Assembly: GCF_001194135.2 (NCBI RefSeq)
Contig: NC_069003.1
Coordinates: 26,595,106-26,659,105 of the forward strand
DNA from: Octopus bimaculoides
Taxonomy: Eukaryota
DNA length: 64,000 nucleotides
Direction: 5' to 3'
Shown here: positions 1 to 64,000 of the stretch, piece after piece
How the letters are laid out: each line of letters opens with the position of its first letter
Position numbering within the stretch: the first letter of the stretch is position 1
The notes under the pieces: model-generated
The model's input: the letters and a program-made list of their open reading frames with translations, nothing else
The model's database searches: none
What the model was told of the DNA's origin: nothing
Made by a program: the position numbers and the translations under genes

Positions 1-190
1 TATATATATATATACGTGTGTGTATATATATATATACGTGTGTGTATATATATATATACGTGTGTGTATATATATATACGTGTGTGTGTGTATATATATA
101 CGTGTGTGTATATATATATATATACGTGTGTATATATATATATACGTGTGTATATATATATATATACGTGTGTATATATATATATATACA

Positions 191-222
<32 letters not shown>

Positions 223-285
223 CATACATACATACATACATACCTACACACACACACACACACACGTGTATATATATATATATAT
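1..285. repeat. Compound (TA)n/(TG)n/(CA)n microsatellite
   Basis: Seen directly. Similar tracts at 5685-6040, 12990-13235, 26630-26848, 45753-45815, 54795-54870 and 61720-61985. Confidence 0.95.
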
Positions 286-880
286 CAGGTGTATTTTTAT
301 TTGATAAACAGATGATAATTATATGTATCTGATAAATATTTGAATATAATATATTTATACACCTGATAATCCATTGCGTTAAATATAATAAACATGTGAA
401 AAAAACAAAAAGCAAACCGTAATGCTTGCACCATACCTCGTTTTGTTTTCAACATTAACTACACAAGAAATTTGGCAATCTATACAGATTCAGAGTTCTC
501 TTTCCCACATGGCTTTGCCATCAATGGAAGTGAGCAGTACCTTACCTGTTGTTGTGATGTTATTTAAACCTATCAAGCATCATCGTCATCATTGTGTTAC
601 AGTTTAACGTTAAGCTGGTGGGCCGGCAGAACTGGCGTGTCGCCAGGCTGAATTCTGTTAATGGTTTAGGTGATTGGACTGTGGCCATGGTACCGCCTTC
701 AAGGTCCTTTTAGTCAATCATATCCATCCTAGCATTTATTTTATCAGTCTTTATCAAATGGTTAAGTTCTGCTTGATGCAACACCGGTTTTTGAAACTTG
801 TAAACATAAACACAGACAGATTGACACACATATACACACAAATTATATATATACATACATACATATATAGACATATATAT

Positions 881-1119
881 ACTCTTTTACTTGTTTCAGT
901 CATTTGACTGCAGCCATGCTAGAGCACCGCCTTTAGTCAAGCAAATCGACCCCAGGACTTATTCTTTGTAAGNNNNNNNNNNCGCCTTTAGTCAAGCAAA
1001 TCGACCCCAGGACTTATTCTTTGTAAGCCTAGTACTTATTCTATTGGTCTCTTTTGCCGAACCGCTAAGTTATGGGGATGTACACACACCAGCATCGGTT
1101 GTCAAGCGATATTAGGGAG

Positions 1120-1150
<31 letters not shown>

Positions 1151-1321
1151 CAAATATACGACGGGCTTCTTTCAGTTTCCGTCTACCAAATTCACTCACA
1201 AGGCTTTGGTCGGTCCGAGGCTTTAGTAGAAGACACTTGCCCAAGGTGCCACGCAGTGGGACTGAACCCAGAACCATGTGGTTGGTAAGCAAGCTACTTA
1301 CCACACAGCCACTCCTACGCC
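881..1321 (-). mobile_element. tRNA-derived SINE family A (head GGCGCAGGAGTGGCTGTGTGG, central TA/CA repeat, tail GACTGAAACAAGTAAAAGAG)
   Basis: A/B-box-like head (TGGTAAG / GGTTCAGTCCC); more than 20 copies in the window. Confidence 0.8.
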
Positions 1322-1594
1322 TGTATATATATATATATAAGAAGAACATTCTACAGGCTGCAGGTTTGTTTTGTGCTGTGTTAGCTCATCAGAAATATTT
1401 GAAACAATTTATTCAGTATCATAATATTTATTACTTGTAAAAGAAATGGAGAGGAAAAACACAATTCATGAAAATAAAGAGTAAAAAACAGAAAATTGAT
1501 ACTGAATAATAAATGGTTTCGAATATTTTTGATGTGCTAAGAAATAAGTAAAACTAGCCTGCAACCTGTAAAATATTGTTAATATTGCGTTGAA

Positions 1595-2055
1595 ATACTT
1601 GAAAAACACTTCATCAAGCATTTTACCTTGTCTAAACTCCAGCAGGTCATATTTTATTCAGAATAATACAAAAATGTACAATGTAGTTCTTATGGCACCA
1701 CTTAGTACATCTTAAGGGCGAGTAACAACAGAGTAGATTAAATTGAGCCTGAGACCTCATGACTTGGAAGTTAGCTTCTCAACAAGGCACAGCCATTCCT
1801 CTGTGTGTATGTGTGTTAGAGGACTGGACAGGATCCCTAATCACTCACCTTGTCCAATCCTGTACCACTCCATTTTACATTCACCTCCAGTTTAAACCTG
1901 AAAAAACATTTTACTATCAAACATTTTATCTTGTCTACAAACACCAGCACATCATATTTTATTCAGAATAATATAAAAATGTACAACATAGTTCTTAAGG
2001 GCACCGCTTCATACATCTTAAGGGTGAGCAATAGCAGAGTATATTAAATTAGCTT
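1595..2055 (+). repeat. Diverged ~150-bp direct duplication (offset ~305 bp)
   Basis: 1595-1745 aligns with 1895-2055 (shared CATATTTTATTCAGAATAATA.AAAAATGTACAA). Confidence 0.8.
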
Positions 2056-2819
2056 TACTATATGTTGTACTTCTTATTTTGCCAATCTCAGAAGCATGAA
2101 AGTCGAGGCTGGCCCAGGCAGGATTTTAATTCAGAATGCAAAGAGAAGTAACAAGATACGACAAAGAATTTACTCTAATGCTGCCATCATCCACCACTTT
2201 CCCATCTTTAATGACACTAACAGAAGCCACAACAGCCTCAAGGTCATGTAGCTTAATAAACATTTTTTTTTTTTTTATAATTAGCAAGATTTACTTTTCC
2301 TGTAAAACAATATCTTCCACAACACAAGCATCTCAAATTCCACAACACAAATATTTCTAAATGTCATCAAATCTTCACAGATCACAGAATGATTTAATTT
2401 CAGCCATTATTGACTTGACCGCTTTTCCTAGTTAAATATTCAAATATAATTTCCCAGCAACGACACCGCCATCAATGTCAAACTTAATTATATAACAAGC
2501 AAAGCAAAGTATGTGAATTAATTATTATGTCATCATTACCATTGCTTAAGAAACACTTTCCTATATTCGCACGATTGGAATTTGTTGAGGCAGACTTTCA
2601 GCTGCTGGATGCCCTTCCTGTTGCTAACCCTCACCTGTTTTTCAAATCAGGTAATATTTCATATAGCTAGACATGCTTTGCAAGGAAGACTAGAAACAAA
2701 CAACCTCTCTTGACAATGATACTCTCTTGTATGACAAAATGCCATGCAGTGGGACTAACTCAAAACCATGTATCTGGAAGCAAACTTCATTACCACACAA
2801 GCCAAGCTTGTACATATAC

Positions 2820-2873
<54 letters not shown>

Positions 2874-3354
2874 AGGTGCAATGACCCAGTGGTTAGGGCA
2901 GCGAACTCGCAGTTGGAGGATCACGGTTTCAATTCCCAGACCGGGCGTTGTGTGTGTTTATTGAGCATGGACAACGGACATTAAATGATGATGATAATGT
3001 ATAACTCATTTTTGCCAACTGAGTGGACTGGAGCAATGTGAAATAAAGTGTCTTGCTCAAGGACACAACATGCTGCTGGAATATTTGATTCAGTTCATGA
3101 CCATAAAGTCATGAGTTCAATTCTGAATGGTGCATTGTATGAAGGTGAGTGACTTCGTAAAAGGAACAAATGGTAGATCCATGGGCACCAAACTTGTAGC
3201 CTACAGCAATGAAATTTCCACCATTATGTATATTCTTGATTTTCTTTACCTTTTCCTGTAGAGAATACACTAATCTTCATTGTTTGTTCAATATCAGGAG
3301 CCTTTGTATTTTTCTGTTCTCTGGTCCAATGTAAATGGATACAAGTACATAAAA

Positions 3355-3655
3355 TGACATTCCAGCCGATCTAATCAACAGAACAGCCTACTTGTGAATT
3401 TAACGTGCAAGTGGCTGAGCATTCCACAGACATGTGTACTCTTGATATAGTACTCTAGGAGATTCAAGATGACACAGGACGTGAGTGACAAATCTGGCCC
3501 TCTGAAACACAGGTACTACTCGTTTTTACCAGCTTAGTGGACTGGAGCAGCGTGAAATGAAGTGTCTTGCTCGAAGACAAAGCACGCTGCTGGGAATCGA
3601 ACTCGTGACCTTACGATCATGGGCCAAAAATACTCCAGCCATTAAGCCACATGAG
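3355..3655 (-). mobile_element. tRNA-derived SINE family C
   Basis: Head ..GATCGTAAGGTCACGAGTTCGATTCCC followed by CTTCGAGCAAGACACTTCATTTCAC and the family C body. Confidence 0.7.
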
Positions 3656-3949
3656 CACATAAATCTGTATAAAAAACATGCAATCTCACAGGTGCAGTTA
3701 TGTATGCACAAATGATAGTTAATGCATTCTGAGAAACTGAGTATTGTAGAGAGTCGCTGAGACAAGTTTGTTTGTGGTATCAGCAGAATCATTGACTGAT
3801 TGTCAACCTGCATTATAACAGATTAATCCACAATAAGCATAACATGGCTCACAATTGAGTGTGCTGCATTATCTAGAACCAGTAATGAATGAAATGGTGA
3901 TAAACAAAGCCCCATGTACTGCAAGAAATTCAAAAAAAAGAGGCAGGTT

Positions 3950-4186
3950 TTCTTATTCTTTATTGCCCACAAGGGGCTAAACATAGAGGGGACAAACAAG
4001 AACAGACAAACGGATTAAGTCGATTACATCGACCCCAGTGCGTAACTGGCACTTATTTAATCGACCCCGAATGGATGAAAGGCTAAGTCGACCTCGGCGG
4101 AATTTGAACTCAGAACGTAGCGGCAGACGAAATACTGTTAAGCATTTCGCCCAGCGTGCTAACGATTCTGCCAGCTCGCCGCCTTA
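3950..4186 (-). mobile_element. tRNA-derived SINE family B, full length
   Basis: Head AAGGCGGCGAGCTGGCAGAATCG..GAGTTCAAATTCC (A/B boxes); body GCCTTTCATCC..GGGGTCGAT..AAGT resembles the Nin/Deu conserved SINE domain (from memory); tail GGGCAATAAAGAATAAGAAA. Confidence 0.8.
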
Positions 4187-5936
4187 AAAAATAGGCAGGT
4201 TTTCATCAATGGTAATTACAGATTTTAAATCTCAGTCACTCACCCAATCTAACAGCATTGTTCCCGACACCCCAGCATCTTAGTCTTCATGTGATAGTGG
4301 GAGNNNNNNNNNNNNNNNNNNNNNNNNNNNNNNNNNNNNNNNNNNNNNNNNNNNNNNNNNNNNNNNNNNNNNNNNNNNNNNNNNNNNNNNNNNNNNNNNN
4401 NNNNNNNNNNNNNNNNNNNNNNNNNNNNNNNNNNNNNNNNNNNNNNNNNNNNNNNNNNNNNNNNNNNNNNNNNNNNNNNNNNNNNNNNNNNNNNNNNNNN
4501 NNNNNNNNNNNNNNNNNNNNNNNNNNNNNNNNNNNNNNNNNNNNNNNNNNNNNNNNNNNNNNNNNNNNNNNNNNNNNNNNNNNNNNNNNNNNNNNNNNNN
4601 NNNNNNNNNNNNNNNNNNNNNNNNNNNNNNNNNNNNNNNNNNNNNNNNNNNNNNNNNNNNNNNNNNNNNNNNNNNNNNNNNNNNNNNNNNNNNNNNNNNN
4701 NNNNNNNNNNNNNNNNNNNNNNNNNNNNNNNNNNNNNNNNNNNNNNNNNNNNNNNNNNNNNNNNNNNNNNNNNNNNNNNNNNNNNNNNNNNNNNNNNNNN
4801 NNNNNNNNNNNNNNNNNNNNNNNNNNNNNNNNNNNNNNNNNNNNNNNNNNNNNNNNNNNNNNNNNNNNNNNNNNNNNNNNNNNNNNNNNNNNNNNNNNNN
4901 NNNNNNNNNNNNNNNNNNNNNNNNNNNNNNNNNNNNNNNNNNNNNNNNNNNNNATTATAATAATAATAATACAAGATATAAAAAAATAATATAAAATAAA
5001 ACTTGCAAAAATTTATAAAAAATTTAACTAAATATGATAAAAAAAATTTAGAAGCTGGACATTGATAAGAGAATTATTATTATTATTATTATTATTAGAA
5101 GATTATTGTTATTATTAATATTTATATATTCAATTTTGCATTCATTCTTTGTCACAAGGCAGCAGCTGTTTTACAGATTTTAAATCTCAGTCACTCACCC
5201 AATCTAACAGCATTGTTCCCGACACCCCAGCATCTTAGTCTTCATGTGATAGTGGGAGGTGATGCAGGGTGTACGAGGGGGTGCACAGGACAGGCCCTGA
5301 AACCACGACTTATGAGCTAACGAAACAAACACTCATTAATTGCAGGGTTTTCCCAACTTTTGCACAGTGGCAAGCTGAGTAGTCCCTCTGGCATCCAAGT
5401 GGACTGAGCTAGCGAAGAGTGAGGGCAGGGCGACAACCTGGCCATAGTGACCCATTTTAACAAACCTGAGACTAGGAGAAGGAGAGTGTGTGGTTATTAG
5501 AGGTGGTGGGCTTCAGCTAATTCATTGAGTGAGAGAGAAGGAGAGTGGAGTGTTGATTGGTGCAAACAGAGGACATAGGTGAGATAAGGTATATGAGTGG
5601 AATATTAGAGCTTTGAGTGTGGTTGACGAGTGTAGCTGATTTCATTACAATTTACTTCTTCAGGTCAATAACTGTTCTAAAGGGTGTGTGTGTGTGTGTA
5701 TGTATATATATATATATATATACACACATACCCACACACACATACATATATATATATGCACACATATACATACATATAAATATACATATATACACACATG
5801 CATATATATACATATATACACACATGCATATATATATATACACATACATATATATATATATATACACATACATACATATATACACACATACATATATATA
5901 CACACATACATATATATAGATATACACACATACATA

Positions 5937-5980
<44 letters not shown>

Positions 5981-6096
5981 AACACACACAGATATATATA
6001 CATGCACACACTACATATATATATATATACATACACACACTGAGGATAATATGTAGTTCCTTCATTCATTAATAACAAACATTGTCTTACTTTCAG

Positions 6097-6134
6097 ATCA
6101 CTCAAGACCTGTTACTGTGAGGAAGGTGGCTAAG
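6097..6134 (+). CDS. Candidate internal exon of an unidentified plus-strand gene (HSRPVTVRKVAK)
   Basis: Strong sites CTTACTTTCAG| and AAG|GTAAGT; one open frame, phase 1 in and phase 0 out; non-repetitive sequence. Confidence 0.45.
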
Positions 6135-6661
6135 GTAAGTGAATCAACACCACCACTTCTCGTATGTACAACTGCCGCTAAGCATTTTGCCAGGCGCAGT
6201 AACGATTTTGCCAATTCACCGCCTCACAATAACAACAACTTATAATAGCAAGAGGCCAAAAATCAGGTGGGAGGTATTGGTCGACTATAATGATCCCAAA
6301 TTCTTAAATGGTCGTTAAGAATTTATCTGGAGAGATAAAAGGCAGAATTGAGCTTGGTAGAGTTTGAACCCACAATGTAAAATGCCGGAACAAATAGCAC
6401 AAGGTATTTTGGTATTTCATGCAATATTCTAATGATTCTGCTGATACACTGCTTGTATAACAAATAACAATAGGGTTTTCTAAGATAGGCAGCAGACCAT
6501 AGGGAGATAGATATGTTCAATTATAGCAAATAATTCACAGCTCTGTGTGTGTGTGTGTGTGTGTGTGTGTATAAATAACCATGTGTATATATAAACAAAC
6601 TTACATTCGCTTTTGAGAAATGTCAAATGTGTATTGTACGATACAGACAAAAAGGGTGATA

Positions 6662-6826
6662 TTTCGAATGCAGTATCACCGTTAAAACAGCAGAATAATT
6701 GTGTATTATTACTCTTACAAGACGGAAAAAGTTGTCAACAAACAACCATGGGACAACCTTTTCCGCTTTATAAGGGTAATAATACCTAATCATTCTGCTG
6801 CTTTAATGGTGACAGTGCTTTTGAAA
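6662..6826. mobile_element. Foldback MITE (75-bp arms, 15-nt loop)
   Basis: 6662-6736 is the imperfect reverse complement of 6752-6826; TA-rich flanks. Confidence 0.65.
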
Positions 6827-7277
6827 CATATATATATATATATATAAATTATCTTTATCCTATGATATTTACTTTGTATTATATTATATTCATTTATTGT
6901 GCTTTTAATTGTTAATTTTTCTATATATGATAGTGGATTTTCATCGATGAGTTCATGAAACTTGGTTCTTTTCCCTAAAACTATATATTTATATATATTT
7001 TAATCTGTAAAGCTCAATTTAATTTTAATTTTTTATAAATTGATTTTAATTGAGTTTTTACTCGTAATTTTGGATTTTATCCCTAATATATATATATATA
7101 TATATACATATAGTATAATTGCTATACTTTTACAAGATGAGGGATGATAAAGGCGTCCAAGTTTCAGCCTACTACAGAAAATATTGAATAATTCTTCAGA
7201 TTAATGTTAAATTGTTTCTCTTATAGCTTAACATAAAAACAAATGTTAACTGTTTTGTTACCAAATTTCTGTTAAAA

Positions 7278-7498
7278 CCTTTCGTTACTGTATTTATTTT
7301 GAGATGCTGTGTTTCTTTCAATTACTTTAAATATAACAAAGAATTTAGTAGAATAATTTAGTTATCATTATGTCTTAGTGTTAGGAACATAAATTGTGAC
7401 TAAGGTTTGGTGGGAGGTTTTAATTCAAAACTTATGAAAAAGAAGACATTTGTACTACAGAGCCAGAGCCAGTTTCAGCCGGGTTGGTGACAAAAGGG
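7278..7498. mobile_element. piggyBac-like MITE
   Basis: Ends (C)CTTTCGTTAC / GTGACAAAAGGG with TTAA-like flanks. Confidence 0.5.
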
Positions 7499-8434
7499 TT
7501 AAACTATACTGCCTTTAACTGTTATTATTAAGCTGGTGTATGGAATATAAATTAACATAAATTAACAAGGAATTTTGGTGGAAGGTTTTGACACAGATCC
7601 CTTTAAAACAAGAGGTTTGCATCATGAAATNNNNNNNNNNNNNNNNNNNNNNNNNNNNNNNNNNNNNNNNNNNNNNNNNNNNNNNNNNNNNNNNNNNNNN
7701 NNNNNNNNNNNNNNNNNNNNNNNNNNNNNNNNNNNNNNNNNNNNNNNNNNNNNNNNNNNNNNNNNNNNNNNNNNNNNNNNNNNNNNNNNNNNNNNNNNNN
7801 NNNNNNNNNNNNNNNNNNNNNNNNNNNNNNNNNNNNNNNNNNNNNNNNNNNNNNNNNNNNNNNNNNNNNNNNNNNNNNNNNNNNNNNNNNNNNNNNNNNN
7901 NNNNNNNNNNNNNNNNNNNNNNNNNNNNNNNNNNNNNNNNNNNNNNNNNNNNNNNNNNNNNNNNNNNNNNNNNNNNNNNNNNNNNNNNNNNNNNNNNNNN
8001 NNNNNNNNNNNNNNNNNNNNNNNNNNNNNNNNNNNNNNNNNNNNNNNNNNNNNNNNNNNNNNNNNNNNNNNNNNNNNNNNNNNNNNNNNNNNNNNNNNNN
8101 NNNNNNNNNNNNNNNNNNNNNNNNNNNNNNNNNNNNNNNNNNNNNNNNNNNNNNNNNNNNNNNNNNNNNNNNNNNNNNNNNNNNNNNNNNNNNNNNNNNN
8201 NNNNNNNNNNNNNNNNNNNNNNNNNNNNNNNNNNNNNNNNNNNNNNNNNNNNNNNNNNNNNNNNNNNNNNNNNNNNNNNNNNNNNNNNNNNNNNNNNNNN
8301 NNNNNNNNNNNNNNNNNNNNNNNNNNNNNNNNNNNNNNNNNNNNNNNNNNNNNNNNNNNNNNNNNNNNNNNNNNNNNNNNNNNNNNNNNNNNNNNNNNNN
8401 NNNNNNNNNNNNNNNNNNNNNNNNNNNNNNNNNN

Positions 8435-8473
<39 letters not shown>

Positions 8474-8530
8474 ATGTAAACCTACATAGTGGTCATACAA
8501 ACATGGCCAAATTTAATTATTTCTCTGCAG

Positions 8531-8680
8531 ATTGAAAAAAAAGTGACGAGCAGCCTAAATCAATTTTCAAACCTTATTGAACTCTCATCAGAGGTGTCTG
8601 CATCACTTGGTGCCAATCCCAGAGAAATGAGTAGCCAATCTGTTTATATACACAACAAATCCAGTAGCTTCAGCGAATAG
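8531..8680 (+). CDS. Candidate terminal coding exon of the same plus-strand gene (IEKKVTSSLNQFSNLIELSSEV...SSSFSE*)
   Basis: TTTTCTCTGCAG| acceptor; only phase 0 is open (49 aa to TAG), which fits the 6097-6134 exon. No family recognised. Confidence 0.4.
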   Translation: MEKKVTSSLNQFSNLIELSSEVSASLGANPREMSSQSVYIHNKSSSFSE

Positions 8681-9034
8681 GAGTGATTAGCTTGCATACT
8701 ATACATTTTGTTCTGTACAGTAAAAAAAGAAACAACAGCTATGCTCAATGTCTATATTTATTTAAACATATGTGTGTTAATAGCATAATATAATTAATAA
8801 TTAGTAACTAATATCGAATAATATTTAATTTTTGAATAGACATGAAGTTTAATGTTCATTTAAAGTATCAGCTTTGATATATATGGTGCCTATAATATTT
8901 TATACACAGTGGAGCTGATGAAGGGCCAACTGAGTCCAAAGGTAGATTGACTCACCTGTGCGGGGTACAAAACCAGATCGAACCTAATTCCCTACCATCT
9001 GTGCCAAACCAACTCCCCTAATAACGGTGTCAAA

Positions 9035-9657
9035 TTTTGGCACAAGGCCAAGATTTTCGGGGGAGGCTTAGGGTAAAGTGATTACATTGACCCCCCCAGT
9101 GCTCAACTGGTGCTTATTTTATTAACCCTGGAAGGATGAAAGGCAAAGTTGACCTCGGTGGAATTCAAACTCAGAATGTAAAGACGGACAAAATGTTGCT
9201 AAGCGATTTGTTTTGGTATGCTAACAATTCTGCCAACTTTCACTTTCATCTTTTATACCTTAATAATAATAGTAATTTTTTTCTACCTAAGGCCTGAAAT
9301 TTGGTGGGAAAGTGAGGTTAGTCGTTTTCATCAACCCCAGTGCTAACTGGTAGTTATTGTATCAGCCCTGAAAGGATAAAAAATAAAAGCCAGCCTCAAC
9401 AGCATTTGAACTCAAATACCACTGAGTATTCTGTTAGGCATGGTAAACATTCTGTCAGTTCATTGCCTTAATTTTGGGGGAGGTGATAAGTCGATTACAT
9501 CAACCCCAGTACTTAACTGGTACTTATTTTTATCAACCCCCGAAAGGATGAAAGGCAATGTCAACCCCGACGGTGTTTGAACCCAGAACCTGAAGACAGA
9601 CAAAATTCCGCTAAGCATTTTTTCCCTGGCATGCTAACAATTCTGCCAGCTCACCAC

Positions 9658-9708
<51 letters not shown>

Positions 9709-10077
9709 TTTTCTAACAGAAGCACAAGGCCTGAAATTTGGGTGAGGAAGTGGGGTTAGTCAGTCAATTAAATTGACCCTAATATTTGACTGGCACTTTT
9801 ATTTCATCGATCTCCAAAAAAGGATGAAAGCAAAGCTGATCCTGGTGGGATTTGGACCCTGAATATAAAGAGCCAGAAGGAATACCACAAAGCATTTTGT
9901 CCGTTGCTCTAACAATTCTGCTAATCCATCTCCTTCAAAAATCACACTAGTAATAGTACTACGACTAAATACTAAAATATTACTACCAATAATAATAATG
10001 ATAATAAAAATATTAATAACAAATAATATCAATAACAAATAATGAAAAAGATAATAATAATAATGATAATAATAGTA

Positions 10078-10113
<36 letters not shown>

Positions 10114-10377
10114 GTAATGGTAATAATAATAATAATGGTTTCAAATTTTGGCACAAGGCCAGCATTTTTTTTAGGGGAAAGGGTAAATCAATATCATTGA
10201 CTCCATTGTTTGACTGGTACTTATTTTATAGACCACCCCACCCCTGAGAGGATGAAAGGGGTAAGTCAACCTCGGCAGTATTTGAACTCAGACCAAAAAG
10301 CCGGGAGAAAGAACTACTGCCAAGCATTTCGTCTGGCGTGGGGGAAATGTTTTTTCTGCCAGCCAGCTCGCCGCCTA

Positions 10378-10378
<1 letters not shown>
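9035..10378 (-). mobile_element. Cluster of five co-oriented SINE B copies separated by (AAT)n
   Basis: Copies at ~9035-9245, 9280-9470, 9470-9657, 9706-9930 and 10138-10378. Confidence 0.75.
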
Positions 10379-10408
<30 letters not shown>

Positions 10409-11101
10409 NNNNNNNNNNNNNNNNNNNNNNNNNNNNNNNNNNNNNNNNNNNNNNNNNNNNNNNNNNNNNNNNNNNNNNNNNNNNNNNNNNNNNNNNNNNN
10501 NNNNNNNNNNNNNNNNNNNNNNNNNNNNNNNNNNNNNNNNNNNNNNNNNNNNNNNNNNNNNNNNNNNNNNNNNNNNNNNNNNNNNNNNNNNNNNNNNNNN
10601 NNNNNNNNNNNNNNNNNNNNNNNNNNNNNNNNNNNNNNNNNNNNNNNNNNNNNNNNNNNNNNNNNNNNNNNNNNNNNNNNNNNNNNNNNNNNNNNNNNNN
10701 NNNNNNNNNNNNNNNNNNNNNNNNNNNNNNNNNNNNNNNNNNNNNNNNNNNNNNNNNNNNNNNNNNNNNNNNNNNNNNNNNNNNNNNNNNNNNNNNNNNN
10801 NNNNNNNNNNNNNNNNNNNNNNNNNNNNNNNNNNNNNNNNNNNNNNNNNNNNNNNNNNNNNNNNNNNNNNNNNNNNNNNNNNNNNNNNNNNNNNNNNNNN
10901 NNNNNNNNNNNNNNNNNNNNNNNNNNNNNNNNNNNNNNNNNNNNNNNNNNNNNNNNNNNNNNNNNNNNNNNNNNNNNNNNNNNNNNNNNNNNNNNNNNNN
11001 NNNNNNNNNNNNNNNNNNNNNNNNNNNNNNNNNNNNNNNNNNNNNNNNNNNNNNNNNNNNNNNNNNNNNNNNNNNNNNNNNNNNNNNNNNNNNNNNNNNN
11101 N

Positions 11102-11791
11102 CTGAGGACCCTGCATGTAGACCCCTTGGTTGGGCGGTTGCTGAGTCGGCGGCTTCCTTGCTGTTTGCGGACTTCCAGCGCCAGGGCTGTCAGAATGGCG
11201 AACAATCGGTATGACACGTTCCCCAGTGTTTTGACCTCCAGCTTGATGAGACGGACTACTGGTCCATGACCCTTGGAAACCGGCTGGTTGTTGTCCATGT
11301 TGATAATTAAACGGATGCTGAGGATGTGGGTGTTGCTGCTGCTGCTGATGCTGTGTTGGTGGCGGCTGTTGTTGCTGTGGTGATGCTGGCTGCTGTTGGC
11401 GGTGGGGCATAGTACTTGTCGGGTGAGGCTGACCCTGGAAGTGAGGGTAGTTGAATGCTGGTGTATGCTGGAAGTGTGTCGTGTAATGTGGCCGAGGTGG
11501 CTCTGCCGGTTGTGAATTGCTGCCAATGTGTTGGATTGGGATCTCTCGAGCTTCAGAAGCGCCAGGATACTGGTGGCCGCTCTGCTGTTGCGGTGGTTGC
11601 GGGGGTGGTGCTGGTTGTCGGTATTGGTAATGTGCTGACGGTGTTGGCACTGTGTGGACAGGAATCTGTCGAGGTTGAGCAGAACTGTAGCCAGCTTGAG
11701 GAGTGTAAGCAGAAGACATCTCGTGATTGACTGGGATTTCTACCATCTTCCCACTTTGATTCTGGTACGGATTTTGGAAAAACCTTTGCGG
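11102..11791 (-). CDS. BAG3: BAG3-like exon 2 (>=230 aa), P/Q/H-rich with four IPV/IPI motifs; 3' end lost in gap
   Basis: Polypyrimidine tract and TTTCCAG| acceptor at 11792; phase 0 matches exon 1. Reads PQRFFQNPYQNQSGKMVEIPVNHE...RQIPVHTV...REIPIQHI...RVIPIVRH...GVYMQGPQ and is open up to the N-gap at 11101. Confidence 0.85.
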
Positions 11792-13073
11792 CTGGAAATA
11801 GAATAAAAAGAGAGAAGAAAAAAAGGTAGAATTAGTGAGAAATATTCCACAAAATGCAACAATGAGAAAGAATTCTTTTTTTTTTTTTAACTAGTAACAA
11901 AAAGTAACTACAGTCACAGACAAGGCTCTGTGGTTAAAAAGCTTACTTCCTATCCAAAGGGTCTTGGGTTCAGTCCTACTGTACAGTACCCTGGGCAGGT
12001 GACTTCTACTATAGCTCTGAGCTGATCAGAACCTTGTGAGTGAATTTAATTGATGGAAACTAAAAGAAGTCTATCATGCTTACGTGTGTGTGTGTGTGTG
12101 TGTGATTTTTTGTTTGTGTACATCCTTGTCTAGACATCACATGATGGTTGTAAATGAGCATCGACCATCATACAAGTGAGGTTGTTTGTTTCCAGTCTTG
12201 TGTGGAAAAAAACATGCCTATAGCTATATGGGAAAATAATATTACCTTGCTTGGAAAACAGGTGAGGGCTGGCAAAAGGTATATAAAAAAAAAAAAAAAA
12301 GCATCCGGCTATAGAAAATCTGCCTCAGTGTATTACAACTGATCCATGTAAGCATGGAGAACTGGATGTTTTCAATGATGAAAACCTTTTGACTCTGGGT
12401 GAAGCGAGGCGGGGGGAGCAATAGATCTAGAAACGGTACATATAATTAGAAATATCACTGCTTCTTCTGTTATAGCTACAATAGTCACCACCGAGGTTGT
12501 TGTTATTGTTTCCTGTTGTAACTAGATTAAAGTCTGACTCACCCACAGATCCAATATTCTCGATACAGCAACAACAACTGATATGACAATTAAAAGGGGC
12601 CGTGGGGGGCCACCCAACCATGAAATACGCTTCCCCTTGCTAATGATCACGACTCCAATGAACAGACGAACCGTGAATGTTGTTAAGGAAAAACAACATT
12701 AATTAACTCCTCCTTCCAATGAAATCCTAAGGGATCCAGAGAAAGTAGGGAGACCATCTATTAATTCATCCCCTTCACCTACACTTCCTGGCCTTTGTGG
12801 CAGATTACTCAATCAGGGTTTCAATCAAAGCACAGTGTTTCACACACACGAGAGGCGTGTGTATATGTGTGTGTGTGTGTTAGAGCTGTGTGTGAATGTG
12901 TTTATGTGCATACATGTATATATATATATATTCAGGACATATATATTCATTAGGTTTTATTTATATATATTAGGCATGAGTATATGCAATACAAGATTGT
13001 GCGAGTGTGTACACCAATATATATGTATGATATATATATATATATGTATGTATATGTGTGTGTGTGTATATAT

Positions 13074-13124
<51 letters not shown>

Positions 13125-13160
13125 TATNNNNNNNNNNTATATATATGTGTGTGTGTGTGC

Positions 13161-13191
<31 letters not shown>

Positions 13192-13819
13192 TACATGTGA
13201 TGATGATGATGATGATATATATATATATATATTAGAACATATATATGATGCTGAGAAGAGAACACAACACTACCAGGGAAAGAGGTGTAGATACGGTTGA
13301 TTGATAAACCAATCGTTGAACATCAATACCATTTCCCTAACTCCTCCTTCTCCTCCTCCTCCTCATCATGTCCCCTACCTGCCGCCGCCGCCACCACCAC
13401 CACCATTATTTACTATATATTTATCAACTGCCTTGTTCGTAAGCATTCTAACCACTCACATGGTCTCATGAAAAACATACATTACATTCTATCCTCCCTC
13501 TCTCTCTCAACCGTTGATAAAGAAAGATGAAAGCATTTTGCAATATTAAAACATCTCAAAATTAAGAGAACAATAAGCTTCACAAATGAAGCTGCTTCCA
13601 CAAATTATTTGTTATTCAGAGAACAACAAAAACCAATGGTAATAAATAACAGAATAAGCATAAGCATGGATGCATGGTAAGAAGTTTTCTTCCCAACCTC
13701 ATGGTTGCAGGTTCAGTCCCACTGTGTGGCACCTTGGGTAAGTATCTTCTATTACAAAGCCCTAAGCCAACCAAAGCCTTGTGGACAGATTTGGTAGATA
13801 GAAACTGAAAGAAGTCCAT

Positions 13820-13877
<58 letters not shown>

Positions 13878-13903
13878 TGAGTATTTTTGGGTCTTTGTGT
13901 GTT

Positions 13904-14104
13904 CAGGACAGTGTGACCAACCAAGAAGTGCTGGACAGGGCTTGTTCCACAAGCATTGTGGCAATGTTGCTGAAGGCTCAGTTACGATGGGCCGGCCATG
14001 TCATCAGAATGACTGACAACTGTGTACCCAGACAGTTGTTGTATGGTGAGCGCATGCGGGGCTCGCACAAACGAGGAAGACCTAAACTGAGGTACAAAGA
14101 CACA
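13904..14104 (+). mobile_element. RTE (BovB-like) LINE ORF C-terminal fragment
   Basis: VTNQEVLDRA..AQLRWAGHVIRMTD..PRQLLYGE..RGRPKLRYKD. Confidence 0.8.
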
Positions 14105-15295
14105 TTTTGTTTGATGCTCTAATGATTCTGCCAACCTACTACAACACTGCTTTTCATCCTCCTCCTCAGGTGAATCAGCTGGTCAAGCCAGCTAAGGCAG
14201 CCAGCCAGCTTGAGGTGTCTTAGTAACAGTGACCACATGACAGAGCACAGAGAGAAGCTAAAAATTTCTACTGGTCAACAAATGGGCTTATGATTCCTCA
14301 AGGCCAGGTTCAGCTGCACCTCTTCAAAAAAAAGAAAAAAAAAGTGTAAGGGGTGGGTGGGGTGCAGGGAGAGAGAACCCCCCCCCCCCCNNNNNNNNNN
14401 NNNNNNNNNNNNNNNNNNNNNNNNNNNNNNNNNNNNNNNNNNNNNNNNNNNNNNNNNNNNNNNNNNNNNNNNNNNNNNNNNNNNNNNNNNNNNNNNNNNN
14501 NNNNNNNNNNNNNNNNNNNNNNNNNNNNNNNNNNNNNNNNNNNNNNNNNNNNNNNNNNNNNNNNNNNNNNNNNNNNNNNNNNNNNNNNNNNNNNNNNNNN
14601 NNNNNNNNNNNNNNNNNNNNNNNNNNNNNNNNNNNNNNNNNNNNNNNNNNNNNNNNNNNNNNNNNNNNNNNNNNNNNNNNNNNNNNNNNNNNNNNNNNNN
14701 NNNNNNNNNNNNNNNNNNNNNNNNNNNNNNNNNNNNNNNNNNNNNNNNNNNNNNNNNNNNNNNNNNNNNNNNNNNNNNNNNNNNNNNNNNNNNNNNNNNN
14801 NNNNNNNNNNNNNNNNNNNNNNNNNNNNNNNNNNNNNNNNNNNNNNNNNNNNNNNNNNNNNNNNNNNNNNNNNNNNNNNNNNNNNNNNNNNNNNNNNNNN
14901 NNNNNNNNNNNNNNNNNNNNNNNNNNNNNNNNNNNNNNNNNNNNNNNNNNNNNNNNNNNNNNNNNNNNNNNNNNNNNNNNNNNNNNNNNNNNNNNNNNNN
15001 NNNNNNNNNNNNNNNNNNNNNNNNNNNNNNNNNNNNNNNNNNNNNNNNNNNNNNNNNNNNNNNNNNNNNNNNNNNNNNNNNNNNNNNNNNNNNNNNNNNN
15101 NNNNNNNNNNNNNNNNNNNNNNNNNNNNNNNNNNNNNNNNNNNNNNNNNAGCTAGAGGGAGGGAGTCTGTCCCGGGCAGCACCACTTTTGGGTCTGCTGG
15201 AAGCAATATGTATTTTTGCGGGGCCTCGGGGATGGTGGCAAAATGAAGGGCTGCCCTCGGGTGGCACACATTCTAGCTACTCTAATGCCTTTGTT

Positions 15296-15960
15296 ACTCT
15301 TTACTCTTTTACTCTTTTACTTGTTTCAGTCATTTGACTGCGGCCATGCTGGAGCACCGCCTTTAGTCGAGCAAATCGACCACAGGACTTATTCTTTGGA
15401 AGCCTAATACTTATTCTATCGGTCTCTTTTTGCCGAACCGTTAAGTTACGGGAACGTAAACACACCAGCATCGGTTGTCAAGCGATGGTGGGGGAATAAA
15501 CACAGACACACAAACACACATACATATATATATATATATTCTCTTCACAATCATCTTTCTGTATAAGTTATTGGTTTTGTTGCTTTTTGGGGTAACTTTA
15601 TATTTATATGGGCATATATATATATATATCTCCTGTGCAGGTGGCACGTAAAATACACCACTTTGAGCGTGGCCGTTGCCAGTACCGCCTGACTGGCCTT
15701 CGTGCGGGTGACACGTAAAAGCACCCACTACACTCTCTGAGTAGTTGGCGTTAGGAAGGGCATCCAGCTGTAGAAACTCTGCCAAATCAGATTGGAGCCT
15801 GGTGTTGCCATCCGGTTTCACCAGTCCTCAGTCAAATCGTCCAACCCATGCTAGCATGGAAAGCGGACGTTAAACGACGCCGACGACGATACGATGGGCT
15901 TCTTTCAGTTTCCGTCTACCAAATCCACTCACAAGGCTTTGGTCGGCCCGAGACTATAGT
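15296..15960 (-). mobile_element. SINE A split by a family E insertion
   Basis: 3' half at 15296-15520 and 5' part at 15890-15960. Confidence 0.7.
15632..15890 (+). mobile_element. Repeat family E sharing the RTE LINE 3' tail
   Basis: Ends ..CCAACCCATGCTAGCATGGAAAGCGGACGTTAAACG, like the RTE 3' UTRs at 27988 and 55866; fragments at 12130-12380, 17360-17420, 40270-40460 and 42220-42410. Confidence 0.6.
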
Positions 15961-16134
15961 AACTTTTTTCTGTCGAGGGCTTATATGCCCCATTATTAGA
16001 CTAGTCTCCTTAGTCGTTTACATGGTGATCTCTATAAGCTTCAAGCTTATAAATATATATAATATATATAACTATCACACACAATTTCATTCTGCCACTT
16101 GACATGTTGAATTTATACAGCTGACAACTTAAAC

Positions 16135-16200
16135 CAGGGGTCGGTGAACTGGAGTAAGTTACCTCAAGTGGGGTAAAAATAAAATTCTTGGGGGTAATGA
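16135..16200 (+). mobile_element. Possible hAT left end
   Basis: Starts CAGGGGTCGGTGAACT; the matching right TIR was not found. Confidence 0.3.
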
Positions 16201-17107
16201 GGACTCATTGGACATAGGTAAAATTATATAAAAAAATGTGTCCCTTGTTATGACAAATTTTTCTGCTGGCAGCACTACATCTGTCCAATGTAATGGATGT
16301 GTAAATAGATTCATATAAATGTACTCAATAAACCTTTAGAATTCAAAGAATCTATGATTTTCTTCCTTTCAAATCAAGGAGGTAACCCCTCAGTGTAGAT
16401 AAATAGATTTTGCAGTAAATGGTGGACACAATCATAACTTTTTTTCCCATATGACGCTAACACACAAATTTAGTGGAGAATAAAATTTTATGCCGTCACA
16501 CTTAGCTATTCAACCACAAGGTCACAGGTTAAATTGATTTGGTTTGGTCTGTCTCATATTCACTAAAATGTGTCAGCCTTAATTTTTAGTGTAAAAAATA
16601 CTGTCATATGATGTTTAAGAATGGACGTGATACTATGTATGAATTCACTGGCAAAAATTTCCGAAACTAATCAAGCGATCATCCTCAGGCAATCAGATCG
16701 TATTGCAAAACTGATATAGCAATGCCTCTATACATGAGTTAATTTGTACCCGGAAACTGCTCGTAAAGCAGAGCAAATAATTTCCCATATAAGCAATGTC
16801 ATAAATTGCAATTCATTCTCAGAGAAATATTTTACCTATAAAATTTATAACACTTGTAAGTAAATGGCAATAAAACAACCGTAGAATGTAAAGAATATTT
16901 TATGTAAAGTAATAAGAATGTCAAGATCATTTATAATTAAAAAAATATTATTATTGTTATTATTATTATTATCGTTTTCTGAATCACTTTCACTTGCATT
17001 ATTGACTTGTGCACACCATCACCTGTGGATGTGATTGCTGGTTCACAAGTACTCATAGAAGGACTTGTAGTCTAGAGTTGTTTGCTTAGAAGAACCATTT
17101 TTTTTTA

Positions 17108-17773
17108 CTCTCTCTTTTACTCTTTTACTTGTTTCAATCATTTGACTGCAGCCATGCTGGAGCACCGCCTTTAGTCGAGCAAATCAACCCCAGGACTTAT
17201 TCTTAGGAAGCCTACCACTTATTCTATCGGTCTCTTTTGCCGAATCGTTAAGTTACGGGGACATAAACACACCAGCATCGGTTGTCAAGCGATGTTGAGG
17301 GGACAAGCACAGACACAAACACACACGTTATATATATATATATATATACATATATATGTCAAATCGTCCAACCCATGCTAGCATGGAAAGCGGACGTTAA
17401 ACGATGATGATGATGATATAATACAAAATGGGACAAGAACACAAAACATCCAGACAGTTAGGTGATACAAGAAAGGGATAACAAAACATCCAGATAGATG
17501 ATACAAAGAAAACAAGGACAGGTTATTCAGAGTTTTCTTTCCTCAGTCGAGATCCAGATTATCTTTGCAATTTCAGCTGGTTATTCTTGATATTGCTCCA
17601 TATATATATGGACTGACTTCTTTCAGTTTCTGTCTACCAAATCCACTCACAAGGCTTTGGTCGGCTTGAGGCTATAGTAGAAGACACTTGCCCAAGGTGC
17701 CGCGCAGTGGGACTGAACCCAGGACAATGTGGTTGGGAAGTAAACTTCTTACTGCACAGCGATGCCTGTGCCT
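17108..17773 (-). mobile_element. SINE A split by insertions in its central microsatellite
   Basis: 3' half at 17108-17330 and 5' half at 17610-17773. Confidence 0.7.
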
Positions 17774-18080
17774 CAACTTTTGAAAATCAGAGAAATCTAA
17801 GAAACTGATTAAGTCTTTAAAAATTTTTAAATAGAAAAATCTCAACAAATTCCCAGTGCCTTTTCAACTTCTTTTTTTTCTTCTAATATTTTTACCCCCA
17901 TGTGGAATAAAATAATTTCGTTTTCTACTCACACACACATCAGAAATGTATATAAAGAAAAACTGATGCCGCCCACGACAAAAAGACAATCTAGTATAAA
18001 ATTACCCCTGGATCATGTTACATCTTAAATATTGAGGTGAGCCAAATCATCATCATCATCATCATTGTCATTATTATTAT

Positions 18081-18112
<32 letters not shown>

Positions 18113-18230
18113 CTACTACTACTACTACCTACAGGCAACATGGGCCTATTTCACAGGCTGTATTGAATGTGCTCTGACGTGTTGGTGTGGATATGAGAAA
18201 ACCTGTAAATAGGGTCAGTCACTTGTATAA

Positions 18231-18267
<37 letters not shown>

Positions 18268-18571
18268 ATGCGTGTGTGTGTAACTGTAGATGTCTATGCC
18301 GTTGTATCATTTTAAAACTTCTTTTTGTTTCAATTACTGGACTGGGGTCATGCTGGGGCACTACCTTAAAGGGTNNNNNNNNNNCCAGCATCGCTTGACA
18401 ACCGATGCTGGTGTGTTTATGTTCCCGTAACTTAGCAGTTCGGCATAAGAGACTAATAGAATAAGTACTAGGCTTACAAAGAATAAACTCTGGGGTCAAT
18501 TTGCTCAACTATAAAGGCGGTGCTCCAGCATGGCCACAGTCAAATGACTGAAACAAGTAAAAGAGTAAAGA

Positions 18572-18640
<69 letters not shown>

Positions 18641-18657
18641 TGTATGGTGTGTGTGTA

Positions 18658-18985
18658 TGGTGAAGGCGTGTAGTTTAGTGGTCAGGGTATTCATTTCATG
18701 ATTGTATGGTCATGAGTTTGATTTCTGGTGCCGTGTTGTGTCCTTGAGCAAGACACTTTACTTCACATTGCTCTGGTCTGCTCAGCTGGCAAAAATGAGT
18801 TGTATCAGTATCTCAAAGGGCCAAACTTGTCACCTTCTGTGCCGTGCTGAATCTCCCTAAGAATTATGTTAAGGGTACATGTGTCTGTGGAGTACTCAGC
18901 CACATGCATGTTAATTTCAGGAGTAGGCTGTTCTGTTGATTAAGATCAACTGGAATTCTAATTGCTGTAACTGATGGAGTACCAG
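18658..18985 (+). mobile_element. SINE C, full length
   Basis: TAGTTTAGTGG / GAGTTTGATTTC boxes followed by CCTTGAGCAAGACACTTTA. Confidence 0.7.
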
Positions 18986-19708
18986 TTTTGTTATGAAGTG
19001 CATATCTGTGTTTGTCACTCACTACCGCTTGACAACTGGTGTTGGTTTGTTTTCATCCCCTGTAACTTAGTAGTTCAGCTAAAGAGACTGACAGAATCAC
19101 TACCAGACTTAACATGTACTGGGGTCGATCTGTTCTACTAAAACCTTCAAAGCAGTGCCCCAGCATGACCACATTCTAATAACTGAAATAAGTAAAAGAT
19201 ACAAGACAGAAATAGGTAATTCAAGAAGGGTTGAGAGTCTTGCCTAAGGACTTCATTATGTTGATCACTGATGGCTGATTCATCGACAGTGGCAAAACCA
19301 TCCAACCCCTGTGTTTATTCAAGCATGAAGTGAGATGTGAAAGAGGATTTTAGGGGTTCCCACAACATAATACAATGAGATCACTGATAGTTATTTGGTG
19401 ACAGGGCAAGAGGCCAGCTGTCAGATGAGTATAAATGTATGTACATACACACATGAACACAAGAATGAACGGAGAGAGTGGGGGAGCAAGGGGGCAGAGA
19501 TGTAGGAGAAGCTGGATTTGGATGGCTTGAGCATACAACAGGTAGAATATCTGGGCTGGATATGGCCAGTTTAAATAGTAAAAGGTTACTCATAGCTGAT
19601 GGTTAGTCAGATGACAGCAGGAGCAAGGGGCACTATCTTTTCCCTTCTACTGAAGCAATAAAACCAAAAAAGTCCCCCACTCCAACCTACCACCATCACC
19701 TAAAAAGA

Positions 19709-20025
19709 GGCGCAAGTGTGGTTGTGTGGTAAGAAGTTTGCTTCCCAACCACACGGTTCTGGGTTCAGTCCCACTGTGTGGCACCTTGGGCAAGTGTCTT
19801 CTACTATAGCCTCGGGCTGATCAAAGCCCTGCAAGTAGATTTGGTAGATGGAAACTGAAAGAAGCCCATCATATACATACATATATGTATGTATGTATGT
19901 ATGTATGTATCTGTTTGTGCATTTGTGTTTGATTAACGGTGGTGCTCCAGCATGGCCACAGTCAAATGACTGAAACAAGTAAAAGAATAAAAGAATATGT
20001 GTGTATGTGTATATGTATATATGTA

Positions 20026-20080
<55 letters not shown>

Positions 20081-20325
20081 NNNNNNNNNNNNNNTATGTA
20101 TGTATGTATGTATGTATTCATGTATGTGTGTTTGTCTCATCATCACTTGACACACCCATAACTTAGTGGTTCGGCAAAAGAAGACGGACAGAATAAGTAC
20201 TAGGCTTACAAAGAATAAATCCTGGGGCTAATTTATTTGACTAAAAAAAAAAAAAAAAAAAATCCTTTAATGTGGTGCTCCAGCACAGCCACAGTCAAAT
20301 GACTGAAACAATTAAAAGAATAAAC
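19709..20325 (+). mobile_element. SINE A (internally deleted) plus a second 3' half
   Basis: Family A head and two tails. Confidence 0.65.
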
Positions 20326-20617
20326 AAAAAAAAACAAAACAAAACAACAACAACAACCCTTTTCCAAAATAACCACGAGTCTGAGAATCTCACCTACACA
20401 CCATTATCTCGTTATCCATTATCTCGTTAACTACTACAAAATCCCCGGACAAAAGTCATGGGTCTCCTGATGAGAGACGGGATTCCTTATCAAGCAGCAC
20501 CAGGACGTACTCGTACTCCGTACTCGTGACACAAAGCGATGAAGAGTTTTGTGTAGTAACATGGTCGTTGCTTATCTCGAACGAAGTGGGTTGAATGGAA
20601 AGAGTGGGAAGAGGTGG

Positions 20618-20663
<46 letters not shown>

Positions 20664-21330
20664 GAAATGGTGAAAATGTAGGAAGAGATGGACTTGATGC
20701 TGATATCAGTGAAGAGATACAGCAAATACAAGAGAGGCACATGGAATAATCAGGTAGCAGATATAAGGTGAGGAATATATCTACTGCGGTGCTGAAATGT
20801 TGTCCCACCCATTGTGTGGGTGGAAGCATGGCAGAAAGTGAATGTTGGTAAAGCATTGGAGCTGGAACAATGGTACTGTTAGAATGGATCTGATTGTAGA
20901 CATGCTTAACAATGTGTAGGTGGGAGAAAGGGTGACGGGGGGAGAGAGAGAGAAAGAGAAAGTGAGAGATGGCGAGAGAGAGAGACGGAGAGAGAGAGAG
21001 AGAGAGAGATAGAAGGAGAAAGTGAGAGATGGTGAGAGAGAGAGGGAGTGAGACAGATACAGTGAGAGGTGAAGAGAGAGAGAAACAGGCAGACAGACTT
21101 GGCTCGTCTCCATTTCGGTTCCACTGCTTCAGCAGACAGACGGACGGTCAGACAGACATACAGACAGACTTTTCAGAAGGAAATAAATAAACACCAAATT
21201 GGAGAAGTTTGTACAGAATCTGTCTGAAATATAACAGAGCACAGGATTGGGAAGCAAGCTTCTCAACCACATGGTTCCACCTGTGCCTATGAAAGGACAT
21301 TTTTGCCACATGTTTGGCAAAATGCTAAGA

Positions 21331-21728
21331 GGTGTGGCCATGTGGTAAGAAGCTTGCTTCCCAACCACATTGTTCTGGGTTCAGTCCCACAGCGTGGCAC
21401 CTTGGGCAAGTGTCTTCTACTATAGCTGAACAAAGCCTTGTGAGTGGATTTGGCAGATGGAAACTGAAAGAAGCCCGTCATATATATGTATGTGTGTGTG
21501 TGTGTGTATTTATGTATGTGTCTTTGTGTCTGTATTTGATCCCCACCATCACTTGACAACCGGTGTTAGCCTGTTTATGTCCCCATAACTTAGCAGTTCA
21601 GCAAACAAGACTGCTAGGAATAAGTACTAGGCTTAAATAAGTCCTGGGGTCGATTTGTTCAACTAAAACCTACCAAGGTGGTGCTCCAGCATGGCTGCTG
21701 TCAAATGACTGACACAAGAGAATAAAAG
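21331..21728 (+). mobile_element. SINE A, full length
   Basis: Head to tail match. Confidence 0.75.
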
Positions 21729-21857
21729 AAAACAGTTGCTGTTATTGTTTAGGAACAAACCAGGCCCCAACCGAGCAACATTCTGTCTGACAATTTAAGC
21801 CTTTAGCATTCACATTATCCTGCAAAATATAATGCTTATATATTATCAATATTCATT

Positions 21858-22835
21858 CCAAATTTTGGCACAAGGCCAGCATTTTTGAGGGGAAGAGGCT
21901 ACATCAATTAAATTAACCTCAGTATGCAACTGGTACTTAATTTATCGAACCCCGAAAGGATGAAATGCAAAGTCGACCTCAGCGGAATTTGAACTCAGAA
22001 CGTAAAGACGGACGACATGCCACTAAGCATTTTACCCAGGGTGCAAACCATTCTTATTTCTTTATTGCCCACAAGGGGCTAAACATAGAGGGGACAAACA
22101 AAGACAGACGAAGGGATTAAGTCAATTACATCGACCCCCAGTGCGTAACTGGTACTTAATTTATCGACTTCGAAAGGATGAATGGCAAAGTCGACCTTGG
22201 CGGAATTTGAACTCAGAACGTAACGGCAGACAAAATACTGCTAAGCATTTCGCCCGGCGTGCTAATGTCTCTGCCAGCTCGCCACCTTAAAGACTGGGAA
22301 TATTAGTTTCAAATTTTGGCACAAAGCCAGCAGTTTTGAGGAGAAGAGGCTACGCCGATTAAACTGACCCCAGTGCACAACTGGTACTTATTTTATTGAC
22401 TGTGAAAGAACGAAAGGCAAAGTCAACCTCGGTGAAATTTGGATTCAGAACATAAAAGACGGATGAAACACCACCAAGCATTTTGCTAACGATTCTACCA
22501 GCTCACCACCATGAAGACTAGGAATATCGACACAACATATCACTAATGGAGTGGTTAGATTTCAATAATGTATAATCATATATCTAAGTCACAATCAATC
22601 AGATGCTGTCACTGTATTTATGCACATCACAGACAGCCATACACCGATAAATGCGAGGAGAAGAGGCTACGTCAATTAAATTGACCCCAGTGCACAACTG
22701 GTACTTATTTTATTGACTGTGAAAGAACGAAAGGCAAAGTCAACCTCGGTGAAATTTGGATTCAGAACATAAAAGACGGATGAAACACCACCAAGCATTT
22801 TGCCCAGCACGCTAACGATTCTACCAGCTCACCAC
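21858..22835 (-). mobile_element. Cluster of four co-oriented SINE B copies
   Basis: ~21858-22050, 22052-22288, 22308-22510 and 22655-22835; the last two come from a tandem duplication. Confidence 0.75.
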
Positions 22836-23033
22836 CATGAAGACTAGGAATATCGACATAACATATCACTAATGGAGTGGTTAGATTTCAATAATGTATA
22901 ATCATATATCTAAGTCACATATACCAGCCATTATATGATATCTCAAGTGGCTAATGGTGTTATCTGATTGCAATCAATCAGACGCTGTCACTGTATTTAC
23001 GCACATCACAGACAGCCATACACCGATAAATGC
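22338..23033 (+). repeat. Direct tandem duplication (317 and 379 bp units)
   Basis: SINE B part plus unique flank, repeated; copy 1 has two deletions. Confidence 0.9.
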
Positions 23034-24074
23034 ATATAACCCAACAACAACAATAATAATTTACAAAAGGTAAAAATGAATCAGACTACAGCTTTTCGTC
23101 TGAATCACTCCACTGTTACAACAATCAGCACAATCTTTGACCTCCAACAGCATTGTCAGTAACTACAAACTCCTCTATCACCGCTTACTTTTTCTACTGT
23201 TACATAGCTTAGTCATGACACCGAACAATGAGCATCACAGAGCTGCTGAAGATTTAGTCATGGCATCAGGCTAAAACAATAGTCCTTCCAGAACAACCGA
23301 ACACAACAACAACAACAACAACAGAATTCCCCGCCCACTCAATCATTTCAAACGCTTGAATTATTGAGTAGAGTGAGTGAGTGAATGGCGGTGGGGGGAG
23401 TCTTTTGAAATGCAGAATGTTTTAACAGATTAACCAAGTTTAAATAAATGTTTCTTTTTAATAATCCTTTCAATTTTTTTTTTTTTTTCTGTGGAATTTT
23501 GTTTAAAACCAAACACCAAATTAACTCTGTCAATGTCGGAAGCAGTGAATAGAGAGAACAGCAAGATAAACCAAACATTTAATTACCTCTGGCAATCTTG
23601 CAGGTAGAGAGGTGTGTNNNNNNNNNNNNNNNNNNNNNNNNNNNNNNNNNNNNNNNNNNNNNNNNNNNNNNNNNNNNNNNNNNNNNNNNNNNNNNNNNNN
23701 NNNNNNNNNNTGTGTGTGTGTGTGTGTTGTTATGAAGAGGGGGGTACACAGAAGCTGTTTGCAGAAATAGTAAAATGCTGAGTTTGTCCCATTCACTACA
23801 TTCCAAGTTCAAATCCAGCCAGAGTTGATTTGCATCACTTCCGGTGGGCTTGATAAAATAAATACCGGGATAATCTATATAAGGTGGGGCAGGTGCAATG
23901 CGTAACTGGTACTTTATTTATCGACCCTGAAAGGATGAAAGGCAAAGTCGACCTCAGCGGAATTTGAACTCAGAACGTAACAGCAGACGAAATACAGCCA
24001 GCTCGCCACCTTATGTCAAATGTAATATATATTTCTTTGCATTGTTTTGAATTAAACATTTAACATCTTATAGC

Positions 24075-24385
24075 TTAGTGATTAGAGTATTTGGCTCATG
24101 ATTGTAAGGTTGTGAGTTCAATTCCCAGTGGTTTGTTGCGTCCCTGGGCAAGACACTTATTTTCCACGTTGCTTCAGTCCACTCAACTGGAAAAAATCAG
24201 TAGCACCTGTATTTCAAAGGGCCGCCCTTGTCATATTCTGCATCATGCTGGATCTCCTTGAGAACTATGTTAAAGGTACACGTGTCTATGGAGTACTCAG
24301 CTACTTGCACGTTAATTTCACAAGCAGGTTGTTCCACTGGCTGCGTCAACTGGAACCTTTGTAGCCGCAACCGACAGAGTGCCAG
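24075..24385 (+). mobile_element. SINE C
   Basis: Family match. Confidence 0.7.
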
Positions 24386-25444
24386 GGTTTTGTTGCTTAA
24401 AGATTTTGATGATATGATTGTTTATTTTCAGCATGACATTATAGGGTATGTGTGAGAGGTCGGATCTAGCTGGTCTGAGCATAAAACTGATAGAGTATTT
24501 GGGTTGGATACAGCCAGTTTAAATGTTAAAGGGGTTAAAAAAAAAAGGAGAAAATCATTAGAGCATACAGACAGTATTTCTTTAGAAATATAGTCAAAAA
24601 ATGTTTAAGTGTGAAGCTGCAATACCATCCCTTAGTGTTGGTCTTGTACTTGTGGTAACATTCGCCGGGGGTGGGTTGAACCAGCTCCCATCAATGAGTT
24701 CACCACAACCAACAGTAGCTTGAAAATTTTTACAAATACCCTACTGGGAGAGGAAGCGTGTTGGATAGTATAGATGCTATAACTGTAGTCATCATTTATC
24801 GTGGAGGTGCGGAGTTCATGTTCGGAGTCGGAGTTTCGGCTAGTGTTGGTCTTCATTCAGCTCTGTTAGTGGGTCAAGAACTATATCTTCACTCCAAAGA
24901 ATAATCATGTAGTTTATATTAATAATCCATGACGTTCTGCTGTCAAATAGAATGGTTTCTGGCACATGGCCATAAACTATGAAAGAGCTCTAATAAAGCA
25001 GACATGGAAAAAAAAATCTATTCAGACTATTTTTAATGACGAAGTCAGGACAGGAACAAAAGAGGTTGAGACCAGAAACCAACAGCACTTCAGTTTTTTT
25101 TTTTTTCCTATTTGAGTTTACCTTCTCCTAGAAAGAAGTTCTAAAGAGAGCTAGGGGTCCTTCACTCCCAATTGTCTATACACTAGTTAACCCTATAGAT
25201 ATTAATTTTACTTGCGTCTCTATCTTAGTAGAAACCGATGGATAAAGAAATCAAACTACATAAACAAACGGCAGCAAAACTGTTGAGAAATTAAATAACA
25301 CTAAACATATTCAACAACAATAATAAATTTAATTTATCCCCGACAATTTTTAGTTTTACCAATTTTGAGAATATCGTTCCTGTTTAAAATTTCTTACCTA
25401 CTTGACAATTGCATTTCTAGTTCTGCCTTGAAGGCAGCTTTACT

Positions 25445-25610
25445 TCTTGGATTCACATTTTTGTGCACAACGATGTTGGTAAACCTCCGTTAACAGCGCC
25501 GTATACAGGTCCTTTCCATTTTCTTTCACGCATGGATAAATTTTTCACTATAGACCTTAATGGTCGTAAAGACACTATATCAGTGGAGAGACTAAAAAAG
25601 GCCTTCATAG
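25445..25610 (+). mobile_element. Ty3/Gypsy integrase C-terminal (GPY/F) fragment
   Basis: HIFVHND..KPPLTAPYTGPFHFLSRMDKFFTIDLNGRKDTISVERLKKAF. Confidence 0.75.
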
Positions 25611-25942
25611 AGAAAACTGTCCTTGTTCCCACTGCAGACGACACACACACACAGCATTACAAACACAGCCCACACACCCACCTTCACATTCCATGACCAC
25701 CATTGGGATCAATCAGGTACCAGACAAGGATTCCGGATTATTTTTCCTGATTTTTTTACTTAATTTTTGAGAGCGGTCGGGTTCATTTTTAGTATTCTTG
25801 TTTGTGAGAGCAGTCGAGTTTATTTCAGATATTCTCATTTTAAAAATCATCTCCGGCTAATCGTTGAGAGAACACTAGTGTTGCCTTGGTGGAGGTTTGC
25901 ATTCTCTCAGTGCTCTTATCATTATTATTATTATCATATTAC

Positions 25943-25973
<31 letters not shown>

Positions 25974-26632
25974 GACACTGTTGCTTTATCAGGCTAAATC
26001 TAACTCTGCAATTGTCCCTACACCGATTTACAATGGAAAGACCCCTGTCTCTACATTCATTTAATCACTTGTAAACCCTCTCCTTTCCCTTTAATCAATC
26101 ATGAATCAAATTAATTTATTCTGTTTACAATTAATATCAGCAAAGTCTTTCCTCGCACATCTAACTGGATAGAAGAACGAGAGTAGAAAACAATGAAGGT
26201 AACTAGAGTACAAAGTAACAAGAGTACAGACCTCATGAACCAGGTATGGATTTACACATGTGTCCATTTTCCTCTGTTCGCATATGTTATTACCATATGT
26301 TACCCCTGTGCAGTCAATGTAGTGACATGTGTGACTAAACAGCCATACATGGGATTAATTCAAGCGAGACGAGACGGAATGAACAATTTGGTACAGCTGT
26401 TGGATGCTGATTATATAGAACGGCTGACTGGACATTTGGCTTGTTTCGGTGACGGTATTTTACTTTCTGGGGGTGGCTGTGTGCTAAGTAGCTTGCTTAC
26501 CAGCCACATGGTTCCGGGTTCAGTCCCACTGCGTGGCAGCTTGGGCAAGTGTTTTCTACTATAGCTTCAGGCTGACCAAAGCCTTGTGAGTGGATTTGGT
26601 AGACGGAAACTGAAAGAAGCCCGTCGTATATA

Positions 26633-26724
<92 letters not shown>

Positions 26725-27163
26725 TATATACATATATACATATATATATACATATATATATACATATATATATACATATATATATACATATATATATACA
26801 CACACACACACATATATATATACACACACACACACATATATATATATAAAAATTATGGCAAACATTAATATATTCAAGGTTATATTATCATGTCATTATT
26901 TTTTATTATAATGTAAAAACCAGCTTAATTTATGTGTGTGTGTGTGTGTGTGTGTGCACTTGCCATGCTTATAGTTATAGGCTAAAAACTAGTGTTTTTA
27001 GACTGTAAACATTAAAAGGACACACACACACACACACACACGCAGTTGTCCAAATAGATATATGTATGTGTGTGTGAACTATATACAACAGAAATCTGTT
27101 ACAATAGATTCAACTTGTCTGACACTTTTTAACTACAATCGAATATAAATACACACACACACA

Positions 27164-27204
<41 letters not shown>

Positions 27205-27559
27205 TTATTGCATAACGTCTTAATAAAACAAAAATCACTTTAATAAAACATGCTCATGTAATCCTTTCCCATTTAACCCACTTTCCATATGTTTGAATAT
27301 TTGCTTATAAATTCTATTTCATTGTTGACCCGAGTCAAACTGTAACTTTGATCAATTGTTTAGTCGAGCAACTGTTTCTGTTTCGGATTTTCTGGTTTTC
27401 ATAAACTGACGCCAAACTCAATTTAGATTTTATTGTTATTATTATTATTACAAAGGCGGTGAGCTGGCATAGTTGTTAGCACACCAAGCGAAATGCTTAG
27501 CAGTATTTCATCCATTTTTACATTCAGAGTACAAATCCACTACAAGGGTCAGTCCTTGT

Positions 27560-27870
27560 TGCAGTGTGGTGGCTCATATGTATCAATGGCCTTGAGACCT
27601 AAGCTAGGGCCTCCCATACTGGACAGGTAAAAGGAGAGAGGCCAGACTATTATGGAGCACCTCTTCCCCAGCGGTAAAAATGGGCTTGCATAGAGCAATG
27701 ACCCCTACCTAGAACAAAAAAAAAAAAAAAATTACAGGAGCTTCGATGACAATTCAAAACCAACAGGACCTGGGAGAGGAAGGCCTTTTCCCAAGGAAGA
27801 CAGCCCAGGGTTGAGAACAGTGGAGACAAGTCATTAATGGCCTATACTCCATAGGGAGTAAAGGGCTCAA
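27560..27870 (+). mobile_element. Internally deleted RTE-derived element
   Basis: Ends KTAQG*EQWRQVINGLYSIGSKG, matching the RTE C-terminal AQDRxxWRxxVxGLCS pattern. Confidence 0.45.
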
Positions 27871-27987
27871 CCCTTTAGCATTCAGATTATTCTGTTAAAT
27901 GTAATACTTATTTATTCATATTGTTTTCAATTAAGCATGCATTATCTTGTAGCTTTGAGATTTCAATGATGTAACTGTTTACTTTCA

Positions 27988-28924
27988 TCATCATTCTCAT
28001 CATTTAGTGTCCACTTTCCATACTGGCATGGGTTAGACCATTTCACTGGAACTGGTAAGTCAGGGACCTGCACCAGACTCCAGTCTGTTTTGGCATGGTT
28101 TCTATGGCTAGATATCACTCCTAATGCCAACCACTACAGAGAGTGCGCTGGGTGTCTTGTTGAAGTGTCACTGACATCAGTGCATTCACCAGCATGGGTG
28201 CTTTTTACATGTCCCTGGCACAGGTGCCTTTTATGTGTCACTGACACAGGTGCCTCCAGTGTGTCATCGGCACGGGTGCCCTTTACGCGTCACTGACACA
28301 AGTGCCTTTTATGTGTCACCAACACTGGCCACAACAACGATTTCACTTAGCTTGTCGTCTCTTCTCAAGTACAGCAAATTGTCAAAAGTCTTGGTTACTT
28401 GTCATTGCCTCCGTGGGACTCAACATTCTCTTTTACTCTTTTATTTGTTTCAGTCATTTGACTGCGGCCATGCTGGAGCACCGCCTTTAGTCGAGAAAAT
28501 CGACCCGAGGACTTATTCTTTGTAAGCCTAGTACTTATTCTATCGGTCTCTTTTGCCAAACCGCTAAGTTACGGGGACGTAAACACACCAGCATTGGTTG
28601 TCAAGCGATTTTGGGGGGACAAACATATATATATACATATATACGATGTGCTTCTTTCAGTTTCTGCCTACCGAATCCACTCACAAGGCTTTGGTTGGCC
28701 CGAGGCTATAGTAGAAGACACTTGCCCAAGGTGCTACGCAATGGGACTGAACCCATAACCATGTGGTTGGTAAGCAAGCTACTTACCACACAGCCACCCC
28801 TACACCTATTCAAAGATAATATTTCACCACCTTGCACCATGTCTTCCTGGGTCTACCTCTTCTCCAGGTTCCCTCCACAGTTAGAGATTGGCACTTCTTT
28901 AGACAGATGCCCTCGTCCATACAC
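27988..28924 (-). mobile_element. 5'-truncated RTE LINE end with 7-bp TSD, interrupted by a SINE
   Basis: MDEGICLKKCQSLTVEGTWRRGRPRKTW; same 3' UTR family as 55866-56260; ACTTTCA flanks it at 27981-87 and 28925-31. Confidence 0.7.
28428..28800 (-). mobile_element. SINE A, full length, nested in the RTE fragment
   Basis: Head to tail match. Confidence 0.8.
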
Positions 28925-29357
28925 ACTTTCAGAATGACATTATACGACAGGTGTGAGAGGCTGAAGCTGGTCAGTTTGAACACAAAACAGGAAGAATATT
29001 TGGGCCAGATATGGCTGGTTCAAACACTAAAGGGATAAGAAAGTAAGTCAGTATGGTTATAAATACAAACCCTGCTTGCTACAACAACCAATGGTGCCAC
29101 CCTATTCGTCTCAGTCTTCCTGGATCACATAAAAACTGATATTGAAATGTAAACAATTACACAAACTCAAACTTAATACACACCATTTCGTTTAATATCA
29201 CTCAACAAGGTACTGTGCAACAATATGACCTCCACTAAAGAAGGCATTCAGAATACCTGGATCACACTAGCAAGTATTCACACCGCTGCTTCTCCCCTCT
29301 TCTCTCTCTCCCTCTCTCATTCCATCCTTGTCCACATTTTTTTTTGCAAACACTGAC

Positions 29358-29403
29358 CTACAGATATTCAGACTGGGCTATCAATTGTTTCATTTTCATC
29401 AAG
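29358..29403 (-). other. Candidate 46-nt stop-containing exon (LDENETIDSPV*)
   Basis: Poly-T plus CTCCCCCTCAG| acceptor and TAG|GTCAGT donor; in-frame TGA. Confidence 0.3.
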
Positions 29404-29417
29404 CTGAGGGGGAGAAA

Positions 29418-29452
<35 letters not shown>

Positions 29453-29472
29453 GCAAAGTCATGGACACTGAC

Positions 29473-29499
29473 CTCCTCTTCCTCCTTTTCTAACCATGA
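29473..29499 (-). other. Candidate 27-nt microexon (SWLEKEEEE)
   Basis: TACTGAC branch-point-like motif, ~95-nt AG-free pyrimidine tract, TAAG| acceptor, GAG|GTCAGT donor; phase 0-0. Confidence 0.35.
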
Positions 29500-30000
29500 C
29501 TTACAGGGAGTTGTGAGAGAAAGAGAGAATAAAAATAAAACAATCCATAAAAATAAGGTCAGTACAAAAAGAGCATAAAAAAAAAACAACCCAAACTTAA
29601 AAAAACAAAACAAAACAGGTGAATATTTTCAGGTAACATCTCCACGGTATAAGAGCCAGGCCTCAGAAATGTGTAATTTAATTAACGAAAGTGGTCTGAC
29701 AAGGCAAGAAATAGCTGATGCCAAAATATTTACATTTTCTTTCGTCAAGAAGCTGTACTAGTTAGTCGAGAACAGATCCTATTTAAAGGTAGTTTTAACT
29801 GAGCTAATGGCAACATGGAGTTATTTACATTTCCCAGGAATCCATTAATTATAATAGATTCAACTTGTCTGACATCTTTATAACTTTCCACTGCATATTT
29901 ACATGAACCTTAAACACAATATCACATCTCAGCAAATTGATCAAACAGACATGTATGGTTTAAATATCGAGTTGACAACGTTATGGTGGTAGCTCTACTG

Positions 30001-30545
30001 AAGACTCTGGGTCACAGTGCCACCACTGAAAGCAGTGAATTACACTGGCACTGCAGAAAACTTTGGGTCATAGTGGCACCCACTGAAAACATTGGGTTAC
30101 AGTGAGACCTGCTATTGGGTCACAATGGCACTCACTAAAGACACTGGGTCACAGTGGCACCTACTAGAGACACTGTGTCGCAGTGACACTCACTAAAGAC
30201 ACTGGGTCATAGTGGCACCTACTAAAAACATTGGGTCACAATGGCACTCACTAAAATACATTGAGTCGCAATGGCACCCACTAAAGACACTGGGTTACAG
30301 TGGTACCCACTGAAGACATTCGGTTGCAGTGGCACAGACACTGGGTCACAGTGGCACTCATTAAAGACACTGGGTTGCAGTGACACCCACTAAAGACACT
30401 GGGTTGCAGTGGCACCACTAAAGACACTGAGGCGCAGTGACACCCACTAAAGACACTGGGTTGCAGTGGCACCCACTGAAGACACTGGTTCACACTGGCA
30501 CCTACTAAAAACATTGGGTCATAATGGCACCCACTGGGTCACAGT
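30001..30545. repeat. 29-bp minisatellite, ~19 diverged copies
   Basis: Consensus approximately GGCACYCACTAAAGACACTGGGTYRCAGT; period 29 measured (30128 to 30157). Confidence 0.9.
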
Positions 30546-32423
30546 AGGTGCCATTCCTCCCACAGTGGGAGGAATCAACATAAGCTTAAGTAATAAAGTA
30601 CAACAAGGGAACCGCAATAGGTGAACTGGGATACAGCGAGGGATTACTGCAGTTCTAGCTACACTGTGTCTGTATGAAAGATGAAATGATCAACATTACA
30701 CATCATAGATGTGTTAGATCAGCACTGACCTAGGGTTAAACATCATTACAATAGTGGACAAGTGAAAAGGTCTTTTGGACTATGATTGACCTGGGGTTAA
30801 ACAACATTAAAACTGTAATGCTGGGGAATAAAAGAGAGGTTTTGACATTCATGCCTTTCTAAGAAGTTATAGTAGCACAAATGAATTACTTCCAATGTGG
30901 AGGGAACTGAATTTCCAGGAATGGAAACTTTTGGGAACTTTCTGTAATACAATGACGAGAGATACTTTGGATAATAATCAATAAAAGATGAGAGGTACTA
31001 TTGATATAGTGAATAGAAAACTGATGGTACTATGGTTATAATTTTTATAAAAAGGGCTTGTTATATGAGCAGCTAGAAATAGCAACCAAATCGTCCACAA
31101 ATCATACTTAGATATGTACACAATCAGAGAAAAAAAAACAACAGCGAAAAACTCAAAACCCTCCCCCACCAGGTGATTGTCACATCTGGATCAGAGTTGA
31201 CCAAATATATCATGCTGGGAAGTTGTTAAACAAGTAGCAACAGTGATATGACAACTGAAAGAAAGAAGCACAAGCTAGTTGTTACCAAACACAGACATAC
31301 CATGTGAGGCTGCGGTGGTTTAAACAAGTAGAAGTATAGATCTATATGATGTGATGTGATGTGATGCAACTGAGGTGATGTGATGCAACTGAGGTGATGT
31401 GATGTAACTGTGGCAGCTGAAAGATGGAAGTACAAGACATACCATGTGAAGCAGTGGTTCGCTAGCTTAGTTGTTACCATAGATAGGTGTACAGGCAGAA
31501 ACCTTGTGGGGAGGCAGTGGTTAAACCAAACAGCACACTATGAAGAACAGTACGCGATATAAAGTGACAGTTGAAAAATATAGGTACATTCTAGTTGTTA
31601 CCATCAACTAGCATTTAGTATTTGTAAAGCAGTAATTGTAGAGTTACTGAATTACTGTTGCTGAGTGACTAATTGTAACGGTAAAATTAAGGGGGAGTTC
31701 AGAGTGGGATAGGGGTGGGGGAAATAGAAATAGACAGGCAGGCAGAAGTTGAGGAAGAATAGTGATAAAGCTTTTAGATTGTAAATTGAAGGAAAAAAAG
31801 TGAAAGTAATCTTTAATTATAGAGGTTAAAAGCTAGAGTCTTGGATGAATGTTTAGACAAAACAAAACACACGTGTAATTATGTAATTAATACGTTGGAC
31901 ACCTTGGTTATAATTTTGACGAGGAATGAGAACAGGAAGGATACAAAATGAAGAGAAATAAACAAGGAGAAAGAGTGTATTTCATATGAAAACTTCTCAG
32001 ATTTGTCAAAGATTAAACAAAAAAAAAAAACAGGAAACAAAGAAACAGAGAAAAAGTACAAAAACGAATTTCAGCCAATTATAAATACTAAAGATTACTG
32101 GACGTTGTCCACATATCGAGAACGACTGGTGGTGGTGGTGGGGGGAGTGTTTTCAGTTGTTAGGGTGGTTTAATAACAAACTGAAGAGTTGGACAAACAA
32201 AAGAAACTGGTATGGCCCCCACAAAAATATGGACTTTTAAGAATATGGAAAATTGTTTACAGTAACTGAATAAAGACCATATAAGGGGTTACTGTAAACA
32301 ATTTTCCATATTCTGTTGTTGTTGTTGTTGCCACTGCCTACTATGCTACTTGGGTTTTGTGTACCCCCTGTCAGCTGGTAACCCATTGACCCAGTACAAA
32401 TTTCAACTGCATAATATAATTTC

Positions 32424-32652
32424 TTATTTCATTATTGCCCACAAGGGGCTAAACATAGAGGGGACAAACAAGGACACACAAAGGGTTTAAGTCGATTACA
32501 TCGACCCCAGGGCGTAACTGGTACTTAATTTATCGACCTCGAAAGAATGAAAGGCAAAGTCGACCTTGGCGGAATTTGAACCCAGAACGTAACGACAGAC
32601 GAAATACCGCTAAGCATTTCGCTCGGTGTGCTAATGATTCTGCCAGCTCCCC
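32424..32652 (-). mobile_element. SINE B, full length
   Basis: Head to tail match. Confidence 0.8.
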
Positions 32653-32807
32653 ACATAATATAATTTCTATCTACGCACACACACACACACAAACAACAAA
32701 CAAATGAATGTATGAAAGGAGAATTCTTTGCCGAGAAATTATCACACAGTCAATGCCATTCACTTCTGCGCGTTCAGGAACCTGTCAAAAATAATATGCA
32801 CATCTTT

Positions 32808-32838
<31 letters not shown>

Positions 32839-34075
32839 TGTGAGCATACACACGAGGCATTGGAGAAGCTGTAATCTACTGTAAATATTTCCTGCAGACT
32901 AACACACTGGGATGAAATGCAATGCAAAAGCCAACTGGCAGGATTTGAACTTGGTTGTTAATCTATGAAATTAATTACTGCTTAGTGTGTTACTATCTGT
33001 GCAAATCCTAACAGACCTGATAATATCGCAATAAATTGTATTAACTAAAAATGGTTTCAAATTTTGGCACAAAGCCAGTAATTTTTGAGAGGATGGGGGG
33101 CTAGCTGCATGAATACATATTATATGATTTAAGCCTACATGTTTTAGAAATAACTAAGGATTGAAGTTAAAGTTTCATATTATATATTTTGAGAGGATTA
33201 AGAAAGTTTGTTGATTAGCTATCATTAGATATGCTCACGTTCAAGCCAAATATTGCGAGAAGCTAGGCAATCCTATAAATTTTTCCCCAGCACTGCTAGT
33301 TGTAACAGCTAAATGGCAATCATGAGAACTCTCATTATTGCCACACTGAATGAAGGCTGCACCTTCATAACAACACCGGAGGCCTGTTGAGGTCTCCAAG
33401 CACATGAAAGGAACTGACCCTAGAATTATCTAACCCCACTATTTTTTTCTTTTACAAACCTGAGCCTGCTAGCCCATAGCTATAGTAAAAGACGCTTGCC
33501 CAAGGTGCCACCTGATGGGATTGAACTTGGAACCATGTGGTTGGGAAGCAAACTGCTTACCATGCAGCCACATCAACAACTACTACTGCCACCATAGTGC
33601 AAGAGATAGTACATGAACTATTTATTGACCAGTAAGCTAGTAGTAGAAGTTGGTATGTCAACTGGGCCATGGTTGACTTCACAAAGGACAATTAGCTGAA
33701 GAAGGTGAGGTTACACAAAACAGTCAGCTGATCTATGCACACACACACAAACAGAATTGTTACCCCTGCCCTACTCTACCTAGTAACATAAAATAGTTGC
33801 TAAAATTTGTAAAGATAGAGCTTGTCTAATGGATGAAAAAAAAAATGATCTAATAGAAATGAAAGTATTTCAAAATAAAAATTGAAGATAAAAACAACTT
33901 CAAATGATAAAAAAAAATCCCCAAACAAAAATGTAGATAATGAGTTTAATGATAAAACATTATTAACTAAAATGTATGGAATTGCAAGAAAAGAGAGAGA
34001 GAGAGAGAAATACAAAGAAAGCATATACAACAGAAGAACTATAGAATTAGTAGTGACAACAACATTCCACTCACT

Positions 34076-34275
34076 AAGGCGGTGAGCTGGCAGAAATGTT
34101 AGCACGCCGGGCTAAATGCTTTACGTTCTGAGTTCAAATTCCGCTGAGGTCGACTTTGCCTTTCATCCTTTCGGGGTCGATAACTTAAGCAACAGTTGCA
34201 TACTGGGGTCGATCTAATCGACTCGCCCCCCCACCCCCACCCTCCCCCAAAATTTCGGGCCTTGTGCCTACAGTA
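34076..34275 (+). mobile_element. SINE B (rare plus-strand copy)
   Basis: AAGGCGGTGAGCTGGCAGAAATG..GAGTTCAAATTCC..GCCTTTCATCC. Confidence 0.8.
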
Positions 34276-34668
34276 GAAAAGAATATTCTGCTCACTGTGG
34301 GGTTCTTTCATAATAAAACAATCCACTTTGTTTCCCTATCACTCTGCTCTTCTATATTTCAAAGTGTCCTAAAAAGAAATAAGAGCCAGGCTCTCTCCCT
34401 CTATCTCATGCAACCAACACAAGTGTACACACACACATATATATATATAGTAATGTTTATATGCCAACAGAATGCGGTAGTACTATATACTATCCGGCAT
34501 TGTTCCTGTATATCCCTCACTCAGAGATTTAAAACAAGTTATATAAATATACACACGGAGAGAAACACAAATACGCAAATGTACCAAGCCATGAACTGTG
34601 TCAGCGAAGCAGGATGCAGTTAGTACAATGGAAATTTTGACACCAAATAACAAATGTCTTATTGAAAA

Positions 34669-34875
34669 CTGCTGTGTCTATCTGGTCACTGCATGCACCA
34701 CTCTGAACTGGCAGCTTCCAAATTAGTCTCGTGGAACCCACTTTATGGTGAGGTAAGAAGAGGGAAATATCATCACACTTCTATCAACAACTTGATCGCA
34801 GAAGCTGGCCTGGAATGTATCGAAGACCTCAAGGTAGTGATGTTGGACCGGGAAGTGTAGTGGGTGGACATTGTT
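34669..34875 (+). mobile_element. RTE-type LINE 3' fragment
   Basis: LCLSGHCMHHSELAASKLVSWNPLYGEVRRG..SINNLIAEAGLECIEDLKVVMLDREV*W. Confidence 0.6.
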
Positions 34876-34996
34876 GTTGTGGCCTAGATTGGAACCCGGT
34901 CATGATAAATAATAATCAGTGGAAGTTGACAGACTTCATGTGGTTTTTAATAGCTAAAACGTGTCTTCGACATTATTCTTATTTTAGTTTCAATAT

Positions 34997-35399
34997 GGCG
35001 TAGGAGTTGCTGTGTGGTAAGTAGCTTGCTTACCAACCACATGGTTCCGAGTTCAGTCCCACTGCGTGGCACCTTCAGCAAGTGTCTTCTACTATAGTCT
35101 CGGGTCGACCAAAGCCTTGTGAGTGGATTTGGTAGATGGAAACTGAAAGAAGCCCGTCGTATATATGTATGTGTATATGTTTGTGTGTCTGTGTTTCTCC
35201 CCCCTCCCCAACATCGCTTGACAACCGATGCTGGTGTGTTTACGTCCCCGTAACTTAGCAGTTCAGTAAAAGAGACCGATAGAATAAGTACTAGGCTTAC
35301 AAAGAATAAGTCCTGGGGTCGATTAGCTCGACTAAAAGGTGGTGCTCCAGCATGGCCAAAGTCAAATGACTAAAACAAGTAAAAGAGTAAAAGAGAAAG
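34997..35399 (+). mobile_element. SINE A, full length
   Basis: Head to tail match. Confidence 0.8.
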
Positions 35400-35460
35400 A
35401 GTATGTGTTGTCAGGACAAATCGCTTGCCTGGCAATTAGATCTCCAAATTAATAAAAATG

Positions 35461-35494
<34 letters not shown>

Positions 35495-36102
35495 CAATGT
35501 GAATGCATCTATGACGCAGTCCTCTAGATACAGAAGAACTTCCAACTAGGGCCAATCAAGGAACCTCACAGATTCACAATCACTCTGTCCATCAAGGGCA
35601 CAAGCCCTCACATAGCTGATATCCTCCAATCTGCAGGTGCATGTTCAGAGTAAAACCATTTTTGTCACAGTCATCTTCCGACAAATTCACTGGGAGAGGC
35701 ATTTAAAAATAGTTTTAAAAAAATGAACAAAAACACAGTCCGTAAATAGACTGTATATAATTTGATAAGTCAACACTAATGCATCTGGTATTGCTGAACT
35801 CATATAACAAGTTGGGTTAATATAAATATTTACAGATGTATCCAACCTATACCATAACATAGCATGGTGCAGTGGTTGTGAGTTCAATTCCCAGACCGAG
35901 CTGTGTGTTGTGTTCTTGAGCAAGACACTTTATTTCATACTGCTCCAGTTCACTCAGCTCTAAAAATGAGTTGCAGTGTCACTGGCACCAAACTGTATCG
36001 ACTTTTGTCTTTTCTTTGGACAACATTGGTGGCGTGGAAGAAGATAGACTGGTATCCATGGGCAACTGCTGGTTTTCTTCCACAAAACAGCCTTTTATTT
36101 TC

Positions 36103-36313
36103 TACTCTAGGCACAAGGCTCGAAATTTTGGGGGAGGGGGAGGTGGCAGTCGATTAGGTCGACCCAGTACATAACTGGTACTTAATTTATCAACCCCGAA
36201 AGGATGAAAGGCAAAGTCAACCTCGGCGGAATTTGAACTCAGAACATAAAGATAGATGAAATACCGCTAAGCATTTCACCCAGCGTGCTAACGTTTCTGC
36301 CAGTTCACCACCT
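36103..36313 (-). mobile_element. SINE B
   Basis: Head to tail match. Confidence 0.8.
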
Positions 36314-37094
36314 TGCCCAGACTTGTGCCTCGGAGGGGGTACTTTCTAAGTATAATCCCATGGTCATTTGTAACCAAAAGGGTTCTTACCCATTACCATC
36401 TCATTTACAAACTCAGCTTTCCTCACACTAAACCCTTTTATTTTACTCTTTATTAGTTTACATTTTTACTTCTTTGACATTCTGAATACTGCTGTTATCC
36501 CCACTTCCATTTGTCTCACTTTTAGCCCCCCCCCCNNNNNNNNNNGTCCCAATCCTTCTCCTATAATCCCACTGAAACTTTGTTCTGATTTGCATATTGC
36601 CTCCAATCACAGATCCATGCCAATCTCAAATCTCATCAATATCCCAGTGACTATCTCTGATCGACCTACAACCTCCCTTGCTTCTGTAACTTTCATGGCC
36701 ATTTTAACTATATAACTGTCCTTTTTAGTACATTGCAGAAATATCTACACACGTTTAGAAAAAAACAAAAAAAACCCTGTAAGAAGTTGCTCCAGCATTG
36801 GCACAAGCCAATGACTGAAACAAAAGACACACACACACACACATTAATTATTAATTCACTAAGTGGCATATTTCAATGATTTTTAAATGTCAGACAAAGT
36901 GTCTCTTGTGTTTTACTCACTGCTGTGATTTTTTCTTTTCTATATATAATGGAAAACACACTTGGAGAGACATAAAGAAAAAAACAAAAAAGCTATTATC
37001 TCCTTTATTGTCCATGGACAGAATAATAAACAGACTTATGTTTACAATTGCTTAGTGTGTGATCACTGCACATAAATCCCAGAGATGGCTAGAA

Positions 37095-37250
37095 CAAGAT
37101 TTATAAGATATATACAGAAACGACATCCTAACCATCTGTACAGGAGTCAATGGGCACACACTAGATAGACTTACAAAGGACCTTGTTAAGACCCTAGGCT
37201 CAATGGGACTCAAGATCATAACCACACAACCTTCATAAACCATTAATCCC
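37095..37250 (+). mobile_element. Penelope-like reverse transcriptase fragment
   Basis: DIYRNDILTICTGVNGHTLDRLTKDLVKTLGSMGLKII resembles the PLE motif LYRDDGL..NG..DR.RK..F..GLKI. Confidence 0.5.
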
Positions 37251-37407
37251 CACTGCCATAAGCTTGATGGCAATGAGTGATAGTCAGTTTAATCATTGGT
37301 GATTAAATCATAAAGCTGGCCTCCAAGAGGAGCGAAACTTAGGACACAGAAAGTAAATACTGAAACACATTGCAACCAGCATTCTACTATTTCATCCCCT
37401 TCTACAC

Positions 37408-37716
37408 CAGTGGTTCTCAAAGTGGGCAGTATTGCTTCCCTGGGTGCGGTAGAAAGTTCCAAGGGGGCGTTGAAGAAAAGTGGGGTGATAATGGGGTAGT
37501 GATTCATGTAAAAAGTGGGGGCAATAAGGAGGCGATTAATGTAAAAAAAACAAAATAATGGCTTCGTTAGGTTAGGTTTTCTTTGTGAAATACAGTTGCT
37601 TCAAATCTGCTTCAGAAAGAAGTCAATGTTTGTGAGGGTTAGTTGGGGTGGGGGCACTAGGAATGTGGCCTGGGTGTCAAGGGGCAGCAGCCCAAAAAAC
37701 AGTTTGGGAACCACTG
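37408..37716. mobile_element. hAT (Charlie-like) non-autonomous element
   Basis: TIRs CAGTGGTTCTCAAAGTG / CAGTTTGGGAACCACTG; decayed 8-bp TSD TTCTACAC / CTTTACAT. Confidence 0.7.
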
Positions 37717-38645
37717 CTTTACATCATCTTTGTTGTATCGACGCCCCCAGGCGAAGAAGTAGGATCTCCCAAGACATATAAATAGAGGTAGTTTGGCCAT
37801 GGTAGGAGTGTCGAGTAGCAGTTGTGTAGCGGTTGAGTAGAGATCATCCGAAGGTGCCAGATAGCAGTAGCTTGAGACATAACAATCTTAAAGAATTAAT
37901 ATTAAATAAAGCATGGAGAGTAGTGCCAAAAGCAAAAAAACAAACAAAAAACAAAAAAGAAAATCTAGAAAAGTCTATTTGAAATTAGAAGTTATTAATC
38001 TATCTCAATTTGGATTCCAAAATCATTAGTAATTAAGGATAAACTGTAATTAGTGAGAAATGGAAGCAGCAACAGAGATAGAATTACAGACCCTCTCTAT
38101 CTCTTTCTATCACACACACAAGCGTACAAACACTTGTATATGTACAATGTGTATGTGTGTGTATATATGCATGTATGTATGTGTGTCTATGTATATATAT
38201 ATATATATATATATACATACATGCACACACGTTATGAGAAACACTTCAACATCTGGTCCCCTAGGTTAAACAAGGTCAAACTGATAGCACTTTTTTCTCC
38301 ATATATTTCATGTTATTTACTTGGGATAAAAATCTAGTCTGTACCGATTCCATTTAGCCGTGACACATGAACAGTGAACAGGGGCAGTACCAATATATTT
38401 CACTTGACAAGCTAGAATATATTTCAGAGAGTAGACATGATAAAGAAAGACAGAAAGAAAGAGAGAAAGGAAAGAAGATAAGGAAACATGGCAAGACTGT
38501 GTGGGTTACAAATGTCAACATTTAATGTTGCTTTCACAGAAAATTGTTCAGGGTCTATTAGAGAATACACAATGGGTGACTTGGGTATGAAGTGGCGGGG
38601 NNNNNNNNNNNNNNNNAAAAAAAAAAAAAAAAAAAAAAAACTTCA

Positions 38646-39243
38646 GTGCAGGCATGGTTGTGTGGTAAGAAGCTTGCTTCCCAACCACATAGTTCTGGGT
38701 TCAGTTCTACTGTGTGGCACCTTGGGCAAGTGTCTTCTACAATTAGTCTTGGGCTGACCAAAGCCTTGTGAGTGGATTTGGTAGACAGATACTGAAAGGA
38801 ATCCATCGCATATACTCTTTACTCTTTTACTTGTTTCAGTCATTTGACTGTGGCCATGCTGTAGTACCACCTTTAGATGAACAAATTGACCCCAGGATTT
38901 ATTCTTTGTAAGCCTAGTACTTATTCTATCGGTGTCTCTTTTGCCGAAACGCTAAATTACGGGGACGTAAACATACTAGCATTGGTTGTCAAGCGATGTT
39001 GGGGGAACAAACACAGACACACAAACATATACACACACACATACATATATATATATATACATACATACATACATATATACGACGGGCTTCTTTCAGTTTC
39101 CGTCTGCCAAATCCACTCACAAGGCTTTGGTTGGCCCGAGGCTATAGTAGAAGACACTTGCGCAAAGATTCACGCAGTGGGACTGAAACCGGAACCATGT
39201 GGTTTGTAAGCAAGCTTCTTACCATAGAGCCACTGCTATGCCT
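38646..39243. mobile_element. SINE A 5' half (+, 38646-38810) abutting a full SINE A (-, 38816-39243)
   Basis: Adjacent inverted copies. Confidence 0.75.
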
Positions 39244-40561
39244 ATATATANNNNNNNNNNNNNNNNNNNNNNNNNNNNNNNNNNNNNNNNNNNNNNNNNN
39301 NNNNNNNNNNNNNNNNNNNNNNNNNNNNNNNNNNNNNNNNNNNNNNNNNNNNNNNNNNNNNNNNNNNNNNNNNNNNNNNNNNNNNNNNNNNNNNNNNNNN
39401 NNNNNNNNNNNNNNNNNNNNNNNNNNNNNNNNNNNNNNNNNNNNNNNNNNNNNNNNNNNNNNNNNNNNNNNNNNNNNNNNNNNNNNNNNNNNNNNNNNNN
39501 NNNNNNNNNNNNNNNNNNNNNNNNNNNNNNNNNNNNNNNNNNNNNNNNNNNNNNNNNNNNNNNNNNNNNNNNNNNNNNNNNNNNNNNNNNNNNNNNNNNN
39601 NNNNNNNNNNNNNNNNNNNNNNNNNNNNNNNNNNNNNNNNNNNNNNNNNNNNNNNNNNNNNNNNNNNNNNNNNNNNNNNNNNNNNNNNNNNNNNNNNNNN
39701 NNNNNNNNNNNNNNNNNNNNNNNNNNNNNNNNNNNNNNNNNNNNNNNNNNNNNNNNNNNNNNNNNNNNNNNNNNNNNNNNNNNNNNNNNNNNNNNNNNNN
39801 NNNNNNNNNNNNNNNNNNNNNNNNNNNNNNNNNNNNNNNNNNNNNNNNNNNNNNNNNNNNNNNNNNNNNNNNNNNNNNNNNNNNNNNNNNNNNNNNNNNN
39901 NNNNNNNNNNNNNNNNNNNNNNNNNNNNNNNNNNNNNNNNNNNNNNNNNNNNNNNNNNNNNNNNNNNNNNNNNNNNNNGGCAGTGACGATAGTGGTGTTG
40001 GTGGTGGTGGTAGCTGAGGCAGTCAAGTATGACAGGTGATAGTAAGGGATGTGAAAGACAGTGGTGATGGTGGTGAAGGGGAAGGCGGCGAAGTCAAAGG
40101 TGTTGATGTTGGTGGCGTCAGAAGTCTGAATGGTATGTGTATGGCAGTGGTGGTGATGGTGATGGTTGGAAACAATCAAAAGAAAGAAAGAGAGAGAGAG
40201 AGAGAGGGAGTTGGTGTCTCCTTGTCTTGATAATGCGTGATTGTTGTAAATGAGTATCACTGTCATACAAGCAGTGCCTGTTTCCAAATATCTGTGGAAA
40301 CATGTCCAGGTTTGGGGGAAATATTTCCTTACTTGGAAACAGGTGAGGGTTGGCAACAGGGAGGGCATCCAGCCATGGAAAATCTCCCTCAACAAATTCC
40401 ATCTCAACCATGCAACCATGGAAAAGTGAACATTAAAAACAATACGATGATGACGATGAACTTTCTCTATGACTCCATGGTCTTTTGCCAACATAAGAAA
40501 TCATAGCTGTTTTTATTGAATAGCTGCAATTAGTTCTGATTGAATATATTATATAGTATGC

Positions 40562-40597
<36 letters not shown>

Positions 40598-40647
40598 TCT
40601 ACTTTACTTCAGTGTCAGCTAACACCACCACTCTAGAATGGATTCTA

Positions 40648-40876
40648 CTGGGTTGTCCGGAAAGTTTGTGCCGATTTTTTAAAGGAAAGAGAAAGGTCAA
40701 TAAATACTTGCCATTACATTTTTAATCAACCAAATATGAACCATTTTGTTGCACAATGCATCTCCATCTTTCCTTTAACTTAAAAATACCTTCTTCTCAG
40801 AATTGAGGTGGTTTCATGGCAAATAAGTCGAAAGGTAAGCTACTATAAATCGGCATGAACTTTCCGGACAACCCAA
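40648..40876 (-). mobile_element. Mariner deletion derivative (MITE)
   Basis: ~30-bp TIRs (C/T)TGGGTTGTCCGGAAAGTT..TGCCGATTT with TA on the left; internal transposase tail KPPQF*EEGIFKLKERWRCIVQQNGSYLVD*. Confidence 0.8.
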
Positions 40877-41452
40877 AACATATACACACACACATACATA
40901 TATACGACAGGTTTCTTTCAGTTTCCGTCTACCAAATCCATTCACAAGGCTTTGGTCGGCCCAAGACATTTTCCCCATCATCGCTCGACAACCGATGTTG
41001 GCATGTTTATGTTCACATAACTTAATCTACCAGCAAAAGAGACTGATAGATTAAGTACCAGGTTTACAAAGAAGAAGTCTTGGCGGGGGGGCGATTTGTT
41101 CGACTAAACGCCGTGCTCCAGCATGGCCGCAGTCAAATGACTGAAACAAGTAAAAGAATAAAAGAAGTACACCGAGAAAACCAATTTTTTATTGGTGCAC
41201 AACTGTGTCAGTCATTAGTTCATAGATGTGCAACAAAACTCCTTGACATTTTATAGTACATGGTACCATAAAAGACAAACCAAGAGAGAATGTCACAGGA
41301 TTTGTGAGTTTACAAATAACTTGAATGGCACTTATCACGTAATAGTTGCATGTATGTTGGTGTATGTACATCCATAGCTGCGCTGTTAAGAAGCTTAGTA
41401 ACAAATCAGTTGGTTTTTGGGTTGACTCTCACAGCACCTTGGATAAGGAGCT

Positions 41453-41686
41453 TCTTATTTCTTTATTGCCCACAAGGAACTAAACAGAGGGGACAAACAA
41501 GGACAGACAAAGGGGTTAAGTCGATTAGATCGACCCCAGTGCATAACTGGTACTTAATTTATCGACCCCAAAAGGATGAAAGGCAAAGTCAACCTCGGCG
41601 GAATTTGAACTCAGAACGTAACAGCAGACGAAATACCGCTAAGCATTTTGCCCGGCGTGCTAACGTTTCTGCCAGCTCACCGCCTT
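41453..41686 (-). mobile_element. SINE B, full length
   Basis: Head to tail match. Confidence 0.8.
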
Positions 41687-44058
41687 GGATAAGGAGTTTC
41701 TACTATAGTCTGTCCTGAGTTGACCAAAACCTCATGAGTGGATTTTGGTTGAAGGAAATCAAAAGAAGCTTGCTGTGTGTGTGATGTGTTCAAACATGTT
41801 TGTGTGTTTGTGCTTGCTTACATTTGCACTTCTCTAAGACTTGTTCAGCTCTAAGTAATGTTACAGTTTGTCCAGTCAAGAAATCCTCCACTAGTTTTTG
41901 CACCTTTGAAGATATGTGAAACAAGAGACTCCCTCACTTTGTGAGTTAGTGACAGGATGGGCATCCAGCTGTAAAACAATGCCTCAATAACATATTCATA
42001 TAAATTATGATAGCAAAGGAAAACAGAGGCAAAAATGCATGTGTGTGTGTGTGTCCACATGGTTTCAGGTCCAACCTCATTGCATAGTACCTTAGGCAAT
42101 TGTCTTCTGCTGGAAGACAAAGCCTTGTGTGTGGATTTATTAGATGAAAACTGTAAGAAGCCCATTGTATGCAAATGCGCACATACATATATGAGTATAT
42201 GTATGTGACATCATGTGGTAATTGTAAATAACTATTGCTGTTGTACAAGCAATGGCCATCATTTCCAAACCTCTGTGAAAATATGCCTGGCCATGGGAAA
42301 TATTATCTTGCATGGTGAGAGTTGGTGACAGGAAGGGCATCCAGCCACAGAAAACTTGCCTCAATGAACTCTGTCTGACCCAACACACATACACACATTG
42401 CAAAGTGTAGAAAGGCATCTATAGAGACCAAACTAAAGCAGACACTAGAACATTATAGAGCACTTCTTACATCCATTGAATTCTAATCAAACCATCCAAC
42501 CAATGCTGTCATGGAACATAGGCATTTAAACAATGATGATGGAGGCAGTATATCTGGGTAATTTATTCTTTAAATGATTCTATGTCCTTACAACACCCTA
42601 TTCACAATATTTTACATTTAATCAAGTGGTTCCTCCATCACTATTTTAACAAATACAGTGAAGTCTATGCATTGCTAATGAGGTCAAAATAAGACCAAAC
42701 CATGCACAAAATTGTCTCCCATATTTGCTGACTTAATTAAAACAATATTAGCATTTCTGATAAGTTATTCAATGCTCACTGTCTTCCGTAATGTTAACAC
42801 AAGCAAAACAATTTCACAGACAGACAGATAAGGCATTGTGTCTAAGTAAGAAATACTAGATGTTAGATGTACTGTTACTGCCAGTAAGTGAAGTTTAAGT
42901 AGACATTTGATACAGAGACAACAACTGATGTTAGGTGGTACATTGCTGATTTTGAACACCCAGATATGTAACACTTCACAGTCTAACGTAAGGACCGCCC
43001 GAGCCTGGCAATGTTTGATGTAGATTCACTTGTATGACAAGATGACAGAAATAGCAACCTATTTTCCTACAAATTACACCTGACTGTCTTAAAAATGGAT
43101 GGACACATTAGATAATGTAGCTTTTTCTTTTCTTTCTTTTTTATTTGTTTCAGTCAATATATATGACGGGTTTCTTTCAGTTTCCGTCTACCAAATTCAC
43201 TCACAAGGCTTTGGTTGGCCCAAGGCTATATATAGTAGAAGACACTTGCCCAAGATGCCAGGCAGTGGGACTGAACCCAGAACCATGTAGCTGAATGGAA
43301 GAAAACCCTGAAATATCGAGGCCTGACAGTGAACTATCTCTTCCAGCCTGTGACGTTTGAGACGTTTAGAGGGACTGGGCCACTAACTGTGAAGTTTTGT
43401 GTCAGCTCGCCTCACCGAGGTGTCAGGTGATGCCTGTGAGGTTGCTAGGCGTTCCCAATGCCTTAGCCTCACTCGTGGTAAAGCTGCGAGCATGCTCTGT
43501 AGGTTCCATTAAACCTTGTGGTGTGCGACCAGTTGCTGTGATAGAAAAAAAAAAAAAACCCCTCCCTACAAATGGTTTCAATACAGTTTTAATAGAAAGA
43601 TTTGGAAGAATTTAAAAGAAAGCTCTCCGGTAATTTTCTTCCATGTAAATAAATGTTTATATTTATTAAAAAATTTGCCAGCAAAATCTTATAAAATGAC
43701 AATGTTCTGAAAGTTGTACATGTTTATAACAATTTAAAAATTAGATGTTATAATTAAATTTTATGAGGAATCATATTAAAAAAAATTGTCAAAATATCTT
43801 GTGTAATGTAGAAGTATAACCAATTTACTGATTTCAAATTTTGACACAAGGCCAGTAATTCCAGGTAGGGTATATTACTTGAAGATTTGGCTGCAATTTC
43901 TAGCAGTTGAAGCAACCACTTAGAGGCACCCTTGTTTGTGTAATGTAATTAAACAAACAAACACGACTGGAATGCCTCGGACAGGGTTAATCGGGGGAGG
44001 GGGGGCTAAACAACATTAACTCTAAATTTGGCAAACTGTAAGTGTACATTAATGCAGA

Positions 44059-44078
44059 AATCGGGAAAGTTCTCGATA
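44059..44078. promoter_or_regulatory. HSE-like motif, copy 1
   Basis: aATCg gGAAa gTTCt cGATa. Confidence 0.4.
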
Positions 44079-44280
44079 TGAAAATAACTTGTAGAATATT
44101 CCAAGGACCTATGAATTCTTAAAAGTAAAATACTGAGAATCAGCATAGCAATGTGACAAGGCTGGACATTTAAATTACAGGTATAAGCAATTCGACAGGC
44201 TTCCACACAGTTTCCATCAACTTTATTTCACTCACAATCTTTGGTTTGATCCCAGGCAATGATAAAAGACACTTACTCAA

Positions 44281-44691
44281 GGCGCAGGAGTGGCTGTGTG
44301 GTAAGTAGCTTGCTTACTAACCACATGGTTCTGGGTTCAGTCCCACTGCGTGGCACCTTGGGCAAGTGTCTTCTACTATAGCCTCGGGCCGACCAAAGCC
44401 TTGTGAGTGGATTTGGTAGACGGAAACTGAAAGAAGCCCGTCGTAAATATATATATATATATATGTATGTATGTGTGTGTATATGTTTGTGTGTCAGTAT
44501 TTGTCCTCCCAACTTCGCTTGACAGCCGTTGCTGGTGTGTTTACGTCCCCGTAACTTAGCGGTTCGGCAAAAAGAGACCGATAGAATAAGTACTAGGTTT
44601 ACAAAGAACAAGTCCTCGGGTCGATCTGCTCGACTAAAGGCGGTGCCCCAGCATGGCCGCAGTCAAATGACTGGAACAAGTAAAAGAGTAA
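44281..44691 (+). mobile_element. SINE A, full length, near consensus
   Basis: Head to tail match with CpGs retained. Confidence 0.85.
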
Positions 44692-45749
44692 AGGTGCCAT
44701 ACGATGCCTTAACTGTCTGGCCATGCGAGATGGTTAAGGAGAGATATTAAACAGGATAATTACTAATGAGGAAAAGAGAGAAAGAGATTAATCAATTAAT
44801 CCAATTTATTGAATAACCTTGGGATAAATACAGCTGAAGTTGATAGAGAAGTGCGTGTGTTAGGGGGTGGTGTGTGTTGTATTGTTTATCATGTGTGCTA
44901 CGTGTGTTGTGTATGGTCTTGTGCTTAATGTAGTGTGACGTGTATGTGTTTTGTGATAGTTAGGGTATAGGAGGGGACGGAAAAAGACGAATTTTCAAAA
45001 ATACTTTAAAACACAATAAATTTAAGTATATGTGGAGACATTCATGTCTTTCTCAACATCATAAAGATGGATACGATAGCATCTAATTTCAATAAGGCTT
45101 CTTTCTACCGCATAGATTCAGGAAGAACTGGGGGTAGTGGATGAGCCATTTTTAATTCGCAGTTGCAGCCATTATCTCTTCTGTTAGAAAAAAACCCCAA
45201 CAAAAACTCGACACTCCATTCAGTCCGTAACCTAAAGTAACTGGTAAATTTAAATTTACTGAGTAATCAAACAAACAACATACACCATCGTAGATGTCTC
45301 TACATAGTTCGACATAGTAGAAACAGTATCTAAACCTTTCTTCAGATAATACTTTACAACCCGAAAAGAGTGAAAGATACACAACATTCTGTCGTCCTAG
45401 ATATGGCATACCTACACAAATGTGCCCCGAAGGTTTTGTTTGCTCGTAACTTTCAGATGGTGTAGTATATGATCATATCGGAAGTTGTGAAAAATTTTTT
45501 TTACAGAGGGAGAGGTGGGGTTTCGGATAATCCACACAAATCGACTTTGTTTCCTCACAATTTTCAGAAAAATGGATATTCTTTTGATGAAATGTCTTAC
45601 AGATACTATTCTGATCCATATATATATATTTTAATTTTCAAAGTCTGGTACTTATTATATCGGATCCTTTAGTTGAACTGCTAAAGTACGGAGATGTAAA
45701 TAAACCAACACCAGTTATTAAGCGTTTGGGACAGGGGACACACACAGAC

Positions 45750-45814
<65 letters not shown>

Positions 45815-46041
45815 TATATACTATACATGCGCAAATACACGTCAGATTTCCACATATTTTCCGTCTACTAAATTTCAATCACAAGGCATTAGTTGGCCCA
45901 GGGTTATATAGTAGAAGACACTTGCCTAATGTGGTCCGCAGCGGGACTGAACCGAAACCACGTGGGTGCAAGTAATTTCTTAATTACGTATGCACACACA
46001 CAAACACACATTAATTAACGTGACTGATGTAAGAAGATGCG

Positions 46042-46056
46042 AGAAAGTTCTCGACG
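46042..46056. promoter_or_regulatory. HSE-like motif, copy 2
   Basis: aGAAa gTTCt cGACg. Confidence 0.4.
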
Positions 46057-46450
46057 GATCGACCGATTTTTCATTGCCAGGTGAAACGGTTTTCACTTGT
46101 ATCGCTTACGTCCTCATGATGGACGGGTACAACAGCTTATACCCAAGGTACAAGAACTATAAGTAGGCATTAAACACATTTATTGTAAGGTCACACAACT
46201 TTGTAGTAACGTTATGAACATCACGTCCTTAACGAGGGTATCGCTAAGCGGTCGCTCTAAACTGCTGGAAATCAAAACCAAATCTTCAAGTAACATACTC
46301 TACCGTCACAGGGTAATGCGGTTCTGGGTTCGCCACACATGAGTAAAGGACGGAACGGTCACGATTGGAATGTCTCGATCAGGGTTAACCAGGGGCTTAA
46401 CAACAATAACACTAAATTTGACAAACTATGTAAGTATACATTAATGTGGA

Positions 46451-46470
46451 AATCTGGAAAGTTCTCGATA
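46451..46470. promoter_or_regulatory. HSE-like motif, copy 3
   Basis: aATCt gGAAa gTTCt cGATa. Confidence 0.4.
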
Positions 46471-46655
46471 TGTAAATAACCGAAAGCAATAGAAACTGCA
46501 CACCAAATACTAACATCTCGTTGTAGTTAGGATGGTAGGTGCGAGGGTTAACCTTAAAATTAGTTATTAAAAATCTAAAGCAAACTAAAAGCTAAATGCA
46601 TTAACGGCTGTTTAAGAATTTGTTTCTTCATTCATTCGGCGGATTGTGAATTAAC

Positions 46656-46721
46656 TTTTGATTTCCGTTCTCTTTCTCTCTGTTTTTCAGTCAGAGCTAG
46701 TGAAGTCCATGATAAAGTAAG
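46656..46721 (-). other. Candidate 66-nt cassette exon (LTLSWTSLALTEKQRERERKSK)
   Basis: Long polypyrimidine, AG-free tract ending TACAG|; weak donor AAA|GTTAAT; phase 0-0. Confidence 0.3.
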
Positions 46722-47031
46722 CTGTATACGAATGGTAAGAGGGAAAAAGAAGAATAGATGGAGAAAAGGGAAAAAGAAAGTAGAGAGAGAGAGAGAGAAA
46801 TGGAAGGAGACGTGAGATAAGACAGATATATAAAGAATCGGAAAGAGAAAGAGAAAGATCGCCAAGAAACAATTAGAAATTATACAACAAAAAACGAAAT
46901 TATAATCAAATCAAATTACAAAAATGAAAAAAGAAAAAAGAAAAATTTTCAATTCTCGACAAATTCTTTGATTTTATAAATGAAAATAAATAGATAAAAC
47001 AGTTATAAAATCAATGTTTAAATCAAGTTAC

Positions 47032-47640
47032 CCAACCCAACCCAACCTCCTCCCGTAAAAGGTTCAGCGGCAAATATTAAGCATTACGAATATGAGAAAG
47101 AGAGAGAGAGAGAGATGGAGTGGGAGAGAGAGAGAGAGAGAGAGATGGGGTGGGAGAGAGAGAGAGAGATCTAACGCTATGGGAAGAGCGCTTGCTTGGT
47201 TGTACATGGTGCTCACTGGCCGCGGCTGCTGATTTATATACACTCGAGCAGAACAGACAGACACAACACAAACACTACTACATCAATCTCCAACTACCCA
47301 GCACCGCGCCGCAACCACCACAACCGGTCTCCGCACACATTGATTTCTTTTATCACTACTGCTACAATTGTTGTGGTTATGATTGTTGTTGTTGTGGTTG
47401 TTGTTGTTGTTGTATTAACAGCGTGGTTTCTTCTCGATGGAGGCGAATAGCCAAATATAGTAACCAGGCGTTCTGTTACTGTCAGGAACCGAGGAGCGAA
47501 AATGATAACATTTCTACATCGTAGTTCAGAGCTGCTTGCCTGCTGATGTTCGTTTCGGGGTGCTTAATGGAATGGAGAGACCACTGCGAAGTTCTGAGGG
47601 GTGGCTTTAACTACAGGCAAACACGGAATATTGAACTGCA
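47032..47640 (-). promoter_or_regulatory. Candidate internal promoter and alternative first exon
   Basis: Non-repetitive, CpG-enriched segment with TATATAAAT (47232-47240, minus strand), a (GA)n tract at 47095-47170 and donor TGG|GTAACT at 47031. Confidence 0.3.
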
Positions 47641-48599
47641 CATACTAACACTACACATACACATTAACACACACACACACTTATAGGTAATCTGTGTAAG
47701 TGTGTGTGTGCAAGATCTAATAACACATCATGGGCATATACACCATAAAGAGGAAGACTAGATTGAGTAAATTAAATTGTAATGTCGCTTCTCGTAAAAT
47801 CATTTACTCACATACACTCTGTGGGTGTACACGCATTACGCGACCTGTGTACGAGAACGTGCATCCCCCGCAGAGCGGCCACACTAAAGTGACCACAAGT
47901 AATATGGACAGGTCGCGGTTTCAAAGCGACGAAGATATTTTGACACAAATGAAATTTAAATGTTGAAGCGAATCTAACGGTTTTTTTTTTTGTGTTCTTA
48001 AATGGCTTATAAACATCTTCCACGCTGCAGTTGTATATATGTATATATATGCCCTGCCTTGGCCTCTCTTAGATCTGGCGGAACCCGTCCTTTTTCATGA
48101 CTGCTTTTAGAAAAAAGACAGAGAGCTTTATAGCTTTTACTTGTTTTAGTTACTGGACTGCGGTCATATTGGGACACTGCCTTGAAGGGTGTAGTCAAAC
48201 AAATCGATTCCATTACTTTTTTTTTCAAGTCTGGTACTTATTTTATTGATTTTTGTTGTTGTTGTTGCCAGATCGCTGTTACAAGGCGTAAACAAACCAA
48301 CATCGGTAGTCAAGCGGCAAGAGGGGACTAACATATACTATGTATGTATGTATGTATGTATTCTTACAAGCGATGGGCTTTCACATAGTTTCCAGCTACC
48401 AAATTCACTCACAAGGAATTGGTCGGCCCAGGGCTATAGTAGAAGACACTTATCGAAAGTGCCGTGCCATGGAACTGAATTCAAAACCACATAGCTAAAC
48501 AATCTTCTTAACCCGAAAGCTATGCCTGCGTAATATCTCATCATCATAATCACCATGTATGTATATATATAACATGAAATTAATGAAAATCAGGAGAAC

Positions 48600-48847
48600 A
48601 GAGATTTGCACGTCCATATTTTATTATAGAATTATTTACATCATTCTTCACGCGGACCTACGCACGTTTCGGCTGCAATTGCTACATATTGTTAAGTGTG
48701 CATGTTGGTGTTGTCGGTGCAGCTTCTTCAGGGTCCGTTGTTTACTGCTGTTTGAAGACCATCTGAAGAAAACTATGGGACTGACCGAATTGGAGTCCTA
48801 AAGGATGATGTAAATAACTATAATAAAATATGGATGTGCAAATTTCG
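48600..48847. mobile_element. Penelope-like pseudo-LTR remnant bounded by ~48-bp inverted repeats
   Basis: 48600-48650 is the near reverse complement of 48799-48847. It encloses the hammerhead and a decayed CTGAAGA...CGAA...GTC motif on the opposite strand. Confidence 0.55.
48653..48737 (-). ncRNA. Type I hammerhead ribozyme (minimal-helix-III, Penelope-type)
   Basis: Minus strand: CGGACC-CUGAAGA-A-GCUGCA-(40 nt)-UGCAGC-C-GAAA-CG-UG-CG-UA|GGUCCG. Helix I is 6 bp, helix II 6 bp and helix III 3 bp; the core is intact with a GUA cleavage triplet. Confidence 0.8.
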
Positions 48848-48869
48848 ATCACACCTTTGATGATGTAGT

Positions 48870-49185
48870 CTTGACTGGCACTCCATCGGTTATGATGATG
48901 AGGGTTCAAGGTGATTCAATCAGCGGAACAGCCGGCTTGTGAAATTAACATGCAAGTGGTTGAGTACTCCAGACACGCGTGCCCTTAATGTAGTTCTTAG
49001 GGAGATTCAGTGTGGCACAGAATGTGACAAGACTGGCCCCTTTGAATTACTCATTTTTGCCAGCAGAGTGCACTGGAGTAACACGAAATAAAGTGTCTAG
49101 CTCAAGGACACAACCTGCTGCCAGGAATTGAACTCACAACCTTACGATCATGAGCCAAATACTCTAACCATTAAACCATACAGTT
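48870..49185 (-). mobile_element. SINE C
   Basis: Family match. Confidence 0.7.
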
Positions 49186-49298
49186 TCACAATGTATGATG
49201 GGCATGGCCGGAACATCTTAGGTCATAGGTTTGCTTGATCACGACTTAACCTGCGCAAAACAACAACAACAACAAATATTTAAAAGTTAAAGGTTATT

Positions 49299-49672
49299 GG
49301 CGCAGGAGTGGCTGTGTGGTAAGTAGCATGCTTACCAACCACATGGTTCCAGGTTCAGTCCCACTGCGTGGCATCTTGGGCAAGTGTCTTCTACTATAGC
49401 CTCCGGCCGACCAAAGCCTTGTGAGTGGATTTGGTAGACAGAAACTGAAAGAAGCCCGTGGTATATATGTATATATATGTGTTTGTCACCCCAACATCGC
49501 TTGACAACCAATGCTGGTGTGTTTACGTCCCCGTAACATAGCGGTTCAGCAAAAGATACCGATAGAATAAGTACTAGGCTTACAAAGAATAAGTCCTGGG
49601 GTTGATTAGCTCGACTAAAAAGGAGGTGCTCCAGCATGGCCACAGTCAAATGACTGAAACAAGTAAAAGAGT
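49299..49672 (+). mobile_element. SINE A, full length
   Basis: Head to tail match. Confidence 0.8.
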
Positions 49673-50090
49673 GAACACTATGATAACTTTGGTTTATATC
49701 TGTTCCAAGATGAGAGACAGAGAGGTGGAGAAGAGACAGACAGACAGAGAGGGTGGGAGAGAGACAGACATTGAAAATTGGTACATACAAAACTGTTTTA
49801 TCTGCATTCTATATCTCAACAGGAATTTATATGGAATTTATTATTTTGAGGTAGAGTTATTTAATCGAGGGAGGCGCATCCATACTAATAACCATTTCAG
49901 TTTTCATCCCCTCACTCCAGAGAAGTCAGTGTCCATAGCCTTTCATTTCAATGCAGAGAGGGAAGTGCCGACATCCTTTCCAGGTACCCACCTTCCAGTC
50001 TAGAGAGACCCGTGGCAGTTGAAGTACTGTCATTATGCCCTATGGTCACTGTAATTCTGAAGGGTTTCAATTAATTTGAAAAAAATGATT

Positions 50091-50489
50091 GGCTGTGTGG
50101 TAAGAAGTTTGCTTCCCAACCACATGGTTCCAGGTTCAGTCCCACTGTGTGGCGCCTTGGACAAGTATCTTCTACTATAGCTTTGGGTGGACCGAAGCCT
50201 TGTGAGTGGATTTGGGAGAGAGAAACTTAAAGAAGCCCATGGTATATATATATCTATGGCTGTGTGTGTCTTTTTGTCTGTGTTTGTCTCCAGCCATAGC
50301 TTGATAACTGGTGTTGGTGTGTTTACATCCCCATAACGTAACGGTCCAGGAAAAGAGACCAATAGAATAAGTACCAGGTTCACAAAATCTAATAAGTACT
50401 GGGGTCAATAAGTTCCACTAAAAACCCTTCAAGGTGGTGCACCAGCATGGTCGCAGTCTAATGACTGAAATAAGTAAAAGATAAAAGAC
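50091..50489 (+). mobile_element. SINE A variant
   Basis: Head to tail match with a variant 3' part. Confidence 0.7.
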
Positions 50490-50514
50490 ATACAAAATAC
50501 ACACACAAACATCT

Positions 50515-50551
<37 letters not shown>

Positions 50552-50569
50552 AACATATATATATATATG

Positions 50570-50820
50570 AAGGTGCACGGCTCAGTGGTTAGAGCGTCGA
50601 GCTTATGATCGTGAGGTTGTGAGTTCGATTCCCTGACCGGGCTGCATGTTGTATTCTTGAGCAAGATACTTTATTTCACATTGCTCCAGTTAACTCAGCT
50701 GTAGAAATGAGTTGCGACGTCACAGGTGCCAAGTTGTATTGGCCTTTGCCTTTCCCTTGGACAACATCGGTGGCATGGAGAGGGGAGGCCGGTATGCATG
50801 GGCGACTGGTGGCCTTCCAC
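50570..50820 (+). mobile_element. SINE C variant (related copy at 35865-36060)
   Basis: GGCTCAGTGG / GAGTTCGATTCCC boxes; different 3' body. Confidence 0.7.
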
Positions 50821-52436
50821 CAGCATTCCTTCATACAAGCAGTGGCTTTACATTTCTAGTCTTTTGGGAAAACTTCTAGCCATGAGAAAAACATTACAAT
50901 GCTTGGACACAAGAAGGGCCCCTCACTGTAGAAAATCTACCACAAACAGTGCTTAAGACATACACACTTATGTATTTAGGTAAAGGTATTACTATGTAGT
51001 TTAAGAGGTTCACTTCCTATCCATGTGGTTTCAGGTTCAGTTCCACTTTACGGCACCTGGGGTAAGTGTCTTCTATGATAACACTTGGGCCAACCAAAGC
51101 CTTGTGAATGGATATGACATGTGGAAACTAAAAGCCCATCATGAGTGTGTAAGTGAAAATGCACGCGTTTGGGCTTCATGAAACACACACATATAGTACA
51201 TACACATACACACACACATGTTCACATATATGTCTGGGTAGTCTTTGTTTATTCATATTAATAAAAAGGTTGTATATGTTATTTATTCTCTGCCAAACAT
51301 ATCAGTAAAGTATTAATTATAGATGCTGCTGATGGCGATGATGTTGGGGAACACCTTCCGTTTATCACAGTTCAAAAAAAAAAAAAATGCTAAATGAGAA
51401 CCGTCTTATCTCGGAGATGAAGTTCTTTGATAAATCCCTATCTGCAGCCAGAACTGTAAATAGTTATTCAGGAACACAAATATATGCACAAAATGACAAG
51501 TATGAGTATTTATTATATTTGTGAAGGTATATGGCTGTGTGTCTCTCAGTGCTGGATCAACCATTATTAAGCAGAATAAGCACGTGCTCAAGGCATCAGG
51601 GGAGGGAGGGGAAGACACACCAGAGAAATGGTAAATGGCACTGAAGAAATCACTGTAACCCTTTAGCATTCCCATTATTCTGTCTACAGTAATGCTTATT
51701 TATTCACATTGTTTTGAATTGATCATGTATATATAATCTTATAGCTTTGAGATTTTGAAGAGGTGCAAGAGTGTCTGTGTGGTAAGTGCCTCATTTCAAA
51801 GACAGCTGAAATTGAAACTGTAAAGTAAGAGGTTTATAGCCTCAAATTGTAAATTTATAAAAGAACAATGATTTAGAGAAGCAGAGTTCGGCGGGCGGCT
51901 CCTGTCTTCTCCCATTAATACCATATTAATCATCATTCATCTCATCTCATTAATGTTTTTGTCCAGCCCGTAGCTACTCTCTGTGTACTGCCTTTATGGC
52001 AAATTGAAATGAAATAAAGTAGCTTGCTTACCAACCACATGGTTCCGGGTTCAGTCCCACTGCATGGTGCCTTGAGCAAGTATCTTCTACTACAGCCTCG
52101 GGCCGACCAAAGCCTTGTGAGTGGATTTGGTGGACGGAAACTGAAAGAGGCCTGGCCACCTAGCCAGTGGGGCGGCATCATTTGAAAGCTACAACAATGC
52201 GAGGAAGCACACTGTGATTAGAGATGTATAACAACATCCAATAATCTAGCTGATATACACATATATATATAGGCTGTATGCCCATGGACTGTTTACAGCA
52301 GACACATCACAAACCTTAATAGATTTCATCTGAACATTCTGAGATCCCTAACTCCATGTTGTTTGTCAGCATCCATACTCTACTATGCAGATCCAAGCAG
52401 TGCATGTCAGGTCACTCTATTGGATTGCCTATATCT

Positions 52437-52722
52437 AGTCCACTGCAGGATGAAGGCTTCAGAATGTTTTCTCCATCGACCTCAGTCTGATGTGGAAGCT
52501 GTGTATTTGAGCTTGTGACCATACTGGTTTGACATGGCTTGGCAGAGAGGTGCAGTAGTTTGGGTTCCTCACGTTCAGACCACTGCAGGATGACAGCCTC
52601 AGCATGTTCTCTCCATCAACCATAGTCTGATGTGGAGGCTGTGTATTTGAGCTTGTGACCATACTGGTTTCATGAGCCTACGCTGCTACACAGGGTTGAC
52701 ATGGCTTGGCAGAGGGGTGCAG
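52437..52722 (+). repeat. ~140-bp tandem duplication
   Basis: Units start at 52437 and 52577; the second carries a ~27-bp extra segment. Confidence 0.85.
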
Positions 52723-52744
52723 TTTTTTTTTATACCCATACACA

Positions 52745-52920
52745 GGAGTAGTTAAGTCAATTACATCGACCCCAGTGCTCAACTGGCACTTATTTTATCG
52801 ACCCCAAAAAGGATGAAAGACAAAGTTGACATCAGGAGAATTTGAGCTCAGAACGTATAGATGGACAAAATACCACTAAGCATTTTGCCTAGTATGCTAA
52901 TGATTCTGCCAGATTGCTAT
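52745..52920 (-). mobile_element. SINE B, diverged
   Basis: Body and head match. Confidence 0.65.
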
Positions 52921-53340
52921 ACCGAAGAAAATGACTGATGAATTACCGAAACATCATTTCTACAACAAGTTAGCATGTGACATGTCTTTGTTAATGTGTG
53001 TGTGTGTGTATGTGTGTGCATGCATGTGGAGAGAATGTCCAGTTAGTGGACAGTGTATATTCGTTTAGGAATACTCTCAAGGGCACCGCATCTCCCCAAA
53101 AAAGACTTCAGAGTCATGTGAGAACCTTGCTACTGAAAGAGCTACCTGGCATAGTGTCATAAAGAAAGATGCTATAGTGTCTGAGAATGCCAGGAATTGG
53201 ATGAGCTGAGAAGAAAAAAGTAAAAGGAGCTGAGAATGTCTGGGGCTGGTAGAATATTGTGATGATGGTGATGGTGGAGAAAGACTCGTTAGAGTTATCC
53301 TTCATTTGGATGGTTTGATCAATGAAGATGTATATAAATA

Positions 53341-53908
53341 CTCTTTTACTTGTTTCAGTCATTTGACTGTGGCCATGCTAGAGCACCACCTTTAGTCAAA
53401 CAAATTGACCCCAGGACTTATTCTTTGTAAGCCTAGTACTTATTCTATCGGTCTCTTTTGCCGAACTGCTAAGTTATGGGGACGTAAACACACCAGCATC
53501 GGCTGTCAAGCGATGTTGGTGGGGACAAACACAACATACACACACACATATATATATATCAATAAAAAAATGGAGGATAATATGCTGAACCCAACGACTT
53601 GCAGACAATGTATCCCGTTGAATTCATTAACTTAATTTGTAACTAAAGTGACAAAAAACCACAAAGTACAAGAGTTTATGACAAACCATGTTATATTGAC
53701 AACTGGGTTTACAATATATATATATATATATATATACATATATATGACGGGCTTCTTTCAGTTTCCATCTACCACATCCACTCACAAGGCTTTGGTCGGC
53801 CTGAGGCTATAGTAGAAGACACTTGCCCAAGGTACCACGCAGTGGGACTGAACCCAGAACCAGGTGGTTCATAAGCAAGCTACTTACCACACAGCCACTC
53901 CTACGCCT
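53341..53908 (-). mobile_element. SINE A split at its central microsatellite
   Basis: 3' half at 53341-53545 and 5' half at 53745-53908. Confidence 0.7.
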
Positions 53909-54074
53909 AAACTTACATAGAAAGAATCCTTCCTGCATATAATAAATTTGAATGCAGAAGTTTTTATTATTCACTTTCTTATGGTTTCATTATTAGGTTT
54001 TTGTCATTGTTATCATCATCATCATCTTAAAGTCCACCTTTTCATGCTTCCATGGGTCAGACAGAACATTTTGA

Positions 54075-54372
54075 GGCTTAGTGGTTAGGTGTATTTGGCT
54101 CACAACCATAAAGCTGTGAGTTTGATTCCCAGTGGAGCAGTGTATCCTTGAGCAAAACACTTTATTTCGCATTGCCCCAGTCCATTCAGCTGGCAAAAAT
54201 GAATTCAAAGGGCCGGCTTTGTCACACTCTGTGTCACACCGAATCTACTTGAGAACTACATTGAGAGCATGCGTGTCTGTGGATTCCTCAGCCACTTGCA
54301 CTTTAATTTCATGAGCAGGCTGTTCTGTTGATTGGATCAACTGGAAATCTTGTTGTTGTAACTGGGGAATGC
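54075..54372 (+). mobile_element. SINE C
   Basis: Family match. Confidence 0.7.
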
Positions 54373-54581
54373 CAGTTTTATGACCAGGTTCCCCTCCATG
54401 TTGCCAACCCTTCTCTTTCCATGCAAGGTCATAGTTTCCCATTACCTGACATGTTTTCGCTGAATACTGGAAATGAGTGATACTACCTGTATGACGCTGG
54501 CGTGCATTTACAACTATTGTTTGATGTCAAGGCAAGGAAACATACACATACACACTACATACATACATACGTACGTATATA

Positions 54582-54791
54582 CAAGGTGGGTGCTAAACAG
54601 TTCCTGGTTTTAAGGGTATTGTGAAAGGCCTGGTTGGAGGCCCAACCTTCCGAGTTCTTTTACAGGGCTTATAAAAACTGAAGGACTGTTGCAATAAGTG
54701 TGTGGATCTGAGAGGGGGAATATGTTGGATAAAATCATAATTAAATGATCCTCCTGTATTTTCTTTTACCCAAAGTCAGGAACCCCACATC

Positions 54792-54794
<3 letters not shown>
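54582..54794 (+). mobile_element. Mariner deletion derivative at a TA repeat
   Basis: Imperfect TIRs (right one partly deleted) with TA flanks; internal KCVDLRGEYVG* resembles a mariner C-terminus. Confidence 0.6.
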
Positions 54795-54871
<77 letters not shown>

Positions 54872-55865
54872 GAAAAAATACACATGAAGTACAGAACATC
54901 ACCAACGAGCAAAAAATATGTCAACACACAGCGAGAGACAAGTATTGGATGAAATATATATACATATATATATATATATGATGGGCTTCTATCAGTTTCC
55001 ATCTCCCAAATCCACTCACAAAACTTTGATCAGCCCAAGTGCCATGCAGCAGGGCTGAACCCCAAATAATATGATTGGGAAGCAAACTTTTTGACCATAC
55101 AGCTATGCCTGCACCATTATTCACAACTGACCACTCCATGGTAAAAAAAACCCCAAAAAACTGTAAAGTTACCTTCTCGAATCATACCGACTCATAAGGG
55201 CTGGTTTCCCAGTTTTCATGGGGCTACATATTCTCCAACTGGATGGGACGCCGGTCTGTCACAGGGTTACTCGTTTTTGCCAGCTGAGTGGACCGGAGTA
55301 ACATGAAATGAAGTGTTTTTTGCTCAAGAACACAACATGTCACCCAGTCCAGGAACTGAAACGACAATCTTACAATCATGAGTCCAACACCCTAACCACT
55401 AAGCCATGCACCTCTATGCCAGAGTTAATTATTAAAATGGTTCACTGTCAATTTCCTGTAGTGTTAATGAAATCATGGGTACATGGAGTAAATAAAATCA
55501 TAACATAAACAATTAAATATAAGAAATAATAATTTTTTAAAGTATGTGTTAATCCCCATGTACCCAGACTTTGTGGACACCCTGTAGAAACTCACCGCAT
55601 GGTAGAGAGCACAACATGCCCCCATTTATCAAAGATACAGAAATCCCTGATGGACAGACATAATTTCGCTGTTATTAATATAGATGGCCATTTTCTCTAA
55701 TAATGTCCATATTGTTAAGTCCTCTCAGCTATACTTTGTTCATGAATGCTTCACTAAGCCTATTATAAACCACAAAAATCCACAAGTGTGGGTGCTTATC
55801 TCTGTTTCTTTAGTATTACGTGGGTGAGAGATAAAAGATTCTCCAGGAGAAAACACTTGCGTATT

Positions 55866-56260
55866 GATCATCATCATCATTTAATGTCCATTTTCCATGC
55901 TGGCATGGGTTGGATGATTTGACTGGAGCTGGCAGACCAGGGGACACACCAGGTTCCATTGTCTGTTCTGGTATGGTTTCTATGGCTGGATGCCTTTCCT
56001 AACACCAACCGATCCACAGAGTGTACTGGGTGCTTTTTATGTGGCACCAGCACTGGTATCATTCTGCTGTGGCAGACTCAGTACAGCAAGGCACCAGATG
56101 TCTCGGTTCTTTGTCATTTCATTCATAACACTCAGCGTCTTGAGATCAGCCTTCCATACTTCGTCCCATGTCTTCATAGGTCTCCCTCGTCCACAAGACA
56201 GGAAGCAGTACTGACTGCATCGAAACATTGTGTATGAGCAATGCAATGTCTCACTCAATG
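55866..56260 (-). mobile_element. RTE-type LINE 3' end with (ATG)n tail
   Basis: CGRGRPMKTWDEVWKADLKTL..MTKNRDIW followed by a 3' UTR ending ..GGACATTAAATGATGATG. Confidence 0.7.
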
Positions 56261-56782
56261 TAGAACCGTGTTCTCAAATATACCATACAGAAGACTGTGT
56301 AAATACACTGTAAAATTCCTCCATGAATGGCCTAATACCGATACACAGCACAGGCTATCAGTACTAAATCCATCTACAAGGAGTTAAGTGATAAGCACTT
56401 CTGCATACAACTGCCTACATCCATATGCATCACATGACTATTGTGGTTAGATTTTTCTCCATGGAGAAAAACTGAAGTCATCATTACAAACCAAAAAAAT
56501 ATATATCACGTTTACAATGCTATACCACAACATACAGTACAGCAAACTGCTGTGGTGGTATCCATTTATAGCAAGATGGATGGGACCAAAGACAGTCAAA
56601 CTTCTTGGGCATAACAAGAGACATAGTACAGCAACAGAGCTAAGATACAAACCATTGACTTAATGGCATGTGGTCCTCAACCTGATAGATGAGAATGGAC
56701 AAAGTAGTTCATGGTACCAAGCCTTTGGGGATTGGACACAATATGGATGATGAGAAGAGGAGAAACAAGTGGGTACTTTTGG

Positions 56783-57111
56783 TTATCTCACCCCATAAAA
56801 AAATTGGGTTATCTCCCCACTAAAAAATCGAGTTAATATGGCAACATGAGAATGGATTAAAAGAGTTAGATTCTTTTGATTCAATACTTCAACACATTGT
56901 TGACGTTTGGCCCCCTCAATCGGAATGGTATGATTTGTTATAAAAATGTTATCAGATTCAATAAGATGTTTAATTTTTTCCGTTTTCATGTTTATTAATT
57001 TTTCTTTTTTTTTGGTTTTTGTTTTATTGAGGATTAAACAATTTTTATATAAATAAAAATCGTTTTGCGGACTGACAGATATCAGTCCACTTTTTAATGG
57101 GGGTGAGATAA
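56783..57111. mobile_element. Unclassified TIR element
   Basis: TTATCTCACCCCATAAAAAA ... TTTTTAATGGGGGTGAGATAA; no clear TSD. Confidence 0.5.
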
Positions 57112-57692
57112 TCATAAAGTACCGACAAGTGAATAGGGAATACCCGTGTTAGCTCAAACGGACAGAGGCGATTGTAGAAGCAGCAGAGAAGAGAAAGGTG
57201 TGGAGGAGTTAGATCGTCTGTGGACCAGNNNNNNNNNNNNNNNNNNNNNNNNNNNNNNNNNNNNNNNNNNNNNNNNNNNNNNNNNNNNNNNNNNNNNNNN
57301 NNNNNNNNNNNNNNNNNNNNNNNNNNNNNNNNNNNNNNNNNNNNNNNNNNNNNNNNNNNNNNNNNNNNNNNNNNNNNNNNNNNNNNNNNNNNNNNNNNNN
57401 NNNNNNNNNNNNNNNNNNNNNNNNNNNNNNNNNNNNNNNNNNNNNNNNNNNNNNNNNNNNNNNNNNNNNNNNNNNNNNNNNNNNNNNNNNNNNNNNNNNN
57501 NNNNNNNNNNNNNNNNNNNNNNNNNNNNNNNNNNNNNNNNNNNNNNNNNNNNNNNNNNNNNNNNNNNNNNNNNNNNNNNNNNNNNNNNNNNNNNNNNNNN
57601 NNNNNNNNNNNNNNNNNNNNNNNNNNNNNNNNNNNNNNNNNNNNNNNNNNNNNNNNNNNNNNNNNNNNNNNNNNNNNNNNNNNNNNNNNNNN

Positions 57693-57997
57693 CCGGGCGT
57701 TGTGAGTGTTTATTGAGCCAAAACACCTAAAACTCCACGAGGAGATCGTGGCGAACCCTGCTGTACTCTTTCACCACAACTTTCTCTCACTCTTACTTCC
57801 TGTTTCTGTTGTACCTGTAATTCAAAGGGTCAGCGTTGTCACATCGTGTCACGCTGAATATCCCGGAGAACTACGTTAAGGGTACGCGTGTCTGTGGAGT
57901 GCTCAGCCACTTGCACGTTAATTTCACGAGCAAGCTGTTCCGTTGATCGTCGGATCAACTGGAACCCTCGACGTCGTAAGCGACGGAGTGCCAACAA
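57693..57997 (+). mobile_element. Young SINE C-like copy (head in gap)
   Basis: CpG-rich body matching family C; its 5' junction matches the head at 2872-2968. Confidence 0.65.
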
Positions 57998-58599
57998 CTT
58001 ATTCTAACGATCTATTTTGCCCAAACACTATGTTACGGAAACGAAAACAAACATTGGTTGTGAAACGATGGTGGTGGTGGGGAACAAAGACAAACTGTAC
58101 GTGTATGTGAATATAATTGTACATAAACGTACACTCATGCACACATATAGACACAATGGACTTTCATACAGTTTCCGTCAACCAAGTTCACTCACATGGT
58201 ATTGGTCAGCCCAGGGTTTAAGTAGAAGGCACTTGGCCATAGTTCTACGTAGTGGGGAGGATTTCGATCTTATCGGTTGACCGACACCCGCATTCTTTTG
58301 GGGAGGGTAGCGAAGCAAGAAGCATGATCATTGTAAAAACTCCAGAAAAAAACCATTACAACACACACACATATGCAATGCAAAGTAAGTATGCCCCACC
58401 CACGTAATAATTAAGTCTATCGTAAACCAGGTTAAAACATTTTCCAAATGCTAACTGTAGCTATTTGACGATTATAAGTACATCAGTCTACATTTTATGT
58501 TGCCCCGACTCCAAGAAGAAAGACATGTACATCTCTTAATGATAGCTTCCATCACCCTGTTATTACGTCAATAGGTGTTAAATCTTATTGATAAACAAT

Positions 58600-58630
<31 letters not shown>

Positions 58631-59314
58631 NNNNNNNNNNNNNNNNNNNNNNNNNNNNNNNNNNNNNNNNNNNNNNNNNNNNNNNNNNNNNNNNNNNNNN
58701 NNNNNNNNNNNNNNNNNNNNNNNNNNNNNNNNNNNNNNNNNNNNNNNNNNNNNNNNNNNNNNNNNNNNNNNNNNNNNNNNNNNNNNNNNNNNNNNNNNNN
58801 NNNNNNNNNNNNNNNNNNNNNNNNNNNNNNNNNNNNNNNNNNNNNNNNNNNNNNNNNNNNNNNNNNNNNNNNNNNNNNNNNNNNNNNNNNNNNNNNNNNN
58901 NNNNNNNNNNNNNNNNNNNNNNNNNNNNNNNNNNNNNNNNNNNNNNNNNNNNNNNNNNNNNNNNNNNNNNNNNNNNNNNNNNNNNNNNNNNNNNNNNNNN
59001 NNNNNNNNNNNNNNNNNNNNNNNNNNNNNNNNNNNNNNNNNNNNNNNNNNNNNNNNNNNNNNNNNNNNNNNNNNNNNNNNNNNNNNNNNNNNNNNNNNNN
59101 NNNNNNNNNNNNNNNNNNNNNNNNNNNNNNNNNNNNNNNNNNNNNNNNNNNNNNNNNNNNNNNNNNNNNNNNNNNNNNNNNNNNNNNNNNNNNNNNNNNN
59201 NNNNNNNNNNNNNNNNNNNNNNNNNNNNNNNNNNNNNNNNNNNNNNNNNNNNNNNNNNNNNNNNNNNNNNNNNNNNNNNNNNNNNNNNNNNNNNNNNNNN
59301 NNNNNAGTATTGAT

Positions 59315-59346
<32 letters not shown>

Positions 59347-59939
59347 AAATATTAGTTATTTCCTTTCAGTTCTTTAAAATTCCATTTACAAAGTCTTTTC
59401 TTCGAAGATATTTTTCTGGTATTAAAATATATTACAGCAGATTATATCTATCTATCTATATATATATATATATCCACACACATACATACATACACACACA
59501 CAGAAGTTAGAAGGTGATTGTGGACAGTGAGTGTGTTGATTAAAAATTAAGTGTGTATATGTGTGTGTGTGTGTTATGACATATTATGACAGACAAGAAA
59601 CCTAAAGATGGTGAATATGAAACCAGTCAAACAACCGAGATGTATAAGACTTCATACATACACACACACACACTTATATACATACTTTTCCACATTGTAT
59701 ACATAAATAACACAGGTGTGCGTGTCTAGAATTCACAACACAAAAGTATGTGTGTGTGTATATATATATATACACACACACGTTGAGTATAAGAGATATT
59801 AATCTCTCTATACAAATATGATGTGTGCTTATGTGTTTAAGACATCAAAGTACTTCGGCCGATCATTTATTTACTGAGGATATATGACTATACTAACAGA
59901 AGACAGAAATTCATGGAAACCAAGTTAACTGGGACGACT

Positions 59940-59974
<35 letters not shown>

Positions 59975-60079
59975 NNNNNNNNNNNNNNNNNNNNNNNNNN
60001 NNNNNNNNNNNNNNNNNNNNNNNNNNNNNNNNNNNNNNNNNNNNNNNNNNNNNNNNNNNNNNNNNNNNNNNNNNACATT

Positions 60080-61175
60080 GTTATTATTGAGAGCCTCCTC
60101 TAATATGTGGCATTTGGTGAATAAAGGACCTTGATGTCGCTATCCTCATTTGCACCCTTTCCCGAGAGGTACGTTCATCTGGGACTCTCAGCAGGGGGAG
60201 GTCCAGTTTTGATTTGGAAACACCTACATCCACTTTGTCCCTTAGGCTCTTTGGGATAATATTAAAAAGCTGTGAGCCCTTGAAACCCAAGCTGTTGCAG
60301 TAACTGGTCCTGAAGTGCGATGGCATTGCTGGGATCTTTGCCATGGCGCAGTGAATCCGTTCTGGCATTTGTCTAGCTTGCAATGCCAAAATTTGGCACA
60401 ATTCCTTCCAAGATCTTCCAAATGTATATATATTACTGCATACTTCTCTGGCATTCGCTCCAGGGAGTAGAGTCTTAGCTATTTCAGCCTTTCCCACTAG
60501 CTGAGCTGTTGCAATGAGACGATCTTCTTTGTGAAGCTTTGCTAGATTGCTTCAAGGTCCGCTGTTAATTTTAAACTGCTGGGTGACCCTGGCTAGGAGC
60601 AGTAATCCAGGCGGCTGAGGACAAATGTCCTCCAAAGGTTTCCTTCTCTATGGTTCTGAATGTTCTCAGGATCCATCTAGCCAGTATCTGCACTTTGTTG
60701 CTATCCTGGTGATGTGCACATGGTAAGAGGTATCATCACTCATGTTGATACCCAGGTCCCTCACTGATTTAGGTTCTGGGATTGTAATCCCCTGTGGACC
60801 AGAGTACCCTGTAAATTTTCTATTTAGTTTTGGATGCTGGTAGCACAGGGCTTGGAATTTTTCAGCATTAAATTGCACATTATTGCCCTCAGCCCATCTG
60901 TAATTTGAGTCCAACTCCTGCAGCAGGAGTGCAACGTCGCTGGGGTTCTGTATTTTCTACGAAACTTTTGTAATGTCTGCATAGTTACCAAGGGTGGCTA
61001 TCCGGACAGCTGAGGGCATAACTAAGAGGGCTACTATGAAGAGCAGTGGTCCTAAGATAGTGCCCTGTAGAATATCGCTCACTATTTCTGTTTCCTTTGA
61101 GGTGGCTCCACTGGCCACGAGTGCCTGACTTCTATCTTTCAGAAAGTCATGTAAACATGCTCCAAATTTTCCAGT
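60080..61175 (-). mobile_element. Degenerate LINE ORF2 3' part (reverse transcriptase, CR1/Jockey-group-like)
   Basis: Frameshifted pieces DFLKDRSQ..LQGTILGPLLF..NYADITK (YADDTK-like), WAEGNNVQFNAEKFQ and SVRDLGINMSDD. Confidence 0.8.
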
Positions 61176-61269
61176 TAAATATATATATTTATACACACAC
61201 ACACAAATCAAAGTAAATAACTCTGAAAAGGGCTTTTGTGTGTTTCCAGAGAATATTACCCTCAGCAGC

Positions 61270-61716
61270 GCTAGTGTTGGTATATTCTTGAATAAGTCAC
61301 GAACCGAAAGAAGTGGATCTATTGTTTAGGATAATTCTATTTACTTGTTAAAGGGTTGTACTGGATAAATTGAGAAAATAAGTAAAATAGTTCAAATACT
61401 AAGAAATAAGCATCCTTAATTTGATTTATACCAAATGATTTAGGAAAATGAATGGGTTATTTCCCTTATCTGTTAAAATTTTGGCAAATGGGTTATTTCG
61501 TGTGGCTGTTAAAATGAAATATATCAAATATATATAAGGATCTCTTACAGGGGCACTATTATCGACTTTTTTCAACAACCTGAGTATGCCATGAGGTTTC
61601 CAGACAGGAGTTCTATTCACATGTCAAGTTTCATGAAAATCTATAAAACGATGTAGGAGTAAGCTAACAACTCCACAAACACAGCCACAGGCAGAATTTC
61701 CCACAAATGTAGTAGA
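61270..61716 (-). mobile_element. Possible non-autonomous Helitron-like element
   Basis: Minus strand starts A|TCTACTAC and carries GATTTTCATGAAACTTG, reminiscent of Helitron-N 5' regions; no clear 3' hairpin. Confidence 0.3.
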
Positions 61717-61730
61717 TATGTGTATGTATA

Positions 61731-61790
<60 letters not shown>

Positions 61791-61948
61791 TATATAAATA
61801 TACATATACATATAAAAATATATATACATATATATTTATATACATATAAATATATGTATACATATATATTTATATACATATATATATACATATATATATT
61901 TATGTATATTTATATATAAGTATATTTATATACATATACTGTATAAAT

Positions 61949-61983
<35 letters not shown>

Positions 61984-62038
61984 CACATCTGTTTGTTGTT
62001 TATACACCTAGCTTCGTCGTTTTTCTGTAAACTTCAAC

Positions 62039-62076
<38 letters not shown>

Positions 62077-62808
62077 TACCTAATAGGGACAGATTAAGGC
62101 CGAAGTATCTTAATCACGGACCAACAGTGAATCCCACTTCAACTGCACAGGTTTGTACTCCTCGCAACTATATTAAGTATAAGCGGTTTCTTTTTAAATT
62201 TACTTTACGTATGTAACATTAAATAAACAGCAAGGATCGCTTTTATTTATAACCAGGAGCGAAAGCAATGTGAATGTTGGATATTTTTGACAATTATATA
62301 TTTTTTAAGAAGCTTATAATTTACCATGTATATCATGGTAAATCGAGCACGTGTTTTCATTGTTTAATTGTTTATGGGAGACTGTATGTATTGAAATTAA
62401 ATAGACATTTTGTGTGTATGCGTATATATACATATATATATATATATATATAATGAAATACGTTTCATGTGCTGGTTGACAGTTAATCTTTTTATATCTT
62501 GTGCCCTTCATTGGAATTATAATCTTGGCAGGGTTAAACCTGCTTAGAAGATTTTGGTTTCTTGGATTATAGTGATTTCGTTGTATATATTATACTATAT
62601 TGTGTTGTATATATTATACTATATTGTGTTGTATATATTATACGATATTGTTTGACTGTCTTTTATATGGCTTCCAACTTTGGTAAGGGTAATGCTTGTT
62701 TCTGGATTTCTCGTTTACAGGATAGATAGATAGATAGATAGATTGTGAGATAGATATGTAGATAGATAGATAAGCATACGTATTTGTTAAAATAAAAGTA
62801 GTACTCAC

Positions 62809-63105
62809 CGTTGTAGCTAATCTGGGGTCCTGCCAAGTGGTTTGTTTGGTGTTGTGATCAATGTAATAAGCCCAGCCAGTGGTGGGATCAATCCTCCGTT
62901 CCCATCCAGCTGGTAGATCTCCAAGGTTCGAACCTGCGGCCGCTGCCCCACCACCTGGTGGTTCGTTGCCATTGTTGTTGTTAGTGTTGTGATGGGGATG
63001 CTGGTATTGCTGTTGATGAAGGTTGTGGCCGCTGCTGGCCGCCGCACTCGTGTTGTTGTTGTTGTTGTTATGAGGTGGATGCGACATATATCCCATTCCA
63101 GACAT
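62809..63105 (-). CDS. BAG3: BAG3-like co-chaperone, first coding exon (99 aa): N/H/Q low-complexity leader plus WW domain (62821-62916)
   Basis: Reads MSGMGYMSH...[36 protein letters not shown]. The WW domain closely matches vertebrate BAG3 ([32 protein letters not shown], recalled), including IDPxTGW. First in-frame ATG at 63105; donor ACG|GTGAGT at 62808, phase 0. Confidence 0.88.
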
Positions 63106-63270
63106 AGCTGCTGCACTACAGACAGCTGGGCCTAGCACTGCAGCGGAGTTCTCTCTCACTCCTTCTCCTTTGCCTCTTCCTCTCCTTCTACCGCCTCTTC
63201 TCTTTCTACCACCTCCTCTCTCTGCTACTTCGCCTCCGTATATTAATGATGATGGTGGTGGTAGAGGTGA

Positions 63271-63377
63271 AGAACTTTCATATGGTACTGGATAAATTGA
63301 TTGTGGCGAACTTTCATACGGTGATGGATAAACTGATTGTGGCGAACTTTCATATGGTGACGGATAAATTGGTTGAT
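63271..63377 (-). promoter_or_regulatory. 3 x 36-bp tandem repeat, each copy with an nGAAnnTTCn heat-shock-element core
   Basis: GAACTTTC-containing pentamer pairs at 63271-80, 63307-16 and 63343-52; unit approximately GAACTTTCATAYGGTGAYGGATAAAYTGATTGTGGC; 165-270 bp upstream of the BAG3 ATG. Confidence 0.5.
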
Positions 63378-63727
63378 CTAATGTAAAATAATATATATAT
63401 ATATTACAGTAACTATATATGTGTGGGTGTGTGAATGTGGGGGATTTAAATTGAAATTAAACTCCTATAAGAAATATCTAGACTACAAAATATACGTTAA
63501 GGGGATGAGGTGGTCTGTTTTCTTTCAAAATTTAAAGTAAATCAATTTTTTTTTTGAGATATAAAATTAATTCTTTTAATTAATTTTTCGTTCTGATTTT
63601 TTTACAGTCACCCCAGTAAACTAAGTGTTTATTTTCTTTTTGTTTGAGATAGAAAAAAAAAAAGAAATACCCGACCCCAGAACAAAACAGTAAAGAACTA
63701 GAACAAGGCGATACACACGGAACAATA

Positions 63728-63747
63728 ATTCCAGGATATTTTAGAAA
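63728..63747. promoter_or_regulatory. Imperfect four-pentamer HSE-like motif
   Basis: aTTCc aGGAt aTTTt aGAAa (2 mismatches) upstream of exon 1. Confidence 0.25.
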
Positions 63748-64000
63748 AATATTAAATAATAATAATCATTCATGATTTTCCAGTTAAGTTTCTTGATGTT
63801 GGTGGGTTTTTTTTTTGTTTTTGTAGGGTCCTTTTTTGGCGTATGTGGCCCTTATTAGGGTGCATTGATAGGGAAATTTATACAGTATGTGACCCTTATA
63901 TAGAAGAAGGAAGGATTTGTTTTTGTTTTTTTCGCAATATGTTGCTCTTATAGAAAGGGTTTGTAAGGTTTACAGTAATGTGGTCCTTATATTTTTGGTG

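What the first reader, a model, noticed from the sequence alone, without database searches (positions are those of the whole stretch)
48653..48737. Intact type I hammerhead ribozyme on the pre-mRNA strand of the BAG3 intron
Seen: every core element is present in type I order on the minus strand (helix I CGGACC/GGUCCG, CUGAAGA, helix II GCUGCA/UGCAGC with an A.C pair at 10.1-11.1 and a 40-nt loop, GAAA, 3-bp helix III with a 2-nt loop, GUA triplet). The predicted cut is between 48659 and 48658. It sits inside 48-bp inverted repeats with a decayed opposite-strand hammerhead. Known: Penelope-like elements carry such minimal hammerheads, which often cleave as dimers, and intronic self-cleaving ribozymes exist in animal genes (e.g. 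CPEB3). Inference: it is transcribed in every long BAG3 pre-mRNA and lies ~1.4 kb upstream of a candidate internal promoter, so cleavage could affect only the WW-containing isoform. The long helix II loop could supply a tertiary contact or allow regulation.
Basis: partly seen in the sequence, partly recalled or inferred. Interest (0 to 1): 0.8.

Follow-up and report, generated by a model that had tools for sequence, protein, structure and literature searches.

The report
Transposon-derived minimal hammerhead in octopus BAG3 intron
The hammerhead ribozyme motif is really there and is not a chance match, but it is one copy of an old dispersed repeat, most likely left by a Penelope-like retrotransposon, and nothing shows that it cuts or regulates the BAG3 transcript.

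Summary
The minus strand 48737..48653 carries every invariant hammerhead core base in type I order, at the stated coordinates. A structural descriptor finds this one site in the window, against 0.01 expected in random windows.

"Intact" is too strong:
- Helix III is only 2 bp with a 4-nt loop. A 2-nt hairpin loop cannot form.
- Position 10.1-11.1 is A.C, not the conserved G-C.
- No Rfam hammerhead model scores it, even at E<=10.
- The 85-nt motif folds no better than shuffles (z -0.07).
- In the transcript, a foldback hairpin (-84.1 kcal/mol, z -8.6) beats any hammerhead-keeping fold by 11.7 kcal/mol.
- The window holds no same-strand partner for a dimer.

The segment 48574-48800 belongs to a low-copy repeat family (about 5-45 copies at 80% likeness or more) present in three octopus species. 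Paralogs differ by about 15-20%. The hammerhead core equals the family consensus and the 40-nt loop is hypervariable.

Its features match published minimal hammerheads of Penelope-like elements, which show no detectable cleavage as single motifs. No orthologous conservation was found, and no RNA reads cover the site.

Verdict: a transposon relic, a new member of a known kind, with low interest. The gene context is supported: the sense strand of an intron of a WW/BAG gene.

The parts
48653..48737 (-). Type I minimal hammerhead motif (helix I, CUGAAGA, helix II with a 40-nt loop, GAAA, vestigial helix III, GUA; predicted cut 3' of A48659)
   Evidence: Sequence read and parsed. It is the only descriptor hit in the window, against 0.01 expected. 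No Rfam hit.
48725..48731 (-). Core C3-A9 (CUGAAGA), followed by A48724. That A is either A10.1 opposite C11.1 (48671) or the PLE-type extra base after A9.
   Evidence: In about 15 paralogous contigs only single contigs differ here, so this is the family consensus.
48678..48717 (-). 40-nt loop closing helix II. It is the hypervariable part of the family, with substitutions and TTAA/TTAAA/AC/C insertions in paralogs.
   Evidence: other-letter and indel tables. Alignments of paralogs break here (loose ends at 48678 and 48711).
48659..48670 (-). G12 A13 A14, the near-palindrome ACGUGCGU (helix III and loop 3), and A17
   Evidence: Self-duplex of ACGUGCGU is -8.8 kcal/mol, against -13.3 for the perfect palindrome ACGCGCGU.
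48574..48800 (-). Segment homologous to a low-copy dispersed repeat family (TE relic). Paralogs run on past 48574 with the consensus AAGGACTGCATAGTTTCCGTAGAGAAAATA, so this copy is truncated there.
   Evidence: Depth is 5-45 times single copy at 80% likeness or more, in organism A and in two related species. The boundary is seen in 14-19 contigs per run, 6 in X18.
48601..48648 (.). Right arm of the 48-bp inverted repeat (the stretch 3' of the hammerhead on the minus strand). It is the most abundant segment of the family.
   Evidence: Highest depth is at 48594-48632.
48801..48846 (.). Left arm of the inverted repeat. Only a few paralogs have it.
   Evidence: Depth is 3-5 contigs in organism A and 0-4 in the other species.
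48746..48800 (+). Inner part of the opposite arm, with CTGAAGA at 48763-48769. It is not demonstrably a hammerhead. The head-to-head junction is shared by paralogs.
   Evidence: Arm similarity is not above shuffles. Paralog loose ends read TTCGAAGATCATCTGAAGAAAACTATG, or CTAAAGA / CTCAAGA in place of CTGAAGA.
48552..48573 (.). TA/TG-rich microsatellite abutting the truncated end of the element
   Evidence: A TATGTA indel polymorphism at 48557 is seen in other individuals.
48385..48495 (.). Flanking very high-copy SINE-like repeat
   Evidence: Raw-read depth is about 11,000-59,000 against a single-copy expectation below 1.
48866..49198 (.). Flanking very high-copy SINE-like repeat, with other copies in the window
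   Evidence: Depth in the thousands. Copies in the window at 57993-57917, 24385-24311, 18986-18909 and others.
62818..63105 (-). Upstream coding exon with the WW domain (gene context)
   Evidence: Pfam PF00397, E 1.7e-12. Coordinates.
11102..11791 (-). Downstream coding exon with IPV motifs. It runs into assembly gap 10409-11101, which hides the BAG domain (gene context).
   Evidence: 87% identical to O. sinensis Samui-like BAG protein with PF02179. The exon is 92.6% identical to L001 at DNA level.

Best explanation
This is a relic copy of an old, low-copy retroelement family of octopuses. The family carries a 'minimal' type I hammerhead of the kind found in the pseudo-LTRs of Penelope-like elements (PLEs) and their non-autonomous derivatives.

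In the active element, the hammerhead would have worked as a dimer. Two copies in a multimeric or tandem transcript pair their near-palindromic helix III (ACGUGCGU) and cut 3' of GUA, which processes the element's RNA.

This copy is truncated, solitary and embedded in a foldback. It was inserted or carried into an intron of the BAG3/Samui-like gene and later hemmed in by SINE insertions. It is transcribed passively with the pre-mRNA. There the foldback hairpin sequesters CUGAAGA and both strands of helix I, and no partner for helix III is available. Self-cleavage is therefore expected to be negligible and has no role in BAG3 isoform control.

Shown:
- the motif
- membership of a repeat family in three species
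- the hammerhead core equals the family consensus, and the loop is variable
- the competing fold
- the gene context

Inferred:
- the PLE origin (no RT/GIY-YIG ORF could be linked)
- the dimer mechanism
- the lack of activity
For: Motif and non-chance.

Repeat family:
- Raw DNA reads pile up to about 4-20 times the expected single-copy depth over 48575-48790 at 80% likeness or more.
- Logan contigs of organism A give about 6-45 copies along the segment.
- The same paralogs are present in organisms B and C, for example a 552-nt contig over 48574-48797 with 34 substitutions and 5 gaps.
- Paralogs share the head-to-head junction and a common continuation beyond 48574.
- Only single contigs differ at the core positions. 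The loop 48678-48713 is full of substitutions and indels. That pattern fits past selection on a ribozyme whose distal helix II was free to vary.

PLE-type features as listed in PMC4209133:
- helix II of 6 bp
- an extra base after A9
- short open helix I
- near-palindromic 15.2-16.2 and loop 3
- families of variable, mostly solitary motifs

PLE biology:
- PMC8557442: PLE insertions are 5'-truncated, often with an adjacent inverted 5'-truncated copy. Hammerheads sit in the pseudo-LTR near the 3' end.
- PMC13282606: Octopus vulgaris has 31 PLE families, with a PLE burst at JC distance 0.2. That matches the 15-20% divergence of the paralogs.

Inactivity:
- Single minimal hammerheads gave no detectable cleavage in vitro, and dimers only low activity (PMC4209133).
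- The foldback has MFE -84.1 (z -8.6), against -72.4 for the best fold that keeps the hammerhead.
- The isolated motif has z -0.07.
- No second same-strand motif is in the window.
- No Rfam hit.
Against: - No reverse transcriptase or GIY-YIG ORF was linked to the family, so 'Penelope-like' is an inference from ribozyme architecture and insertion structure.
- The family consensus has an unpaired or mismatched C (48671) between helix II and G12. Together with A48724 this gives A.C instead of the G10.1-C11.1 pair that PMC4209133 reports as highly conserved. The family is therefore atypical even among PLE hammerheads.
- Paralogs share the same head-to-head junction. Independent PLE insertions with variable truncation points would not obviously produce this.
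- The family's full unit length is unknown.
- Inactivity is predicted, not measured. Co-transcriptional folding or protein factors could allow some cleavage.
Confidence: 0.7

Rival explanations
1. One reading: a functional intronic self-cleaving ribozyme. It cuts long BAG3 pre-mRNAs between 48659 and 48658 and so lowers the WW-containing isoform relative to a shorter isoform from a downstream promoter. The 40-nt loop would act as a tertiary contact or sensor.
For: - All invariant core bases are present on the sense strand of the intron.
- The core is identical to the family consensus, so it is not visibly decayed.
- A WW-less 379-aa product is on record in O. sinensis.
- Two depth-2 'RNA?' contigs leave a gap at 48621-48663 that contains the predicted site. 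This is anecdotal.
Against: - It is a member of a dispersed repeat family.
- No contig of organisms B or C covers the unique junction 48854-48872, and none matches the element at 95% or more over its length.
- Helix III is vestigial, and no partner copy lies on the same strand.
- 10.1-11.1 is A.C.
- The foldback is favoured by 11.7 kcal/mol, and its antisense arm is transcribed first.
- The loop is the least conserved part.
- No Rfam HH9, HH10 or Hammerhead_1 score.
- Published single minimal hammerheads do not cleave detectably (PMC4209133).
- 0 reads lie on the region among about 36 million sampled RNA reads.
Confidence: 0.05
2. A hammerhead-bearing repeat that is not Penelope-derived. It could be a monomer of a non-LTR retrozyme or satellite, a SINE-like element, or a foldback/MITE-type DNA element that captured a hammerhead-containing fragment. 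Copies would have spread by another mechanism or by segmental duplication.
For: - No PLE ORF was linked.
- Paralogs share one fixed head-to-head junction.
- A 48-bp inverted repeat and a strong foldback are present.
- The A.C next to the core is atypical for PLE minimal hammerheads.
- A 2026 preprint argues that animal retrozymes derive from PLE pseudo-LTRs, so the categories overlap.
Against: - There is no tandem repetition at this locus or in the window, which is the defining retrozyme arrangement.
- The left inverted-repeat arm is missing from most paralogs, and the family runs on past 48574. The 48-bp repeats are therefore not the family's termini.
- Copy number rises towards the hammerhead-distal end, as in 5'-truncated retroelements.
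Confidence: 0.2
3. A chance resemblance to a hammerhead in AT-rich intronic sequence.
For: No Rfam model recognises it. The isolated 85-nt fold is no more stable than shuffles.
Against: - The descriptor gives 0.01 hits per random window, and the single real hit has 6-bp helices I and II.
- The same core is kept in about 15 paralogous contigs in three species, while the loop between the core halves varies.
Confidence: 0.02

Closest known systems
Minimal hammerheads (min-HHRs) of metazoan Penelope-like elements (Cervera & de la Pena 2014, PMC4209133)
   Same: - Type I topology
- Open, short helix I without a defined loop 1
- Long (6-bp) helix II
- An extra base after A9
- Vestigial helix III whose 15.2-16.2 and loop 3 are (near-)palindromic, implying dimeric action
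- Occurrence as variable, mostly solitary copies
- Not detected by standard models
   Different: - Next to G12 there is an additional C, so the position reads A.C instead of the conserved G10.1-C11.1.
- Helix II is capped by a 40-nt variable loop.
- The palindrome has two G.U pairs.
- No PLE ORF or pseudo-LTR was linked here.
- The held literature describes no hammerheads in cephalopods.
Dimeric type I hammerheads of newt satellite 2 and Schistosoma Sm-alpha, and metazoan non-LTR retrozymes (PMC7229834; own knowledge for the newt sequence)
   Same: Helix III of 2 bp with a 4-nt loop that forms a stable helix only between two tandem copies. ACGCGCGU in newt compares with ACGUGCGU here.
   Different: - Those are tandem arrays giving multimeric transcripts and circular RNAs.
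- They have loop 1-loop 2 tertiary contacts.
- Here there is a single copy, no tandem, and no recognisable loop-loop contact.
Conserved intronic ribozymes of amniotes: HH9 and HH10 hammerheads (Rfam RF02275, RF02277) and the CPEB3 HDV-like ribozyme (own knowledge)
   Same: A self-cleaving-ribozyme motif on the sense strand of an intron of a protein-coding gene.
   Different: - Those are single-locus, orthologously conserved, fold stably as monomers and cleave in vitro.
- This one is a repeat-family copy with no detected ortholog, an unstable helix III and a competing foldback.
- The Rfam HH9/HH10 models do not match it.

Membership tests
Hammerhead ribozyme (type I) | Invariant core C3 U4 G5 A6 N7 G8 A9 / G12 A13 A14 / A15.1-U16.1 / H17, in type I order | tested here: met
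   CUGAAGA 48731-48725, GAA 48670-48668, A48667-U48660, A17 48659
Hammerhead ribozyme (type I) | Three helices around the core | tested here: inconclusive
   Helices I and II have 6 bp each. Helix III is only 2 bp with a 4-nt loop as a monomer, because a 2-nt loop is disallowed. It reaches 8 bp only as an intermolecular dimer.
Hammerhead ribozyme (type I) | G10.1-C11.1 pair next to the core | tested here: not met
   A48724 lies opposite C48671. Shifting the register does not restore the pair (inspection). The same bases are the family consensus.
Hammerhead ribozyme (type I) | Score at or above gathering with an Rfam hammerhead covariance model (RF00163, RF00008, RF02275-7) | tested here: not met
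   No hammerhead match at gathering score. None at E<=10 on 601-nt and 101-nt stretches.
Hammerhead ribozyme (type I) | Site-specific self-cleavage 3' of H17 | not testable with these tools
   0 RNA reads on the region in three runs. Contig data are uninformative.
PLE minimal hammerhead (PMC4209133) | Extra nucleotide between A9 and 10.1, and a long helix II (6-8 bp) | tested here: inconclusive
   A48724 fits the extra base and helix II has 6 bp. However, an unpaired C48671 on the 3' side is not part of the published consensus.
PLE minimal hammerhead (PMC4209133) | Palindromic 15.2-16.2 and loop 3, allowing a dimeric helix III | tested here: met
   ACGUGCGU pairs with itself through 6 Watson-Crick and 2 G.U pairs, -8.8 kcal/mol.
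PLE minimal hammerhead (PMC4209133) | Many variable copies per genome that form consensus families | tested here: met
   About 5-45 copies at 80% likeness or more in each of three species. The core is conserved and the loop is variable. The copy number is low compared with the thousands reported in some genomes.
PLE minimal hammerhead (PMC4209133) | Location in the pseudo-LTR of an element encoding RT and GIY-YIG endonuclease | not testable with these tools
   No such ORF was seen among the long ORFs of the window. No domain search for RT or GIY-YIG was run. Sequences of paralogs could not be retrieved; only difference tables and 30-nt loose ends were available.
Metazoan non-LTR retrozyme | Tandem repeats of 170-400-nt units, each with a type I hammerhead | tested here: not met
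   No direct repeat of the motif at the locus. No second copy in the 64-kb window.
Conserved functional intronic ribozyme (HH9/HH10/CPEB3-like) | Orthologous conservation at the same intron position across species | tested here: inconclusive
   - Unique intron segments nearby have contigs at about 88-91% identity in species B and C.
- No B or C contig covers the junction 48854-48872.
- None matches the element better than paralogs do.
- Short-contig data cannot prove absence.
Conserved functional intronic ribozyme (HH9/HH10/CPEB3-like) | Stable monomeric active fold in the native transcript | tested here: not met
   Isolated motif z -0.07. The native context prefers the foldback by 11.7 kcal/mol.

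The most novel reading that the evidence does not exclude
The motif has been co-opted. Despite its repeat origin, it would cleave the BAG3/Samui pre-mRNA co-transcriptionally, for instance in trans-dimers or with protein help. The flanking foldback would act as an on/off switch, giving isoform-specific control of a stress-chaperone cofactor in octopus.
Probability: 0.04. Interest if true: 0.75.

Novelty: new member of a known kind. Interest (0 to 1): 0.2.

Why it matters
The finding adds a cephalopod example to the known spread of minimal, dimer-dependent hammerheads left by Penelope-like or retrozyme-type elements in animal genomes. It shows a family variant with an A.C (or doubly bulged) junction next to the core and a long variable helix II cap.

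It does not open a new question about gene regulation. It matters mainly as a caution: a complete hammerhead core in an intron is not evidence of a regulatory ribozyme when the motif is a repeat copy with no partner and a competing fold. If the minority reading were true, it would be the first invertebrate intronic hammerhead with a host function.

Tried and rejected
- **Rfam.** Scans at gathering score and at E<=10 on three nested ranges gave no hammerhead. Only sub-threshold snoRNA and lncRNA noise appeared.
- **RNA end mapping.** Three raw RNA-seq runs, about 6% sampled each, gave 0 reads on 48496-48865. 'RNA?' contigs have depth 2 and prove nothing. Run X7 behaves like DNA.
- **Splice and exon mapping.** It was still counted, so no calls remain.
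- **Ortholog retrieval.** The O. sinensis locus of the BAG exon (L001) is syntenic only with window 4954-11880. It holds no copy of the element.
- **Published sequences.** Supplements of PMC4209133, with hammerhead sequences for comparison, are not held. No paper on hammerheads in cephalopods was found.
- **Longer palindrome.** The 13-nt perfect inverted repeat 48537-48549 / 48890-48902 looked like an extension of the palindrome. Its right arm is part of the flanking SINE, produced by CpG decay of TTACGACGTCGAG, so the match is coincidental.
- **Possible dimer partners.** Two further relaxed-descriptor hits, 16688-16634(-) and 8591-8557(-), are at chance level (0.43 expected). They have 3-bp helices and unrelated helix III, so they were rejected.
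- **Opposite arm as a second hammerhead.** This is not supported statistically.

Full report
**Observation**

The minus strand 48737..48653 reads CGGACC-CUGAAGA-A-GCUGCA-(40 nt)-UGCAGC-C-GAA-ACG-UG-CGU-A-GGUCCG. This covers the A opposite C next to the core, the 40-nt loop and the GUA triplet. The predicted scissile bond lies between 48659 and 48658.

I wrote a structural descriptor: CUGANGA, helix II >=4 bp with optional single bulges, GAAA, helix III >=2 bp, U-H, helix I >=4 bp. It finds this one site on both strands of the window. It finds a mean of 0.01 sites in 200 first-order Markov random windows. The motif is therefore real and not a chance match.

The 48-bp inverted repeats 48601-48648 / 48801-48846 are also real: 89.6% identity, E 4e-12 within the window.

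**How intact is it?**

Several points argue against "intact":

- A 3-bp helix III closed by 2 nt cannot form, and ViennaRNA rejects it. As a monomer, helix III is A-U and C-G with a GUGC loop.
- The eight bases ACGUGCGU are a near-palindrome. They can pair between two molecules with 6 Watson-Crick and 2 G.U pairs, at -8.8 kcal/mol. The perfect palindrome ACGCGCGU gives -13.3. This is the dimer-dependent design of newt, Schistosoma and Penelope-type hammerheads.
- The pair next to the core is A.C rather than the conserved G10.1-C11.1. If A48724 is read as the "extra base after A9" typical of PLE hammerheads, an unpaired C48671 remains before G12.
- No Rfam hammerhead model (Hammerhead_1, _3, II, HH9, HH10) reports the site. 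That holds at gathering score over the window. It also holds at E<=10 on 601-nt and 101-nt stretches with lax filters.
- The isolated 85-mer is no more stable than its shuffles: MFE -15.5, z -0.07. Its centroid does keep helices I and II.

**Context in the transcript**

On the minus strand, the opposite arm of the inverted repeat is transcribed before the hammerhead. The 256-nt unit 48850..48595 folds into one long hairpin of -84.1 kcal/mol (z -8.6, 0 of 200 shuffles as good). In that hairpin:

- CUGAAGA pairs with the upstream UCUUCAG.
- Both strands of helix I pair with the other arm.

The best structure that keeps the three hammerhead helices is 11.7 kcal/mol worse.

The window contains no second same-strand motif that could supply a helix III partner. 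Two relaxed-descriptor hits at 16.7 kb and 8.6 kb are at chance level and unrelated.

The "decayed opposite-strand hammerhead" is not demonstrable. Apart from the 48-nt tails and the GACC..CTGAAGAA match, similarity between the arms is no better than shuffles.

**It is a repeat copy**

The flanks 48385-48495 and 48866-49198 are SINE-like repeats present in thousands of copies.

The segment 48574-48800 is a low-copy repeat:

- About 1.9 Gb of raw genomic reads were sampled, which is under 1x for an octopus-sized genome (size from my own knowledge). At 80% likeness or more they give depths of about 3-16 over the segment. The unique left end gives about 0.5-1.
- Logan contigs of organism A give word depths equal to about 6 copies in the loop, about 15 over the 5' half of the hammerhead, and about 45 over the tail 48594-48632.
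- The same paralogs exist in two related species. One example is a 552-nt contig over 48574-48797 with 34 substitutions and 5 gaps.
- Paralogs share the head-to-head junction at about 48745-48775.
- In 14-19 contigs per run (6 in X18), paralogs run on past 48574 with the consensus AAGGACTGCATAGTTTCCGTAGAGAAAATA. The window copy instead stops there against a TA/TG microsatellite. This copy is therefore a truncated fragment of a longer element.

Within the family, the two halves of the hammerhead core show only single-contig differences. A48724 and C48671 are part of the family consensus. The 40-nt "loop" is the most variable part, with several substitutions and TTAA/TTAAA/AC/C insertions. This fits past selection for a ribozyme in the active element. 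It argues against the loop being a conserved tertiary contact or sensor.

**Which element?**

The architecture matches the features Cervera and de la Pena list for minimal hammerheads of metazoan Penelope-like elements (PMC4209133):

- long helix II
- an extra base after A9
- short open helix I
- palindromic 15.2-16.2 and loop 3
- highly variable, mostly solitary copies
- some pairs lying 100-700 bp apart on opposite strands

That paper reports no detectable cleavage for a single motif. Dimers gave only low activity, mostly at non-physiological Mg2+.

Craig et al. (PMC8557442) describe PLE insertions as heavily 5'-truncated, often with an inverted 5'-truncated copy adjacent. Hammerheads lie in the pseudo-LTR near the 3' end.

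The rise in copy number towards the hammerhead-distal end fits 5' truncation. The foldback arrangement fits the PLE insertion pattern.

A repeat annotation of Octopus vulgaris lists 31 PLE families, with a PLE expansion at JC distance 0.2 (PMC13282606). That is close to the 15-20% divergence of the paralogs.

I could not link the family to an RT/GIY-YIG ORF, so the PLE origin is inference. A retrozyme-like or other non-autonomous carrier remains possible. The defining tandem arrangement of retrozymes is absent here.

**Gene context**

- The upstream minus-strand exon 62818-63105 encodes a WW domain (Pfam E 1.7e-12).
- A minus-strand exon begins at a polypyrimidine-CAG acceptor at about 11791. 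It encodes IPV motifs and a P/Q-rich region, then runs into assembly gap 10409-11101.
- The combined peptide is 87% identical to Octopus sinensis "BAG domain-containing protein Samui-like", which carries PF02179.
- The O. sinensis locus L001 is syntenic with window 4954-11880. The exon is 92.6% identical and noncoding DNA about 85%.

The window comes from an Octopus species other than O. sinensis.

**Conservation and RNA evidence**

- Unique intron segments near the element have counterparts of about 88-91% identity in the two related species.
- No contig of those species covers the unique left junction 48854-48872. None matches the element better than paralogs do. Short contigs cannot prove absence, so this is evidence against locus conservation, not proof.
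- Three raw RNA-seq runs gave no read on 48496-48865 among about 36 million sampled reads.
- Two depth-2 contigs of a run labelled "RNA?" cover 48496-48620 and 48664-48823. They leave a gap that contains the predicted site, but at that depth this means nothing.
- Another run spans the site without a break and looks like DNA.
The promoter claim is untested.

**Verdict**

The motif is a genuine hammerhead of the minimal, dimer-dependent type.

The best explanation (confidence about 0.7) is a truncated, solitary relic of a PLE-type retroelement family. It is transcribed passively within the BAG3/Samui intron and is expected to be catalytically silent there.

The regulatory reading is not excluded, but nothing supports it (about 0.04-0.05).

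It is a new member of a known kind. The only unusual details are the A.C (or doubly bulged) junction at 10.1-11.1, which is fixed in the family, and the long variable cap on helix II.

Noticed in passing
window 48385-48495, 48866-49198, 49213-49720, 50102-50600: SINE-like repeats at enormous copy number in all three octopus species. Raw-read depth is in the thousands to tens of thousands for 48385-48495 and 48866-49198, and contig word depth reaches 10^6-10^7 further out. Loose-end consensus reads ...GCCCAAGGTGCCACGCAGTGGGACTGAACC.... The hammerhead element is a small island between two such insertions.
   Followed up: partly
window 48574 (family boundary): In 14-19 contigs per run (6 in X18), paralogs of the element run on past 48574 with the consensus AAGGACTGCATAGTTTCCGTAGAGAAAATA. 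The window copy instead abuts a TA/TG microsatellite. The full unit of the family is therefore longer than what is seen here, and it is unknown.
   Followed up: partly
window 48745-48775: The head-to-head junction between the hammerhead arm and the opposite arm is shared by paralogs in three species. Independent PLE insertions with variable truncation points would not be expected to give this. The amplified unit itself seems to have been a foldback.
   Followed up: partly
window 10409-11101, and 14 other N runs: Assembly gaps are frequent (15 N runs of 10-804 nt). One lies inside the last large coding exon and hides the BAG domain, which is why Pfam found no BAG domain in the window ORF. The O. 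sinensis ortholog has PF02179.
   Followed up: yes
window 48557: Other individuals or runs of the same species (X7, X14) carry a 6-nt insertion TATGTA in the microsatellite next to the element.
   Followed up: no
window 48537-48549 / 48890-48902: A perfect 13-nt inverted repeat (CTCATCATCATAA / TTATGATGATGAG) brackets the unit. The right arm is part of the flanking SINE, where other copies read TTACGACGTCGAG, so CpG decay produced it. The match is coincidental.
   Followed up: yes
window 16634-16688(-) and 8557-8591(-): Two further matches to a very relaxed hammerhead descriptor, with 3-bp helices. They are at the chance level (0.43 expected per window) and unrelated to the family.
   Followed up: yes
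window 48621-48663: In run X14 (labelled 'RNA?'), two depth-2 contigs stop on either side of this 43-nt stretch, which contains the predicted cleavage site. The depth is too low to interpret.
   Followed up: partly
Microsatellite or low-complexity sequence shared with human data is my guess at the cause.
   Followed up: no
L001 10001-11140 (O. sinensis CM016881.1): The only protein on record for the O. sinensis ortholog is a 379-aa WW-less product that starts at the MVEIPV methionine inside the large exon. This may be an ORF-level gene call rather than evidence of a WW-less isoform.
   Followed up: no
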